From the NCBI GenBank assembly GCA_051599415.1, contig AP039707.1, forward strand, positions 124,001 through 188,000: 64,000 nucleotides of DNA, given 5' to 3'. The position numbers were made by a program, and so were the translations under genes. The notes beneath the pieces are model-generated. The model saw only the letters and a program-made list of their open reading frames with translations, did not search any database and was not told where the DNA came from. Source of the DNA: Savitreella phatthalungensis (lineage: Eukaryota). Positions 1-64,000 of this stretch are shown here, one piece after another (positions within the stretch are counted from its first letter, which is position 1; each line of letters begins with the position of its first letter).

Positions 1-1053
1 GGTGGTGGTGTTGGTGGAGAGAGTGACAGTGTGAGTGTGAGTGAGGAGGCGCTTTCGCGGCAGACGCGGATTGGTCGGTTTCGACGTATTCTGAGCGCTG
101 CACATGTGGATCTGGGTGCGCTGCGGAAGCTTGCATGGAACGGTGTGCCTGAGGAGCTGCGAGCGTGCGTGTGGCCAGTGCTGCTGGGTCACGTCGCCAC
201 GCATGCGGATCGGCGGAAAGGCGCGCTTGCACGAAAGCGGCAGGAGTATCTGGACGGCGTGGCACACTGCTGGCGGCACGGTGTCGACGGACTCGACCCC
301 ACCATCTGGCACCAGATCCACATCGACGTCCCCCGCACCAACCCACTCATCCGGCTGTATCAGTACCCAACCACGCAGCGCGCGCTCGAACGGATACTCT
401 ACCTCTGGGCAGTCAGACACCCGGCCTCCGGCTACGTCCAGGGCATCAACGACCTCGCCACCCCGTTCTTCCAGGTCTTCCTCTCGAGCTACCTCCGTCC
501 AGGCGACGCCCCCGAACTCGTCGACCCTGCTACCTTCCCAAAGGAGTGCATCGACGCCGTCGAGGCAGACACCTTCTGGTGTCTCTCGAAACTGCTCGAT
601 GGCATCCAGGACAACTACATCCACGCGCAGCCTGGGATTGTCCGGCAGGTCGGTAACCTGCGTGAGCTGACATCCCGGATTGACATGCCGCTCGTGAGAC
701 ACCTGGACGGTGAGGGTGTGGAGTTTATGCAGTTTGCGTTCAGGTGGATCAACTGCCTGCTGATGCGTGAGCTGTCTGTGCGGTGCACGACTCGGATGTG
801 GGACACGTACATGGCTGAAGGGCCGTTGGCGTTCTCGGACTTCCACCTGTACGTGTGTACGGCGCTGCTGGTCAAGTACTCAAAGGAGATCCAGGCCAGA
901 GACTTCCAGAACATCATCATCCTCCTCCAAGCACTCCCGACAGCGGCCTGGACAGACAAGGAGATCGAGATGCTTCTCTCGGAAGCGTACCTCTGGAAAT
1001 CACTCTGGTCAAACTCGCCACAGTTCACAACACAGGCACGCAGCGGCAGGTAG
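1..1053 (+). CDS. GYP1: TBC-domain Rab GTPase-activating protein (Gyp1-like), 5'-truncated by the window edge
   Basis: The frame is open from base 1. TBC motifs: LRKLAWNGVP, IHIDVPRT (R finger), GYVQGINDL (Q finger), FAFRWINCLLMRE. Confidence 0.9.
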   Translation, partial: GGGVGGESDSVSVSEEALSRQTRIGRFRRILSAAHVDLGALRKLAWNGVPEELRACVWPVLLGHVATHADRRKGALARKRQEYLDGVAHCWRHGVDGLDPTIWHQIHIDVPRTNPLIRLYQYPTTQRALERILYLWAVRHPASGYVQGINDLATPFFQVFLSSYLRPGDAPELVDPATFPKECIDAVEADTFWCLSKLLDGIQDNYIHAQPGIVRQVGNLRELTSRIDMPLVRHLDGEGVEFMQFAFRWINCLLMRELSVRCTTRMWDTYMAEGPLAFSDFHLYVCTALLVKYSKEIQARDFQNIIILLQALPTAAWTDKEIEMLLSEAYLWKSLWSNSPQFTTQARSGR

Positions 1054-1087
1054 GTAATCGAATTCCGTCATGACCTTTGGCCGATTT

Positions 1088-2251
1088 CTAGTACATCTGC
1101 GTGATGGTTCTGAAACGAGCATCGTTCCTATCGACCACGCCAATCACCACACACCCGAATTCGTCTTTGTCATCGTCGTCGTCGTCGTTGTCATCATTGT
1201 CATGGTCGTGAGTGTTTTCGTCAGTGTCTGTGAGCGGTCGGGGTGATAGACGAGCGTGGATGGCTGCTTGTGCGTGTGGGAATGAGAAGCACTTTGCGAT
1301 CTGAACGTCTAGGAAATTTTGGTTGTCGACGAGGTTGTACGCGAGTGCTAGCTCTCTGACACAGGCTATATCCTCGTCTGTCATATTCTGGGTGACTGGA
1401 ACGGCATCGCCGGTGTATGCGGAGTAGGTGGTTTTGGAGTGGTCGTCGTGGACGTCGAGGTAGAGTCTGGGGGAGGCTGTGACTCTGTTTCGGAAGACGG
1501 CTTTCCAGGAGATGCTTTGCGGGGTGACTGTGATGAAGCGTGCTCGGTCGGTGGTGAATTCGTCGACGTGGTCGTACACAGAGGTGTCGTCGCCGAGGCA
1601 GTCGATGACGAGGTCGAAATTCCGTTCCTTCCTCCCGCGCACCGCACCCAGCACCGCACCTGCAGAGCTACCCTTCACACCCACCACATCCACAAACTCA
1701 TCCACCCCAAACTCGACCAGTCGATCCCTCACCCCCCTAACCATCGGCGCACTCCCTTCCACCACACACCCGAATGCCTTTGCCGCCTGGGTTGCGAAGA
1801 GGCCGAGTGGCGTGTGGAGGCCGTGTATGAAGATGCGCGGGTGCCCTGCGGATGGCAGTTGTGCTAGTTGGAGTGCTCTGCAGGCGAGGACGCTGTAGGC
1901 TGCAACTGCTGCGTTCTCCTCGTCCGTCAGCGAAGTCTTTGCCTTGTGGAGACGGTGGAGGGCGATGGTGATGACTTCCGCAAGACCGCCTTTCCCGCGT
2001 CCATCCACGCGTCCGATCACCCGCATCCCAGCGTACCACCTACCGTCACTCGAGCCGGCGCCCACACTCAAGATTGTGCCGCAGAACGCGTTCGCGCACC
2101 GTGAGGCATCAGGGTTGGAGTCGACGGCGACGGCATGGACGATGACGACCGCGTGATTGGTGGGTGGATCTGCTGGTGGTAGAGGGGTGGTAGAGTACTT
2201 GACTGTGCCGTTACTTGCTATGAGAGCGACGTCGATCGTGGTGGACGTCAT
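1088..2251 (-). CDS. Medium-chain dehydrogenase/reductase-fold protein (YIM1/RTN4IP1/quinone-reductase-like), degenerate
   Basis: GroES-like N-terminus (FCGTILSVG...GMRVIG...GGLAE), then Rossmann-like RIFIHG...LGLFATQAAKAFG and FDLVIDCLG. Confidence 0.65.
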   Translation of the reverse strand: MTSTTIDVALIASNGTVKYSTTPLPPADPPTNHAVVIVHAVAVDSNPDASRCANAFCGTILSVGAGSSDGRWYAGMRVIGRVDGRGKGGLAEVITIALHRLHKAKTSLTDEENAAVAAYSVLACRALQLAQLPSAGHPRIFIHGLHTPLGLFATQAAKAFGCVVEGSAPMVRGVRDRLVEFGVDEFVDVVGVKGSSAGAVLGAVRGRKERNFDLVIDCLGDDTSVYDHVDEFTTDRARFITVTPQSISWKAVFRNRVTASPRLYLDVHDDHSKTTYSAYTGDAVPVTQNMTDEDIACVRELALAYNLVDNQNFLDVQIAKCFSFPHAQAAIHARLSPRPLTDTDENTHDHDNDDNDDDDDDKDEFGCVVIGVVDRNDARFRTITQMY

Positions 2252-2287
2252 GGAAGGGTTGTATGGATAGGAGGTCTACACCTGTTT

Positions 2288-2460
2288 TTGTGACAGGTCG
2301 CACGGACTTGTGAGAGGTGGCACAGATCTGTGAGAGGTCGTACAGCCTTGTGACAGGTAGCACAGACTAGTGACAGGTAGTACAGGATTGTGAGAGGTCG
2401 TACAGGTTTGTGTGAGAGGTAGTACAGACTTGTGACAGGTAGTACAAGCTTGTGAGAGGT
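2288..2460. repeat. Minisatellite, ~8.5 copies of a 20-bp unit (consensus TTGTGASAGGTMGTACAGAC)
   Basis: Units start at 2288, 2308, 2328, 2348, 2368, 2388, 2408, 2430 and 2450 (last one partial). Confidence 0.9.
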
Positions 2461-2591
2461 TTAAGTAAGACTGTTTCAGGTGACCTGTTCGATGACAAGG
2501 ATGAAGAGTTGGTTATCCCCGAGGGTTGTGGTTGTCGTTGACTTGACCCGAACGGCTTGCTCTCTCCATGTCGTCATTCCACTGTAAGATC

Positions 2592-2598
2592 AAAAAAA
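2592..2598 (-). terminator. Pol III oligo-T terminator (T7) of tRNA-Val
   Basis: Seven T residues on the minus strand about 14 nt downstream of the discriminator base. Confidence 0.75.
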
Positions 2599-2611
2599 GT
2601 GATTAGGTTGG

Positions 2612-2757
2612 TGGTCCTTTTGGGGTTTGAACCCAAGACCTTCTCTGTTCAGAGCTTTCCGAGATCAAAGTCTACGTTCAAAAGAAAACTTAAACTCTTT
2701 CACCTCGGAAGTGAAAAAACTGTAAAAGAGACGCGATGACCACTACGCCAAAGAACC
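2612..2757 (-). tRNA. tRNA-Val (anticodon TAC) with a 73-nt intron at 2648-2720
   Basis: Acceptor stem GGTTCTT/AAGGACC, A box TGGCGTAGTGG, anticodon stem TCTCT/AGAGA with loop TT-TAC-A^C, T arm TTGGG-TTCAAAC-CCCAA. Intron at the canonical 37/38 position. Confidence 0.92.
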
Positions 2758-2819
2758 CCAAGCACAGAACGTGTAAACCAAATATATGACCCCCTGAATG
2801 GAAGCTCTTCAGCATACAT

Positions 2820-2879
2820 AGGAGATTTGGACTCTAGGCTTGGGTTCAGCAAAGGAGATTTGGACTCTAGGCTTGGGTT
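2820..2879. repeat. Direct repeat, 2 x 27 bp (AGGAGATTTGGACTCTAGGCTTGGGTT), period 33 bp
   Basis: Identical copies at 2820-2846 and 2853-2879, upstream of the tRNA. Confidence 0.9.
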
Positions 2880-3000
2880 TAGGTGGGTTCCTGCTTGACT
2901 CGCCAGGGGGGTCTCAGCTCTAAAGGGTGTCATTCATGCTTCATGATTGTTCTACAGTAGAGGCTCTACGCGCTTGCGGAGGTTGGGTTGTACTATAAAT

Positions 3001-4473
3001 TCAGAATCCCCAGAGTGGTAAGGTTGCATCTAGCTTGACGCTTGCTGCTGTACTCCTGGGTAGTGATGGGGGTGGTTGTGAATACTGGTGATGACGTTGG
3101 TGATGCTGTTGCTGTAGTCGGTGCCTTTGCTTGAGAGCGACGGAAGGGGTGTAGCCTCCGTACTTGGACGCTGTCTCTTCCTGTGCATCTGCTACGTTGG
3201 TGTGTTCGCCCGGGAGTTTAGCCCTTGCCGGGGAGATCTCGCCTGCAGCGATCTTGTCGAGCCGGTAGAGTGAGCCTGCGTACCTGCTGCCACCGAACTG
3301 TGAGCCTGCCTGGGAGGCAGCACGGTCGATCGCTTGAGCCGCCCTTACCATCACGCTACGCACGCTACCCTCGACGGGATCCTTGGTGCCGTGACGCTTG
3401 CTCCCGGCACCAATGGTGGGTGCTGCTGTCTTGTCACCCATCAACCGTAGAGCGTAGCCCATAGCTAGTACTTTCTGAGCATCAGATCGCGTCGTTCTTA
3501 CCGATCCTGCGATTGATGGTGTTGGTTTTCGAATTTTTCCCTCTCGAATGCCGCTACCTGCGCGAGAAGATTGCTGCTGTTGCTGCTGCTGCTGCTGTTG
3601 GAGACGCAAGGTCTCGTGAGCATCGCGATCGTGGAAGACGCGCATATCGACTGCTACCGACGCTGTGGCCATGCCTGCTGTGACGGGTTCTGCAAGCGAG
3701 ACTCCATAGTCCGGTACGATACCAGCACGATCAGCTTCGATTCCCAAGGATGCCAACTCGTCCTTCTCTGCTGCTCGATCTGCAGCCGCTGTGAATGCAT
3801 CTGGTTGGGGATGTGTGGTGACAGGCGTCCGTGACCTGGATCGTGACGTTGTGGAAGTGTGTGCGTGGTGGTGGTGGGATCCTCCTGAGGACGTTCTGAC
3901 GCGATCTGGCCGCGCGGTCGGCGGGAGCGGAAGTGGTAGTGGTTTGTTGGCGTTCTGATCTGCTGCTGCGAGAGACGCTAGACTCGTAGAAGTTTGAGAG
4001 TACGGAACGCCTTTCCAACTCCCGCCTAGACCTGTCGCACTCCGCAGACTTTCAACCGACGTCCGTTTCCGCAGCAGTAAAGGATTCACCACCGACGGCG
4101 TCCGATTTTCTTTACCATCGACCGGACGAGTCCGTGGCGGTCGCCGAGATGTGTATGCGGATGTGTACCCACCAACCTCGCTCATCGTGTCCCTGTGCTG
4201 GTGTGGGTGCTGTCGGGTTGTGGGCGCGCGGTCGGGCCGATATGCATTGGACACTGGTGTGCGCCTGGCATGTTGCTGCTGCTGCTGTTGTTGTGGTGGA
4301 TGATGCTGCTCTTCGAGCTCGTGGAGTGTGTGGAGTCCGAGACTAGGGAATAAGCCACCTGTGAAGGTCTCGAGACACTCCCGCGCAAGTAGACTGTAGG
4401 CTGAGTAAGGCATCGTCGCTGAATCGTCCCAGGTCAAGTAGAAGCGGATGAATGATCTACAGTATCCGAGCAT
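3001..4473 (-). CDS. Hypothetical low-complexity protein (Ser/Gln/His-rich); true start uncertain (4473, 4413 or 4185)
   Basis: 490-codon ORF with polyQ tracts. No domain recognised. Confidence 0.65.
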   Translation of the reverse strand: MLGYCRSFIRFYLTWDDSATMPYSAYSLLARECLETFTGGLFPSLGLHTLHELEEQHHPPQQQQQQQHARRTPVSNAYRPDRAPTTRQHPHQHRDTMSEVGGYTSAYTSRRPPRTRPVDGKENRTPSVVNPLLLRKRTSVESLRSATGLGGSWKGVPYSQTSTSLASLAAADQNANKPLPLPLPPTARPDRVRTSSGGSHHHHAHTSTTSRSRSRTPVTTHPQPDAFTAAADRAAEKDELASLGIEADRAGIVPDYGVSLAEPVTAGMATASVAVDMRVFHDRDAHETLRLQQQQQQQQQQSSRAGSGIREGKIRKPTPSIAGSVRTTRSDAQKVLAMGYALRLMGDKTAAPTIGAGSKRHGTKDPVEGSVRSVMVRAAQAIDRAASQAGSQFGGSRYAGSLYRLDKIAAGEISPARAKLPGEHTNVADAQEETASKYGGYTPSVALKQRHRLQQQHHQRHHQYSQPPPSLPRSTAASVKLDATLPLWGF

Positions 4474-4795
4474 CCACCTGATCTGGAGAACAGATTCTCG
4501 ACCAGGAAATGAGACGATGTACTCGCTGTGGTTGACCGGGGTGTACAGTAACGGGTCTCTGTTCTCGAGTACAATTGCGTTTGTCTCTTTTGTTGTTGTC
4601 CCGATTGTGTTTCTGATTTCGATTAGGATTGATTTGATTCAGTTTCAGCTTCTGGAGCACGTGCATGTACAACCTTGCATAGACTCCGAACTTCCCCACA
4701 CTTCACCTTCAAGTTGAGACACCGTCTTCACTACCACACTCATACAGTCGTTTGGGAGCCATGTACAATTGATTTACTTTCTATATACTACAATG

Positions 4796-6154
4796 TTAGA
4801 CGCATCTTGGACCATCAGTGCCACAGCAAGGCACACCTGCATTGGTGTTGATGCTGGCGTTGTGATTGGTGAAGGATTGCTCGATTTGTGCTTCTGCGAT
4901 GAGTGATCTGACCATGGTGGTGTCGACTTGGAGGGTGCCATTGACAATTCTGGACGAGTCCATGAGTCTTGCGACGGCATCTTCAACTGTGAGCTGTTTA
5001 CCCTGAAGGAGGGTGTGGAGCTGGCGATATGCCTGGCGGCAGTCCATCTCGGACACGTGGTTGGTAGGGCCTATACCGTGGCCATGAGATGAGGGGGATG
5101 TGGATGAGGAGGAGGAGGAGTGAACGATATTAGGATCGAGCATTGATAGCTGTGCGGAAGCAACTAGCTTCAGGAGGTCACAGAATCGCTCACCGTCACT
5201 GCCGAGCCCGGAAGAGCAGTCCATCATTGGAATCATTGAGTGCTGATGATGGTTGTCCGTCCCATCGTCAATGCCTGTTGGCGACTGGCTGCCGTTGTAC
5301 GAGTTGGATCGCTGTGGCCACGCTGCGACTGCCGCTGCTGCCCCCCATGATTCTGCAAAGTGCGGGGAGAGGTCGTGATGGGAAGCCTGGGAGTCACCAT
5401 CAGCCTGCTGCTGGTGCTGCTGGTGCTGCTGTTGCTGCGCAGTGTTGAGATAGTGCTGATGGAATAGATGACCAGGCATTTGGGCGATGAAGCCGTTGCC
5501 AACGATCGCTGGGAATTTGTTGACGCTAGCGACGTCATTGGCCACGCCAGCATCATCATCGTGGTCATGAATCGCGGAGGTAGCATACTCCATCTGCTGC
5601 TGCTGCTGTTGGGTGGAACGCCTGTCTGGAATGTAGTCTGTCCATGCGAATGCGTTGTTTTGCGGCAGGACTGGGAAATTTGTCGGGAGTGACTGGTGTC
5701 TGAGTGGTTGCTGGAAGGCTGTGACTGGGATGTTGGTGCTGTTGTTGTTGTTGTGGGTGGATGCGGTGCTGGTGCTGCCGGTCTGTGAGGAGGAGTCTGT
5801 GGGTGTGATGACTGCCGATGCTGGCACTGCTACAGCTGCACGTGCGGTGGTGGTGGAGGCGAGGAAGGCCTGCTCGACAACTCTCCGAGCTTCAGAGTCA
5901 TCGTCAATCCTGCACCATTCGCCCACCTGCGCATCGCCAACGCCAAGCAAGCTGGCAAGCCAGCCGCGCAGACGCCGGTTGTCGCGCTCTACCAGTCTTG
6001 CCCGAGACTGGATCTGAGAAGCAAGTTGGACATCTCCGCGCTCGTACTGTCTGAGTTTCTGCTCGAGCGACTGGATGTATTCAACTTTCCTAGCTCGGGA
6101 GAGTCTCTGGTTGTTGCGCGCCCTCTCGTTCCGCTCTTCCTTCGAGTTCGACAT
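4796..6154 (-). CDS. bZIP transcription factor
   Basis: N-terminal basic region and zipper (ERARNNQRLSRARKVEYIQSLEQKLRQYE...ARLVERDNRRLRGWL), followed by a Q/N-rich disordered region. Confidence 0.85.
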   Translation of the reverse strand: MSNSKEERNERARNNQRLSRARKVEYIQSLEQKLRQYERGDVQLASQIQSRARLVERDNRRLRGWLASLLGVGDAQVGEWCRIDDDSEARRVVEQAFLASTTTARAAVAVPASAVITPTDSSSQTGSTSTASTHNNNNSTNIPVTAFQQPLRHQSLPTNFPVLPQNNAFAWTDYIPDRRSTQQQQQQMEYATSAIHDHDDDAGVANDVASVNKFPAIVGNGFIAQMPGHLFHQHYLNTAQQQQHQQHQQQADGDSQASHHDLSPHFAESWGAAAAVAAWPQRSNSYNGSQSPTGIDDGTDNHHQHSMIPMMDCSSGLGSDGERFCDLLKLVASAQLSMLDPNIVHSSSSSSTSPSSHGHGIGPTNHVSEMDCRQAYRQLHTLLQGKQLTVEDAVARLMDSSRIVNGTLQVDTTMVRSLIAEAQIEQSFTNHNASINTNAGVPCCGTDGPRCV

Positions 6155-6280
6155 GGTGTGCTTTAGGTGTAAAGATGGGCCTAGATATTGCTGCTAACAA
6201 CAGATCTAGCACATGACAGAGAGGAGTGAGTGGAGAAAGGAAAAGAGACGTTGAAGAGATAAGTGAGTCCAAGTAAAGGG

Positions 6281-6287
6281 TTTTATA
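6281..6287 (-). promoter_or_regulatory. Candidate TATA box (TATAAAA) of the bZIP gene
   Basis: About 130 bp upstream of the ATG at 6154. Confidence 0.45.
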
Positions 6288-7453
6288 CGGTGTATTCTTT
6301 GACGTCGTGCGAAGAGGTAGACCGGTCGATCGTCCTACTTCCGATGGAGTGTTGGATGGTGGTGATGGTGGGTGAGGGTGATCTCCGAGAAAGTAAATGT
6401 GATGGTATGTATGGTGTGGTGTGCTCGAGAGGGAAGAGTCACTGCGTTATTCCAGGTAGCTGGTGGCCGAGGGAAGACTTCAGATAGTAAAGAGACAGTG
6501 AGGAACTGAAGAGGGAGAGTGCGGGCGGGTATATCGAGAAAGTGATTAGTATATCTTCTACCTTGTGAGGTGGGAAGAAACCAAGGTTTTGTGATACAGC
6601 AAGGCTGGGAGCTGTCCAGTGTAATCAACATCTTACACTATCTCTGTATCTCATACAGGTGAAACGCAATCTTGTGCAGCATGCTCACTCCTATCTGGAA
6701 CAAGTATAAATTTCGAAACACAATCTAATCAGAGTATGATTGGATGTCGGGTGAATCGCGCGAGAGAGAGGCGAATGATCCATCTGAAACAGGTGGAATG
6801 TGGGATTGTGTTCCAAGTTTCCATATTGATCAGCAGTGCATCCCCGTCGCAGATAGAGTATTCTGTATCTAGAGCAAGTCAGAAGTAAGAATTTTCCCGT
6901 TTTTCTTTTCATGTGGTTGTATATCCCTCACTGGAACGTGTCCATGGGCTTTTTTCTTCTTATTCAATTCGAAACACAATCAATGCATATTCAAAGACGA
7001 TCACTTTTTCTTTCGCTCGCTCGCTCGCTCGCTCGGATTTTGCCGTCTTTCTAGGAGAACTGATCGACTGATTTGATTGGTTCTTGCTGCAACTGTGAAC
7101 AATCTACTTGAGGGACAGTATCTTTGGCGTGACCTTTTCGCAGACTCCGGCAAAGCCGAGATATCAATCTGACACAGCAATCATACTCCTTTCTGCTTGA
7201 ACTCTTCGGTCGGACTTAAAGCAAAAGTGGGTGGGTTTGGAATTCCGGGGTGCATGAGGATCTACTGCTCACATGAATACACATTCCGCGCCACGTAACT
7301 ACGCTTAAGGTGTGATTTGCACGTGTACGCACCAAACATCGGCGGTCGTCCATCCCAACTAAATTAGGTGAGTGATCCTGGTGAATGAGTGAATGAGTGA
7401 ATACTCATGTGAATACGATGCTATGCTTGTGGTCCGCTTGCTTTGGCCTGTTG

Positions 7454-10400
7454 CTAGTGTTGCGTGTCAAAGCTAGAGATGAATTCGTAGATCCTGAATG
7501 GACTCGGTGCAATCCCGTGCTTGTAGACAAACCTGGACGCCAGGAAGCACCCGAAGATAGCCCTGACGTATGATTCGGGGATTCGCTCCAGCATGGTGTC
7601 CAGGCCGATGTGCTGTAGCAGCAGTGGCGGGAATGCGCTGTTGAGGACCGTCGTTCTCAACTTGATGTCTTGCCAGAGTGAGGAGGAGGCCATTTCCTCC
7701 TGGAGCTTGACGATCGCCTCTGAGAGCCGATTCGAGATGAGTGATCTCGGTGTGGATGTTGCCTCGTGTTCTCTCTCGATCGCGTCGAACTCCATGCGAG
7801 CGTTGCTGCGGATGATGTCCTGCACGCTCGCCACGTACGCCCTGTAGAAGGCCGGCTCGGCGCCAGTATGGGCATCGACGCACATGTGAGTTCTGAATCC
7901 GGCGTCGTCGAAGGATAGCGATGCGAGGACCTCGAGCGACGACGACGTCACACCTCCCTTGTTCGTCGACGCGTCCTTGTACACCAGGCAACCTGCCTTC
8001 TCCAACGCAAGCTTCGCGTCCTGTGTCACAAACAGGTTCGCGCCCTCGACAAGCGCAGGCAGCCGGGATTTGCCAGTCGCCTCGTCGATCAGTTGACCGA
8101 CGTTGTTGATGTTGATTGCCTCAGGACGGCCACCGCAAGGGACAAACATGTCTGCTGATGAGCCAGCCTCGCGGTTGCCTGCATGGAAGTCACGCAGGTG
8201 TGCGGTGTTGCGGAAGTTCGTGCCGTTTGCGACCTTCTCACCAGACGGCAGCGTCAGATCGACGTCGTCTACGAGCACACGATACCCGTCTGCCGAGAGC
8301 GGTGCATTGTAAGCATCAATCATCTGCCGTGCTTTTGCGAGTCGGACTAGCTCTGACCTGTCGAGGCCGTTGGGGTCGTGAAGGACGCCTGCGCCGTCGA
8401 TGATGGTCACGTACTTCTCCTTGCCTAGAAGGATTTCGTTTGATCCGAGGTCGCCGTCAGGTCCGCCAGTCTGGATCTTTGTCACTTCCTCTTCCTTCCA
8501 CCCGAGCTTCTCGTACACGCCTTCCACGTACTGCCGCACACTCAACGAGGTCATGCCGTACGCATCGTGAGGAATTCCACCTAGACGCTTACTCTTCCCG
8601 GTGAAGAATGACTTCCACCACGGCGCACCTCTAGCCCTTGCGTGCTCTGTCGCCCAGTCGACCAGACCTGCAGTATTCTCATCCGGCCCACAGAACAAGA
8701 TCTCTTCCTTGCCGTAGAGGTCGACGATCTTGTCCTTGATTCCGGGGCTGTGGCCTTCAAGCAGAAGGTCGATAAGCGCGTCGATGTACTTTCGGAACGC
8801 CTGCTCGCCTCTGTCCTGCTTGTCAGCGTCGAGCAGGATGACGCCCTTCGCGCCACCTTCGGGGATGTCCTTGTTCTTCTTCTGCTGTGTCGACGCCAGC
8901 GCGTAGTTCTCGTCAAACAGACCGCGCACATTCATCGAGTACGCCTCTCGAGTGCGGGACTTGACAATGCGAATACCGCCACGCGCAACGTCTCGGAACC
9001 GCAGGTGCGTACCACGGAATTCGTCCCCGATCACGAGGAACATGCCGTACAAGGGCTCTGGATACTCCTCCGGAGGAAGGAAGGATGGATCGAGTCTGAA
9101 GGAGATAGCCGTCTTCGTTGGCTGGTAGAAGTTTGTCTTGAGGACGTGCTTGTTAAAGGTTGCGAAGGACATCATCACGTGCAGCTCGTGCTCGTTGTTT
9201 GTCTTTTCGTGGATGAGCTTCTGGATGTCGGCATCCTGAAGACCGCCGCCCAAACGATTCGGCCGACCAATCAGACGCTGTCGGTCGACCTTGATCTGCT
9301 GCTCCGGGTCAGGCGTGCCACCCTCGCTTCGAGAACGGCGAATGAAGTGGACACCAGCGAATTGGGCATACAACAGTCGTACCAGCTCGGGCTGCTCACG
9401 AATGATGTTATAGACATCCTCCCGCGTATAGGTCTCCTCACGCAGCCTGCGCTTGATCTTGGCCAAAAGTTGCTGGTGGACGGCAGAATTCGGGTCGAGT
9501 TGTTGCCTGAGCGAGGTGTATTCTGGACCGAGACGATTGAGGAAGTGAGCGACAAAGGCGGACACGCAATGCGCGTAGACTGACTCCTGTAGACTAAGCT
9601 CGCCACGGACAAACAAGTCGTTGAAGTAATTCCGAGGCAGACAGAAGAGCAGGGAGGCTTCCTTTGTGATCAAGTGGTGGAGGGCAGCGTCAATGTCCAG
9701 GGCGCCGTCTGCTGTGCTGTCCTCGGTGGTGTTGGCAGGCTGGAGATAGAGCGACATAACGCAGACTCCATTGGAGAACTGCTCAACGTATTTGCGCGAC
9801 GACTGGAGGCCGTAGTAGTGGTAGAGATCTGTGAGGGCGGTGAAAAAGTTCTTGCAAGTACCGCGTGGCAATCCGATCACAAGCCTGCGCTCTTTCGTGC
9901 CCTGGATCGAGTAGACGTCCATGACAGGGCCCATGCGAGCGACAACTGTCTTGATCATCCGATCGTAGATTGCGAGCGTGTTGTGAGTCGCCTTCTCGAG
10001 GAACGTCTTGTCGGAGATCTTTGCGAGATCCGTCACATCGTCACCTTCCGGCTTGTCCACCGCAAAGCTGCACTCCGACACAAAGTAGGTCCGAAGCTCT
10101 TGTCCGGGCTTGCCCCAGTCGGAGCAACCACTCCGGAAGGACTCGACTCTAAAGACCTTGTCTGTAGCGTTGAGATAGCGTTCTTCCAGCCTTCCTTCAA
10201 ATTGGGGTCCCTGCTGGTCAGTGACACCCGGGAAAGAGGTGTCGATGTAAACTGCGTGGTCTTCTGCCTCACGGACTAGTCTGACCGGCGTGTCTGTGGT
10301 GTTGTCGCCTTGAGCGAGCGCCTGGATCTTTGCGCCATACAGAGAGAGGATGTGTGATGCGATAGTGATGACAGACTCGTACTGGAAGTATTGATCATCG

Positions 10401-10633
10401 AAGCCGAGTTTGTCATAGAAGTAGTCTGTCTCTTGCTCACAAACGGCATCTGGGATCCATCCGTGCTTCTTCAGCTCGGCAGTAACGAGAGCCTTCTGTT
10501 CTAGCTTGCGCGCGAACTTGACAGGCGCGTACCCGATCGAGCCTGATCGCTGAAGCAGATGGTCTTTAGGCGTCTCTGGCGTTGCAGAGTCTGCAAAGGC
10601 AGGCAGCCGGCGTGTAGCCAGCAGTCCCGGCAT
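7454..10633 (-). CDS. GDH2: NAD-specific glutamate dehydrogenase (large fungal type)
   Basis: Motifs HLRFRDVARGGIRIV, KNKDIPEGGAKG, GPDENTA, QTGGPDGDLGSNE, EGANLF, DASTNKGGVTSSSLEVL. The first ATG is 10633; the track starts at GTG 10690. Confidence 0.95.
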   Translation of the reverse strand: MPGLLATRRLPAFADSATPETPKDHLLQRSGSIGYAPVKFARKLEQKALVTAELKKHGWIPDAVCEQETDYFYDKLGFDDQYFQYESVITIASHILSLYGAKIQALAQGDNTTDTPVRLVREAEDHAVYIDTSFPGVTDQQGPQFEGRLEERYLNATDKVFRVESFRSGCSDWGKPGQELRTYFVSECSFAVDKPEGDDVTDLAKISDKTFLEKATHNTLAIYDRMIKTVVARMGPVMDVYSIQGTKERRLVIGLPRGTCKNFFTALTDLYHYYGLQSSRKYVEQFSNGVCVMSLYLQPANTTEDSTADGALDIDAALHHLITKEASLLFCLPRNYFNDLFVRGELSLQESVYAHCVSAFVAHFLNRLGPEYTSLRQQLDPNSAVHQQLLAKIKRRLREETYTREDVYNIIREQPELVRLLYAQFAGVHFIRRSRSEGGTPDPEQQIKVDRQRLIGRPNRLGGGLQDADIQKLIHEKTNNEHELHVMMSFATFNKHVLKTNFYQPTKTAISFRLDPSFLPPEEYPEPLYGMFLVIGDEFRGTHLRFRDVARGGIRIVKSRTREAYSMNVRGLFDENYALASTQQKKNKDIPEGGAKGVILLDADKQDRGEQAFRKYIDALIDLLLEGHSPGIKDKIVDLYGKEEILFCGPDENTAGLVDWATEHARARGAPWWKSFFTGKSKRLGGIPHDAYGMTSLSVRQYVEGVYEKLGWKEEEVTKIQTGGPDGDLGSNEILLGKEKYVTIIDGAGVLHDPNGLDRSELVRLAKARQMIDAYNAPLSADGYRVLVDDVDLTLPSGEKVANGTNFRNTAHLRDFHAGNREAGSSADMFVPCGGRPEAININNVGQLIDEATGKSRLPALVEGANLFVTQDAKLALEKAGCLVYKDASTNKGGVTSSSLEVLASLSFDDAGFRTHMCVDAHTGAEPAFYRAYVASVQDIIRSNARMEFDAIEREHEATSTPRSLISNRLSEAIVKLQEEMASSSLWQDIKLRTTVLNSAFPPLLLQHIGLDTMLERIPESYVRAIFGCFLASRFVYKHGIAPSPFRIYEFISSFDTQH

Positions 10634-10693
10634 TTTCGTGAGGAACGCGTTGGAGATTGAGGTCGAGGTTGAAGAGTGCGAGCGTATCACGAG

Positions 10694-10701
10694 TATTTAT
10701 A
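10694..10701 (-). promoter_or_regulatory. TATA box (TATAAATA) of GDH2
   Basis: Consensus TATA about 60 bp upstream of ATG 10633. Confidence 0.55.
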
Positions 10702-13147
10702 GAATCTTGACTGGCAGGATGATGGCAGCGTGGCTGAGCGTGGTAGCCTTGCGTGCGTGCGTGCGTGCGTCTCAAGTGTGCTCAGGTGTTCAGGTGCTCC
10801 TGCGCTCGTGACTGTTATCGGGGTCAACAGAGGCGAGGAAGACAAGATCTCATGACCTGCCTGAGGAATGCGAGGGAGCGAGAGAGAGTGAGAAGGATCG
10901 AGTGGATGAGACTCCTGTGGATACACGAGCATGCCGTGCCGTGCAGGAGCAAGAGTGAGCCATTGTGGGATTGAGCGTCGTGATTGAGCTTGGTCGGCAA
11001 TTCCGACTCAACCATGAATCCGGTGAGCTTGAAGTGGTTGTGTAAATGTGTGGATGTGGGGGGAGCAGTGTTGCCAAGGATGGTGATTGTCAACAGTGCT
11101 TTCTGACTCAGTTGAGCTTGTTCAGAGTGTCAAGCCACTGCCGAGAACGTCGTCCTTCTGCGTCCTTGCTCAGTTACGATGGATGTATCGATTGGTAGGG
11201 AAGTGGTGGGGAATTCTTGCGTCACGTGAATCTGATCCAGTATAAATGCGGTCGATTTGATTTTGACTCTGGAATTTCCAACCTTGAGCGTTCGGTTCCA
11301 CGTACGTTTGAGCGGATGTAGTATGGCGAATGTTCGGTCTCCCACCAAAACTATTTTTGGAAACCTCCCAAAGTCATCAAGAGACGGGAACGCCCTGTCC
11401 AATTATGGAGCATTGTCAGGTAGATCCTTGTTATGAAGCTAGATCCTGCGCCTCTGATACAGTGGAAATCCGTCTCCATAACCTCTTAAAGAAGAAGAAG
11501 AAAGTCAATGCGGGAACACAAAGCCTCGTCAGGATCGATCCTCAGAGAGAAAAAGAAAGTCCATCGTACTGTAAGAGGCCATTCCTCGTCTTAGACCTCC
11601 ACAGGCAGGACACTTCTCTGGGGTTGAAGATCGAATTTCCGGTTCAATCACCGATCAAGCTTTCCAGTTGGGAGAAGGGCAGACGTGACCTCGTTTGAGG
11701 ATAAAATGATCATGTTCAATGTCAATATGAGTCACAAGAACCAGGACAAGCTTTGAGTCCCGTGATTGACACTCCGAGATCGTTTCATGCTTGTTTTCGT
11801 GGTCATTCTGGAAGAGTCCTGAATGTGGGCTCGACCCTCGTTGGGGATCGTTCACGATGCACATGTCTAGTCCAGCAGGCAGCAGTAGGCCGCAGGAGCA
11901 GCAGAAGCCAAGGAAAAGTTTCCCCATCCTAGCCGTGTGCTCTAGCATCCCTCAGATTTCTGGGTGTTGTCGTAGAAGTCTGTCTTAGCGACCTCGTGTG
12001 CATTCTCATTGTTCACCATGCCTGAGGATTGAGTGATGTCTCATTTGCTGCTCCAGCCTCATCCCCAAAATAAGCCTGGTGAGCCTGGTGCATCCTTCTG
12101 CACGATGACAACAACAACAACAAACACTAGGAAAGCGAGATGAACGGACGTGGCCAAGTTGTATGAATGCCGAGCTGTCCATCGATTGCAGTGGATGCTT
12201 TTGTCCTGGAATTCATTTGGTCTCTTAGTCCGGGGAGAGTTCGGCGAACGACCAAGGGCGATGACATTCATGCGAGAACAGCAGAAATGATCAACAGCAG
12301 AAATCATCATGCATGCTCCAAGCGAGGTCAGTTTTCTCAGTAACGTCGTTCGCCTGAGTGTCCAAGGGATGAACCTCGTTGGGTCACAACATGGGAATCT
12401 GCAACCTGCAAGAGCAGTTTGTCATGAGAGGGCGAATTATGCTTGACGCCTTGAAGAGGTTTTGCTTTCCCAGGACATAGATCTCCTGAAGAGGTAAATA
12501 TGAGCCATATCCCAACAGGTCGACTGGCCTCCTCCACATAGACTCTGAACTTACCCCTTCGCTCGACCTAGCTATCTAATGAAAGTGAGATTGAAGCTGT
12601 GTGTGAGCGCCTAGCTGAGCAGAATGTCGGAGAAAAGCACACTGAAGTACTTTGTCCAGATAGACTCATATGTTCACGCCCTTCTTCGACACGCCCTACG
12701 ATACACTGAGCTTTTAGCCAGTCGAAGATAAAAAGCTCCCGAGAGTAAAATCCCAGGCTGAAGAGATTCCTGACGATGTACTTAACTGGAAAGGGTGAAT
12801 GCGTAGTTGCTCTCTGGAGCGCGTCTTGGAGCAGCTTAGGATGAGTAACCTTCAAGGCGTAAGTGTCTTCATAGATGTCTATATAGATACACCAGGTCAA
12901 GAAGAAGAAAAGTTAAAAATTCAATGACCCAAAACAAACGGAATTCACCCATTTCAAACTGAATCCAGCCAAGCAAACCCACCAGGAAGCCAAGCAACCA
13001 GGAAGTAAGCCAAGCAAGCAGGAAGGTAACAAAGCAGGAAAGCAACGCGATCGATCGCCCTTTGCGCGACTAATCGGACGCATTCGTGTCCTGGAGACGT
13101 GTTCGTATCCATCTTCCTGTATTATTCCCATAGACTGTACCTGCCAT

Positions 13148-13340
13148 ACGCGTATTTTGTACACACATCCAGGCAAGATACAAGAACAGAGAATCAAGAG
13201 CGGCAAAGACGAAGCAGGAATCCTCGAGCGCAATATCTTCAAGTCTGATCTAAGGTGGCGACAGACTAGAAGCTGAAACACGGAAAAAAGAAGAAGGGCA
13301 GATAAGCGAGACGCGTGGTCGTGGCAAAGAAATCACGCGA
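13148..13340. promoter_or_regulatory. MCB-like elements upstream of the Wee1-family kinase
   Basis: ACGCGT at 13148 and 13311; ACGCGA at 13335. Confidence 0.45.
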
Positions 13341-13756
13341 CGTTTCAGCTTGAACGACGATTACTGTGAGAAAACAAAGGATCAGGGCTGGAAAGAAGAT
13401 TGAAGACGAGTCAGCTAAACGGTAATAAGCAATCTACCTGAGTCGCAAAGGTTTGAGATTGAAAGAGTACAAAGCAGGTTATATCGTCATCAACGTCATT
13501 ACAGGCTCTTCACAGGCCGCTCTTCAGCAAAGTCAGTAGACAAGGGCGAGCGTCAAGACGAAGACCGCGACAACCATAAGACGAAGCAGACAGCAAGATT
13601 GACAAGGGTTGAGGATTTTCAATCTCGCTTCAGCGCCTGAACAGAGTCAGCTAAGAACTGCAATATCGCTATAAAGAGTGACAGAGACAGAACTCAAATA
13701 TGATTGACGCGCATATGCTATAGCGGCAAGAGGAGAACACTCGCTCTCAGGGATTC

Positions 13757-16660
13757 ATGACTGGACACAGGAGAACAGCTTCCCTTGACAAAGCTCAGGC
13801 TTCACTACCTTACGCTAGATCGCGCGCAGGTTCATTGTCAAGAGGAACTTCAGTCGCAGCATCATCCCCATACGCGCACCTTGACCAGGAGCAAAGACCG
13901 CCGACAGCATCCGTCATTGCCTCGTCCGTATCCGGTGCAGTCGCAGGTGCATCCGGCAAAGGATTCCCCATGGCAGGTATATCACAGGCGCCTGCGTCAA
14001 AATCATCCCCACTACCACACTCGTCCCTGATACATTCATCAAACGCGTCCGCTGCAGGAACGCCGCTGCGCAATAAAGGCATGACCACCACGATGAAGCG
14101 CGAGCCTGACCTGAGACGGCCACATGGTAACGTAGGAGCGCGGCTGCGAGATGACGCGCAGGCGAGTCCCCACGCGACGCGTTCCGCAAGCAATGCTGCT
14201 GCTGCTGCTGCCGCTGCTGCAGGCGGAGGACCAAGTGCCGCCAATACCTCCGGCATGGCCATGCCATCGAACCAGGGTCCCCTCGCAGAGGTCTCGAGCG
14301 GCGCCTTCAATAGCCCTTCACCGATGAAGCGCTCAGACGCATTGCTCAACCTTGACGCGACCTCACAAGGTAGTCCGCTGAACCTGCGATCAAGACGGCT
14401 GCTGCCGCACCACACCTTGCGCAAACAGCCATCGGCAGATAACGTCCTCCCTCCACGGCATCGCGACTCACCTTTCGGCACGCCTCACGCGATTCCAAAT
14501 CCTTCCATCCACCCGCTCGCAGCCGGCACTCCTGGCGCGCGTAAGCTCTCGCGTGGACCTCACCCACTCTCAAAAGTCTCCAGCGCGACAACGTCGACTT
14601 CCACAACGACAAGTGGTACACATACACCCACAGAGTTTGTTCAGCCCTTTGCGAACCCCGTACGGATGCGCAGATCGACAGTCAGCATGGGTGACGAACT
14701 TTCTTCAAGCGCACGGCTGCACCAGCAGGCGCAGGCCCTACAATTCAATACACCGTCAGCATTGCAGTCTGTCAAGCCCTTGCAGGCGGCCTTCATGTCT
14801 ACAGGACTCCTGTCGAAGCGCAACAGACCGCTCGATCATCTGAAAGCGAGTAAGCCGACTCCAAATACGCCTTGTAAGCGGCCGACATTCGCGACGCCGG
14901 TGCCTGCATCACCCGGTACGCCGCTCGCGCCCAGCTTTACAGGTAATGGATCCGGCGCAGGCAAGGATGATAGTCAGCTAGAGGAGTACCTTTTTCTGGA
15001 GCACGAAGGAGACTCCTCCTTTCTCTACGCTTCCTCGGCAGCATCCGATCTCGACAACTTGCCACAAACTCCTACGAAAGGCTTCTTCGGCACAAATAGC
15101 AGCACACCTGCACACGGTCAGACTCCATCGCATCACCATCTGTCCACCTTGCCCCTAAATCTGATGTCTGACAAGCAGCGACCACGGCGACCAATGCTGT
15201 TCGGAAGGTCGCCTGCAGAGGACAATTATCTCTTGACATCGATCGACGAGATGCCACTCCAGGCCTCTCGTCTGAGCATCTCGACAGCGGCCGCTGCGGC
15301 CGCTGCAGCAGCAGCAGCCTCGACTACCTCCTCGCAGCAATCGCACGACAGTAGCCGCGCGAGCACGACGGCGGCTAGTTTCGGGTTTGGCCCCGCACCA
15401 GGGTCATCGCGTTCGCTAGACCTGGTCATGACCTCGCCAGACACACCAGATAGGGAGATGTCAACGACTCCTGGTCCGTTCGCAGAAACACAGATGTCTG
15501 CAAGCACAGTGATGCTTGATGAGCGGGCGGCAGAGAAAGACGCATTCATGCGCCGGAATCTCGAGTCGCGCTTCCGAAGTGTCGAACATCTCGGTAGCGG
15601 CGAGTTCAGCGAGGTGTTCACGGTCGAGGACAGGTTCATTGGTACGAAGTATGCAGTCAAGTGCAGCAAGACTGCGTCATGGACCGCACGAATGCGACAG
15701 CGGCGATCTGAAGAAGTCGCTATTCTCCAGGAGATCGGGCGGCATGAGCACATTGTCGAGCTCGCCGACAGTTGGGAGGAAAATGGCCACCTGTTTATAC
15801 AGACTGAGTACTGTGACAACGGATCACTTGACGTCTTCCTGCGCGAGGTCGGTCGAACATCGCGATTGGATGAGTTTCGCGTTTGGAAGGTTCTCACGGA
15901 ACTCGCTCTCGGCGTGGCGTACATCCACGATCGCGGTTTCCTCCACCTCGACCTGAAGCCGGCGAATATCTTCATCACGTTCGAAGGAGTGCTGAAGATT
16001 GGTGACTTCGGCATGTCTGTCGCCTATCCTGCACCTGCACACACAGAGCGAGAGGGTGACCGGGAGTACATCGCACCGGAAGTCCTGTCGTCTGGACTAT
16101 ATGACAAACCCGTGGATGTGTTCTCGCTCGGCCTGATCACACTCGAAACGGCTGCAAATATCGTGCTGCCGGACAACGGTCTATCATGGCAAAAGCTGAG
16201 GTCAGGCGACTTGTCTGACGCACCTCGGCTATCATCCTCAGACAAGGCATGTGATACGAACAACACGCATACTCTAGGTCCCGGTGTGGGCGTCATGGCC
16301 ATGTCTGGTATCAGCTCATCAACAGCGTCAGCGAGCTCCTCGACAAAGGACCCGCTCGGCTCCCGCGTCCTAGGTGCCACTTCCCACCTCCCACCACACA
16401 GATACCTGGGCACAGGCGGACTCGACCGGATCGTCAAGTGGATGCTGTCGCCAGATCCTGCAGATCGGCCGACCGCTCAGGATCTCCTCAACCTGGAAGA
16501 GATCGTCTGGTGCAATCGAGTCCGCAACGCAGGCGCAGTCATCTTCGAAGGCGACAGAGGCCCTGACGATGATGACCCTGCAGCCACAGGAGGCGTTCCT
16601 ATGGATATCCTAGGGTGTGAGGCGATCCAAGAGGACGACGACTGGCAGATGGAGATGTAA
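13757..16660 (+). CDS. WEE1: Wee1/Swe1/Mik1-family CDK-inhibitory kinase
   Basis: C-terminal kinase domain (LGSGEFSEV, YAVK, HLDLKPANIF, KIGDFG, EGDREYIAPE, LPDNGLSWQKLRSGDLSD) and the conserved AAFMSTGLLSKRNR motif. Confidence 0.93.
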   Translation: MTGHRRTASLDKAQASLPYARSRAGSLSRGTSVAASSPYAHLDQEQRPPTASVIASSVSGAVAGASGKGFPMAGISQAPASKSSPLPHSSLIHSSNASAAGTPLRNKGMTTTMKREPDLRRPHGNVGARLRDDAQASPHATRSASNAAAAAAAAAGGGPSAANTSGMAMPSNQGPLAEVSSGAFNSPSPMKRSDALLNLDATSQGSPLNLRSRRLLPHHTLRKQPSADNVLPPRHRDSPFGTPHAIPNPSIHPLAAGTPGARKLSRGPHPLSKVSSATTSTSTTTSGTHTPTEFVQPFANPVRMRRSTVSMGDELSSSARLHQQAQALQFNTPSALQSVKPLQAAFMSTGLLSKRNRPLDHLKASKPTPNTPCKRPTFATPVPASPGTPLAPSFTGNGSGAGKDDSQLEEYLFLEHEGDSSFLYASSAASDLDNLPQTPTKGFFGTNSSTPAHGQTPSHHHLSTLPLNLMSDKQRPRRPMLFGRSPAEDNYLLTSIDEMPLQASRLSISTAAAAAAAAAAASTTSSQQSHDSSRASTTAASFGFGPAPGSSRSLDLVMTSPDTPDREMSTTPGPFAETQMSASTVMLDERAAEKDAFMRRNLESRFRSVEHLGSGEFSEVFTVEDRFIGTKYAVKCSKTASWTARMRQRRSEEVAILQEIGRHEHIVELADSWEENGHLFIQTEYCDNGSLDVFLREVGRTSRLDEFRVWKVLTELALGVAYIHDRGFLHLDLKPANIFITFEGVLKIGDFGMSVAYPAPAHTEREGDREYIAPEVLSSGLYDKPVDVFSLGLITLETAANIVLPDNGLSWQKLRSGDLSDAPRLSSSDKACDTNNTHTLGPGVGVMAMSGISSSTASASSSTKDPLGSRVLGATSHLPPHRYLGTGGLDRIVKWMLSPDPADRPTAQDLLNLEEIVWCNRVRNAGAVIFEGDRGPDDDDPAATGGVPMDILGCEAIQEDDDWQMEM

Positions 16661-17150
16661 TTTGGCATGGCCCGGCCCGGTTCGTGCCGGTCCTCAACTG
16701 TCGCTCTTTGCAGTACACGAGCTTCTGCTTCTCCTATTGAGCACTTACTTGTGTGCAGTGTCCTCCCGGCACTCCACTTTTCTTTTCTACTTCTTACTCT
16801 ACTCTACTTAAGCTTAACTCCACTTAGTCTTCCAACATCATCAACAACAACAATGGACCTCTTCAGTTCCTCTGACTGCAAGCAAAGAATGTGTCTCTCT
16901 CCTGAAGCTCAAGGTGTTGCTCATTGCTACTGTGTACACTGCTCATGATGCTCATGTCTTGAATGGGTGCTTGTTGTGTACGAGTTGGAATGTGTTTGGA
17001 TTCGATCAATGTACGTCATTGCTGCACGTGAACAAATTCCACCTTTTTGTACAATGGTTACACAATGTACTATAGTCTAAAGTCTCCGAGGACATTGCAC
17101 GAGCGCTAGATCCCCTTAACAGGGCCCTTCTTGTGCAGTCGCCGAGAGCC

Positions 17151-18674
17151 ATGGGTCTCTTCAGTCGGCGGAAGCACAAGTCTGAATTAGCTGACCAGAG
17201 TAAAGCCTTTACGCGTGATGAGCCAACGCCAAACACCCCTGCCCGCAGGCGAGGAAATACAGATTCATCCTCAAAGTCACGTTCCCGCTCCGGACATAGG
17301 CATGCCCACGGCGAGAATCGAAACGATGATGAAAAGGACGCAGCGGAAAAGGCTAGAGAGGGTCATGACGGCGAGACGATCCCAAACAATCTAGACCCAG
17401 CTCGGAAGCCCGTCAACCGGCAACTCCAGTCACGCGAAGCCTTCCTACTCAACTCACTCCTTTACGGACTCGAGGTCCCGACGGGACGAACGTCGACTTG
17501 GGATCGACGGACGAAGCGCGAGCACGAGGTATTCCTTGCCTGGATATTGCGAGAGTACGAGGCTGGGACGTTGTTTGACGAGAAGAGCCGTCTGGGTACT
17601 GACGGTGTGGAGCCTCTGGAGAAGGAAGGTTTGTCTAGCCGGAAGCAGGATTCTGGGGACTTGGTCGTGACTGCGCCTATCCACGCGAGTGTGACTGGTG
17701 CGCATGATCCCGAGAGCCTGGGAGCCGGGCAGTTTGAGGGCAAGCAGTTTGCGAGTGGGGAGCCTAGCACGGAGGCGCCCAAGGAGCTCTCGGGGGAGTC
17801 CGAGAAACGTGTGCGAAAGGGCAGTGGCAGTGCCGCAGCGACGACTGCTCAGCGACACCGTGTCCCGCACCTCCAGAGACGCACCACCTTCGGCGTCAAC
17901 AACGATCTCACCTCCCACGCCCAGGAACTCGAACTCCTGCCGGACCCACAGAAGCGCAGACTCGTCGTCCAACGGCAAGGTAAAGATACTGACGCCACGG
18001 TCACCGGCGGAGGTCGTGCACACCACCGCAAACCCTTCATCCACAGATCACTCTCCAAACGCGATCGGAACGACCCGTACTCGGCGAGCGGCAACCGCGG
18101 CAGTGAAGGTCGCCGTGACGCAGACGACAGTGACGATGATGAGACTGGGTTTATTTCGCGGCAGCAGGAGAAGCTGCGTGGATTACTCCCAGGCAAGTCC
18201 TCAGATTATCCTGGTGAAGGAAGCGGTGGTGACGATGCGATGCGTCAGACGCATCCCGGGTACAGCGGAGGTGGCAGGGGCAAAGGCAAGGAGCCCCAGC
18301 GGAACAAGAGCAACCAGACCATGCCAGATCCTGCGGAAAACCCATCTCGTAGACAGGACGCGCTAGCAATGCACGAGCGCTGGGGTGAAGGTGGGTCAAA
18401 GGCCCTGGAGAGACATGCACAAGAAGCTCGCAATACCGGGAGTGATGAGGCCGATCCAGGGTACATCGGTCACGCCGACGTCGCCAGACCTGACCTCGGG
18501 AAACCCCGCGGAGCAGATCCAGAGGAGCCAGCTCACCGGTACGAGGTCCACGATCCGACAGCCAAAGACAGAATCAAAGGCGCCACAGACTACCTCGAGG
18601 GCAAGGCGAGATTTGACCAGGACATTGTCTCCAAGGCAAAAGCCGAGTTCCGAGGAGAGACATCCGACAGGTGA
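17151..18674 (+). CDS. Hypothetical hydrophilic protein with a CsbD-like C-terminal motif
   Basis: ~507-codon ORF from the first ATG (MGLFSRR). The C-terminal PTAKDRIKGATDYLEGKARFDQDIVSKAK resembles fungal CsbD/stress motifs. Confidence 0.65.
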   Translation: MGLFSRRKHKSELADQSKAFTRDEPTPNTPARRRGNTDSSSKSRSRSGHRHAHGENRNDDEKDAAEKAREGHDGETIPNNLDPARKPVNRQLQSREAFLLNSLLYGLEVPTGRTSTWDRRTKREHEVFLAWILREYEAGTLFDEKSRLGTDGVEPLEKEGLSSRKQDSGDLVVTAPIHASVTGAHDPESLGAGQFEGKQFASGEPSTEAPKELSGESEKRVRKGSGSAAATTAQRHRVPHLQRRTTFGVNNDLTSHAQELELLPDPQKRRLVVQRQGKDTDATVTGGGRAHHRKPFIHRSLSKRDRNDPYSASGNRGSEGRRDADDSDDDETGFISRQQEKLRGLLPGKSSDYPGEGSGGDDAMRQTHPGYSGGGRGKGKEPQRNKSNQTMPDPAENPSRRQDALAMHERWGEGGSKALERHAQEARNTGSDEADPGYIGHADVARPDLGKPRGADPEEPAHRYEVHDPTAKDRIKGATDYLEGKARFDQDIVSKAKAEFRGETSDR

Positions 18675-18762
18675 GAACATATCAAAGCCCAGAGTAGTCA
18701 CATCTCCAGAATGTACAGGATATCTTATTCAAAGCTCATGAAGGACTGTTCGTCTGCTTGTC

Positions 18763-19674
18763 CTACAGCTTCTCCCCAGACTGTTTGCGCGCGAGTCGTT
18801 CTCTGATTGCGGTAGAGCTGAGTTTATCGAGCGCCATGACTTTCGCATGATCTTCGTCCTTCTGACCATCAGTCTTTGTGAGTGGCCCGTCTGCGCCGAC
18901 GACCTGGACGAACCAGATATCGAGCTGAGGGAGTCCCCGACGAGCTCTTTCCTCATTCACGCTCACACTTCCCTTCCTGGTCTCCTCGGACGCCACTAGT
19001 GCCTGGATCCCAGCCTCTCTCCCCGTTGGCCCATAGATATCCTCAATCACCTCCGTCGTCACAGCCACCGCTCGTCTGAACTTGCCTGCGAACGTCGTCA
19101 CCCCACGGGCCCTCACCTCCCCTGACTCCAACAACCCTGCATGCTTCTTGTTCACCAGCAGCTTATCCCCAGTCACCCCACACACTCCCCTTTCCTTCGT
19201 CAGGAGGAGCCAGCCGGAGAGGAGGAGCTTGTGTCCGATGTGGAGGTGGTCGAAGGTGCCTCCGACTGCTGTGTACGCGTACCCTCCAGGGATATCCACG
19301 TCACTCACGCCCAGGACGCCTCTGACGTACACGTCGTGGAGGGCGTCTGCACCTGGGGTGACGACGATCTCCGAGTATACGGTCGACGGGTACACCACCC
19401 CGAAATCGTACCCGCACAACTCGCGCACCACAACGTCCACCTCGCACCCCTCGCCTGCACCAGCTGCACCGCTCATGTACACCGCGCTCAGCAGCGACTC
19501 GACCTTGCGGAAGTCATTGCGTACGTTGAACGCGGGTGATGCGAAGGCGGTTGAGGAGATGAGGATATCGATTGATAGGGCGGTCGACTTGGCTGGGTGT
19601 GAGCGGATGGCTTTGGCGACTGCTGGCGGGAGAGTGAGGTCTTCGAGAGACACGAGGAATAGGAGCGTGGTCAT
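18763..19674 (-). CDS. CAB4: Phosphopantetheine adenylyltransferase (CoA biosynthesis)
   Basis: AVGGTFDHLHIGHKLLL (HIGH motif), DIYGPT, LVASEET, VNEER, KLSSTAIRE. Confidence 0.9.
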   Translation of the reverse strand: MTTLLFLVSLEDLTLPPAVAKAIRSHPAKSTALSIDILISSTAFASPAFNVRNDFRKVESLLSAVYMSGAAGAGEGCEVDVVVRELCGYDFGVVYPSTVYSEIVVTPGADALHDVYVRGVLGVSDVDIPGGYAYTAVGGTFDHLHIGHKLLLSGWLLLTKERGVCGVTGDKLLVNKKHAGLLESGEVRARGVTTFAGKFRRAVAVTTEVIEDIYGPTGREAGIQALVASEETRKGSVSVNEERARRGLPQLDIWFVQVVGADGPLTKTDGQKDEDHAKVMALDKLSSTAIRERLARKQSGEKL

Positions 19675-19800
19675 GGTGTCGACGATCCTAGACGGTGGCC
19701 TGCTGCTGCTCTTGTACGATGCTGGATGTGAGAGAATGGTTACACCTGTGTGGAGCCGGCGCACCTAATCTCTTTTTTTTTTGAACTTGTACAAGGGTCG

Positions 19801-19821
19801 ACGCGACGAGACGAGACGCGT
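19801..19821. promoter_or_regulatory. Tandem MCB-like elements in the CAB4/DCD1 divergent promoter
   Basis: ACGCGA at 19801 and ACGCGT at 19816, next to a poly-T tract at ~19773-19782. Confidence 0.55.
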
Positions 19822-19890
19822 CCTTCCCACTCAATCATCCACAGTCCCATCCTCCATGACACAGCTATAGTTACCACGCCCAAACACACC

Positions 19891-20997
19891 ATGCCAATCA
19901 TCTGTATCACCGGACAGAGGTGTGCAGGCAAGCACGCCGTCGCCGACTGGCTCTGTGCGACCCAAGGTTTCCGGCGCGTGACGGTTGTGGAGCGGGAGCT
20001 CCTTTCTGGGGAGGCGACTGACGATGATGAGGACGAGGGGGTGGGTGATGGTGTGATTGAGGTGGAGGGATGGGGTGGATTGGTTGAGTTTGCTACGCGT
20101 CACTGGCGGATGCGATTGGTTTGCGTGGATGTGATGGGGTTGGACACTTACGAGGTTTTGTCGAAACGGCCGTTCTTCTTGCTCGTGAGTGTGGAGAGTG
20201 GTATGCTGATGCGGTACGCTCGCTGGAGGAGGGGCCGGCCGGTGGAGGAGGGGCTTGGATTGGACCACTTTGTGAATATCTCAGACGAGGACTTCTACGG
20301 CACCACCACCGCCACCACCCACACCCCAAATCGCCCGCCACCCCTCCAACACATCGACTCCACCACCTCCATCACAGACACCCCTACGCCAACAAAGGTC
20401 GTCGGCCCGCGTCCGGGACCGCGAGCACTGCTGGACTACAAGGCGAGTATACGGGTGATCAACACGTTTGATACGCTTGATGGGTTAGGGCGACACTTGG
20501 ACACGCTTGATTTGTGCAGTGAGTTGAGGTTGCGGCCTTCTTGGGACGCTTACTTCATGTCGCTTGCGTCGCTTGCGAGCTTGCGGAGCAATTGCATGAA
20601 GCGGCGTGTAGGCTGTGTGCTTGTGCGAGAGAATCGGGTGGTGGCGACCGGGTACAATGGGACACCCCGAGGGGTGACGAACTGTAACGAGGGAGGGTGT
20701 GAGAGGTGCAATAGCGGGACGGCCGGCGGTGTCGGCTTGGGTACGTGTTTGTGCCTGCATGCTGAGGAGAACGCGCTGTTGGAGGCCGGCAGGGAACGGA
20801 TCAGCGGTGGAGGCGGTGGAAAAGTCAAGTTGTACTGCAATACGTGTCCTTGCTTGACTTGTTCAGTCAAGATCGCACAGGTGGGCGTGGACGAAGTCGT
20901 CTACAACATGGCATACTCAATGGACGCAGCCACAGCCAAGTTACTCAGAAGTGCAGGCGTCGGTCTACGACAGTACAGCCCGCCGTACGAACGGTAG
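19891..20997 (+). CDS. DCD1: dCMP deaminase with an N-terminal P-loop-like domain
   Basis: RPSWDAYFM, RSNCMKRRVGC, TGYNGTP, CLHAEENAL, PCLTC zinc motifs; N-terminal ITGQRCAGKH. Confidence 0.95.
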   Translation: MPIICITGQRCAGKHAVADWLCATQGFRRVTVVERELLSGEATDDDEDEGVGDGVIEVEGWGGLVEFATRHWRMRLVCVDVMGLDTYEVLSKRPFFLLVSVESGMLMRYARWRRGRPVEEGLGLDHFVNISDEDFYGTTTATTHTPNRPPPLQHIDSTTSITDTPTPTKVVGPRPGPRALLDYKASIRVINTFDTLDGLGRHLDTLDLCSELRLRPSWDAYFMSLASLASLRSNCMKRRVGCVLVRENRVVATGYNGTPRGVTNCNEGGCERCNSGTAGGVGLGTCLCLHAEENALLEAGRERISGGGGGKVKLYCNTCPCLTCSVKIAQVGVDEVVYNMAYSMDAATAKLLRSAGVGLRQYSPPYER

Positions 20998-21114
20998 CAT
21001 CGCGTAGACGTACAGCATATAGACGCATTGGAATGTCACGATCATGGTCATAGTCATGGACATAAGCATATAATCAAAGGGCTAGGGCTCCTTTGGAAAG
21101 GCGGCACTCTATAG

Positions 21115-24100
21115 CTACTTGTACTTATCCTCCGCTAGCTTGCGTTGGGCCGGATCGACTTGGTTGCGTAGACCTTGAAGGGTCTTTGAGATCATGTGTG
21201 TTGTGCCGATGAGTGGTCGGAGGAGGGCTACGGGTACGGTCCGTGCAGCCGCGCGTGCTGTACCTTGGATATCCCCGTCTGCGCTGTCTAGATCGCGGGG
21301 TAGCTGGATGGCTGCTTTGCGGGCGAGGTCAACATTGCGGACGAAGCCATCGACCGCTTGACTCATGCCTTCGCGCAGATTTGCCGGCGGGTTGGCGTAT
21401 GCGCTTGTGGCCGCGGGGATGGTCGGTGAGCGAGCGGATGAGATGGTGTTGGATGCTGTGGCCACTCGCTCCGTTCGTTCCAGGACTCCTTGAGTGCCAG
21501 CAGCCAGCTTGGCTCCCAAACGTAGGGCTTCTGAGCCTGAGGTGCGCGCAAACGAGGTCACGCCACGACGGAGGTTGCCTACACCGAGTCTGCCAGTCCG
21601 ACGATACTCATCGATCGGCGAGACAACAAGCTCCCTGAGCGACGATCCGAGGTTGGAGAGCGCACGAATGGAGGAGACGCCAGCGAGGACTGTCGGAAGC
21701 TGATGCCGCTTGATGTCGTCGAGCCAGAGATCGTTCAGCTTGTCTGCTGCAGCGGCGATCCCGTTGATGCCGTACAGGAGCGTGTGGTTGATGGCAATGT
21801 TGGCGTCTTCGAGGATGAAGAGATTCTTGAGCTCTGTGGTGCGGCCGGATCGGAGACTGCGAAGATCGAGACGTTTTGGTTTGTAGTCGACCTGAATGGC
21901 GAATGGCAGAACCTCGAGACGCTGGATGAATAGCTCGTCGGCAGGTGGTGTGACGACAGCCATAGCGGCTGCGCCGGCTTCGTCCCGGAACTCGAAGAAA
22001 CGGCTGAGAAACTCGAGCGTGTCCTGATCGACGTGCAAGCGTAGCGGCAGAAGCTGGATCTTGACAACAAGCTCGGCAGCTGCAAGACCGGCCACCGGTT
22101 TCACCGTCGAGACGTCGATTTCGGCAATGGAGTCCAGAGGCCCTCGATCGCCAGCAGCGCGCATGTAAGTCAAAAACTTGCGCCACGTCGACGTTGAGAC
22201 ATTGTCGACTATATCAAGATCTTTGAGTGATACGCTGAAATTGTTGACGATGTTGCCCTCATCGGCATCAAAGACTGAGCCGTGAAGGGACAAGCCACCG
22301 AGCTCGATCCGGACCTTGTGCGTTCGAGATCTGCCGAGTTGCAACGTGCTCGAGTCACCTCTCGAACGCTGGCGAGTGGTGGTACTGGCGGCTTGCCGAG
22401 TGGTCATGGTACTTTGCGACGTGGTCTCGTCTGCTTCTGCCTGGGCGAGCTCGTTGTTGATCGTTCGACGTGCATCTTCTGCAGTCGTACCGGTGGGAAG
22501 TGCAATGTAGATCGAGTTGAAGAGCAAATCTCCGACTGCTTGATCGTCCTCTTCGTCTTCATCGTCCGTTGCAGATTCGTCCTCACTTGACGCCGTGTTT
22601 GGCCGGCTAGACGAATGAGGCGTATCCGGTACTAGGCCCTTGCGACGTTGAGCCTTTGCTAGAGCTGCCTCGATAGCTGACTGAATCGCACGTCGTGTCT
22701 CCTCCCAGTCGTATCCGTCATGGAGGTTCCAGAAGACGTGGGCATTCTCAAGATCGATGTCGAGGAGGATCTTCTCATTCGCTTGCGCTGGCTCAGACGC
22801 GTGCCCGATAATTGACTGCGACAGGTAGTGATCGTCGAGGGCTTCCAGGACTTCTTTGCTCAGGGCTGTCTCTTCGTCATTGGCGACATCGTCGACACTC
22901 ACCATTGGCAAATCGGCCGCGGTGGCGGAGACTTGGGCAATGACGTCCTCGAACACATCGAGTGGCAGCTGACCGTCTGCAGTCAGCCCTAGCTTGTATC
23001 TGAGCGCTTCCGGCACTTCCACAGGCAGACGCAGCATCGATAGCAGATTGATCATGGTCTGTGTCGAGTCTGCACAAGTGTGGAGCGTCAGAATCAGGCC
23101 GGACAGTAGGAGTTTCAGACGTCCATCAGGCCGTGAGGAGATCTTGAGCTCGACAGTCTCGGCCACTGCTATTTGAACAAAACCGAGCTTGCTCAAGGCC
23201 GACAGTACTGGATCCTTGCGCTTCTTGCTGCTGTCGGTGATGTCGTTTGGACCGCCGTCGATATTGTTGATCAGATAGAGCTCGAGGATTCCGGCATTCG
23301 AGACGATTGGAGGCGATTGAAGTCCTTGGCCTACGAGGCTCATAGAGACTAGGGATCGGCGCAGATACAGATAGCCTTTCGTCGCTGTCACGTACGGGTT
23401 TAGACCGATGCTGAAGTCAGACAGAGTCAGTTCAATAGGTAAGGATCGATCCGCCGGAATCGCATTGGCATTCTGAGCAGATTGAGCAGGCATTGTCTGC
23501 TGCAAGGCCGCGACGAACCGCGGCAGTAACCAGTCTGCGTGGTACTCGAGACGGGTGTTGCGAAGGGCGATGCGGCAGAAGGACTCAGATGTCTGCAGAT
23601 GTTGCCTGAAGCGTAGGCTGACGGCAGACAAGGCTTTGTTGGACGTCTGGCTGTGGAGATGATGTCCTTCGTCGATGAGATGTTGAGAGACATCGCCCTC
23701 CGCTAGACTAGCCTTGCACGTTGCTAGGTCGATGCCGCAGATGAGAAGGTCTTGTAGGCGTGTGCAGCAAAAGAGGTTCAGCTTGTGCACTTGACAGGAT
23801 AAGTGCCATTCATCAAAAGAGATCTCGAGCTCGATCTGAGGCACTTCGATCAGCACCGCTAAGCCGCTTGAGGTGGAAGGGGAAGCCGACTTTCTGGTAG
23901 TGGCGGCGAGGGCGGAGACTTTAAATGCGATTTCCTGAATGCGGCTGATTTTCTGCGGCGTCAGAGAGCAGCTCACCGAGCCGAGGACTGCGCGAAGGAC
24001 CACTTGTGAGCGAGTCCTTGCCATTGTCTGGACTTCTTGGTACGTCTCTGCGTCTGCTTTCTCGTCACGCTCGGCCTTCACGAAGAGCTTGTCGAAGTCG

Positions 24101-25848
24101 ATGAAATGGAGTCGGCGAGAGTGTGGCGGGGTTGAGGCAGGATGCGGCCATGTTAGATCGCATACTGTGGGCTTTGTGATGCTGAGAAGGGCATGATCAT
24201 CATGATGGTGATTAGCGAGCTGCAATGTGGCGGCTGCGAGCTCGATTGATATGCGCTGATGTTGTTCAGCGTTGGTGTATCGTGTCTCGATTGTGTCGAG
24301 AATGCATGTCATTAGGTGGTCGTTGTTAGTGCGCGCGTGGATTGTCATGCCGTCGATATGCCAGAGAACTGATCCGACTATCGGCGCGTTAGTTGCTGAA
24401 CTCGCGTCTGCTTCTGCACTTCGTGGCAAAGCTGAAAGGAGCTGCTCGAGTTCGGTTTGCAGATTGAGCAGGACGGGAATGTCTAAGTCTAGTTGTGCTG
24501 CACAGCTCGAAAGATGCAGTGTGCTGACAATGTCCTGGCGCGTGATTTCGAGCGCATATCTGTCATCTCTCTTGAGGGTTAGGAGGGTGGCGTCCCGAGT
24601 CCGCAGATGAATTTGAGAGACCGAAGCGAAGAGCCGCTCTTGATTAAGCCGGTATCGTAATTGAGTGAATTCAGCGCGAAGATCAGAATGCGAGAGGTCG
24701 TCAAGCGAGTTAACCTTGCTAAAGCCGAATGCTATCTCAACAGAGTCAAGCTTCGCATCAATCGCAACGGCTTTGGCGTCGGTTTCCAGAGGAGGGTCTT
24801 GTGTACTCCGGAATCGTGTCTGAATTGTGGAAGAGAGGTCGGCGAGCGTGAGGAGGTCTTGACGGCTGATAGCGGCACGCACTGCGCCTACGACTGCAGA
24901 GACCGATAGGACGCCATCGACAACCTCGACGACGACAGATATTCCCTGCTGGCAGCTCAAGAGTATTCTGGTCGCTCGAGGCTGCTCCTCCGTTGCACTC
25001 TCGTACATGCTCGTGCTGTCTTGCATGGCGCTCATGTAGAGAGATCTGCTCTGCTGTACGCCGAAGATGGTGGACTGGAGGAGTTCGTCATCAGCAGCAC
25101 TGGAGAATGAGCTGTCAGATGCGCTTGAGATGCTGCGATCACGGCGATGTGTGATTTCCCAAGACTCGCCACGATCTGTGATGCTGAGAGTGACAAGGCC
25201 GACGTCAAGTCGTCGTTGACTCATGACGGACTTTTCGACGGATGAGTTGACATTGGCAATATGGAGCTTCAATTCCGTACGGTGACCAAGATCGAGGACA
25301 ATCTCGAGGTTGGTTAGCGTCACAGAGAGGCCGGCAAGCCATCGAGCAAGGAGGTCCTTGATAGAGCCAGTCAAGTTCTCTATTGTATCACCAACGCCTG
25401 AAAGGACTTCCTCGTCGTCTTCGACGAAGGAGTCCGCCAGCGCAGCGAGTTCATCTTCCACATCGAGCGTTGCGTTGTCCTTTGCAGCTGCCTTGGGTCC
25501 GCACAGAGTGAATGAGAGCGAGACGCCGGAAAGATCGATGGCTAGTGTGCCATTTCGCAGGTCCGTCCAAGGAACTTGAAGTCTCAGTCGGTCTATTTGC
25601 CCGGCCGTACATTTAAAGCCGTGCCGATGCAAGTGCTCGTCGATGGTCTGCGTGTTGAGGGAAAGGTTAGTCAGGAGGAGTTCGCCTGTAGCAATCTGAA
25701 GTTCGTCCTCAGCTAGATCGTTCTGGAGAAAGGCTGCAAGGAGTCTGCGGACGAGATAAGCGACAAGGTTTCTCTGCGCTCGTGACTTGATGGTGGATAC
25801 GAGCGAGGACGACGCCCTGCCAAGCAGGTTGACGATCGGCAAGAGCAT
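21115..25848 (-). CDS. ATG2: Autophagy lipid-transfer protein Atg2
   Basis: N-terminal chorein-like segment, CAD motif (HTCADSTQT), WNLHDGYDW, DNVSTSTWRKFL, LRLHVDQDTL, VDYKPK, and an ATG_C-like end (LRNQVDP...EDKYK). Confidence 0.93.
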   Translation of the reverse strand: MLLPIVNLLGRASSSLVSTIKSRAQRNLVAYLVRRLLAAFLQNDLAEDELQIATGELLLTNLSLNTQTIDEHLHRHGFKCTAGQIDRLRLQVPWTDLRNGTLAIDLSGVSLSFTLCGPKAAAKDNATLDVEDELAALADSFVEDDEEVLSGVGDTIENLTGSIKDLLARWLAGLSVTLTNLEIVLDLGHRTELKLHIANVNSSVEKSVMSQRRLDVGLVTLSITDRGESWEITHRRDRSISSASDSSFSSAADDELLQSTIFGVQQSRSLYMSAMQDSTSMYESATEEQPRATRILLSCQQGISVVVEVVDGVLSVSAVVGAVRAAISRQDLLTLADLSSTIQTRFRSTQDPPLETDAKAVAIDAKLDSVEIAFGFSKVNSLDDLSHSDLRAEFTQLRYRLNQERLFASVSQIHLRTRDATLLTLKRDDRYALEITRQDIVSTLHLSSCAAQLDLDIPVLLNLQTELEQLLSALPRSAEADASSATNAPIVGSVLWHIDGMTIHARTNNDHLMTCILDTIETRYTNAEQHQRISIELAAATLQLANHHHDDHALLSITKPTVCDLTWPHPASTPPHSRRLHFIDFDKLFVKAERDEKADAETYQEVQTMARTRSQVVLRAVLGSVSCSLTPQKISRIQEIAFKVSALAATTRKSASPSTSSGLAVLIEVPQIELEISFDEWHLSCQVHKLNLFCCTRLQDLLICGIDLATCKASLAEGDVSQHLIDEGHHLHSQTSNKALSAVSLRFRQHLQTSESFCRIALRNTRLEYHADWLLPRFVAALQQTMPAQSAQNANAIPADRSLPIELTLSDFSIGLNPYVTATKGYLYLRRSLVSMSLVGQGLQSPPIVSNAGILELYLINNIDGGPNDITDSSKKRKDPVLSALSKLGFVQIAVAETVELKISSRPDGRLKLLLSGLILTLHTCADSTQTMINLLSMLRLPVEVPEALRYKLGLTADGQLPLDVFEDVIAQVSATAADLPMVSVDDVANDEETALSKEVLEALDDHYLSQSIIGHASEPAQANEKILLDIDLENAHVFWNLHDGYDWEETRRAIQSAIEAALAKAQRRKGLVPDTPHSSSRPNTASSEDESATDDEDEEDDQAVGDLLFNSIYIALPTGTTAEDARRTINNELAQAEADETTSQSTMTTRQAASTTTRQRSRGDSSTLQLGRSRTHKVRIELGGLSLHGSVFDADEGNIVNNFSVSLKDLDIVDNVSTSTWRKFLTYMRAAGDRGPLDSIAEIDVSTVKPVAGLAAAELVVKIQLLPLRLHVDQDTLEFLSRFFEFRDEAGAAAMAVVTPPADELFIQRLEVLPFAIQVDYKPKRLDLRSLRSGRTTELKNLFILEDANIAINHTLLYGINGIAAAADKLNDLWLDDIKRHQLPTVLAGVSSIRALSNLGSSLRELVVSPIDEYRRTGRLGVGNLRRGVTSFARTSGSEALRLGAKLAAGTQGVLERTERVATASNTISSARSPTIPAATSAYANPPANLREGMSQAVDGFVRNVDLARKAAIQLPRDLDSADGDIQGTARAAARTVPVALLRPLIGTTHMISKTLQGLRNQVDPAQRKLAEDKYK

Positions 25849-27253
25849 CAGCTATGGTGCTCAGTGCTTCTGTCACGTCATGAGGATTGGAAGAAGCGCA
25901 GGAAGAGACGTGCAGAGTTGTGAATGTTGTGTAGAAGAGACTGACGCACCAGTATCTAGAGAACGCAAGCTCTCGTTTGACTCAGCGCTTGAGCAACTTG
26001 CGCCTTGGCTGTATCGTGTGAGGCGCTCTTATGACCGCAAGCGGGTTCGTTGAACCGATAATGATCTCCTCAGCTAGTTTAGAGCGAGCGCGCTGCTGCG
26101 ACTGTACCTTACTTGGTCGTACAGACGTATGAGCAGAAGAGCAGACCGTATAGTGAGCAGCGTATGCTGTGTATGTTATACGAGGTTAACGCGTAACAGG
26201 TGTTGGAGTGTAATGTTGATTTGATCTGATCATACACTCCATCATCATCACGTGAAGATACGCCTCGAGACTATCTTAAACAGTAGATCGTAGATAATAC
26301 ATAGCACACAGCATACAGCAGAGTACATATTAGAATTCAGTAGATACGACTAAAGAGCTTCCACGGCACTCCAGTGAGCAAACCATTGGCCTCTGCTCAT
26401 CGTACTGAATGGTCGTCGGAGCGTCTAGTAGTGTGTAGTCACAGGACTACTGCAACACCCACATACGCAGTCATACACATATCCACATACACATACACTC
26501 AAGTCACCTGGCTAACGATCCTGCAATGGCATGGCAGCCCCGTATCTGTCGAAGCGCGCACAGATGAATACTCGCGCCAGGCTTTCGAAGGGTCGCCGAT
26601 CATCCTCGGGTCACGCCTGTTCAAGTGGAGAATCAGGACACCACGACCAGCCTAGCTCCCCACAGATCCCACAATGCAAGCTCGACGTATGTGCTCGGTA
26701 CTGTGACTTGTGACATGAGCAGCGAAAGGGGAAAAGCTGTTGGTGCTTTGGAAGTGCAGGCGTGATGGCCGGTAGACAATCGATTACATTCTCCGATACG
26801 CGTGAAGAGGTGCTCGAGCTATGTTGGATGGATCAGGTCAGAAGGTTGTCATGGGAAGAAGAGCCGTGATCATCCCTGGGGCAATGCCGTTCAAGGAGAG
26901 CTGCAGCGGTCACAGAAGCTCTGAAGACAAGCCCACAGGGTAGACAGCCAGCTCATCTCCCATACCTTCGACTAGCCAGCCCGGCATCGTACCTCGCGTC
27001 GGGTTGGGTAACAGTCGAATCAAAAGACTGGCTTGATCACAGAAAGAAGATCACCCTTTGTCGCGCATCACACATCACTTCTGGGTTTGCTCGATTGCTC
27101 AATCAATGCCTCGCTCGCTCATTCGCTTCTGTCCAGCACTCGATGCGATTGCCAGGTCAATCTGCCTGTGGCCATAGTATTGACTGGTTGTGTAGAGGGA
27201 TGAACTTTTCTAGATGCTGGAAGGGAAAGTGTCGCGCAGAAAGGTGAGATAAT

Positions 27254-27578
27254 CTATGACGACTCCTTGACGGCTTCCGAGACGTTCTGGTATGATCCCT
27301 GCTTGCCTGTAGCAAAACAACCTGTCAGCACTCCATGATGATACAGATAAAAGTGTTGTGGGGATTTTACCGTTGTCCCACTTTGCGTATCGAAGCTCAA
27401 TGTCACCACGCTTCTCAGCCTGAAGACGTGCCTGCTCCTTGAGAGACTTGCGTACTGTCGCGGCGCAGATAGATGCGTACCGATTGTAGCTTGTAATGTT
27501 AGTCTTCCATGCGCACCGGTATAGTTATGAATGAGCATGCTGAACATACCTGAAGACGTTTCTCCACGCGAATGCCAT
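27254..27578 (-). CDS. ATP15: Mitochondrial F1-ATP synthase epsilon subunit, 66 aa; exons 27578-27550, 27489-27371, 27306-27254
   Basis: Spliced translation MAFAWRNVFSYNRYASICAATVRKSLKEQARLQAEKRGDIELRYAKWDNGKQGSYQNVSEAVKESS. Introns: GTATGT..GACTAAC..AAG (60 nt) and GTAAAA..GCTGAC..CAG (64 nt). Confidence 0.92.
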
Positions 27579-28265
27579 GTCGACTGTGAATATATAGAGT
27601 TGTAGCCAGTGACTGCAGGCAGACTTCTCTTGATGATGATGATGTTTGGAAGTTAGTAGTCGTGGTCGGTAGAAGCTCTGTGTGAGTACTGACTGTATGT
27701 GTGTGCTGGGGGGATGCATGTACGTCTAGCTTCTCTTCCCAGGTTTGCCCGATACACCCGGGTGTAGACTTACAAGTAGAGTAGAATGCATGCAATTGTG
27801 GGTTATAATTCGGATATGTCGAAATCAAAGAAATATAGATTGAAATCGATTAAATCTATAGCAGCCTGTGATAAATTATATAGATCGTCACAGTTTCAGA
27901 TTGACTGCTATGCCATATATATAGATAGTTTAATTCGAGAATTGATAGGTCTAGTACGTTTCGTCTTGATTGAAGAAAATAGATTAAAGTCTATTTAAAT
28001 ACAGTGTCGTTTCAGATTGATTTTCTGTGTTTGTTTGGGATAGATTACGCACGTGTACTAGTCCTCGTTCTGATTACTCTTTTTGGAAGATTAGAGAGTG
28101 GCGAATCTGAAACGCTCAATCTACTTGATACTCTCCTCCTCCTTCCCCCTTATCCCTCCCTCTAAACCATCGATATACACTTCAACGGCCCATTATCGTC
28201 ATCGTCACCTCACGACATCAATCGCAAGATACCTGCTCACCGTTCTGAGTGTCTACTGACGCGCT

Positions 28266-29792
28266 ATGGCTGTCGATCGGGACGATCGATTGACTTACGA
28301 AAGCGCAGTCAGCTATGTGATAGAGTGCTTCGATCGAGCGCTGATCGAAACATCCTTGACACTAGCTGAGTGCCCCTATACGCTGATTGCACTGGACCAT
28401 AAGCTCAGTCCTTTTCAGGGACTATCCACCTCTACAGACAATGACAGTTTCATGCTCGCGTGCATCGATAGGACGACGGCAAGAGGACCTCCTCTAGGTG
28501 GTGCTCAAGATATCAATTTTGTTAGCTGGCTGGAATCCATCGTGTTGAGTTCTTTCTGTCTAATGGACGGTGGAATCGAAATTGCCATCACGTGCTTTGA
28601 TGCATATCTCGAAGTCGCACTGAGTGACTACAAACTATCGACAACAGTTTACAATCCTGTTTGTGGAATCGTTCTAACTGATCTGCTCCGTACGAACTTT
28701 GGTTCTCTGGCAGGTAAGCATGCTGAAATTGCCTCTTGGGCTGACGAGCTACTAGACGATGTGGCCAGACACCTTTGTGCGAAAGGTCGACGAGTGAGTC
28801 ACCCTGGACGCCGTGCTCCTAAACGGCTGAAGACGCGTGATAGTTCATGGCGTGCGCACGCTTTCGATTGGATGATTTCTGACCCGCCATCCCCTCCATT
28901 GGCCCCATCGCTCCTGCCAACGCACACTCGCACAGAAGCACGTGCTCGCTCACCCACCACCTGGGATGAGATCCCGTGCTCGCAAGCTAAACTATCCCAG
29001 GTTGAGCAATTGCAGTCCACCAAGCCACATCAACTACACCACACGACCGTGCGCCTCAGAAAACCGGCAGAAGAGCGACCGAGCGTGAGTGGGACGAGCC
29101 GGGCGAAGAAGCCGTTCAAGCCACTGACAGTCAACCCATCGTCATCGCCGTCGCCGTTGCCGTCGCCAGTCAAGCATGCTGAGAGTGTCGGTGAGTTTCG
29201 CGATGACGATGGAACAGGCGGCTGGTGTACTGGTGGTGGCAGGGCAGTGCCGGTTGCACGGGACCAGTCGCTCGCTGCTGAGTGGGATGCTGGTGTTGTG
29301 GAGGTGGGTATTGTGGACGAGATGGAGAAGGAGCTTGATCTGGTTCGGCGGGAGACGGCATCGATTGAGCGCGATCGGAAACGCATCGACGATGCGCTCC
29401 GGGTGATGGACAACGTTGCTGGGTCTGCGGAGAGGGAGAAGGCAACGGCGAGGTGGCGGGAAGTGGCGGTAGCTGCGGTGGACGAGCTGGTCGACCACGC
29501 TGATCAGCAAGCAGCTATGTTGCCTGGTGGTGTGAGCGAGTGGTGTGCACTTCAACGACGTGCTATGCGACCCGGTGGATTCGGTTGGACGGAAGAAGAG
29601 GAAACGCGTGCGGCGCCACTCAACGTAGCCGGGCACGGCGACGATGACGAGTATGCCCCGGACGCAGTAGAAGAAGCGGCTTTGTGTCAGGCAGCAGCCG
29701 AGACGGAGTCATCGAAGGTCACAAGAGAGATCTTGCTTCGAGTTCTTGGTGTCGAGACGAGGTTGATCGAGACGCTGCTCCAAGATGGCTGA
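28266..29792 (+). CDS. Mei5/Sfr1-like recombination mediator with a long N-terminal extension
   Basis: AKKPFKPL motif, a coiled coil, REKATARWREVAVAAVDEL and C-terminal ILLRVLGVETRLI resemble the Mei5/Sfr1 family pattern. Confidence 0.6.
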   Translation: MAVDRDDRLTYESAVSYVIECFDRALIETSLTLAECPYTLIALDHKLSPFQGLSTSTDNDSFMLACIDRTTARGPPLGGAQDINFVSWLESIVLSSFCLMDGGIEIAITCFDAYLEVALSDYKLSTTVYNPVCGIVLTDLLRTNFGSLAGKHAEIASWADELLDDVARHLCAKGRRVSHPGRRAPKRLKTRDSSWRAHAFDWMISDPPSPPLAPSLLPTHTRTEARARSPTTWDEIPCSQAKLSQVEQLQSTKPHQLHHTTVRLRKPAEERPSVSGTSRAKKPFKPLTVNPSSSPSPLPSPVKHAESVGEFRDDDGTGGWCTGGGRAVPVARDQSLAAEWDAGVVEVGIVDEMEKELDLVRRETASIERDRKRIDDALRVMDNVAGSAEREKATARWREVAVAAVDELVDHADQQAAMLPGGVSEWCALQRRAMRPGGFGWTEEEETRAAPLNVAGHGDDDEYAPDAVEEAALCQAAAETESSKVTREILLRVLGVETRLIETLLQDG

Positions 29793-29939
29793 CGGGATGA
29801 AGGTGAGATTTCTGGTGCACGTGGTTGGAGATCATGATCGAAGATCGAGATAAGATTCTAATTAAAATCCACTCTTACGGATACCGTGTGCTGCACCATC
29901 AAAAGCTGCTTGACCCTTTCGCCCGGCCTGAGCGTGATC

Positions 29940-30692
29940 ATGGTCGACGGTGACCGGCGGCAAGTGCGAGCATGCCTATTTGACATGGACGGTCTGCTGA
30001 TCGACAGCGAGCGTATCTACACTGAGACAACGGAGTTGATCCTAGCGAAGCACGGTCGACCTGGACCGTTCCCGCTGGATGTGAAAGGCCGAATGATGGG
30101 TCGACCTGGTCCTGAGGCGGCTCGAATCTTTGTGGAGTGGGCTGAGATTGACGGGATGACGGTGGATCGGTATATTAGCGAGCAGAGGGAGTTGCAGCTG
30201 ACGCGATTTCCTCACGTTCAGCCGATGGCTGGCGCGCTCGCGTTGATATCGCGGCTGCACGACAACGAGGTGCCTATTGCGCTGGCGACGTCTTCGACGT
30301 CTGCGAACTTCGCGCTCAAGAGCACCAACCTCCGTCACCTGTTTGCCAAGTTCGGGGACGCTGTGATCTGCGGGGACGACGACCGCGTCGCTGGTCGAGG
30401 TAAGCCAGCGCCAGATATTTTCCTCGCTGCCTTGGCAGACCTGAATCGGCGCGGTCGCGATCGTGACGGAGACGCTCATCAGGAAATTATGCCGGACGAG
30501 TGCCTGGTGTTTGAGGATGGGGTGCCTGGGGTGGAAGCAGGTTTGGCTGCTGGAGCGACGGTTATCTGGGTACCGGACTCGCAGATCGCCGAGCTGTATA
30601 AGGATAGGCTGGACGAGATCCTGCCGTCGTCAAAGGGTGAGCGACTTGCAAGTCTGGAGGACTTTGACTATGGCAAGTACGGACTCGCATGA
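29940..30692 (+). CDS. HAD-family phosphatase (pseudouridine-5'-phosphatase/HDHD1-like)
   Basis: ACLFDMDGLLIDSE (motif I), ALATSS, GRGKPAPDIF, CLVFEDGVPGVEAG. Confidence 0.88.
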   Translation: MVDGDRRQVRACLFDMDGLLIDSERIYTETTELILAKHGRPGPFPLDVKGRMMGRPGPEAARIFVEWAEIDGMTVDRYISEQRELQLTRFPHVQPMAGALALISRLHDNEVPIALATSSTSANFALKSTNLRHLFAKFGDAVICGDDDRVAGRGKPAPDIFLAALADLNRRGRDRDGDAHQEIMPDECLVFEDGVPGVEAGLAAGATVIWVPDSQIAELYKDRLDEILPSSKGERLASLEDFDYGKYGLA

Positions 30693-30951
30693 CGCATCTT
30701 CGTGACGCCTAGACACAAGACACATTTTGCACACATGCACACGTGCATCTGCAATGGAGTAGACGCGCATTTGCCAGCCACTCTGCTGCGTTGCAGTACA
30801 CTACACTGGGAGGATGGATCTATTTGGTGGAGATCTATCAAGGTTGTATTTCGTATCGTGTTGTCGTTGGACGTGGGTGCATTGGGATCGTGGCATCGAG
30901 CATGTAGTTGTATTGTCATTAAGGGGAGTGGAAGTTCGATGAGGGTGGAGA

Positions 30952-31920
30952 TCAGCCGCCTCTGGCCGGAGGTTCTTTACGCCTGCGCTGCGAGGTTCCT
31001 GATTCGTGAAGTTGGTTTGCGAGGACTGCCCTTTCGCTGTCGAGGATACGCTTGACACGTTGGAGTTTGGCTGCCGCTGGTATTGCTGTCGGTGCGGATG
31101 AAGGTACTGGACGGAGTTCTGCCGGGGTGTAAGGCGACTCGAGGCGAAAAGAGTCGTCCAGGAGCAAGGCGGGAGGGGCGTTTGCGCTTTGACCGTGCAA
31201 TAGACGCACCTTCATATGACGTGAGAGTGCTTCCATGAGACGTGAGGCCGTCGTGTCCATTGACGAGGTGTTTGGCGTGGTGCTGACGACGGGACTGCCG
31301 CCGCGCGGAGTGGATGTAGCTGGAGGTGTCGCATTCGTGTCTCGTGGAGGAACCTGATCTGCACCGCTCGGGATGCCAGGAGGCGGTTGCTGTGATTGCT
31401 GGCGAGTGATTCTGCTCGGAGTCGCTTCACGCCGAGCAGACTGGGGCATTGGAGAGCCAGTATGCGTCCTGCTTGGGGTGCCCCATGGCGACGGAGAAGA
31501 AGAAGATGCACCATCGACAGCGCTTTTCACAGACGCAGCAGCTTGCGTGGCACGTCGCCCAGCTGCGGCGTACGATACAGTCGCCACGGGAAGCGCAGAA
31601 GACGCCGATATTGCCTGCGATGGCTGCGATGGCTCTGATGACCGCTGCTGCTGCTGCGGTTGCTGCGGCCGCTGCGGCTGATCGGGGTTTACGCGGATTG
31701 TCTTGACAGCTTGACCATTCACGATGACAAGGTCATGGGTGCGAGTATCCAGGGCATCACCGGCCTTGTAGGAGTTACCCGTGAGCAGGATCAGCCATCC
31801 TCGAGTACGAGATCTGTCAGCGTTATACAAACTGCCCCTTCGGAATGTTCCATCGACGAGTGTACACTCGACCTGTTGATCCTGAGCTGCCGCCAGATCG
31901 AATTGGCCCAACGAGGACAT
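30952..31920 (-). CDS. Lsm12-like protein (N-terminal Sm-like fold plus C-terminal anticodon-binding-like domain)
   Basis: VECTLVDG...GSLYNAD...DLVIVNGQAVKTIRV; C-terminal LMEALSRHM...LLLDDSFRLESPY...LQRVKRILDSER. Confidence 0.6.
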   Translation of the reverse strand: MSSLGQFDLAAAQDQQVECTLVDGTFRRGSLYNADRSRTRGWLILLTGNSYKAGDALDTRTHDLVIVNGQAVKTIRVNPDQPQRPQQPQQQQRSSEPSQPSQAISASSALPVATVSYAAAGRRATQAAASVKSAVDGASSSSPSPWGTPSRTHTGSPMPQSARREATPSRITRQQSQQPPPGIPSGADQVPPRDTNATPPATSTPRGGSPVVSTTPNTSSMDTTASRLMEALSRHMKVRLLHGQSANAPPALLLDDSFRLESPYTPAELRPVPSSAPTAIPAAAKLQRVKRILDSERAVLANQLHESGTSQRRRKEPPARGG

Positions 31921-32363
31921 CAGATATGACCGTGAAAATCACCAAACCGACTGACTCACTGTCAGACACCCTCTACTGACTATCCTTGACGAAGATGAGG
32001 ATGAGAATGAGGATAGAGGTTGAAGAGGTGTTTGAAGAGCTGTTGATGGTTACTTTGTGACATGTTACACAACGATCAATCATTGGAGTTTGATCCAACG
32101 TTACACAAAACTTGTAAATTTTCTGATCTGACCCCGATTAGATTGAAATTCAGATTTACTTAGATGAGTATACACAGTATTCACACATGTCACAAACAGC
32201 TCATCATCCTCCAGGCACACACCTACACACTCATCCTGTACACAACACTCTTCACAAGCCGCTCATAAGCCTCTTGTCGCTTCTGAGACATCACTTGCTG
32301 CTCTCGTCCCTACTTCAAGCTTCTTGAAATTCCTGTTCTGGGTCACAGCTTTCCCTTGCAGAA

Positions 32364-33539
32364 ATGGTAGCGGCTACCCAGACGAAAGCCGCGACCACGA
32401 CAGGCACCAATACCAATGCAGTATCCACGGGACGGCAGATGATCTACACTGGACACGCTCACCTGAGACGGAGACTTGTTCTTGCGACGATTGCTGGAAA
32501 GACCATCCGGATTGACAAGATTCGACCATTGGATGCTAACCCGGGTCTTCGTGACTATGAGATTTCCTTCCTTCGCCTGCTCGAGCGGTTCACGAACGGA
32601 AGCTTGATCGAGATCTCTTACACCGGAACAACGCTGCTCTACAAGCCAGGCCAGATCACCGGCGGCGTCATCACTCACGACTGCAAAGGGTCGAGGGCGA
32701 TCGGATACTTCCTTGAGCCGCTGCTGCCGCTTGCGCCAATCGCCAAGTCGCCTGTGAATTTGACGCTGACTGGTATCACGTCTTGCGATGCGGATGTGGG
32801 TGTGGATGTGCTGCGGACGAGTGTGCTGCCTGTGCTCCGGCGGTTCTTGGGTGAGGATGGTGGGAGTGAGGATGGGAAGTTGCTTGAGTTGCGGTTGCTG
32901 AAACGGGGTGCTTCGCCTGGCGGTGGTGGACAGGTCCAATTGATGTGTCCCGTGGTGAGGGTGATGCGGACGATTCACCTACTCACACCAGGACGCATCA
33001 ACCGTATCAGAGGATTCGCCTCTTCCACGCGCGTCTCCCCAGCCAACGTCAACCGCCTCGTCACAGCAGCCAGAGCGGTGCTGAACCCATTTGTGTCTGA
33101 CATCCATATCTACACGGACGCTCGCAGGGGAGACGAGTGTGGTAACTCGCCAGGGTTCGGTCTTGCCCTGGCTGCAGAGACATCAGCAGGGTGTGTGTAC
33201 GCGAGCGAGGTCGTTGCTGGTGCTGGCGAGGCTGCAGAGGAGGTTGGCGAGAAGGCGGCGAAGGAGCTGCTGGTCGGGGCATGTGCGGACGCAGGCTCAG
33301 GCTGTGTCGATCTCCAGGCACTCCCGCTAGCTCTCACCTGCATGCTCCTCGGCACCGAAGACGTAGGAAGGCTCAGAGTCGGTCAAGGCACCATCACACC
33401 GTCCACAGTACAACTCCTCAGGGACATCAAGCACATCTTCAATCGCACAGTCGCCATCACAGAGGAACCAAAGAGCGGTACTCTCCTGCTCAGCGTCGTC
33501 GGTATAGGTCACGTGAACGTCAACAAGGGCATCTCCTGA
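32364..33539 (+). CDS. RCL1: RNA 3'-phosphate cyclase-like 18S rRNA processing protein
   Basis: LRRRLVLATIAGK, PGLRDYEISFLRLLE, TNGSLIEISYTGT, RAIGYFLEP, KRGASPGGGG, SPGFG. Confidence 0.95.
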   Translation: MVAATQTKAATTTGTNTNAVSTGRQMIYTGHAHLRRRLVLATIAGKTIRIDKIRPLDANPGLRDYEISFLRLLERFTNGSLIEISYTGTTLLYKPGQITGGVITHDCKGSRAIGYFLEPLLPLAPIAKSPVNLTLTGITSCDADVGVDVLRTSVLPVLRRFLGEDGGSEDGKLLELRLLKRGASPGGGGQVQLMCPVVRVMRTIHLLTPGRINRIRGFASSTRVSPANVNRLVTAARAVLNPFVSDIHIYTDARRGDECGNSPGFGLALAAETSAGCVYASEVVAGAGEAAEEVGEKAAKELLVGACADAGSGCVDLQALPLALTCMLLGTEDVGRLRVGQGTITPSTVQLLRDIKHIFNRTVAITEEPKSGTLLLSVVGIGHVNVNKGIS

Positions 33540-35989
33540 GTAAATCCTCTTACACGTCAACGTACACGGCATAGAGTGGTCTAAAATCGTCCTGCGCTGA
33601 TTATCATGGTACTTCCTGCCAAGACCTACGTGACCATGTCTTGCTGTATTGGTGCTGTGCGACTTTCAGGGCGGGCTGTCCGGCTGTTGCGGATCTGTGT
33701 ACGTTAGGCTAGTGTATACTGAACGCCCGGATGGTAGTCAGGTCACGTCAGCTCACGCGAATTCACGTCACGCTTGGCAATGCCTTCCCCCGAGTAGGTT
33801 ACATTGGCAGATGCATGAAGATGTAGGAATGAATGAATGCGTCAGATTCCTTCTGCGGCATTGGAAGGCAATCTCCTGTCCAGCCCTGCCCTGCCTTGCC
33901 GTGTTCCGACCTGTTTTGACAGGAGCAGTGGTGCGCCTTATGGAGTCAGACAAGGGATTAAGGTTTTGTGGGTGAAGCTGCACTCAGACTTGAGAGCTAA
34001 GCCAAGTTCAACTACACTCTCATGGCTTGACGGGTGAGTTCATGGTACGGAATGGATTTCCAAGTGTTGGGGTAAGAAGCAATTTGACCCTGCTTCGTGA
34101 ACAGTGGACAATAGAAGTTCTCTCACCTTTAGATTCAGATGGTAGTAGGTGAAGTCATTCTGACGTGACGACGACGTCAAACACCATTCTTTGACGGACA
34201 GCAGCTTGCAACTGCACCAAACCCTTCCAACCAAAACACCTGAGCACCATCACCTAGCTGTTCATACTGTCAGAGTATACCCAACTGTTCATACTGTCAA
34301 TGCTCTGACAGTAGAGTCTTGAGTGGACACAGTTGAAGAATCTCAGCATCCCCCCCCCAGAATCCTTCAGGCGTGTCGAAATTTAGAAGAGCGGATGAAG
34401 ATATACCGCCTCCTTTGGATATAGACGGTTGAGATATGTGATGGCACTCAACATTGTAAATTTGCCACTTCTAACCTTTACCAGATTTAAGCCACCATCC
34501 GAAATAGACTCGCACAAGGTAGAACAGGTCAGCGGAAGGAGGACTTCCTTTGAACAAAGGGGTCTTCATTCACTTCCCAGTGTTCATGATGTCGAAGGAA
34601 GGCGGATCATTTGGGTTTAGATTGGAGGTAACAATGATGGGAGCTGGCTTTCGGCAACATCATAGGCTGCCACAAGGTGGAGCTGACCTCATGTGGAAAT
34701 CCAAATCTCACCGAGACTGTTCTCAGTCACATTCACCTGCTCGATACGATGTGTTGGGCGTCTGATGACTTGGAGGGTGTCTGAGAGTCAAAGGATACGA
34801 CCGTTCCATCGAATCATATCCTCCCATCATAGAGCCACAGTCTACCCCGTGGCTCGTCACCCGTTCATTCTACATCCTCATTCCCAGAACCACGACTGTG
34901 GAAGCTCTACCGGATCAATGATTTCAATCACGCTGAGACTTCCTTACGACTTCCGTCTTCTGGCTTATGAGTCAATCTGACCAGGTTCCGCATCTTTTAC
35001 TTCCTTCTCGCCTTCCTTCCTTCTTCCTTACTTCTTCCTTCCTTCCTCACCCAATGTATCCTCACTCCCAAAGGTTACCTGGCAATCTCTGTCTATCCAC
35101 CAGTAGGGTTTTGTCAAGGCAGAGCGTTCAGATGATGCTTCGATTCGACTTGTTTGGTTGAATCTTCGCCCAATCTATCTTCCGTCCCTTCCTGAGCGAG
35201 GACAGGTTCTTGACCGGTTCTCCCTCCAAAGGAGGAGCATACCGTAATTTTGAGATCTCCAGCTCTTTTGAGTCTTCTCTCTGAGTTCCAATCACCTCTT
35301 CAGACGCAGGCATTCCCTCTCTGGGTCGGTCTCCATTCATCCTCTTGCCTGACCAATCTGCCATCTGCCATCTGCCATCTCCTATCGACCACCTCTCCCA
35401 TCTCTCCGATCTCCAATCTGTGACGCAGGCCCCCATCTTCCTCTCTGCCCTGTTCGCCGGCCGGACGCCCACACATCCGACGTAACAGGCTGAATGGCCA
35501 GCTGCCTAACTAGCCCTACCCACAGCCCTATCCGCATCAATTGCTATCCTTTACTCTCTCGACGCTCACTCTCACTCTCACTCTAACCCTCTTACTATCT
35601 CACTCTCACACTCACTCACTCTGTGTCTGTCTCACTCTCTTGCGCACCTCTCCGGCCGACAGACCGGCGGCTCACGTCAGGACCCTCGTCTCCTATTCAC
35701 AAATAGATCTACAGTGTTTTCGAACATCGGGCACGACGCTGCACCAAGCGTCAACCTTCATCTCGAACTCACCACAGACACCTCTTGTCGACGTGTCTGA
35801 ACGTTCTTGTCCGATTGTTCCTGCGCGACGCGATTCATTCGTCTCCGGAACCTCTCACACGGCCGGGCTGCGCATCTCGTGCGAGCGTGGTTAAGCGCGA
35901 CGTTTGACATCCTTCGTTGACCATGGATCCGCTGTAGCAACCTCTAGAACATTGTCGTGACGTCAAACGCTTCACGAACCCCTACACTC

Positions 35990-38900
35990 ATGATTGCTCA
36001 AGAGGCCTCGACCCACACTCGGGATTCGAACCCCGGGAATGGTCCTGGTGGCGAACGACGCGATGCACCAGAAACCAGGGCGCTTCCAGAGACGGCGTCC
36101 TGGCTACGCCAGCGTGAAAATTCAACAGTCGAACTCACCGAGGCTCTGGAGCCCTACAGAGATATCGTCTTCACCGCGTATGACCAAGTCAAAGCTGATC
36201 TTGGACTCGAGCGTTACTGCCGCCTGGGTACAGCACTAACAGGGATGAAGCACTGCTGTATTCAACTTGTCAGCGGCAGCGACATCTGGTGTGTGCAGTT
36301 CACAGGCTTTGGCAAGTCCTCTGAGGACGATGCAGCAGCAGGCGGTAGGACTGACGCCGACGTGGTGGGTCACTACGTGAAGGAGGATGTGGTCTGCCAA
36401 GATACCGTCAAATTGTCGTCCGGCGAGTGGCTGGAGGTTCCAGACCTACTGGTAGATGACCGGTACAAGGATCTTGCGGCCGTCAAGCCAGGATATTTCA
36501 AGTCGTACCTGGGCGTGCCGCTGACGACAATCGACGGCCGTGTCATCGGCACATTCTGCAGCCTCGACGACAAGACCAGACCGCAGGGATGGTCACAGAG
36601 CGAGACCGACGGACTTCGAGATCTAGCCGCGCTCATCAGAAACGAGCTCGACCTTCGCGTCGACCGTCTGCTGGCGGCAAAGGCCAAGCAGGTCTTCCTC
36701 TCGCAGGTCAACCATGAGATGAAAACGCCGATCCACGGCCTCGTCGCCTCCACAGAGCTGCTCGCGAGCGAGGACACCGAAGGGTACTCCCGCTTCACCC
36801 CATTCCAGAAGCAGTGCATCTCTAACATCCAGGCATGCTCGAGCAACCTGATCGACGTCATCAACAATGTCCTTAGCTTCACCGCCATGACGGAGGGCGC
36901 ACCAGAGGGGCTAGATGGCGAGATTGAAAAGTCAGCAGCGCCAGCATCCACGTCATCGTCCGCCACCGCTGGGAAGCTCGAACTGCCCGGACAATCGTCC
37001 AGCACTTCTTTCACCCACCACAACGTCGACATCTGCCAGCTGGTGGAGGATGTACTAGACTCCTGCTGGGCAGGCCGGCGACAGTGCAGGAATTCCGAAC
37101 AAAACGCCATCCGCGCTGTCGTCTCGATAGCGCCAGACCTCCTCACGAACCACCTGTACCATCTGAACAAGGGGGAGATCTCCCGGATCATCATGAACAT
37201 CTTTGGCAACGGCTGCAAGTACACGGACGTGGGTTACGTCCAGGTATCTGTTTTTGCAGATCCGATGGCGCGCGTCGAGGGCAGGCAGAGCGTGTGCATG
37301 GTCGTCCAGGACACCGGTCGAGGTATCCCTGCCGAGTTCATCGCCAGTGGTGCTCTTTTCAGACCATTCCAGCAGGGAGACTCATCAGCAGAAGGCGTTG
37401 GACTCGGCATGTCGATCGTCAAGCACCTGCTCGAGCACTCTGGCGGTTCCCTCGACGTCAACTCAATGGAAGGTCTGGGAACGACGGTGACGATGCGCTT
37501 CGAGCTAGCACGCTCAACCAAGCGCCCTCGTCAGATCCCATCGTACCACGATCGGACGTACTATATGAACCCGGTATCAAAGACAAAGGGAGAGGCCAAG
37601 ATGGTGGACGCGATCGCGATGGCATTGGAGCGGTGGTACGGTCTGCGCGCAGTCCAGGATCCTGCATCCGCAGATCTCGCCGTCCTGAGAACGGTTGAGG
37701 AACTCGAAGCCCTGCGATCGCAGTCGATAGACGTCCCATGCATCTTCGTGACGGATGGTGCGTCAACGTGGAAGCAGCTCGACCACCACCAGAACGTCCA
37801 CATTGCTCAGATCCCGGTCGGCCCCAAGAAGGTCGGCAAGTTGCTCGAGCGCGTCCTCGGCAGGAGAACGAGCATCGGGCGCGAAAACTCCGACGGCAGC
37901 AGCACCAACCTCAACGCCGACGCTGATCTTACCATGACAGACGACGGCGCTCGATCATCTGACAGCCTTCCGTCCGGTCTTGATCCAGCAGAGGCGCGAT
38001 CAGGTTCGTCAACTCCATCAAATGCGCCAGCAAAACGATCGATCCCCAGGACGTTCTCACCTGCTCAGCCGAAGCGCGAGTTGCGCCTACACGGCAACCA
38101 CATCGACAGCGACAGCAACGCACAGCAGCATGACGCCCACGAAATGCATTCCTCACAGCAGCAGCGGAAACCGCACGTCCTCTGCTGCGAGGACAACGAC
38201 GTCAACCTGCGCGTCCTGACGACGATTGTCGAGCGGCTGGGACTGACGTACGATGTGGCGAAGGACGGTCTGGAAGCAGCTCAAAAATACGAGGCTGCGT
38301 TGGTAGAGTCGCCGTTCGACGTCGTCTTCATGGATCTAGGTCTTCCGACGCTGTCAGGATTTGAGGCTTGTGCGCGAATGCGGCAGGCGGAGGCGTACGC
38401 GAACCTCGCAGCCCGCGGTCGAGGACCTGCACGCGTCATCGCCCTCACCGGTGGCCACGGTCCGGACGACGTGGCGCGGTGCAGGCAGGCTGGAATCGAC
38501 GACTACGTGGTCAAGCCCGTGCCTGTGAAGGTGCTGAGAAAGATGCTCGAGACTTGGACACCGCGTGAGCCTGTGCCGATCTCCCCGCAGCAGGAGCAGC
38601 ACAACCATCAGGCCGCATCCACCACAGCAGGTCTGACCGCCCACAACCATGAGCAAAACAGGTCACAACCATCGCCACCGAGAGAGTTCATCCGAAGTCG
38701 AAGCCCGCTCGTCGGTGAATATATGTCCCTCCACCACGGACGCACCCCGTCCACCGCCACCAGCATCACGAGAGATCCCCGCTCATCAATCTCCGCCGCC
38801 TCCTCCCCCATCGGACTTAGCCTGCCTTTGGCCGACGCAGCAGGCCGTCACTCCATCTCATCCGTCCTCAGCCTCAGTAACTACCCGCCCGAAGTCCTCA

Positions 38901-39133
38901 CCACACCAGGCCTGGAGACCCCACCGGCCATCTCCACAGAAACGTCAGGAGCAGACTCCATGGACGAACCGTGCACCGGCATCCCGAGAGACTCGAGATC
39001 CGCAACCACATCCACGTCAACGACCAACAGCAGCAGCGCCGTCTCACCCTACTCACAGCATCACCACGGATACTTCAGCGCCGCCACCTCACCACACCAT
39101 CCACCTCTACAATCACAGGCACACCGTGCTTGA
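35990..39133 (+). CDS. Hybrid sensor histidine kinase (GAF-HisKA-HATPase-degenerate REC-REC)
   Basis: GAF (YLGVPLTT..GRVIGTFCSLD), H box (NHEMKTP), N box (NIFGNGCKYT), G1 (DTGRGI), F (LFRPFQQ), G2 (GVGLGMSIV), REC (EDNDVN, VFMDLGLP, IALTG, KP). First ATG at 35990. Confidence 0.93.
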   Translation: MIAQEASTHTRDSNPGNGPGGERRDAPETRALPETASWLRQRENSTVELTEALEPYRDIVFTAYDQVKADLGLERYCRLGTALTGMKHCCIQLVSGSDIWCVQFTGFGKSSEDDAAAGGRTDADVVGHYVKEDVVCQDTVKLSSGEWLEVPDLLVDDRYKDLAAVKPGYFKSYLGVPLTTIDGRVIGTFCSLDDKTRPQGWSQSETDGLRDLAALIRNELDLRVDRLLAAKAKQVFLSQVNHEMKTPIHGLVASTELLASEDTEGYSRFTPFQKQCISNIQACSSNLIDVINNVLSFTAMTEGAPEGLDGEIEKSAAPASTSSSATAGKLELPGQSSSTSFTHHNVDICQLVEDVLDSCWAGRRQCRNSEQNAIRAVVSIAPDLLTNHLYHLNKGEISRIIMNIFGNGCKYTDVGYVQVSVFADPMARVEGRQSVCMVVQDTGRGIPAEFIASGALFRPFQQGDSSAEGVGLGMSIVKHLLEHSGGSLDVNSMEGLGTTVTMRFELARSTKRPRQIPSYHDRTYYMNPVSKTKGEAKMVDAIAMALERWYGLRAVQDPASADLAVLRTVEELEALRSQSIDVPCIFVTDGASTWKQLDHHQNVHIAQIPVGPKKVGKLLERVLGRRTSIGRENSDGSSTNLNADADLTMTDDGARSSDSLPSGLDPAEARSGSSTPSNAPAKRSIPRTFSPAQPKRELRLHGNHIDSDSNAQQHDAHEMHSSQQQRKPHVLCCEDNDVNLRVLTTIVERLGLTYDVAKDGLEAAQKYEAALVESPFDVVFMDLGLPTLSGFEACARMRQAEAYANLAARGRGPARVIALTGGHGPDDVARCRQAGIDDYVVKPVPVKVLRKMLETWTPREPVPISPQQEQHNHQAASTTAGLTAHNHEQNRSQPSPPREFIRSRSPLVGEYMSLHHGRTPSTATSITRDPRSSISAASSPIGLSLPLADAAGRHSISSVLSLSNYPPEVLTTPGLETPPAISTETSGADSMDEPCTGIPRDSRSATTSTSTTNSSSAVSPYSQHHHGYFSAATSPHHPPLQSQAHRA

Positions 39134-39621
39134 CTTTGTTTCACCGAGTACAGAGACACGTCCAAGGAGGACATTCGTTGACGACTGCCATACCTTGTAT
39201 ATAATTTTACCTCTTCTATCTGCTACCACCCAGTGTATGAGTGACTATAACAAGTGTCCCGAGCACTGTCCTCGAACAGTGAGTGGTAATACGCGTACGT
39301 GTGAGAGGACGTCGTCGTACGTTAGACGCTCATCTCTCCTTGCACGTGATCCAAGTGCACGTGCATTCTTACTCACATCACAGCACGTGCAAGTACACCT
39401 GTACACATCAACGTCCTCGTCTCCCTCCCATAGACATCATTTCCAACCCATTCAATCGGGTCTACAGAGTGCTATAGACTACGTCGCAAGCACTCAAATA
39501 AGTCGCTAGTCCTTTTCGCGTATCTACAGAGTATTTGCACTCGCGATGAGTCCGTACTCGAGCTAAAGATCCACAAGTACGCAAACGAGACTCGCGTCAG
39601 AGCGTCTCTTCTCTGTCTCTG

Positions 39622-42438
39622 ATGGCAGACGCTGGCTCTGATCCAGCTTCAGCATACGTTCCTGAAGTCTCTGATGCTTCAGACCCCCCTAGACAGGCGC
39701 TCCAAGTTCCTCTGATCACCAGACAGCCGCCGACACCTACAGATGATACGCGCTCACACGACATCGACCGCGAGTTCGCCCAGGCTACACCGGACAGGGG
39801 CAGGGCGCGGACTCCATCTCTACCGGGAGGACAGACGCCGATTGTTGTCGAAGACGGTGACGTGACGCCAAAAGTCCGTAACAAATCATCGCGCTCGACT
39901 TCACCGGTCCGACTGCTTCAACCATTTACGCCAACAGCCAACGAAGCAGTCAATCCCGTTGACTCCGGCAACGACGCAACACCTGTCGCCAAGTCCACCA
40001 TCGCCCCTGAGAACGCTCCAGAGACCCTGTCGCAAATCAAGAAACAAACTCCGAGTGCAGTAACGCCTGCCTCTGCAAACACATCTGTGTCTGCGCCGCC
40101 CACCGCTTCGACCGACTCGCTTGCAGGCGAGAGACCCAGCTCATCTGCGCTTCTGACAGACAACGAATCCGATGGTGGGTACGCCTCAGGAGGCATGGGT
40201 CCTCCAGCTGCGGCGTCAGGCGTCTCTATCGTCGGCGGTGACCGCGCTGCCCATCCTAGTACCAGCGCGACGTCGATCTCCGGCGTCGCCAATCCGCACG
40301 TCCCGCCAGGCGGTCGCCTGAGTGTCTTCTCCAGAAGATCCGCGAGCAAAGGTGCATCCGACAATGAAGGTCGACGCACGATGACACTCGAGACCGAGAC
40401 GGTGTCCAACATTGCCCACATTTCAGCGGCGAAATTAGATCCGTCTGCTAGGTCGATCCGCAGCAAAGCGTCTACTGACACTGTGAGAGCCGGTGCAGGC
40501 GTATCCAAACCTCGGAAGAAGCGTTCCCAAATGCCTGTCCGTGACGCAGCCAGCGGGGCATCCCGTAATCAGCATGCGCCGACAAAGTCAGAGGTCTATG
40601 CTGCCTCGATCACCCGGGCGGTCGACGAAAACGATGAATCAGACTCAGACGAAACGTACGTGTACGAGAGCAATCCGCGATCGCCCAAACGCATCTCCCG
40701 CAGTCCATCCCTCTCGTCAATGGCCAGCCGCGAAGGACCTCCATACCACACGTCATCCCACTCGTCCGGCGGCGGCACCCACAGCACCACCAACCACACA
40801 AACTCCGGTGGCGGGGGCAGCAGGCGTGTCAGCGGCAGCGTCGCTTCACAGTATGACAGCCACTATGGGATGAACCACGCCCAACGGCGGTCCATCAGCG
40901 CACGGTACGACGGTTCCCGGAGCAGCTACGACTTTGACCGGGAGCGGTGTGCGGAGAAAGGCTACCGTGCTGCGGGGGGCGCGGGCCACCATGTCGGCGC
41001 TGGAGGACAGGCGATCAGCGGGAAGCGGAGCATGAAGTTTGCCCATGGCGTCTACGACGACGCCGTCTCCTCCAACACCGACAGCCACGACAGCCGCTCT
41101 GCCAGGTACGCGACTCATCCACACGCCCGCATCCGCGCCTCAGCTGAAGAAGCCTCCCCTTACAGGTCACCACGCTCGCTACTCCCAGGTCGATCAAGCA
41201 ACACCGCGTCCGGCGCAAACCTCCAAACAGGCAGGTCCTCACCAGTCTCAGGCTACAATACACCGAGATTTGCTGGATCAAACCACAACAGTCGACCTGG
41301 CTCTCCCAGATTGCAACTACATGGGAGATCTAGTCTACCAAACTTCGGACCGAATGGCGCCAGCGGGAACGGCAACGCTCCCAACAGTGGCTCCGCTGCC
41401 AAGGGTGGCCCACGCGCATGGCAAGTGTACGAGCGCGCTGACGAGGACGAGGACGAGGAGCAGGAGGAGGACATTGGCGGGTTCCGTCCAAATGGAACAT
41501 CCAAGCACGAGCGATCACCACTCCTGCGTCGCAAGAGCGATCGTCGTTATTATACCGGGACCCCACGCCGCGTGTACAGCGGCGCAGCGGTAGCCCACCC
41601 TGGCTCTGAATTCGGTCGCAACGAGTATCGTTCGATGACGCCGTCCACGGGCGATCGGTACAGCAGCCGGCGTCATTCCTGGTCAGGTGTGCCATTCATC
41701 ATGACGATCGTGTGCTTGATGATGGTCGTCCTGATGGCCGGTGCAGCTGTGCTATCGACGACTCAGCCTCTCAGAGACCTGTCTGTGGCCAACATCACCA
41801 ACGTCCTCGTCTCCACCCAAGAACTCTCCTTCGACCTAGTCCTCCAGGCATACAACCCGAACGCGCTCCAAGTCCAAATCGCCCACTGCGAGTTGTCCCT
41901 CTTCGCCCAGAGTCCCTTTGTCGCCAAACCATCCACCCCAAAACCCACATCGACCGCTGTGCCAGAGGAGGACGAAGGTGACAATGGTGGCAGCGGTGGC
42001 TGGTGGCCTTGGCCATCTCCTCCTCACAAGCGCAATGCCACCCTCCCCAGCACTCCTTCTCCGCCGCCGCAGGAGAAGTCGAGCACGTTGTTGCTCGGCA
42101 GAGTCCGCCACTTTGACGCTCCGCTCACTTTTGATTCTCGATTCTTCAATCGGTCGCTGGCTCAGGCGACTGGTGAATTGCGACTCGAGTCACCTGGTGG
42201 TGACGATGAGGAGGACGGCGGCGGCGGTGGGAAAGGGGCATGGGAGCGCGTGATCGCTCACCCATTCAGTCTGATTGTGAGGGGTGTCGTCCTCTACGGC
42301 TCAACCAACCCATTCTCCCTCATCCCAGGAACAACAAATGGCGACGGCGCAGTCACCGCAGGCATGCGATCTGCTGAGATCTACGCCAAAATCAACGTCG
42401 ACCCTGCAGCAGCAGCAGCCTTACGCCTAACGTACTAG
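39622..42438 (+). CDS. VAC7: Vacuolar segregation protein Vac7 (Fab1 activator)
   Basis: ETETVS, RAVDENDESDSDETYVYESNP, a single TM helix, then NVLVSTQELSFDL..AYNPN, LLLGRVRHFDAPLTF, HPFSLIVRGVVLY. Confidence 0.88.
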   Translation: MADAGSDPASAYVPEVSDASDPPRQALQVPLITRQPPTPTDDTRSHDIDREFAQATPDRGRARTPSLPGGQTPIVVEDGDVTPKVRNKSSRSTSPVRLLQPFTPTANEAVNPVDSGNDATPVAKSTIAPENAPETLSQIKKQTPSAVTPASANTSVSAPPTASTDSLAGERPSSSALLTDNESDGGYASGGMGPPAAASGVSIVGGDRAAHPSTSATSISGVANPHVPPGGRLSVFSRRSASKGASDNEGRRTMTLETETVSNIAHISAAKLDPSARSIRSKASTDTVRAGAGVSKPRKKRSQMPVRDAASGASRNQHAPTKSEVYAASITRAVDENDESDSDETYVYESNPRSPKRISRSPSLSSMASREGPPYHTSSHSSGGGTHSTTNHTNSGGGGSRRVSGSVASQYDSHYGMNHAQRRSISARYDGSRSSYDFDRERCAEKGYRAAGGAGHHVGAGGQAISGKRSMKFAHGVYDDAVSSNTDSHDSRSARYATHPHARIRASAEEASPYRSPRSLLPGRSSNTASGANLQTGRSSPVSGYNTPRFAGSNHNSRPGSPRLQLHGRSSLPNFGPNGASGNGNAPNSGSAAKGGPRAWQVYERADEDEDEEQEEDIGGFRPNGTSKHERSPLLRRKSDRRYYTGTPRRVYSGAAVAHPGSEFGRNEYRSMTPSTGDRYSSRRHSWSGVPFIMTIVCLMMVVLMAGAAVLSTTQPLRDLSVANITNVLVSTQELSFDLVLQAYNPNALQVQIAHCELSLFAQSPFVAKPSTPKPTSTAVPEEDEGDNGGSGGWWPWPSPPHKRNATLPSTPSPPPQEKSSTLLLGRVRHFDAPLTFDSRFFNRSLAQATGELRLESPGGDDEEDGGGGGKGAWERVIAHPFSLIVRGVVLYGSTNPFSLIPGTTNGDGAVTAGMRSAEIYAKINVDPAAAAALRLTY

Positions 42439-42461
42439 ATCACAAATCGTAGACATCGCAA

Positions 42462-44288
42462 CTATCCGTGCGCGCTCGCTCGTGTCTCCACGACGTCTTC
42501 ATCGTGTTGAGGAGTATACTGTGTGTGATGTTGCTGTTGTTGGTCGTGTTCTTCGTCTGCTGCGATGAGTGCGTGGAAGAGGTGTGCTTGACCTCTTGAG
42601 AAGTACATGCAGGGAGCTTCACGCCTTGCGGTTGCCCCTGTGAGGAGACAGTACCTGACAGACCCATTTGGACACTCGAACATGGCGTCTAGGAGGAGTG
42701 TCTCTAGAGTCCTCCTGAGTGCTCTTGCCCCTGTCTTTGCCGTCCTGGCCTCGTTCGCAATCGCCCTCAAGCCAGCACGGGTCACGTGGAGCTCGACACC
42801 AGACCCTGCAAACAGCGCAACGTACTGCGACACCAGCGCGTTCCGAGGCTCACACAGCACACGCACAAGCTCGTCCTCGCTCAGCGTATCACAACGCGCG
42901 TACACGGGACACCGACCCACAAGCTCAGGAATCAAGCCGAACGAGACAAGATCAGCAGGAGAGACGAGCTCCAGTGGGCTGTAGCCTGCGGTGTGGGTAC
43001 GCGTGGGTGAGAAGAATGGTCGGGTGGAGGGGAAGAGGAGGTCGAGGTCGGTGGTGGTGGAGGAAGAGCGGATGGGAGCGTTGAAACCGATGGTTGATCG
43101 AGAAACGCGGTCGGTGACGACCTTGTCGAGGCCGACGAATGCGCCCGTGAGGATGAAGAGGATGTTGGAGGTGTCGATGGTGTGAATTTCGCCTTGTGAG
43201 CGGGGCGGTGCGGTGGCGGCGAAGGGAGGTGCTTGGGATGCGGTCGCTGTGTGAGGTGGTTGGGTGGGGTTTGGAGTGGATGGGTTGGCTAGGCCTGCGG
43301 TGGTGCGATGCCTGCCTTCGGCAGAAGGCGAGCGGTGGCCCTTGTCGGAGATCTGGAGGGTGGTGCCCTCGAGGATCTTGAGAAGGGCCTGCTGGACGCC
43401 TTCGCCAGAGACGTCCTTCCCAGCAGAAGGCGTGTCGGACCGCCGAGCGATCTTGTCAACCTCGTCAAGCACGATAATCCCAGTCTCAGCACGGCCGACG
43501 TCCCAGTCAGCCTGCTGCAGAAGCCGAGCCACACACACCTCCACGTCCTCGCCAACGTACCCAGCCTGCGTGAACGGAGTGCAGTCGGAGATTGCAATCG
43601 GCACATCCAGTAAACGCGCTAGCGTACGCGCCAACAAAGTCTTGCCTGAGCCTGTAGGACCGAATAGCAGGACGTTCGATTTCTCGATCGATGTCTCCAG
43701 GATTTCTGGAGCGATCGCCTCTTCTGACGTGTGGGAGACGTCGATTGTCCGGTCAGAGTCAAAGAAGTCTTGCGCGAGGGTGCTTCCAGGGGAGTGTGAC
43801 TGTGCTGTGTCTGCGGTAGAAGCTCCTTTAGGAGCCCAGCTACGCCGGTGCTGTGATGCGCCCGTGGAGGAGTTGTCATGGTCGAAGGGTGCGGTATCGT
43901 TCTCGAGATCGGCATCCTTGCGCGCACGCGCCCTGCTCTGTCGAAGCGCTTCGCGAGAGATCTCAGGAACAGGACTCTCATGCTGCTGCTGCTGTTGCTG
44001 CTGCTGTTGCTGCTGTTGTTGGTGCTCGCGCTGCTTGCGAGCATGCCGGTGTCTGAGTGCATGATTGTAGCATGCTACAGCGAGTGTGCGCTTCGCGTGA
44101 TCCTGACCGATGATGTACTGGTCTAGAGCTTGCTTGAGTGAGCGCGGGTGGAGTGTCCGCCTTGTAGAGCTCCCTGTGTGCTGGCGGTCGTCTGCCTGCG
44201 GCGCCGGGCGGCCTGTGGAGGCGAATCTGAGATGACGACGACAGACTGTGCTGACTACGAGAGGCGTGCGACCCAGGCGCATCCTCAT
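42462..44288 (-). CDS. MCX1: Mitochondrial ClpX AAA+ unfoldase
   Basis: Arg-rich presequence, KSNVLLFGPTGSGKT, TQAGYVGEDVE, LDEVDKI, DVSGEGVQQALLK, IGF loop, TGARALR. Confidence 0.93.
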   Translation of the reverse strand: MRMRLGRTPLVVSTVCRRHLRFASTGRPAPQADDRQHTGSSTRRTLHPRSLKQALDQYIIGQDHAKRTLAVACYNHALRHRHARKQREHQQQQQQQQQQQQQHESPVPEISREALRQSRARARKDADLENDTAPFDHDNSSTGASQHRRSWAPKGASTADTAQSHSPGSTLAQDFFDSDRTIDVSHTSEEAIAPEILETSIEKSNVLLFGPTGSGKTLLARTLARLLDVPIAISDCTPFTQAGYVGEDVEVCVARLLQQADWDVGRAETGIIVLDEVDKIARRSDTPSAGKDVSGEGVQQALLKILEGTTLQISDKGHRSPSAEGRHRTTAGLANPSTPNPTQPPHTATASQAPPFAATAPPRSQGEIHTIDTSNILFILTGAFVGLDKVVTDRVSRSTIGFNAPIRSSSTTTDLDLLFPSTRPFFSPTRTHTAGYSPLELVSPADLVSFGLIPELVGRCPVYARCDTLSEDELVRVLCEPRNALVSQYVALFAGSGVELHVTRAGLRAIANEARTAKTGARALRRTLETLLLDAMFECPNGSVRYCLLTGATARREAPCMYFSRGQAHLFHALIAADEEHDQQQQHHTQYTPQHDEDVVETRASAHG

Positions 44289-44473
44289 TTACCCTGTTCC
44301 AAGCCTTTGACGACTTCTAGAAGCGACAGTAGCTGGTTTAACAGCTTCCTTGACGTTGCTTGCCCTCTAGATGTGACGTTACACAGGCAAGGCCTTGTGA
44401 GAGGTTGTACAGAATTACCCCACACACACATGTGTTGACTCAGATTCACGTGGGAGATTCTAAATACGTACGT

Positions 44474-44492
44474 ACGCGTCAAACAAACGCGT
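44474..44492. promoter_or_regulatory. Tandem MCB elements (2 x ACGCGT)
   Basis: ACGCGT at 44474-44479 and 44487-44492, about 50-70 bp upstream of ATG 44544. Confidence 0.6.
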
Positions 44493-44543
44493 CTTTATCG
44501 CAAAAGAAGACATTCAGACGCAGATACACTCTCGCTGACGAAG

Positions 44544-45152
44544 ATGGCAGGACATGATAGCAAGCGCGTCAAGCTAGAATCCAATGACAGGGGTATCGAG
44601 CAAGGTGAAACGCTGATCGGGGGCGTGGACGCTGAGTTGGTAGCTCGGTTGCCCAGAGAGGCGTTGCTGGATATCGTGTTGCAGGTGCTGGCGACGAGCA
44701 GTGCAGTGAAGGCGTTGGTGCTGGACAAGTTGGCGACGGAGAAGCTGCATGATGCAGACGCTGTGGTGTTTGATGAGGAGGCGACGGAGGATGAAGATGA
44801 GGAGGATGGTGATGACGGGTACGAGGACGAGGATGCGACGATTGGTGAGAGCGAGGATGGTCAAGGTGGAGACCTCTTGGGAGCTGGAGGGATTCCAGAA
44901 CACAAGCTGCCCGTCGAGATGAGAGGGAAAGGATTGAGTGAGCTGGCAAAGCTCATCATGCAGGTCATGGTATCTGCGCCAGCGCCAGACGGCGGTATGC
45001 CTTGGCGGGAGTTTGAGGGGATCTGGCCACCTGCACTCGGCACAGTCGAAAGGGCTGTCGACGAGTTGAAGGAGAAGGGTTTGCTGGTGGCAAAGGACGT
45101 AGCTGGAGAGTTCGTCGAAAGCACCGTCCCCATACAAGAGCAAGACGAATGA
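44544..45152 (+). CDS. Small acidic orphan protein with an NLS-like N-terminus and an RPA32-C-like winged helix
   Basis: SKRVKL, an acidic tract, then GLSELAKLIMQVM...DGGMPW...TVERAVDELKEKGLL. Confidence 0.65.
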   Translation: MAGHDSKRVKLESNDRGIEQGETLIGGVDAELVARLPREALLDIVLQVLATSSAVKALVLDKLATEKLHDADAVVFDEEATEDEDEEDGDDGYEDEDATIGESEDGQGGDLLGAGGIPEHKLPVEMRGKGLSELAKLIMQVMVSAPAPDGGMPWREFEGIWPPALGTVERAVDELKEKGLLVAKDVAGEFVESTVPIQEQDE

Positions 45153-45314
45153 GATAGGAAGAGATAAGGAAAAGCACTTCGAAGGACCATGCTAAACCAC
45201 CACGGGAATTGGTGATAACGATACAAGAGGTACAGCGTAAGAGTACAGAGTGAGAAGTGTATAATACATGGGCAAATGTCATCTTACGTGATCGTGCGTG
45301 ATGTTCCCAAGGTC

Positions 45315-47549
45315 TCAAGCAGATTCGACCTGAGCAAGCACAGTCCTGACGCGCTCTCGCAGGTCGAGCGATGGATCTTGCTGGAGAAGCGAGAGGGTGT
45401 GAAGGATGCCGAGTTCTGCGAGTCGTGCAATTCTGAGACGCCGGTCGTGCGCTCGGGACTCGTCGTCGTGCCAAGTCAGGTTGATGAGTATCCAGACTGC
45501 GGCAAGTCGGACGTCTGTGGAGGAGGAGATCGCATTCGGTGGAAGTCTGGCGTGAAGGAGCTCAAGCAGTCGCGGTTGACGCATGATCAGATCCCGGTGA
45601 TCCTCTCCGCCAGCCGCCACATTCACAAGCGTGTACATAGCAGACGTAACGAGCTCAAGTCGGTCACTAGCGAGACCTGCGCACAGCGTCTGCGTCAGAG
45701 CGTCCACGCCGCAGCGAGATACTAGCAAGTCAACGTTCTCAGGTCTTCCACAGGCGATATTGCGCAGAATCTCCATGGCTTGCTCTGCTGCCGCCCAGGA
45801 GCTCGTCATTGAGCCCGTCGATGAGCCAGTCTCTGTAGAAGAAGAAGCAGCTGCTGCACCATCTATGCACAGCATGAGCAAACGGCTCGGGGTCATCTCA
45901 TCCAACACACGCTCCTTGATGTCAGCTTCTGCAGAGTAGACGATGTGCTTGAGTGCCCAGAGCGCATTCAGCTGTAGCTCTGCATGGGTGAGTAATGCCG
46001 GAGCCGAGGCAAGTCTGACGAGGATTGGGATAATCTGCTGGTCTATGAGCAGCTTGCGCATCGGGCTGAAGTCGAGGACGATATTACACACTGCAGCTGC
46101 TGCAGCTGTCTGGACGTTGACGTCCGTGTCGTTGAGGAGAGCGAAGATGGCAGGACCGACACCTGCGTCAATCAACGCAGTCCGGAGCATGGAAACGCTT
46201 CGAGATAGGCTGCGGATACACTGGCACGCGGCTGCGCGCACTGATGGTGCTTCGTGCCTAGTCGCGGCGATGATGAGCGGCACGCATTTTGCGTCGACCA
46301 CCTGGCGCCTGTAGTCATCTTTGAAGAGCGATACGGCGGCGATGGCAAGTAGCGCCGCTTCCTTCGTCGTTGGCGACACATCTGCTGTCCCTGGCGTGAG
46401 GATAGAGGCGAGCCGCTTGACTGCGCCTGCTTCGCACGCCGCCTTCTGCATCTCGTCACTGTCGGCTATCAGGTCGGTCAGGATACGTGGTGCTTTGCCT
46501 GGCATTTCATCCGCTTCATCAAATAGTCTGACGACGATAGGGAGGACGACAAGAACCATGTCGCGCTTAAAGCGTTCCGGGATACAGCCGTTTCTGCAAA
46601 GGTTTGAGAGTGCAGCTGCAGCAGCTAACCGTACTGGAGAGGAGTCACTCCGGATGAGGCCGACGAGTGCACCAACGAAGGGGTGTTCGTCTACTTTGTC
46701 GGCATCCAAAGTGGCCCCGGGAGCGTCTTCGATGGTTGATCGAGTTTCAGGGCTGTCGCCCTCCATGATGAGTTCAGACAAGTAGCTCCAGTCCTGAATA
46801 GCTGCAGTGATGGCACCCAAACATGCCTCTAGTAGCTTTACGTGCATCGCAGTAAAGCCTGTCCGCCGTCGACCTGACTGAGTGACTGACATCACGAGGT
46901 CGACAAACAGGCGGAAGAGTTGTTCGGTGAAATTCTCATCGACGTCGGTCGATTCATCGAGCGTGGCGAAGAGTTGTGCTATCAAGGTGGCCTGAGAGAT
47001 AAGGACTGGCTTTGGTGTTGCGAGAGCTCGAGTCAGCACCTCCACACACCAGGAGCCTTGCGATAGGAATGCCCACAGATTTGCGGAGTCCTCTTGTGTC
47101 TGTACTATCTGGACAAGACAGCGTAAGCAGGGCAGCCGTAAGGGTGAGGAGATATCTGAGTTTGCGGCGAGCGAACCGAGAATTTGTACCATGTTGAGCT
47201 GCGACACTAGACCGCGTTGTTGGAGCATCGCGGGAGTAGCGTCTCCTCCACAGAGTGCAGCTAGGACAACAACTGCCTCGACTTGTGCCGCCTGCGCTTC
47301 ATTTGCTGCATTTGCTGTGCTTGATGCATTCGAGCTAGCAGCGGTGTTCTCAGACCTTCCTTGTGGTTGTCCTGCACAGACGGCGAGGAGACGTGGGATG
47401 ACGCCAGCATCGATAGCGTACTGTTTCCGCTCTACGTGACCGATGACATCTGTCTTGAGCTGTCTGAGCGCGGCGAGCTGGATCTCAGGCTCTTGAGATT
47501 CTACATCAGCATAGGAATGTGCATCGAGGTCACGCGTCGCCGAGACCAT
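45315..47549 (-). CDS. Armadillo-repeat protein, ARMC8/Vid28 (Gid5)-like
   Basis: ALRQLKTDVIGHVERK, VRAAACQCIRSLSRSV, AAVCNIVLDFSPMR, LNALWALKH, VWILINLTW. First ATG at 47549. Confidence 0.85.
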   Translation of the reverse strand: MVSATRDLDAHSYADVESQEPEIQLAALRQLKTDVIGHVERKQYAIDAGVIPRLLAVCAGQPQGRSENTAASSNASSTANAANEAQAAQVEAVVVLAALCGGDATPAMLQQRGLVSQLNMVQILGSLAANSDISSPLRLPCLRCLVQIVQTQEDSANLWAFLSQGSWCVEVLTRALATPKPVLISQATLIAQLFATLDESTDVDENFTEQLFRLFVDLVMSVTQSGRRRTGFTAMHVKLLEACLGAITAAIQDWSYLSELIMEGDSPETRSTIEDAPGATLDADKVDEHPFVGALVGLIRSDSSPVRLAAAAALSNLCRNGCIPERFKRDMVLVVLPIVVRLFDEADEMPGKAPRILTDLIADSDEMQKAACEAGAVKRLASILTPGTADVSPTTKEAALLAIAAVSLFKDDYRRQVVDAKCVPLIIAATRHEAPSVRAAACQCIRSLSRSVSMLRTALIDAGVGPAIFALLNDTDVNVQTAAAAAVCNIVLDFSPMRKLLIDQQIIPILVRLASAPALLTHAELQLNALWALKHIVYSAEADIKERVLDEMTPSRLLMLCIDGAAAASSSTETGSSTGSMTSSWAAAEQAMEILRNIACGRPENVDLLVSRCGVDALTQTLCAGLASDRLELVTSAMYTLVNVAAGGEDHRDLIMRQPRLLELLHARLPPNAISSSTDVRLAAVWILINLTWHDDESRAHDRRLRIARLAELGILHTLSLLQQDPSLDLRERVRTVLAQVESA

Positions 47550-48346
47550 CGACTGGACAAAAAGCGCACGATTTCTTGGGAGTCCAGAGTCAAGCGTCTG
47601 GTGCAAGGAATGCAAGCACCAAGAGAATCTGTAAGCGCAGTAAAGCGACTGCTAGAAGCAGCGAATAAGACGAAATAAGACTTGAAGATCGAGGGAGAGA
47701 TGGTAAAAGATGTTGTTGAAGGGTTGTTCTTGACGTCTGTGTACGTGACGTAGTACAAACATCTCCAATCAATCTATATATACACATTAAATCAAGAAGT
47801 AATCATCTTCTAATCCAGTCCATAGATTCACACTAAATATTACTAGACATGATCCAATTCTATCTTCTATTTTTATTAACAAGATTCAAAAGGTTATTAG
47901 TAAAATTGAACGTGCACGGGATTCTTATTCTTTGTCCTTTGTGCGAGGATAGCACTCGTGACAGCAACATAGACATAGTACTCACTCTTCAAGCAACATC
48001 ACCATCATCATCATCAATCTACTATACCATAAGCACAAGTATAACCACATCCATCAACGCCCTCATCTCTTAGACGTCTCTACAAGCTTATAGAAACCTA
48101 TAGACTTTTCTCTCTTTGCGCTGCTATAACAACCCCTTTTAATCAACAGCCATTCACCTTCAGCTTCGAGGTCGCCAAGAGGATGGACTAGAAGAAACAC
48201 GTTCGACGACAACAAGGTCATCTCGGAGACATCTCGTGATCTAGAGCGCTCAGAGTTCAGCCCGGGTCAGCGACACAAGCTACTCAAGAACCTGTCTGGC
48301 AGGATAATTCCAGGTTTCAGCGTGTCTGCATCGGTATGCATTTGAG

Positions 48347-49351
48347 ATGGCCTCGTCCTCAGATCCTAGAGGTAGCGGCGGAGGCGAGATGAGCGGCGGT
48401 GTGAGCGTGCTGGTGGACACGGATGGTGCGGTTGCAGGAAATTCAAAGGCCGCAAACACATCGACCCAGGTACATACCCAGACTCAGACACATGCACATG
48501 CACATGCACAGGCACAGGCACACACGCCAAAGATGCTCCCAGAGACGTTTGCAGAGTGCGAGATGACCGATCTGATCATCCTCGTCAGCGACATGATCCG
48601 TCAACTAATACACCACAACGACAGACTGCCCTTGACACCTAGCGGCCTCACGCGATTTCACAGTCGAGCGCCGCCTGGGATCTCAGTAGCTGACTACCTG
48701 TCTCGAATTGTGCGGTACACGTCACTTGAGAAGGTCTGCTTACTGTCTACGGTGATCTACATTGATCGTCTGTGTGGAGCGTTTCCTAGCTTTGTGGTGT
48801 CGTCACTGACGATTCACCGGTTTCTGATTACTGCGACGACGGTCGCGACGAAAGGTCTGTGTGACGCGTTCTGCACAAACACGCACTATGCCAAGGTCGG
48901 CGGAATCTCACTGTCGGAGCTCAACGTGCTCGAGCTCGAACTGCTCGCGAAAGTCAACTGGCGGATCCTTTGCAGTAACATGGAGCTACAGACCTACTAC
49001 ACAAACCTCTGTCTCAACAGCCCGAGGTACACCTTACCTGATCAGCCGGCACTCGTCGGCAATACCGAGCCACAGCTACAGCACCAACAGGCAGGCACGA
49101 TCGCGCAGTCGGTTCAGGGACAGAGCTCTACGAGTGAGGATGTCGAGGACGAGGATGATGGGATGTACGATGATGGTGATGAGGATAATGATCTCGTGGT
49201 TGTCGGAAGTGCTGATCACAGACCTACCGACCATAATCCACAGTACCCCACGCCACCACCACCACCGCCAACAATAACACAACCCACATCCGCAAAGTCA
49301 CCACTCAAGAGACCGTTCGATGGCACGCACACCCAGCACAGAAACCCTTAG
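48347..49351 (+). CDS. PHO80: Pho80-like cyclin (Pho85 partner)
   Basis: LTRFHSRAPPGISVADYL, IYIDRL, SSLTIHRFLIT, KGLCDAFCTNTHYAKVGG, ELNVLELE. Confidence 0.85.
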   Translation: MASSSDPRGSGGGEMSGGVSVLVDTDGAVAGNSKAANTSTQVHTQTQTHAHAHAQAQAHTPKMLPETFAECEMTDLIILVSDMIRQLIHHNDRLPLTPSGLTRFHSRAPPGISVADYLSRIVRYTSLEKVCLLSTVIYIDRLCGAFPSFVVSSLTIHRFLITATTVATKGLCDAFCTNTHYAKVGGISLSELNVLELELLAKVNWRILCSNMELQTYYTNLCLNSPRYTLPDQPALVGNTEPQLQHQQAGTIAQSVQGQSSTSEDVEDEDDGMYDDGDEDNDLVVVGSADHRPTDHNPQYPTPPPPPPTITQPTSAKSPLKRPFDGTHTQHRNP

Positions 49352-49493
49352 CCCTCTCACACCGCTCTCAAACACATGTACATAGTACGATATCGCTTCA
49401 CGTCGCCTGTTTAGGTAGATCGAAGAATTGTATACAGTAGACGGCATTTGTCATATACTCCCCAAGTGTGTGTATGTGTGTCAGTCGATGGCA

Positions 49494-50738
49494 TCATCCG
49501 AGTAGGTAGGCGATGACGAGTGCGAGGACGAGTAAGATGATGGGGCTTGCGAGTGCTAGTTCCGGCCTGATGAGTTTCTGGAGTAGTCCTGGTACAGGGT
49601 GAGTGATTGGACGGAGGTCGAGGATGTTGCATTTGCCATCGATCGAGACGGTCGCTAGCCGGGATGTCCCCGGCGAGAATGCTACTGCAGAAGGAGGGAA
49701 AGCGTGTAGGACGTTAGGCTTCCATGACTTCAATCGGTCGAGAGACTGTCCGGCGTACAGATCCAACGCACCGTCGGCGTACACGACGCCGACCAGGTGA
49801 GTGGGCTGTGGGGTGGAGGTGTTACGTTTTGGAGAGGGAGCAGCATGGAGGTCTTTGATGCGCCGAGGGACCTGGATGACCTGGCGCTGGGTGGCGGTGC
49901 CTGCGATGACGTCGAGCGTGTACAGGGCCAGGTAGGAGTCCTGGCGCTTCGAGGTGGCTGGGTTGAGGGCGACGAGGAGGAGTGCATCGTCGAGCAAGGT
50001 GGCGAACTTGGCAATCCGGTAGTCTGTCAAGATCTTGTAGCTGTCAAGCGCCACAAGCACAGCCTCGTTCTCCACGTTCTTTCCCTTCAGCGCGTACGCA
50101 TACACCGCCCGCTCGGTCGCAGCCAACACGCGCTCCTCCCCGCATACGCAAACATCTACCCAAGTCTTGTCCTTGCTCGACAGGAGCGGCAAGGAGAGCG
50201 CATTGAACTTGGTCGTATCCACTACCGCAGCTCTTCCTTCTGCAGACAGGATGGCGGCATGTTTGCCAGAAGCGCTCACGCGGACCAGCTTCTGATAGTC
50301 GTCTAATTTCGGGTCTAGATCAAGCACCTGGTGTGAAAGGGAGAGTTTGATAGAAATCTTGGCCGGTGAAGCTGCAGCGGAATCCTCATCAATGCCTGCC
50401 TTATCACTCGTCCCCACAGATCGATCGACCTTGAACGTCCGCAGATGACAGTTGTCCCCCTTTGACTCCTTGCGAGCTTTCGCACTCTCGTTCACGCCGG
50501 AGATGGCAAGTCTGCCGTTCGGCAAGGTTGCCAGACACATCGGAGCGTCTTCATCAGCGGCCAGTTTCAGCTCACCCACTAAAGGAGCGTCCGGCCGTGC
50601 GATGTTGTGACAGGCAAGTCTGTTTGCAAGCCCCGTCTTGGAAGGGCCTCCACCGCCAGCTAGAAGTAGCTCATCTTCGCCTATGAAGCTTGCGCCGTAG
50701 ATTGGGAACTTGTCTATGAAGAAGGAGGTATTGGACAT
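49494..50738 (-). CDS. SEC12: Sar1 guanine-nucleotide exchange factor (beta-propeller plus C-terminal TM helix)
   Basis: FPIYG...LLAGGGGPSKTGLANRL (K loop), DDYQK, HAFPPSAVAFSP, C-terminal hydrophobic helix. Confidence 0.88.
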   Translation of the reverse strand: MSNTSFFIDKFPIYGASFIGEDELLLAGGGGPSKTGLANRLACHNIARPDAPLVGELKLAADEDAPMCLATLPNGRLAISGVNESAKARKESKGDNCHLRTFKVDRSVGTSDKAGIDEDSAAASPAKISIKLSLSHQVLDLDPKLDDYQKLVRVSASGKHAAILSAEGRAAVVDTTKFNALSLPLLSSKDKTWVDVCVCGEERVLAATERAVYAYALKGKNVENEAVLVALDSYKILTDYRIAKFATLLDDALLLVALNPATSKRQDSYLALYTLDVIAGTATQRQVIQVPRRIKDLHAAPSPKRNTSTPQPTHLVGVVYADGALDLYAGQSLDRLKSWKPNVLHAFPPSAVAFSPGTSRLATVSIDGKCNILDLRPITHPVPGLLQKLIRPELALASPIILLVLALVIAYLLG

Positions 50739-50871
50739 GAGGTCAGGAAGATTGATACAGCCTCAGTGGCTCTTTCTAGAAGTGTCTGTGGTAGAGACAG
50801 TGTAGATAGTGTATAGATGGCTGTCATACATGAGTGTCAAGTTGTCTTGTGAGGGGCAGTCGTTTGGCATT

Positions 50872-50983
50872 CACGTGATCAAGCTTAATTTGTGGAGAAG
50901 CAGAATACACGTGATCTACTCTTGAAGTTCGCTCTGATTGTGCACGTGCGTGATAGTCGTTTGATCGGGGGATTGTGCACGTG
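50872..50983. promoter_or_regulatory. Four CACGTG E-boxes at 35-36 bp spacing
   Basis: CACGTG at 50872, 50908, 50943 and 50978. Confidence 0.6.
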
Positions 50984-51371
50984 ACTGTGTCGATCAGGTG
51001 CAAGCTCTCACTGGCAGTTGTACTAAAAATAGAATCAAATTCAATCTTGATATGATATGTGTATTGACGCCTTCTACGCTTACCCTCACTCTCTACTCAA
51101 CAAGGATCCTCAACTTTCAACGCGTTCTACAACAAGCTACAAGCTAGTCAGCGGGTCTCAGAGAGTCTTATTTGACAGCGGCATGTCTCTTCTACTTGTC
51201 ACTTCCTCTTTGGGAGATCTCCATGTGTTGTCGTTGAGCTGGATTCCATAAACTGTAGAAATATACCATCATAACCACTTTATCGCTGTAGAGAGAGTCA
51301 CTCAACACACGATGCACAACACTGCCCATCTCTAGCCCATACGATACTGCCAGTAGCCCCAGCAGCACTCG

Positions 51372-51458
51372 CAACCACAACCACAACCACAACCACAACC
51401 ACAACCACAACCACAACCACAACCACAACCACAACCACAACCACAACCACAACCACAA
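51372..51458. repeat. (CAACCA)~14 microsatellite
   Basis: Perfect hexanucleotide run. Confidence 0.95.
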
Positions 51459-51725
51459 CACACACAGTGTCAGCAGTTCCACCAGCAACAACCATCAACG
51501 GCCGTATGCCCACACGTATCCACCTACACGCATCCACCTACACCCACACACACACGACCCTCTACTAGCATTGACGCTGAACGGTCACTTCATCAGCCAT
51601 TCACTTCAACAACAAGCTCATCAACAATCGACCTTCTTCTAGCTACAATCCGCTAAGTCACTCATCGTCTACATCATTTGATTTTCTCCATTTCCACTCC
51701 CTCAGCTTGCTATAATCAACTCACA

Positions 51726-53546
51726 ATGCCACTCTCTTCTGCCTTTGAGTCACTCCGACGCAAGACAGCAGGACGTCGTTGACTAGGTGCGGCCTCCACT
51801 ACCAACATCAGCACCTCAGACTCCCTCAAGCCTCGTTCCAGCACACTGTCACTTCGATCGCTCTTTGTCACTCATGGTATGAGTATCATCAAAGATTCCC
51901 TCGTCTGATTGACCTTACTGACGCGATCTCCAGATCACAAGCGCAAGTCGCGTCCTTCTCTTTCCACGCTCTTCTTCGCAAATAGTCAAGCCAACGCGTC
52001 AGAAGTGACTGTCTATGCCATGAATGAGTCGGACAACATTCAAGCTCTGAGAGACGTCTCGCCCGTCAAGCGCTCTTCACCTGAAGCATCGCCTGTGCCG
52101 TCGCCGATTCAGTCGCCCTCTGCGAAGCGGATCTCCTTCGCAAATGACGATCAGCCCGTCCTGAAGCGTGCAGCCAAATCTTCATTCGATCTTCGCCGCC
52201 GAGCTGCGCTCGAACTCGAGGAACGTCTCTCTCACCGTCACAAGTCTCTTGAATGCCTACGTCCGAGCAAGCTTATGAAGATGGACGACTCGAGCGCTCG
52301 CGTCGCTACCGACACAAGCTTTATCGACTTTGCCCCAGTCATCGACCTCGCCCTCACGCTTCGACTGCAGCCTGATCCAATGATTCTCGAACCAAGCATC
52401 GTCCCTCGTTCCTCGACAGAGATTCAGGAGCATCGTGATGCCGATCAAGATCTGATTGATGCTCACATTCGTCGGTCAGCTGCTGCTGCACGTCACTTTG
52501 TCAGACAAAACTCACGCAAGTCATCTGCACCAGATGCGTCGAAGCAGGACGCTCCATCTGTAAAACCTGCTCTCGCGGTCACCTCAACAAGTGCACCGGC
52601 GAGCGACGTATCTCGCTCTTCATCACGCAGCAAGCACTCCTGGAGGACGTCTGACTACTGCCGTGGCAGCCTCGTTGGATACCGTCGATCGACCATCGAG
52701 CAGTGGCGTCCTCGTCGGACTCCCTCGTTCGTGCCATCCCCTGCGCGACTCCAGGGTGGCCGACCCGTTTCTGGGGTGAGTGCCAAGACACGTGACACCA
52801 GCACTAGCACGCCATCGCTCTCGCCGGACGACAGCGTCTCGAATGCACGTCACTCTGTAAGCGCAAGCACAACCACAAGCACAAGTGGATGTGGACAACA
52901 GCTCTCCCGTGGTGATACACGTGCGACTGCCGGTCGATCTGTCATCACCGAAACTTCAGATGTGCTGGCAAATCTTGCTTACATGGCGCACGAGCAGTCG
53001 CTCGGGCGCATCCAAATGCTCGAGTCCGTCATGGGTCCAGGTCTAACAGCATCGAAGACGGCAAACAGTGAGAATGGGAAGAGAGAGAGGAGCGTTGACT
53101 CGCTGGCAATGGAAGTCGAGCAGTTGAACGTGCATTCGTCGGAGGCTATTGATGTGCCAATCATTCAACCGCTTGATGCTCCAATCGATCTTGACAACAC
53201 GCCGATGTCAAATGCTGGACTGCATCGATTCCCTTCGAGCGAGTGGCCATTCCAAAACATCTCTGTCGAGTGGCTTGCAGGTGAGCCAGCTGAGCGTCGT
53301 GGTCGATCTCAGCTTGGCATGCGTCCACCTCCACTAGCCCCCAATCTCCACACGCACTTCAACGACCGTGAATCTACACATCTTCAAGCACGTGCTCAGC
53401 GTGTGATGTCTACCGGATCGTCCTGGTCTAGCGATAGTGGCAGATCGTCTGCATCGAGCGAGACTTCAGCCATGATGAAGCTGATGGACGTGGCGAAGCC
53501 TGACTATGAGAACCTGTGGCAATCATTTGACTATCGGATGCTGTAG
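51726..53546 (+). CDS. Ser/Arg-rich orphan. Model: exon 1 51726-51876 (in-frame TGA at 51780-51782, candidate readthrough), intron 51877-51933, exon 2 51934-53546. Alternative start at ATG 52020.
   Basis: Long ORF 51909-53546. Upstream CACA-ATG in frame. Intron GTATGA..TACTGAC..CAG removes an in-frame TGA and keeps the frame. Confidence 0.6.
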
Positions 53547-53874
53547 ACTCGGCCAATCCCATCTCTCTTTCTTCTTCTATCACTCTAATCTGCTCTACTC
53601 TCCTAGCTGGGTATCCTCGAGTGACCTATAGGTATACTGTACAGCCGCCGCCCTGAAGGCCTAAGGTGGAATCTGAAGTGCACGTGAAGGTCAAGCCACG
53701 AATGTAAACAATTTGGAGTAAGATAAGGGTGGAGCCACAAACACGTGATGGGTTTTGTCCTCCAATTTCAAAAAGTGATCAGATTCTCGCGCTCATGAGA
53801 AGATTTGAATTTCGACAAATTCTGGGATGAGTGAGTGAGTGTGTATTGGGTATAGGCATGGGCGTGGATTCACT

Positions 53875-53927
53875 GGTCAGGTCAGGTCAGGTCAGGTCAG
53901 GTCAGGTCAGGTCAGGTCAGGTCAGGT
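53875..53927. repeat. (GGTCA)10 microsatellite upstream of RPL15
   Basis: Perfect pentanucleotide run. Confidence 0.95.
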
Positions 53928-54110
53928 GCATTCTGTACTACCCACTACACACTGACACTCTACTACACTCTACTACACTGTAGGGCAGCTATACCGTAGT
54001 CTACGATCCTACGTCCTGGTTTACGCTCTACCCAGTCAACCGCCTTCTACAAATCATCGACTTACTTCTGAGTAGAATTTCCCTATCACCCATCTACTCG
54101 ACAACCAACC

Positions 54111-54722
54111 ATGGGTTCCTACAAGTACCTTCAGGAGATCTACCGCAAGAAGCAGAGCGACATCATGCGCTTCCTTCTTCGCGTCCGTTGCTGGGAGCTT
54201 CGTCAGCTGAACGTCTGCCACCGTGCCTCTCGGCCATCTCGTCCTGACAAGGCACGTCGATTGGGTTACAAGGCGAAGCAGGGATACGTGATCTACCGGA
54301 TCCGCGTTCGCCGTGGTGGTCGTAAGAAACCTGCACCGAAGGGTGCAACGTTCGGCAAGCCGACCAACATGGGTGTGAACCACCTGAAGTACCAGCGTTC
54401 GCTTCGGACGACTGCTGAGGAGCGTGTCCAGCGCCGATGCAACAACCTGCGTGTCCTCAACTCCTACTGGATCAACCAGGACTCGACCTACAAGTTCTTC
54501 GAGGTCATCTGCGTCGACCCTTCCCACAACGCCATCCGCAACGACCCACGCATCAGCTGGATCGCAAACCCAGTACACAAGGGACGTCCACAGCGCGGTC
54601 TCACCTCCGCAGGAAAGAAGTCAAGAGGTATCAACAAGGGACACAGGTACAACCACACCTCCGCAGGCAAGAACCACATCTGGAAGAAGCACAACACCAC
54701 TGTGTTCCGCCGCTACCGCTAA
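54111..54722 (+). CDS. RPL15: 60S ribosomal protein eL15
   Basis: MGSYKYLQE...[10 protein letters not shown]...[15 protein letters not shown]...[17 protein letters not shown]. Confidence 0.98.
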
Positions 54723-54813
54723 ACGCCTTGCCCTTTTCACTTGCAATACTATCTCCTTCACGACTCACTCCCCATTTGATGCAATGCCATGTGATTGTGT
54801 GATCTAAAAAATG

Positions 54814-56442
54814 CTATAGTTGTGTTTGCCGTTGGTGTTGGTGTTCGAGGGCATCGAGTCTTGAGGATAGTTTGAGGACGAGCATTCTGAGACTCTCGAT
54901 CTCAAGATCTCTCACATCTTCCTCTTCACCACCTGTCGTAGAAGACCATGACGAACACCGCTCGCTCACCTTCACACTCGACCCAACCTTGCCAATCCTC
55001 CGCTTCGTCAAATTAATCACCCGCGTCCGCCCACCACCACAGCTCGCAATCTCAGGCGACAGCACCACAGGTATCGATACCTCTCCCTCTCGACATTCAT
55101 CATCTGACGATGACGATTCGGAGTCTGTGACTGCGGTTTGGGTGGTGGTCTTTTTGTGTCGTGTTGTAGGTGAAGATTTTTGGGACGCTAGGGCGGCTAG
55201 TTTTTCAGCGACGCTCTCACGGCGCATGCCGACACTCGTTCTGCGTGTCAGGACGACATCGTCATCGTCGGTCGTCGTCGTGCTACCACACCGCGGAAAC
55301 GAGTCACGTCGAAACGCCGTCGTCCCAGCAAAGCCCTGTGGGAACGACGTCAGGGAAGTCGATCGCGGTGACGAGGAGGAGATTCGGCGGACTGGGATGT
55401 CGAGGTGGTGGAAGGGGGAGGATGGGTTGTCGAGACAGAATAGGCCGGAGGTCGGGGTGGTGGAGGCGTGGGTGCGCCTGCAGGAGGATCGGCGTCGGCG
55501 GGTGGTCGGGGAAGTGGAGGAGCGTTTGGGCTTGGATGACGTGGGACCTGAACGCTTGCGCTCGAGCGCGTGACGCATGTAGCTCGTCGAGTCGTAGCTG
55601 CCGCTGCCGAAGCCGCCGGCAACACCGGTCGACTTCAGGTGCGCGTGGTACATCAGGTGGGCCGGGAAGTCGGACGCAGAGGCGGTGCTGGACGTTCGGG
55701 CCATCCGCTCGCCTTTGACGGCAGAGGGCGTCGGCGGTCGCTGGATCCGTCCACGTCCTCGTGAGGAAGGCTCGCTTGGCGTCAGTGTCCGCCGAGGCAC
55801 CGACAGGCTAGACCGCGGCGACAGGTCAGACTCGTGGTCTTCTGGCTGTGGCGACTGCATGATTGTAGACAGGTTTGGCCGGCGTGTAGAGGATGAGCGG
55901 CGCTGGGAGAGGGCAGATGTTGTGGTTGTGGGTGATGGTGAGAGGGACTCTACCATGGCTTGCTGGGCCAATGCAATCTGCGCCTTGTACTCTTCCAGCG
56001 AGAGCTCTCGGCCGTGCGGCCGGAAACTCTGGCGCGTCGTGCCGGTGGACGATGTCGAGGATGGCTGTCGCGCCATTGACTGAGCCGCGCGCGCATCAAA
56101 GTACGCTGCGCGCTGCTGGTAGATGTATGCGGCACCCGTCGGGAGAATTGGCACCATGCCAAGGCCGTTGATAACCTGGCCGTCTGTCGCTGCGATTCGT
56201 AGTGTAGCTTCCGAGGAGGCGGATGTTGTGCGAGGCGAGTATTGCACGTCTACTTGGTGCTGGGCCAGCGTGGGGTCTTCCTCGTCGTCTGCCGGTGTGG
56301 CCGGCATCGAAGGATCTTCTGTCTCCGGGGAAGAGACGGCAAGGATCGGGCTCAGCGCCTGCGATACAGGTCTGAATCTCAGCGGCACATACTCGTAGTC
56401 ATCCTCATCCTGCTGCTGGACCACTCGAGTTGCCGACAACAT
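54814..56442 (-). CDS. Hypothetical Ser/Thr/Arg-rich protein with a C-terminal coiled coil
   Basis: 542-codon ORF ending DLEIESLRMLVLKLSSRLDALE. Confidence 0.7.
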   Translation of the reverse strand: MLSATRVVQQQDEDDYEYVPLRFRPVSQALSPILAVSSPETEDPSMPATPADDEEDPTLAQHQVDVQYSPRTTSASSEATLRIAATDGQVINGLGMVPILPTGAAYIYQQRAAYFDARAAQSMARQPSSTSSTGTTRQSFRPHGRELSLEEYKAQIALAQQAMVESLSPSPTTTTSALSQRRSSSTRRPNLSTIMQSPQPEDHESDLSPRSSLSVPRRTLTPSEPSSRGRGRIQRPPTPSAVKGERMARTSSTASASDFPAHLMYHAHLKSTGVAGGFGSGSYDSTSYMRHALERKRSGPTSSKPKRSSTSPTTRRRRSSCRRTHASTTPTSGLFCLDNPSSPFHHLDIPVRRISSSSPRSTSLTSFPQGFAGTTAFRRDSFPRCGSTTTTDDDDVVLTRRTSVGMRRESVAEKLAALASQKSSPTTRHKKTTTQTAVTDSESSSSDDECREGEVSIPVVLSPEIASCGGGRTRVINLTKRRIGKVGSSVKVSERCSSWSSTTGGEEEDVRDLEIESLRMLVLKLSSRLDALEHQHQRQTQL

Positions 56443-59072
56443 GGCCTAGGGAGTGACTTGAGGAGAACGTGAGGTGAGTTGCGGAACCAGCGTACCGATG
56501 ATGTCGACTTTGAGCAGGAGATGGTTGATGGAGTATGAAGAACGAAGGATGTTTCTCAAGATGTGGTGCAGATAGAGGACATGATGTACTTGGGTATCAT
56601 TCGAGAATACGGGAATGGTGGACCTGTCATCTTCTCGGTCGAGGGTGGTGATCCAGGGGCCTCTACCTCTGGTCTCGAGGGCTTCCTTCTTGCTCGAGTG
56701 TTCTCTTCCATCCTCATCGTCACCGAGCTACAGCTTGGATGGATCAAACTCACTTGCTCACTCATACTGACCCATACCCGCACCAGAAACAGACAAGTGC
56801 GAGAGTGTTCGTGTAGAAGTCTATTTTCCAGTCGGTAAGCTGAGGACCGTATGGATGGGAGATCAGATCGGGCTGACGATGTGGTCTGGACGTCTGACGT
56901 TCTGGTTGGCTGGATGAGGATTGTTTGGATTTAGGGTTGTTGACGAGGATGCCGAGAGCGCTGAGCAGGGTGTGAGTTGAAGTCTATCAGAACAGGGCTT
57001 GACAAGCGAGACATTGGTCAGATGGACAGAACGGGTTTTGGAGGTTCGTTCGGGAGGGAGTGCCGGAGTGGATTTGGATCGGACTGGCTCAAAGAGGCCT
57101 GTAAGAGGATGTCCGATATCTTGGAGAGCCTGTAGCTTTTACCGACTGATCGAGCGTATGTGAGAGAGGAAGGGAGAGTGAGAGAGAGCGAGAATGACAA
57201 GCAGTAGATAGATACAGACCTGAGAGATGAGACTGAGGTGAGCTGGTCTACCTCGGATCACAGGAAGATGACTTATCTCTCAAAAAGACAAGAGTCCGTC
57301 AGTTGAGCTTGTACATGTGTGAGACAGAGCCTAGGCCATGGAGGGGAAGGCCTGTTTGGACCAAAGAAGGGAAGTTCTGCGAGTTGAGACACGCGGTGCT
57401 GACGGGAATCTCGGGTAGGCTCGTAAGCTCGGTCTATCTGCGTTCTAAGATTAGTGGGCTCACTGACGGACAGGGCTCATCGGTTGGTGGGTTCCGAGGA
57501 AGACGAGAGCGAAGCTGGCTTGGGTCAAGAAGGTGTACGAACGGGTGAGAAAGAGAGAGAGTGAGAGTGAGTGAGGCTGGTGTGTATCAGCGACAGTAGT
57601 GAACTGCCGTTGATTGTTGAGTGTTGATTGGTTTGAGAGGAATCGCCTTTGTAGATGTGACCGTTGAGTTTAGATCTGCTTGGAGAGAAGATAGAGTGAG
57701 AGAGCGAGAGAGAGAAGGGATAGAGAGTGAGTGACCTGTGTGTGTATGTGTGTACAGGGATGTGTAGTGTCTTTTCTCAACTGTTGTAGTTTATTGTTTT
57801 TCTTTCTTTCGGGGGCTTGTGCGAGGATGACCGCATTCGGTCAAGTGAATTCCTAATCGGGCTTAGAGACAATTTCCTCATTTGGCAGGGTCGTACAAAC
57901 TCAAACTCAAAAAAGAGAAGAGCTCACTCGGGAGTCCACACTTCATCACCCAACAATCTACAGTCTGTACTCTCTCTCTGTTTCTCTCGAGTCTATACGG
58001 TATGTAGTCCTCCGATAGAGTGCCGAGACAGACGAACGGTCATGACGCTGTCCCATCGCTTGATGACATGCTTTGTGTCTCAGTGATCGAGTCCGTTGCA
58101 CCGGTCAAGCTTGCCCACTTGACTTGCTTCCTCCCAGGGAAGTGCACTTCAACGGATGACGAGCATGCATGCATATCGTTCCCTCTGATAAGCGCCCTCT
58201 CCATCGGCCGCATCATTAAGAGATCAGTGATGACGCTTCTTCGGACGTGCCCGATTGAGTACGATATGGTAGGTGATTCGAACACGACATGATAATTCAG
58301 TAGTTAGTATACATGGAAGGTTAGCATGTACGTCGCTGCATTCTGTTGTACAGACATGGAGAAAGGTCATGCATGCATTGTGAGGGTTGACTACGGATGA
58401 GCTAGCGTGGGGATATCCGCGGACCGATTGAGGGAGGGAGGGAATGCTGGCGATTGGTCTGCCTGATCTGTTTCGCCCCCTCAATCGTGCACCTCGTCCA
58501 CATACGACGAAGGTCTCGGACTTTCGGCAGACCACGTTTCTCTCATCTCGCCTCCACTCACCTATCCGAATGGATTTTCCACCATCCTGCCGTTCTCACT
58601 CACTCAATCTTCACCATCTCGATTGGGAGTGTCTGCAACGGTCGATTGTGGAGGTCAGAAGGTCACGCCTGGGAGGTGATTGAGCAAGCGAGAAGGCGGG
58701 GTCTCGCACTCGCGTGCGGATGACAGGTCACTTGAGCTTCGCAATTCACTTAGTCTTATGACCACCGGGTAAACGGGGCCGAGATCTCGATCTGATCAAG
58801 ATCAAGATCAAGATCAGATTCGTCTCCCAATCTCTGCTGCGATCTTTGAGGCTTCGCGGGCCGGACTTTGAGCGGCCCAATCGAAGGATTAGTGAATAGA
58901 CATTGACAGGCTAGCTAATGTACCAACCACCCGGATCGAGTGGCTGATCTGTGTAAAATCCTGGTAACGGTCACCTGGTCTATGAGCCTGTGGAGGAGTG
59001 ATTATCAGGAGAATGCTGGGAAAAGATTCCGGCACGAGAGAGCCCAACATCAAGACTTCGTCGTGATTGAGC

Positions 59073-61337
59073 TTATGCCTTGCCAGAGTAGGTGAAGTGC
59101 ATGACAGAGTTGATGCCAAAACTGAGGAAGAGGATTGCGCATGCGGCGGTGGGCCCGAATCTGTCATCGTACTGAACTGCACGACGGAGTCTGATGTTGT
59201 ACGATCGGTTGATGTAGACTGCGAGTGAGTAGAGAAGGACGAGAATGGCAGTAACCATGAATGCCCAGGCTGCCGAGAGGGAAACTCGGTCATGTGCAAA
59301 GTTGAGCAGGGTTGCTGCGATAGTGCCAATCAGGATGGCAAACTCGATGTACGATAGGAAGGTGCGCTCGAGGGCGAAGTAGGTCTTTGGCTCGATGCGG
59401 ATGGGTACAGCAATTCGCTTGCCAGGCGGTGCGTGGAAGCTCTGGACGTACTGGACCTTGGATGGGTCGAGGCCGTTGGCACGCACAGCGCTAGCCTGTC
59501 CTGCGTCACGTGTACCGTTTGGCGCCCGTGCACCTTCGACCGCACCAAAGCCAAGGGCTCTCTTCACCTTCACCCATTGCCGCCAAGCCTTGAGAGTGAT
59601 GTCGTCCTGTTCCGGACGGCGGAGCGCGTCTCGATAGAGCAACGGCATATACTCGTCTTCGTCATCGTGCTCATCACCAACGATATTCGCATCGCTCCGG
59701 TACAGTCGCGACCTGATTTCGTTATCATTGAAGGCGAGGCGCTCTTCCTCGTCCATTGCGTTTCCGTTGTCGTCGCCGTGAGCGGAGGACGAGTGGGAAA
59801 CGCTTTCTGTGTTGACATCTGATGTGGTGCCGCTCTGGTTCTGTGGATGCTCGATGCCGAAATGCTTTGTCGCAGGTTTGCGGATGTCAGCACTCATCTG
59901 TGGGAACCAGTATGGGACGACATCGACCTGCTTCGGCAGAAGTGTCGCGACGCCGTGAATGAATTTTGAGAACTTCGGCACTGCCTCGACCAGGTGCGAG
60001 GATACGAGCTCACGCACCCACAGGGGCGCTTCCTGTCCCATGGCAGTCTGGAGCTTGACCTCGAGCACTGCATAGGGGAACAGGCACTTCTCGTTGGCTG
60101 GGAGCTGCTCGAATGGCCAGTCGACGCCGATGTCCATCCGCCTCCAGTTGTCGCCGGCCCGGTGTCTTCGGCCGTCAAAGTCATCCTCGCGAACGAGGGA
60201 CAACTCCGTGTCGAGGGAAATACGTACACGTGCGTCGCCAGGAAGCTGGAAGGCTGTCCGATTGTAGAACGAGCGCACACATGGCTTCAACTTCTTGCTG
60301 ATGATGGTGTACTGCGCCTCCGTCGCCAGACGCTCAAGCTCTTCAATTTCCTTGACACTCTTCTTGCCCTCCTGACGTGCCTTGCTGAAGAGCTCTTCAA
60401 CCGTGTAGTCGCCACGCAGGAACGCATTCACATTCTTCTCCTTGACGGGGAATCTGGCCTTGACCGACTTCTCGCCTGTCCAATCCTCTCGATGAGTCTT
60501 ACGCTCGACGAAGATAGTGTTGTTGTTCATTCCACCGTACCAGCGCAGACGAAGTGCTTCTGCACCTTCGGACTTCTCTAGACGTCCCAGATAGAGTTCT
60601 AGCTCCTTGTTGTCAAAGTAGATTGATGTAATGGCGCTGTCCTCGATTTCGAACTCCTTGTTCGGGTTGAAGACAAGGACGGGAAGGTGTTTGAGGATGT
60701 AGAGCTTGAGTTCGGTAACGTTGTCGGGATGTACCCAGTACTTTGTCGTCTGACGGACGAAGTTTTGCTGGGAGCCACCTGCAGACGAATCGCCCTGAAC
60801 AGGGTTGCCCTTTGTGCGGACGAGGTCATAAATCTTTGACAGGCGAACGACAGTGGCGTCATAGTTTGTTTTGTAGAACGGTTTTGCGTTCAGTCTAGCG
60901 GCAAAGATTGGCTTGAGATGCCAGCCAGTCTGCTTGTCGTGCTTTTTGATGATCTTTGTGAATCCTGTGTAGTTGAGCTGATTGAACTTTGATAGGTCGT
61001 GTACATCTGCGATGATGTCAGAGATTTCCTCCTCGAGGGCGTCGAATGACTCTGCTGGCGGCGGATTAGCAGAATCGAGTTGCTTGATTGTCTGCTCTAC
61101 TTCCTTATCGCATGCTTCGATGCGGCGAATGATTTCTGTCGACTTGACGCGCTGAAATGTGAAGACCTTGTCGAGTTCACCTTCGAGAATTGAGACAAAT
61201 GCTGCTTCACTCTCCTCATTCCACTGTCCGTTGTCCTTGATCCGCTTCTTGATCTCTCGCTTGAGACCGTCATAGTCGAGATATTGATACTTGAATTCGC
61301 GGACGAGCGACTGTGATAGCTGATGACCAAACTTCAT
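59073..61337 (-). CDS. VTC4: Vacuolar polyphosphate polymerase (SPX-VTC-DUF202)
   Basis: MKFG..YLDYDGLK (SPX), FVRQTTKYWVHPDN, SIYFDN, RLRWYG, YNRTAFQLPGDARVRISLDT, EPKTYFALERTFL, three TM helices. Confidence 0.96.
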   Translation of the reverse strand: MKFGHQLSQSLVREFKYQYLDYDGLKREIKKRIKDNGQWNEESEAAFVSILEGELDKVFTFQRVKSTEIIRRIEACDKEVEQTIKQLDSANPPPAESFDALEEEISDIIADVHDLSKFNQLNYTGFTKIIKKHDKQTGWHLKPIFAARLNAKPFYKTNYDATVVRLSKIYDLVRTKGNPVQGDSSAGGSQQNFVRQTTKYWVHPDNVTELKLYILKHLPVLVFNPNKEFEIEDSAITSIYFDNKELELYLGRLEKSEGAEALRLRWYGGMNNNTIFVERKTHREDWTGEKSVKARFPVKEKNVNAFLRGDYTVEELFSKARQEGKKSVKEIEELERLATEAQYTIISKKLKPCVRSFYNRTAFQLPGDARVRISLDTELSLVREDDFDGRRHRAGDNWRRMDIGVDWPFEQLPANEKCLFPYAVLEVKLQTAMGQEAPLWVRELVSSHLVEAVPKFSKFIHGVATLLPKQVDVVPYWFPQMSADIRKPATKHFGIEHPQNQSGTTSDVNTESVSHSSSAHGDDNGNAMDEEERLAFNDNEIRSRLYRSDANIVGDEHDDEDEYMPLLYRDALRRPEQDDITLKAWRQWVKVKRALGFGAVEGARAPNGTRDAGQASAVRANGLDPSKVQYVQSFHAPPGKRIAVPIRIEPKTYFALERTFLSYIEFAILIGTIAATLLNFAHDRVSLSAAWAFMVTAILVLLYSLAVYINRSYNIRLRRAVQYDDRFGPTAACAILFLSFGINSVMHFTYSGKA

Positions 61338-61525
61338 GGTCGGTTGGACGTTGTGTTATGCGTATGCAATTAGGGATGTGTGAATGAGGCAATGTGTATT
61401 CTTTGTGACACGGGTTACGTTGCCGTTGGGGACTTGACTCCTTCGGAAGCGGCTTGTGCTGTGCGAGGGGTTGACAGAGTAGATTGATCAGCTGACTTGG
61501 CACTGCTGCTGCTATTGTTGTTGTA

Positions 61526-61527
<2 letters not shown>

Positions 61528-61567
<40 letters not shown>
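61528..61567. repeat. (TGC/CAG)~13 trinucleotide repeat upstream of VTC4
   Basis: Perfect run about 190 bp upstream of the VTC4 ATG. Confidence 0.9.
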
Positions 61568-61568
<1 letters not shown>

Positions 61569-64000
61569 AGAGGAACTCTTTCACGTGTAGTCTGGAGTAT
61601 ATTGTTGATAGGCAGGCCTGTGTTTCAGGTAGCGTTTCAGAGAGTGTTTCAAGGAGCGTTTGTGTTTCACGTAGACTGAACTCTATTGCCTGTAGATTGA
61701 TCTTCAGTCTCCGATTGATTGCTCAGTCGCAAGTAGAGTGCTCTTAACTCCTCCTAAACAAGTGTCTGTGACCTTGATCAGGATGTCGTCTTTCCTGAGT
61801 CTCTAGGATCAAGACTTCAAGCGATACAGCACGCTTGAGGTAATTGCTGCAGCGGTTACGTGAAAGGCCGAAATGATTCGATCCTGTCGAGCGTTGTAGA
61901 ACGAAAAGAGAGTCACGTCCGCTAGGGAACAGTGAGAGATAGATGAAGAGAGATGGAAGAGAGAAGAGCAGAGAGAAGAGAAGAGTTGAAGGTTGATGAA
62001 GCCAAATGAAGAGAGAAAGGGACCTGGCTGGCACTGAACCAATAGAACGTTATAGCTGAAGCGCAGACCTCAATGCTCGATCGTGGATGCTTAGCCGAGC
62101 TCCTGGTCGGTTTGCGTGTCACGAATGAGCGCAAGCACGAGTAACAAGTCGTAGCTGATCGGCTGTAGCTACTATGAGGAGTGAGGGTGGTGCGCTGGCT
62201 TGTGATGAGCACGGGTCCACTAGATCCCGTTTGACTGGTCAAGCCAGCGGAAAAGAATCCTGCGCGCGAGAGAGAGAAGGGTATGACCTCCAGTGAAGTG
62301 TCCTGTCAAGTCGATCCTTCCAAGCACAGAGAGTGTGAATGGAGCGCTATGCTTGGGCTTGTTCAGAAGCACTCGGTACACAGACTACAAATCCTTCCGA
62401 GCGGTTTACCCGGCCGGCGCCTGCTCTCTACAGAAGATATGACGACCGTATGTTACCTTGATGTCAAAAGTTCCCACTTCACCCGGATCACCAGAGAGAT
62501 CCAGGGGTTATAGACTTTAATGCTTTTGAGGGTAGTGGAATCGTGATGATTGGCACATGGAATTCCTCTCAAGACGGCTAATGAATTGTCCTACTGTGTC
62601 CATGTACAGTTGACGCCATTACACGCACACGGCCACCAGATACCGTGAAGGAACATAAACTTCATCAGCTTCCCCATCTTGAGGGTATGCTGAAGCACTA
62701 GCGACAGCTATCAGTATCCATTCTCAGTGAATAGATAACTCTATGATATTGACCGCAGGCCAGGTGAGCTGGAAAGCAGGAGAGCATTTAAGTTAGCGGG
62801 TAGGTGGTGATCGAGTGGTATGGTTGACAGGATGCACGCGCACACAGATAAGATGATGATTGGCTAATTTCTATGCTTCAATCAGGATCTGCTAACCCGG
62901 GCTAAATTTTAAAAAATATCCAATAAAATACACGTGCTGTTGACGCACATAGATCCATGGATCTAAGAGACAAGAAACAGGACGGAAGGCATACGCCGGA
63001 CGTCAGAGTAGAGTGTGTTGAGATGATGAGATGTATGCACAGAAGGGAGATGATCCCCCTGAGCAAGATTGTCGGTTTAGTACGATGCTTTTGAGTTATT
63101 TTTCACAGGGAGAGGATGTCACGACTCAATGAATTGATGGATTCAGAACGGAAATGTGTATGGTACACGTGCAGAAATCATGGTCAAATGATGCCATCAA
63201 TAGCTCAGCAATGATATACTCATCGATAATGCACACGCACACATACAGATGACATAACGTAGACTACTCTCAGGGGCAGAACTCAAGGAGGCATCCTTGA
63301 GCCTCCATAGTCATACACATACCTGCAGGCAACAATGGATTCAGAAGAAGAAAGTGCGCGTGTGAGACTGTACGTCTCGCCGTAGCAAGATAAGCTTCAT
63401 GAAGTGACCAGGCGAGCCCCAGAGTACGTCACTGTAGCTGGCACATTCCAGTAAATCAGACCATTCCGGCAGGACGTCAATCTGCTTGCCCCTTATCCTC
63501 ATCTGATGACTTAGGCTTGCACTAGCCGCTGATGATGATGCTGACGATGGAATTGACAAGTCGAGAGGCCAAATCACCGCCATCATTGTTCGACATGCGG
63601 TTGAACCACTCTGCTTCGGTACAATACTGCGTGCATCGGACATGCAACAGTCCTTGGTCGTGCATTCACTCGAGTCGAGTCCCAGTCGAGTGGTCCGGTT
63701 CAATGCTCATGAATGCATGATCTGATTACTTGGGTCGATATCTTGCATCATTGACAATTCGACAATTCAATTCCAGAGCTCGACCTCATCCGACAAACAC
63801 GTGCAGCTCTAGCCTGACCAAAATCCGTGATCGACCTTCATCACGTGTTAAGGCAACCAGATTCAGGGCTGTATACTGTCATGACGGCTTCTATGCACAG
63901 GGTCATCATGAGCAAGTCGCGTAGCCCTGTACAATCCTCACACTTCTAGAGGTACAGCAGCCATCTGTTCGGAGAGACCTACAGCCTTGTTTGTCGAGGC

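Follow-up and report, generated by a model that had tools for sequence, protein, structure and literature searches.

The locus considered here raises the question of whether a stop codon at codon 19 of an otherwise open gene, set in the sequence context best known for leaky termination, is a device that controls translation or an accident of sequence. The gene lies in a 64,000-nt stretch of Savitreella phatthalungensis DNA (contig AP039707.1), which we refer to as the window. A first-pass annotation of the window had read the codon-19 stop as a gate opened by readthrough. Our analysis points elsewhere, and we consider it probable that the TGA is a lineage-specific nonsense substitution that arose in a leaky context, and not an evolved translational switch. 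The features on which the argument depends are as follows, all on the plus strand.

51726-51728, plus strand: start codon ATG, with A at -3 (CACA directly before the ATG)
51726..51876, plus strand: exon 1, starting at ATG 51726; 151 nt, or 50 codons and 1 nt
51780-51782, plus strand: in-frame TGA at codon 19, with CTAG directly 3' at 51783-51786
51874..51876, plus strand: out-of-frame leader ATG, opening a 25-codon ORF in the spliced mRNA that stops at 52006
51877-51933, plus strand: 57-nt GT..AG intron, with GTATGA at its start, a branch-like TACTGAC at 51916-51922 and CAG at its end
51934..53546, plus strand: exon 2, terminating at TAG 53544-53546
52015..52023, plus strand: out-of-frame mini-ORF of two codons (ATGCCATGA), whose stop overlaps ATG 52020
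52020..52022, plus strand: internal ATG, residue 80 of the spliced frame, with G at -3; a candidate reinitiation site

Read from ATG 51726, the first 18 codons give MPLSSAFESLRRKTAGRR, and beyond the TGA the same frame stays open for 31 further codons, up to 51875. The only other in-frame stop, a second TGA at 51906-51908, lies inside the intron and is removed by splicing. The intron is 3n in length. A single frame contains ATG 51726, the two TGAs and the long ORF, and the exon junction, G/AT, encodes Asp and joins the long ORF in phase. The spliced coding sequence, as computed, comprises 1764 nt, or 587 codons and a stop, with a single internal stop at residue 19. Everything that the first-pass annotation had described in this region (ATG 51726, TGA-CTAG, 31 open codons, a GT-AG intron holding a second TGA, the G/AT junction and a product of ~587 aa) is present in the sequence. 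The database protein model is shorter, at 508 aa, and starts at ATG 52020 (aligning to query residues 29-536). The overlap between the ATGCCATGA mini-ORF and ATG 52020 could affect start-site choice at this internal Met. Within the 64,000-nt window the region has no second copy.

The contigs of four sequencing runs, X1 to X4, were compared over 51560-53620. There are six runs in all, none of them recorded as RNA; X1 is the likely source of the assembly, and X2 comes from the same sample. Contigs of X1 span the whole of this stretch without a difference. At 51780-51782 both X1 (depth 51.2) and X2 (depth 7.1) carry TGA and no alternative letter; the two runs represent one sample. For that sample the stop is genuine, and a sense codon at 51780 appears in neither set of contigs. 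Although the type of X2 is labelled only "DNA?", the run is taken to contain cDNA because the spliced form is present in it: a 59-nt contig joins 51875/6 to 51933/4, skipping exactly 57 nt with GT..AG ends (depth 3.6). This bears out the 51876/51934 junction proposed in the first-pass annotation, which is seen in frame, with an unspliced contig alongside. The latter (116 nt, 51847-51962) has a depth of 5.2 and is at least as deep as the spliced path, which intron retention, pre-mRNA or genomic DNA in the run could cause. The 57-nt intron is real, but it is incompletely removed, or X2 also carries genomic DNA. X2 contigs span the entire gene, and the left-hand one runs ~130 nt past 51560 and covers ATG 51726. 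If this contig is RNA, the transcript includes ATG 51726, with the 5' end lying beyond what contigs can fix.

Runs X3 to X5 represent a different organism, coded B, and each covers a small share of the stretch. Here the X3 contig (record 7) covers 51627-51850 with 15 differences, 13 of them listed, and the X4 contig (record 10) covers 51560-51761 with 14 differences, 12 of them listed; upstream of ATG 51726, each has nine listed differences. At codon 19 the X3 contig has TCA (Ser) in place of TGA, through a G>C difference at 51781. One relative contig of one covers this site, namely X3, at a depth of 2 at which such a difference may be error; the X4 contig ends at 51761. Of the 13 differences listed for X3, 9 are also found in X4, an independent sample, so that the X3 contig is not noisy. 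Exon 1 has three more listed differences, at 51740 (T>C), 51743 (C>T) and 51752 (A>G); each is third-position and synonymous and occurs in both X3 and X4. The listed differences in exon 1 thus comprise three synonymous and no nonsynonymous changes, plus the stop/Ser site. Past the stop, X3 has no listed difference in the 58 nt from 51783 to 51840, versus nine in the 99 nt before the ATG. At the flank rate (9 in 89 eligible nt), the probability of finding none is 0.003, or 0.03 if the two unlisted differences of the X3 contig sit at its 3' end. The CTAG at 51783-51786 is likewise without a listed difference in X3, where it reads as part of the codons CTA GGT (Leu-Gly).

From these comparisons, the frame that begins at ATG 51726 appears in the relative to be open as far as the X3 contig reaches (51850) and to evolve as coding sequence. 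Exon 1 is real coding sequence, because its other differences are synonymous and the stretch after the stop is unchanged relative to the flank, and the 508-aa database model therefore lacks a genuine first exon and the 57-nt intron. The gene is better annotated as a two-exon gene of 587 codons with a premature stop at codon 19 in the sequenced strain. As to organism B, its two samples differ at five listed sites in the overlap of their contigs, 51627-51761 (51667, 51677 and 51684 in X3 alone, 51657 and 51682 in X4 alone). This points to diversity within organism B or to mixed runs.

Codon usage agrees with this assignment. A score was trained on 16 long ORFs of the window (11,166 codons); the segments tested are short, which makes the score supportive only. 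Upstream of ATG 52020, three frame-0 segments score 0.21, 0.25 and 0.18 per codon, and the gene body scores 0.18. The first two of these values belong to exon 1, with 0.25 referring to the 31 codons past the TGA. The intron scores -0.30 and the 5' flank -0.11 per codon. A coding signal on both sides of the stop was something that the first-pass annotation had proposed to test, and the frame from ATG 51726 is indeed coding-like before and after the TGA, both in the X3 comparison and in codon usage. The gene body has evolved differently: between 52200 and 52435, nonsynonymous changes make up 9 of the 11 differences listed relative to organism B, these being partial counts that extend to 52435. 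Set against exon 1, with three synonymous and no nonsynonymous differences, the contrast gives p = 0.027 in a Fisher test on the listed differences. This suggests that the disordered gene body is under very weak constraint or positive selection, unlike the first exon. The N-terminal exon is the better-conserved part of a fast-evolving, largely disordered orphan.

The description of the gene as an orphan is one that held up throughout our searches, with no homologue in protein or metagenome DNA and no Pfam family. A phmmer search of 1.84 billion representative proteins returned one match, the 508-aa protein of the window itself, which was also the only hit of a word-index protein search at near lengths; at shorter lengths, 0 of 5523 candidates passed. 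Exon 1, queried with X at the stop, gave no protein candidate. Among metagenome contigs, 71 pattern matches yielded no confirmed relative, and a 26-base pattern around the stop had no matches. The best ESM Atlas score was 0.86, under the 0.9 level for anything more than a lead. Single-sequence AlphaFold2 returned no confident fold (mean pLDDT 45.1, pTM 0.22) and only a few isolated helices. The protein is 16% Ser and has no hydrophobic segment (maximum 19-residue Kyte-Doolittle value, 1.11), and the 79-residue N-terminal extension is basic, with a net charge of +8, and Ser/Thr-rich. The product is thus predicted to be a serine-rich, mostly disordered protein. Its C-terminus is RML, which is not a PTS1-like tripeptide by the PTS1 rule.

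The surroundings of the gene contain the following genes and ORFs.

48308-49348, plus strand: neighboring gene/ORF
49494-50762, minus strand: neighboring gene/ORF
54111-54719, plus strand: neighboring gene/ORF
54814-56445, minus strand: neighboring gene/ORF

The neighbors include a PHO80-type cyclin (PF08613, E = 2e-38) and ribosomal protein L15e (PF00827, E = 3e-88), the RPL15 gene being at 54111. Two neighboring long ORFs, of 422 aa (49494-50762, minus strand) and 543 aa, matched no Pfam family. Two microsatellites were also observed. One, (CAACCA) x15.3 at 51372-51464, lies ~260 nt upstream of ATG 51726, and the X2 leader contig breaks inside it; the other, (GGTCA) x10.6 at 53875-53927, lies in the 3' intergenic region.

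How the present allele arose and what it would produce can be set out as follows. The ancestral start would be ATG 51726 of a two-exon, 587-codon gene, in which a single-base change would have turned Ser TCA into TGA in the sequenced strain or its lineage, a direction that we infer. The CTAG after the stop would then be part of the next two codons, CTA GGT (Leu-Gly), inherited and common to the relative. Because CTAG is unchanged in the relative, where it encodes Leu-Gly, the context does not appear to have been shaped for readthrough. On a transcript starting upstream, translation begun at ATG 51726 would in most cases end with an 18-residue peptide. Three routes to a long protein can be envisaged: reinitiation at ATG 52020, or leaky scanning as far as this codon, which would yield the 508-aa form without the basic 79-residue N-terminus; a transcript with its start downstream; or incidental readthrough of a few per cent, favored by the fortuitous UGA-CUAG. 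Reaching ATG 52020 would require reinitiation or scanning past the out-of-frame ATGs at 51874 and 52015. Net output is probably reduced, which would make this a loss-of-function allele, partial or complete, in a gene under weak constraint. Two of the findings to be expected of a nonsense allele are at hand, in that X3 has a sense codon (TCA) with the flanking frame intact, the other exon 1 differences being synonymous, and the stop is confirmed in X1 and X2 (51.2 and 7.1, one sample). As a counterpoint, the 58 nt after the stop without a listed difference also fit continued translation in the lineage of the window.

That last point bears on the proposal of the first-pass annotation, in which the UGA-CUAG at codon 19 has been selected as a readthrough gate. 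Under such a model most translation would stop after 18 residues, a fixed share of ribosomes would continue to give the 587-residue protein, and the stop would thereby set dosage or isoform; what tells the long form from the one begun at ATG 52020 would be its N-terminal extension, which is basic and rich in Ser/Thr. We regard such a gate as unlikely, even though ribosomes from ATG 51726, given a transcript start further upstream, would meet at codon 19 a stop in the leaky context that is best known. The motif at 51780-51786 is exactly UGA-CUAG, and what programmed readthrough calls for at the site itself, a UGA followed by CUA(G) and a frame beyond it that is open and has a coding signature, is found here, with the post-stop frame also unchanged in X3. 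UGA CU(A) was sufficient for readthrough in Ustilago maydis and HeLa reporters (PMC4207609), and UGA-CUAG supported readthrough of ~3.5 to 31% in HEK-293T cells (PMC4132726). The composition and gene structure of the window give the impression of a fungus related to U. maydis. TGACTAG is rare in the window, with 2 occurrences on both strands versus 6.9 expected from base composition, and a random TGA would be followed by CTAG about 1 time in 256, and a leaky stop alone could have been tolerated or selected. X2 contigs across the whole gene indicate that the RNA is not obviously eliminated, contigs giving no measure of level. Against this, the finding was picked for its TGACTAG motif, which makes the coincidence partly a selection effect that carries no independent weight. 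Conservation of stop and context is what separates functional readthrough from chance in the cases of PMC4132726, and the first-pass annotation had likewise named conservation of the TGA-CTAG among relatives as a check; the sole relative contig at the site (X3, depth 2) keeps CTAG but has Ser TCA in place of the stop, and the CTAG pre-exists there as Leu-Gly codons. There is no stimulatory RNA structure downstream (z = +0.67), and Rfam assigned the stop region to no family, giving only a sub-threshold chance match. The protein and metagenome searches found no relatives that could show long-term maintenance, and the readthrough described in PMC4207609 and PMC4132726 consists of C-terminal extensions only. 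Among stops between long adjacent open frames in the window, we saw no excess of TGA-CTAG and no other such case. Systematic reassignment of TGA, or a genome region with many broken genes, was considered and rejected, there being no other such interrupted frame in the window. Of the original proposal, then, the coding upstream frame, the in-frame splicing and the real TGA in a leaky context stand; the evolved gate or dosage switch is not supported, in view of the TCA in X3, the inherited CTAG and the lack of structure. A variant, in which this lineage makes three products (the 508-residue form, the 18-residue peptide and, as a small fixed proportion, the 587-residue protein) from a nonsense change tolerated or selected for the leakiest known context, seems to us equally doubtful. 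Nothing in our data supports a long-maintained N-terminal gate that was later lost in the relative.

The remaining explanations place the anomaly elsewhere. The TGA could be the older state, with an 18-codon uORF, a 5'-UTR intron and a main ORF that runs from ATG 52020, where the database protein starts; the TCA of X3, known from one contig at depth 2, would then be a derived fusion or an error. Both uORFs and 5'-UTR introns are common. We nevertheless think this improbable, since a good deal would have to be put down to chance: 77 upstream frame-0 codons that are open with body-like codon usage, a 3n intron whose splicing takes out the one further in-frame stop, changes within the uORF that are exclusively synonymous, and no listed changes in the 58 nt after the stop versus nine in 99 nt of flank. 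The recurrence in X4 of 9 of the 13 listed X3 differences also speaks against a noisy contig. A separate uORF and a non-coding leader would be expected in relatives, and what is found is a frame that is continuous in X3 to 51850, with body-like codon scores. Removal of the stop in the RNA, by use of an alternative 5' splice site or by A-to-I editing of UGA to UGG at 51782, is to our minds highly improbable. The GTs at 51775 and 51778 are in the same phase as the real donor, but GTCGTT and GTTGAC are poor donor sites by consensus, and the only joint seen is 51876/51934. Alternative introns over the TGA, with donors at 51775/51778 and acceptors at 51811/51819/51841 (37 to 67 nt), were tried and rejected for their poor donors and for want of a joint in X2; only the 45-nt combination is in frame. 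Editing was the alternative mechanism named in the first-pass annotation, and restorative editing of premature stops is known in filamentous ascomycetes (PMC10776026). In the minimum-free-energy fold the UGA does lie in a 9-nt hairpin loop, but that fold is no better than shuffled sequence (z = +1.26). The base at -1 of the A is G. Fungal A-to-I editing favors U in this position, and hence UAG or UAA (PMC11156358); of the U at -1 and hairpin-loop context that mark fungal editing, the site thus offers the loop only, and only in this fold. The X2 contig reads an unedited A at 51782, with the proviso that contigs drop rare variants, and editing is accordingly disfavored. Finally, the TGA might be a sequencing or assembly error, given that X1 possibly gave rise to the assembly and that X2 shares its sample. 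The agreement of two separate runs (depths 51.2 and 7.1), with no other letter in either, makes this extremely improbable.

What the locus signifies depends on which of these readings holds. As a plain nonsense allele in a fast-evolving, disordered orphan gene, which is the reading that we prefer, it represents an ordinary kind of event and is of modest interest. Were the gate real, it would be a case of natural readthrough setting dose or isoform at the 5' rather than the 3' end of a coding sequence, and substantial readthrough of a widespread allele would make it a rare instance of readthrough at the N-terminal end of a protein. The pair of sequences, TGA-CTAG in one lineage versus TCA-CTAG in a close relative, also provides a natural test case. 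Comparison of the two alleles would measure how far the UGA-CUAG context, together with downstream reinitiation, buffers an early nonsense mutation in a fungus.

Comparison with known systems brings out what is shared and what is particular to this gene. The PTS1-extended enzymes of Ustilago maydis and animals (Stiebler et al. 2014, PMC4207609) have the same UGA CUA G and a frame that continues past the stop. In those cases readthrough adds a short C-terminal extension to a protein that is already complete at the stop, and the motif is reported from fungi and animals alike; here the stop falls at codon 19 of 587, is not conserved in one relative, and precedes a protein that ends in RML. OPRL1, OPRK1, AQP4, MAPK10 and MDH1 (Loughran et al. 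2014, PMC4132726) carry the same heptanucleotide and show ~3.5 to 31% reporter readthrough. For these mammalian readthrough genes the same source describes UGA-CUAG as conserved across vertebrates, whereas here the stop differs between close relatives and it is the CUAG that is conserved, as coding sequence. The Fusarium graminearum "pseudogenes" with restorative editing (PMC10776026, PMC11156358) likewise have an in-frame stop in an intact coding sequence and make full-length protein conditionally. The sites edited in those cases, at the sexual stage of filamentous ascomycetes, are UAG or UAA codons in which U occupies -1, whereas the gene considered here has UGA, with G preceding the A, and its X2 contig is unedited at that position. 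In start-proximal nonsense variants with downstream reinitiation there is likewise a stop shortly after the start, here at 54 nt, with an 18-codon first ORF and an in-frame ATG (52020) that gives a truncated N-terminus. The present gene differs from them in having two out-of-frame ATGs, at 51874 and 52015, between the stop and ATG 52020, and in being a natural fungal allele, known from its sequence.
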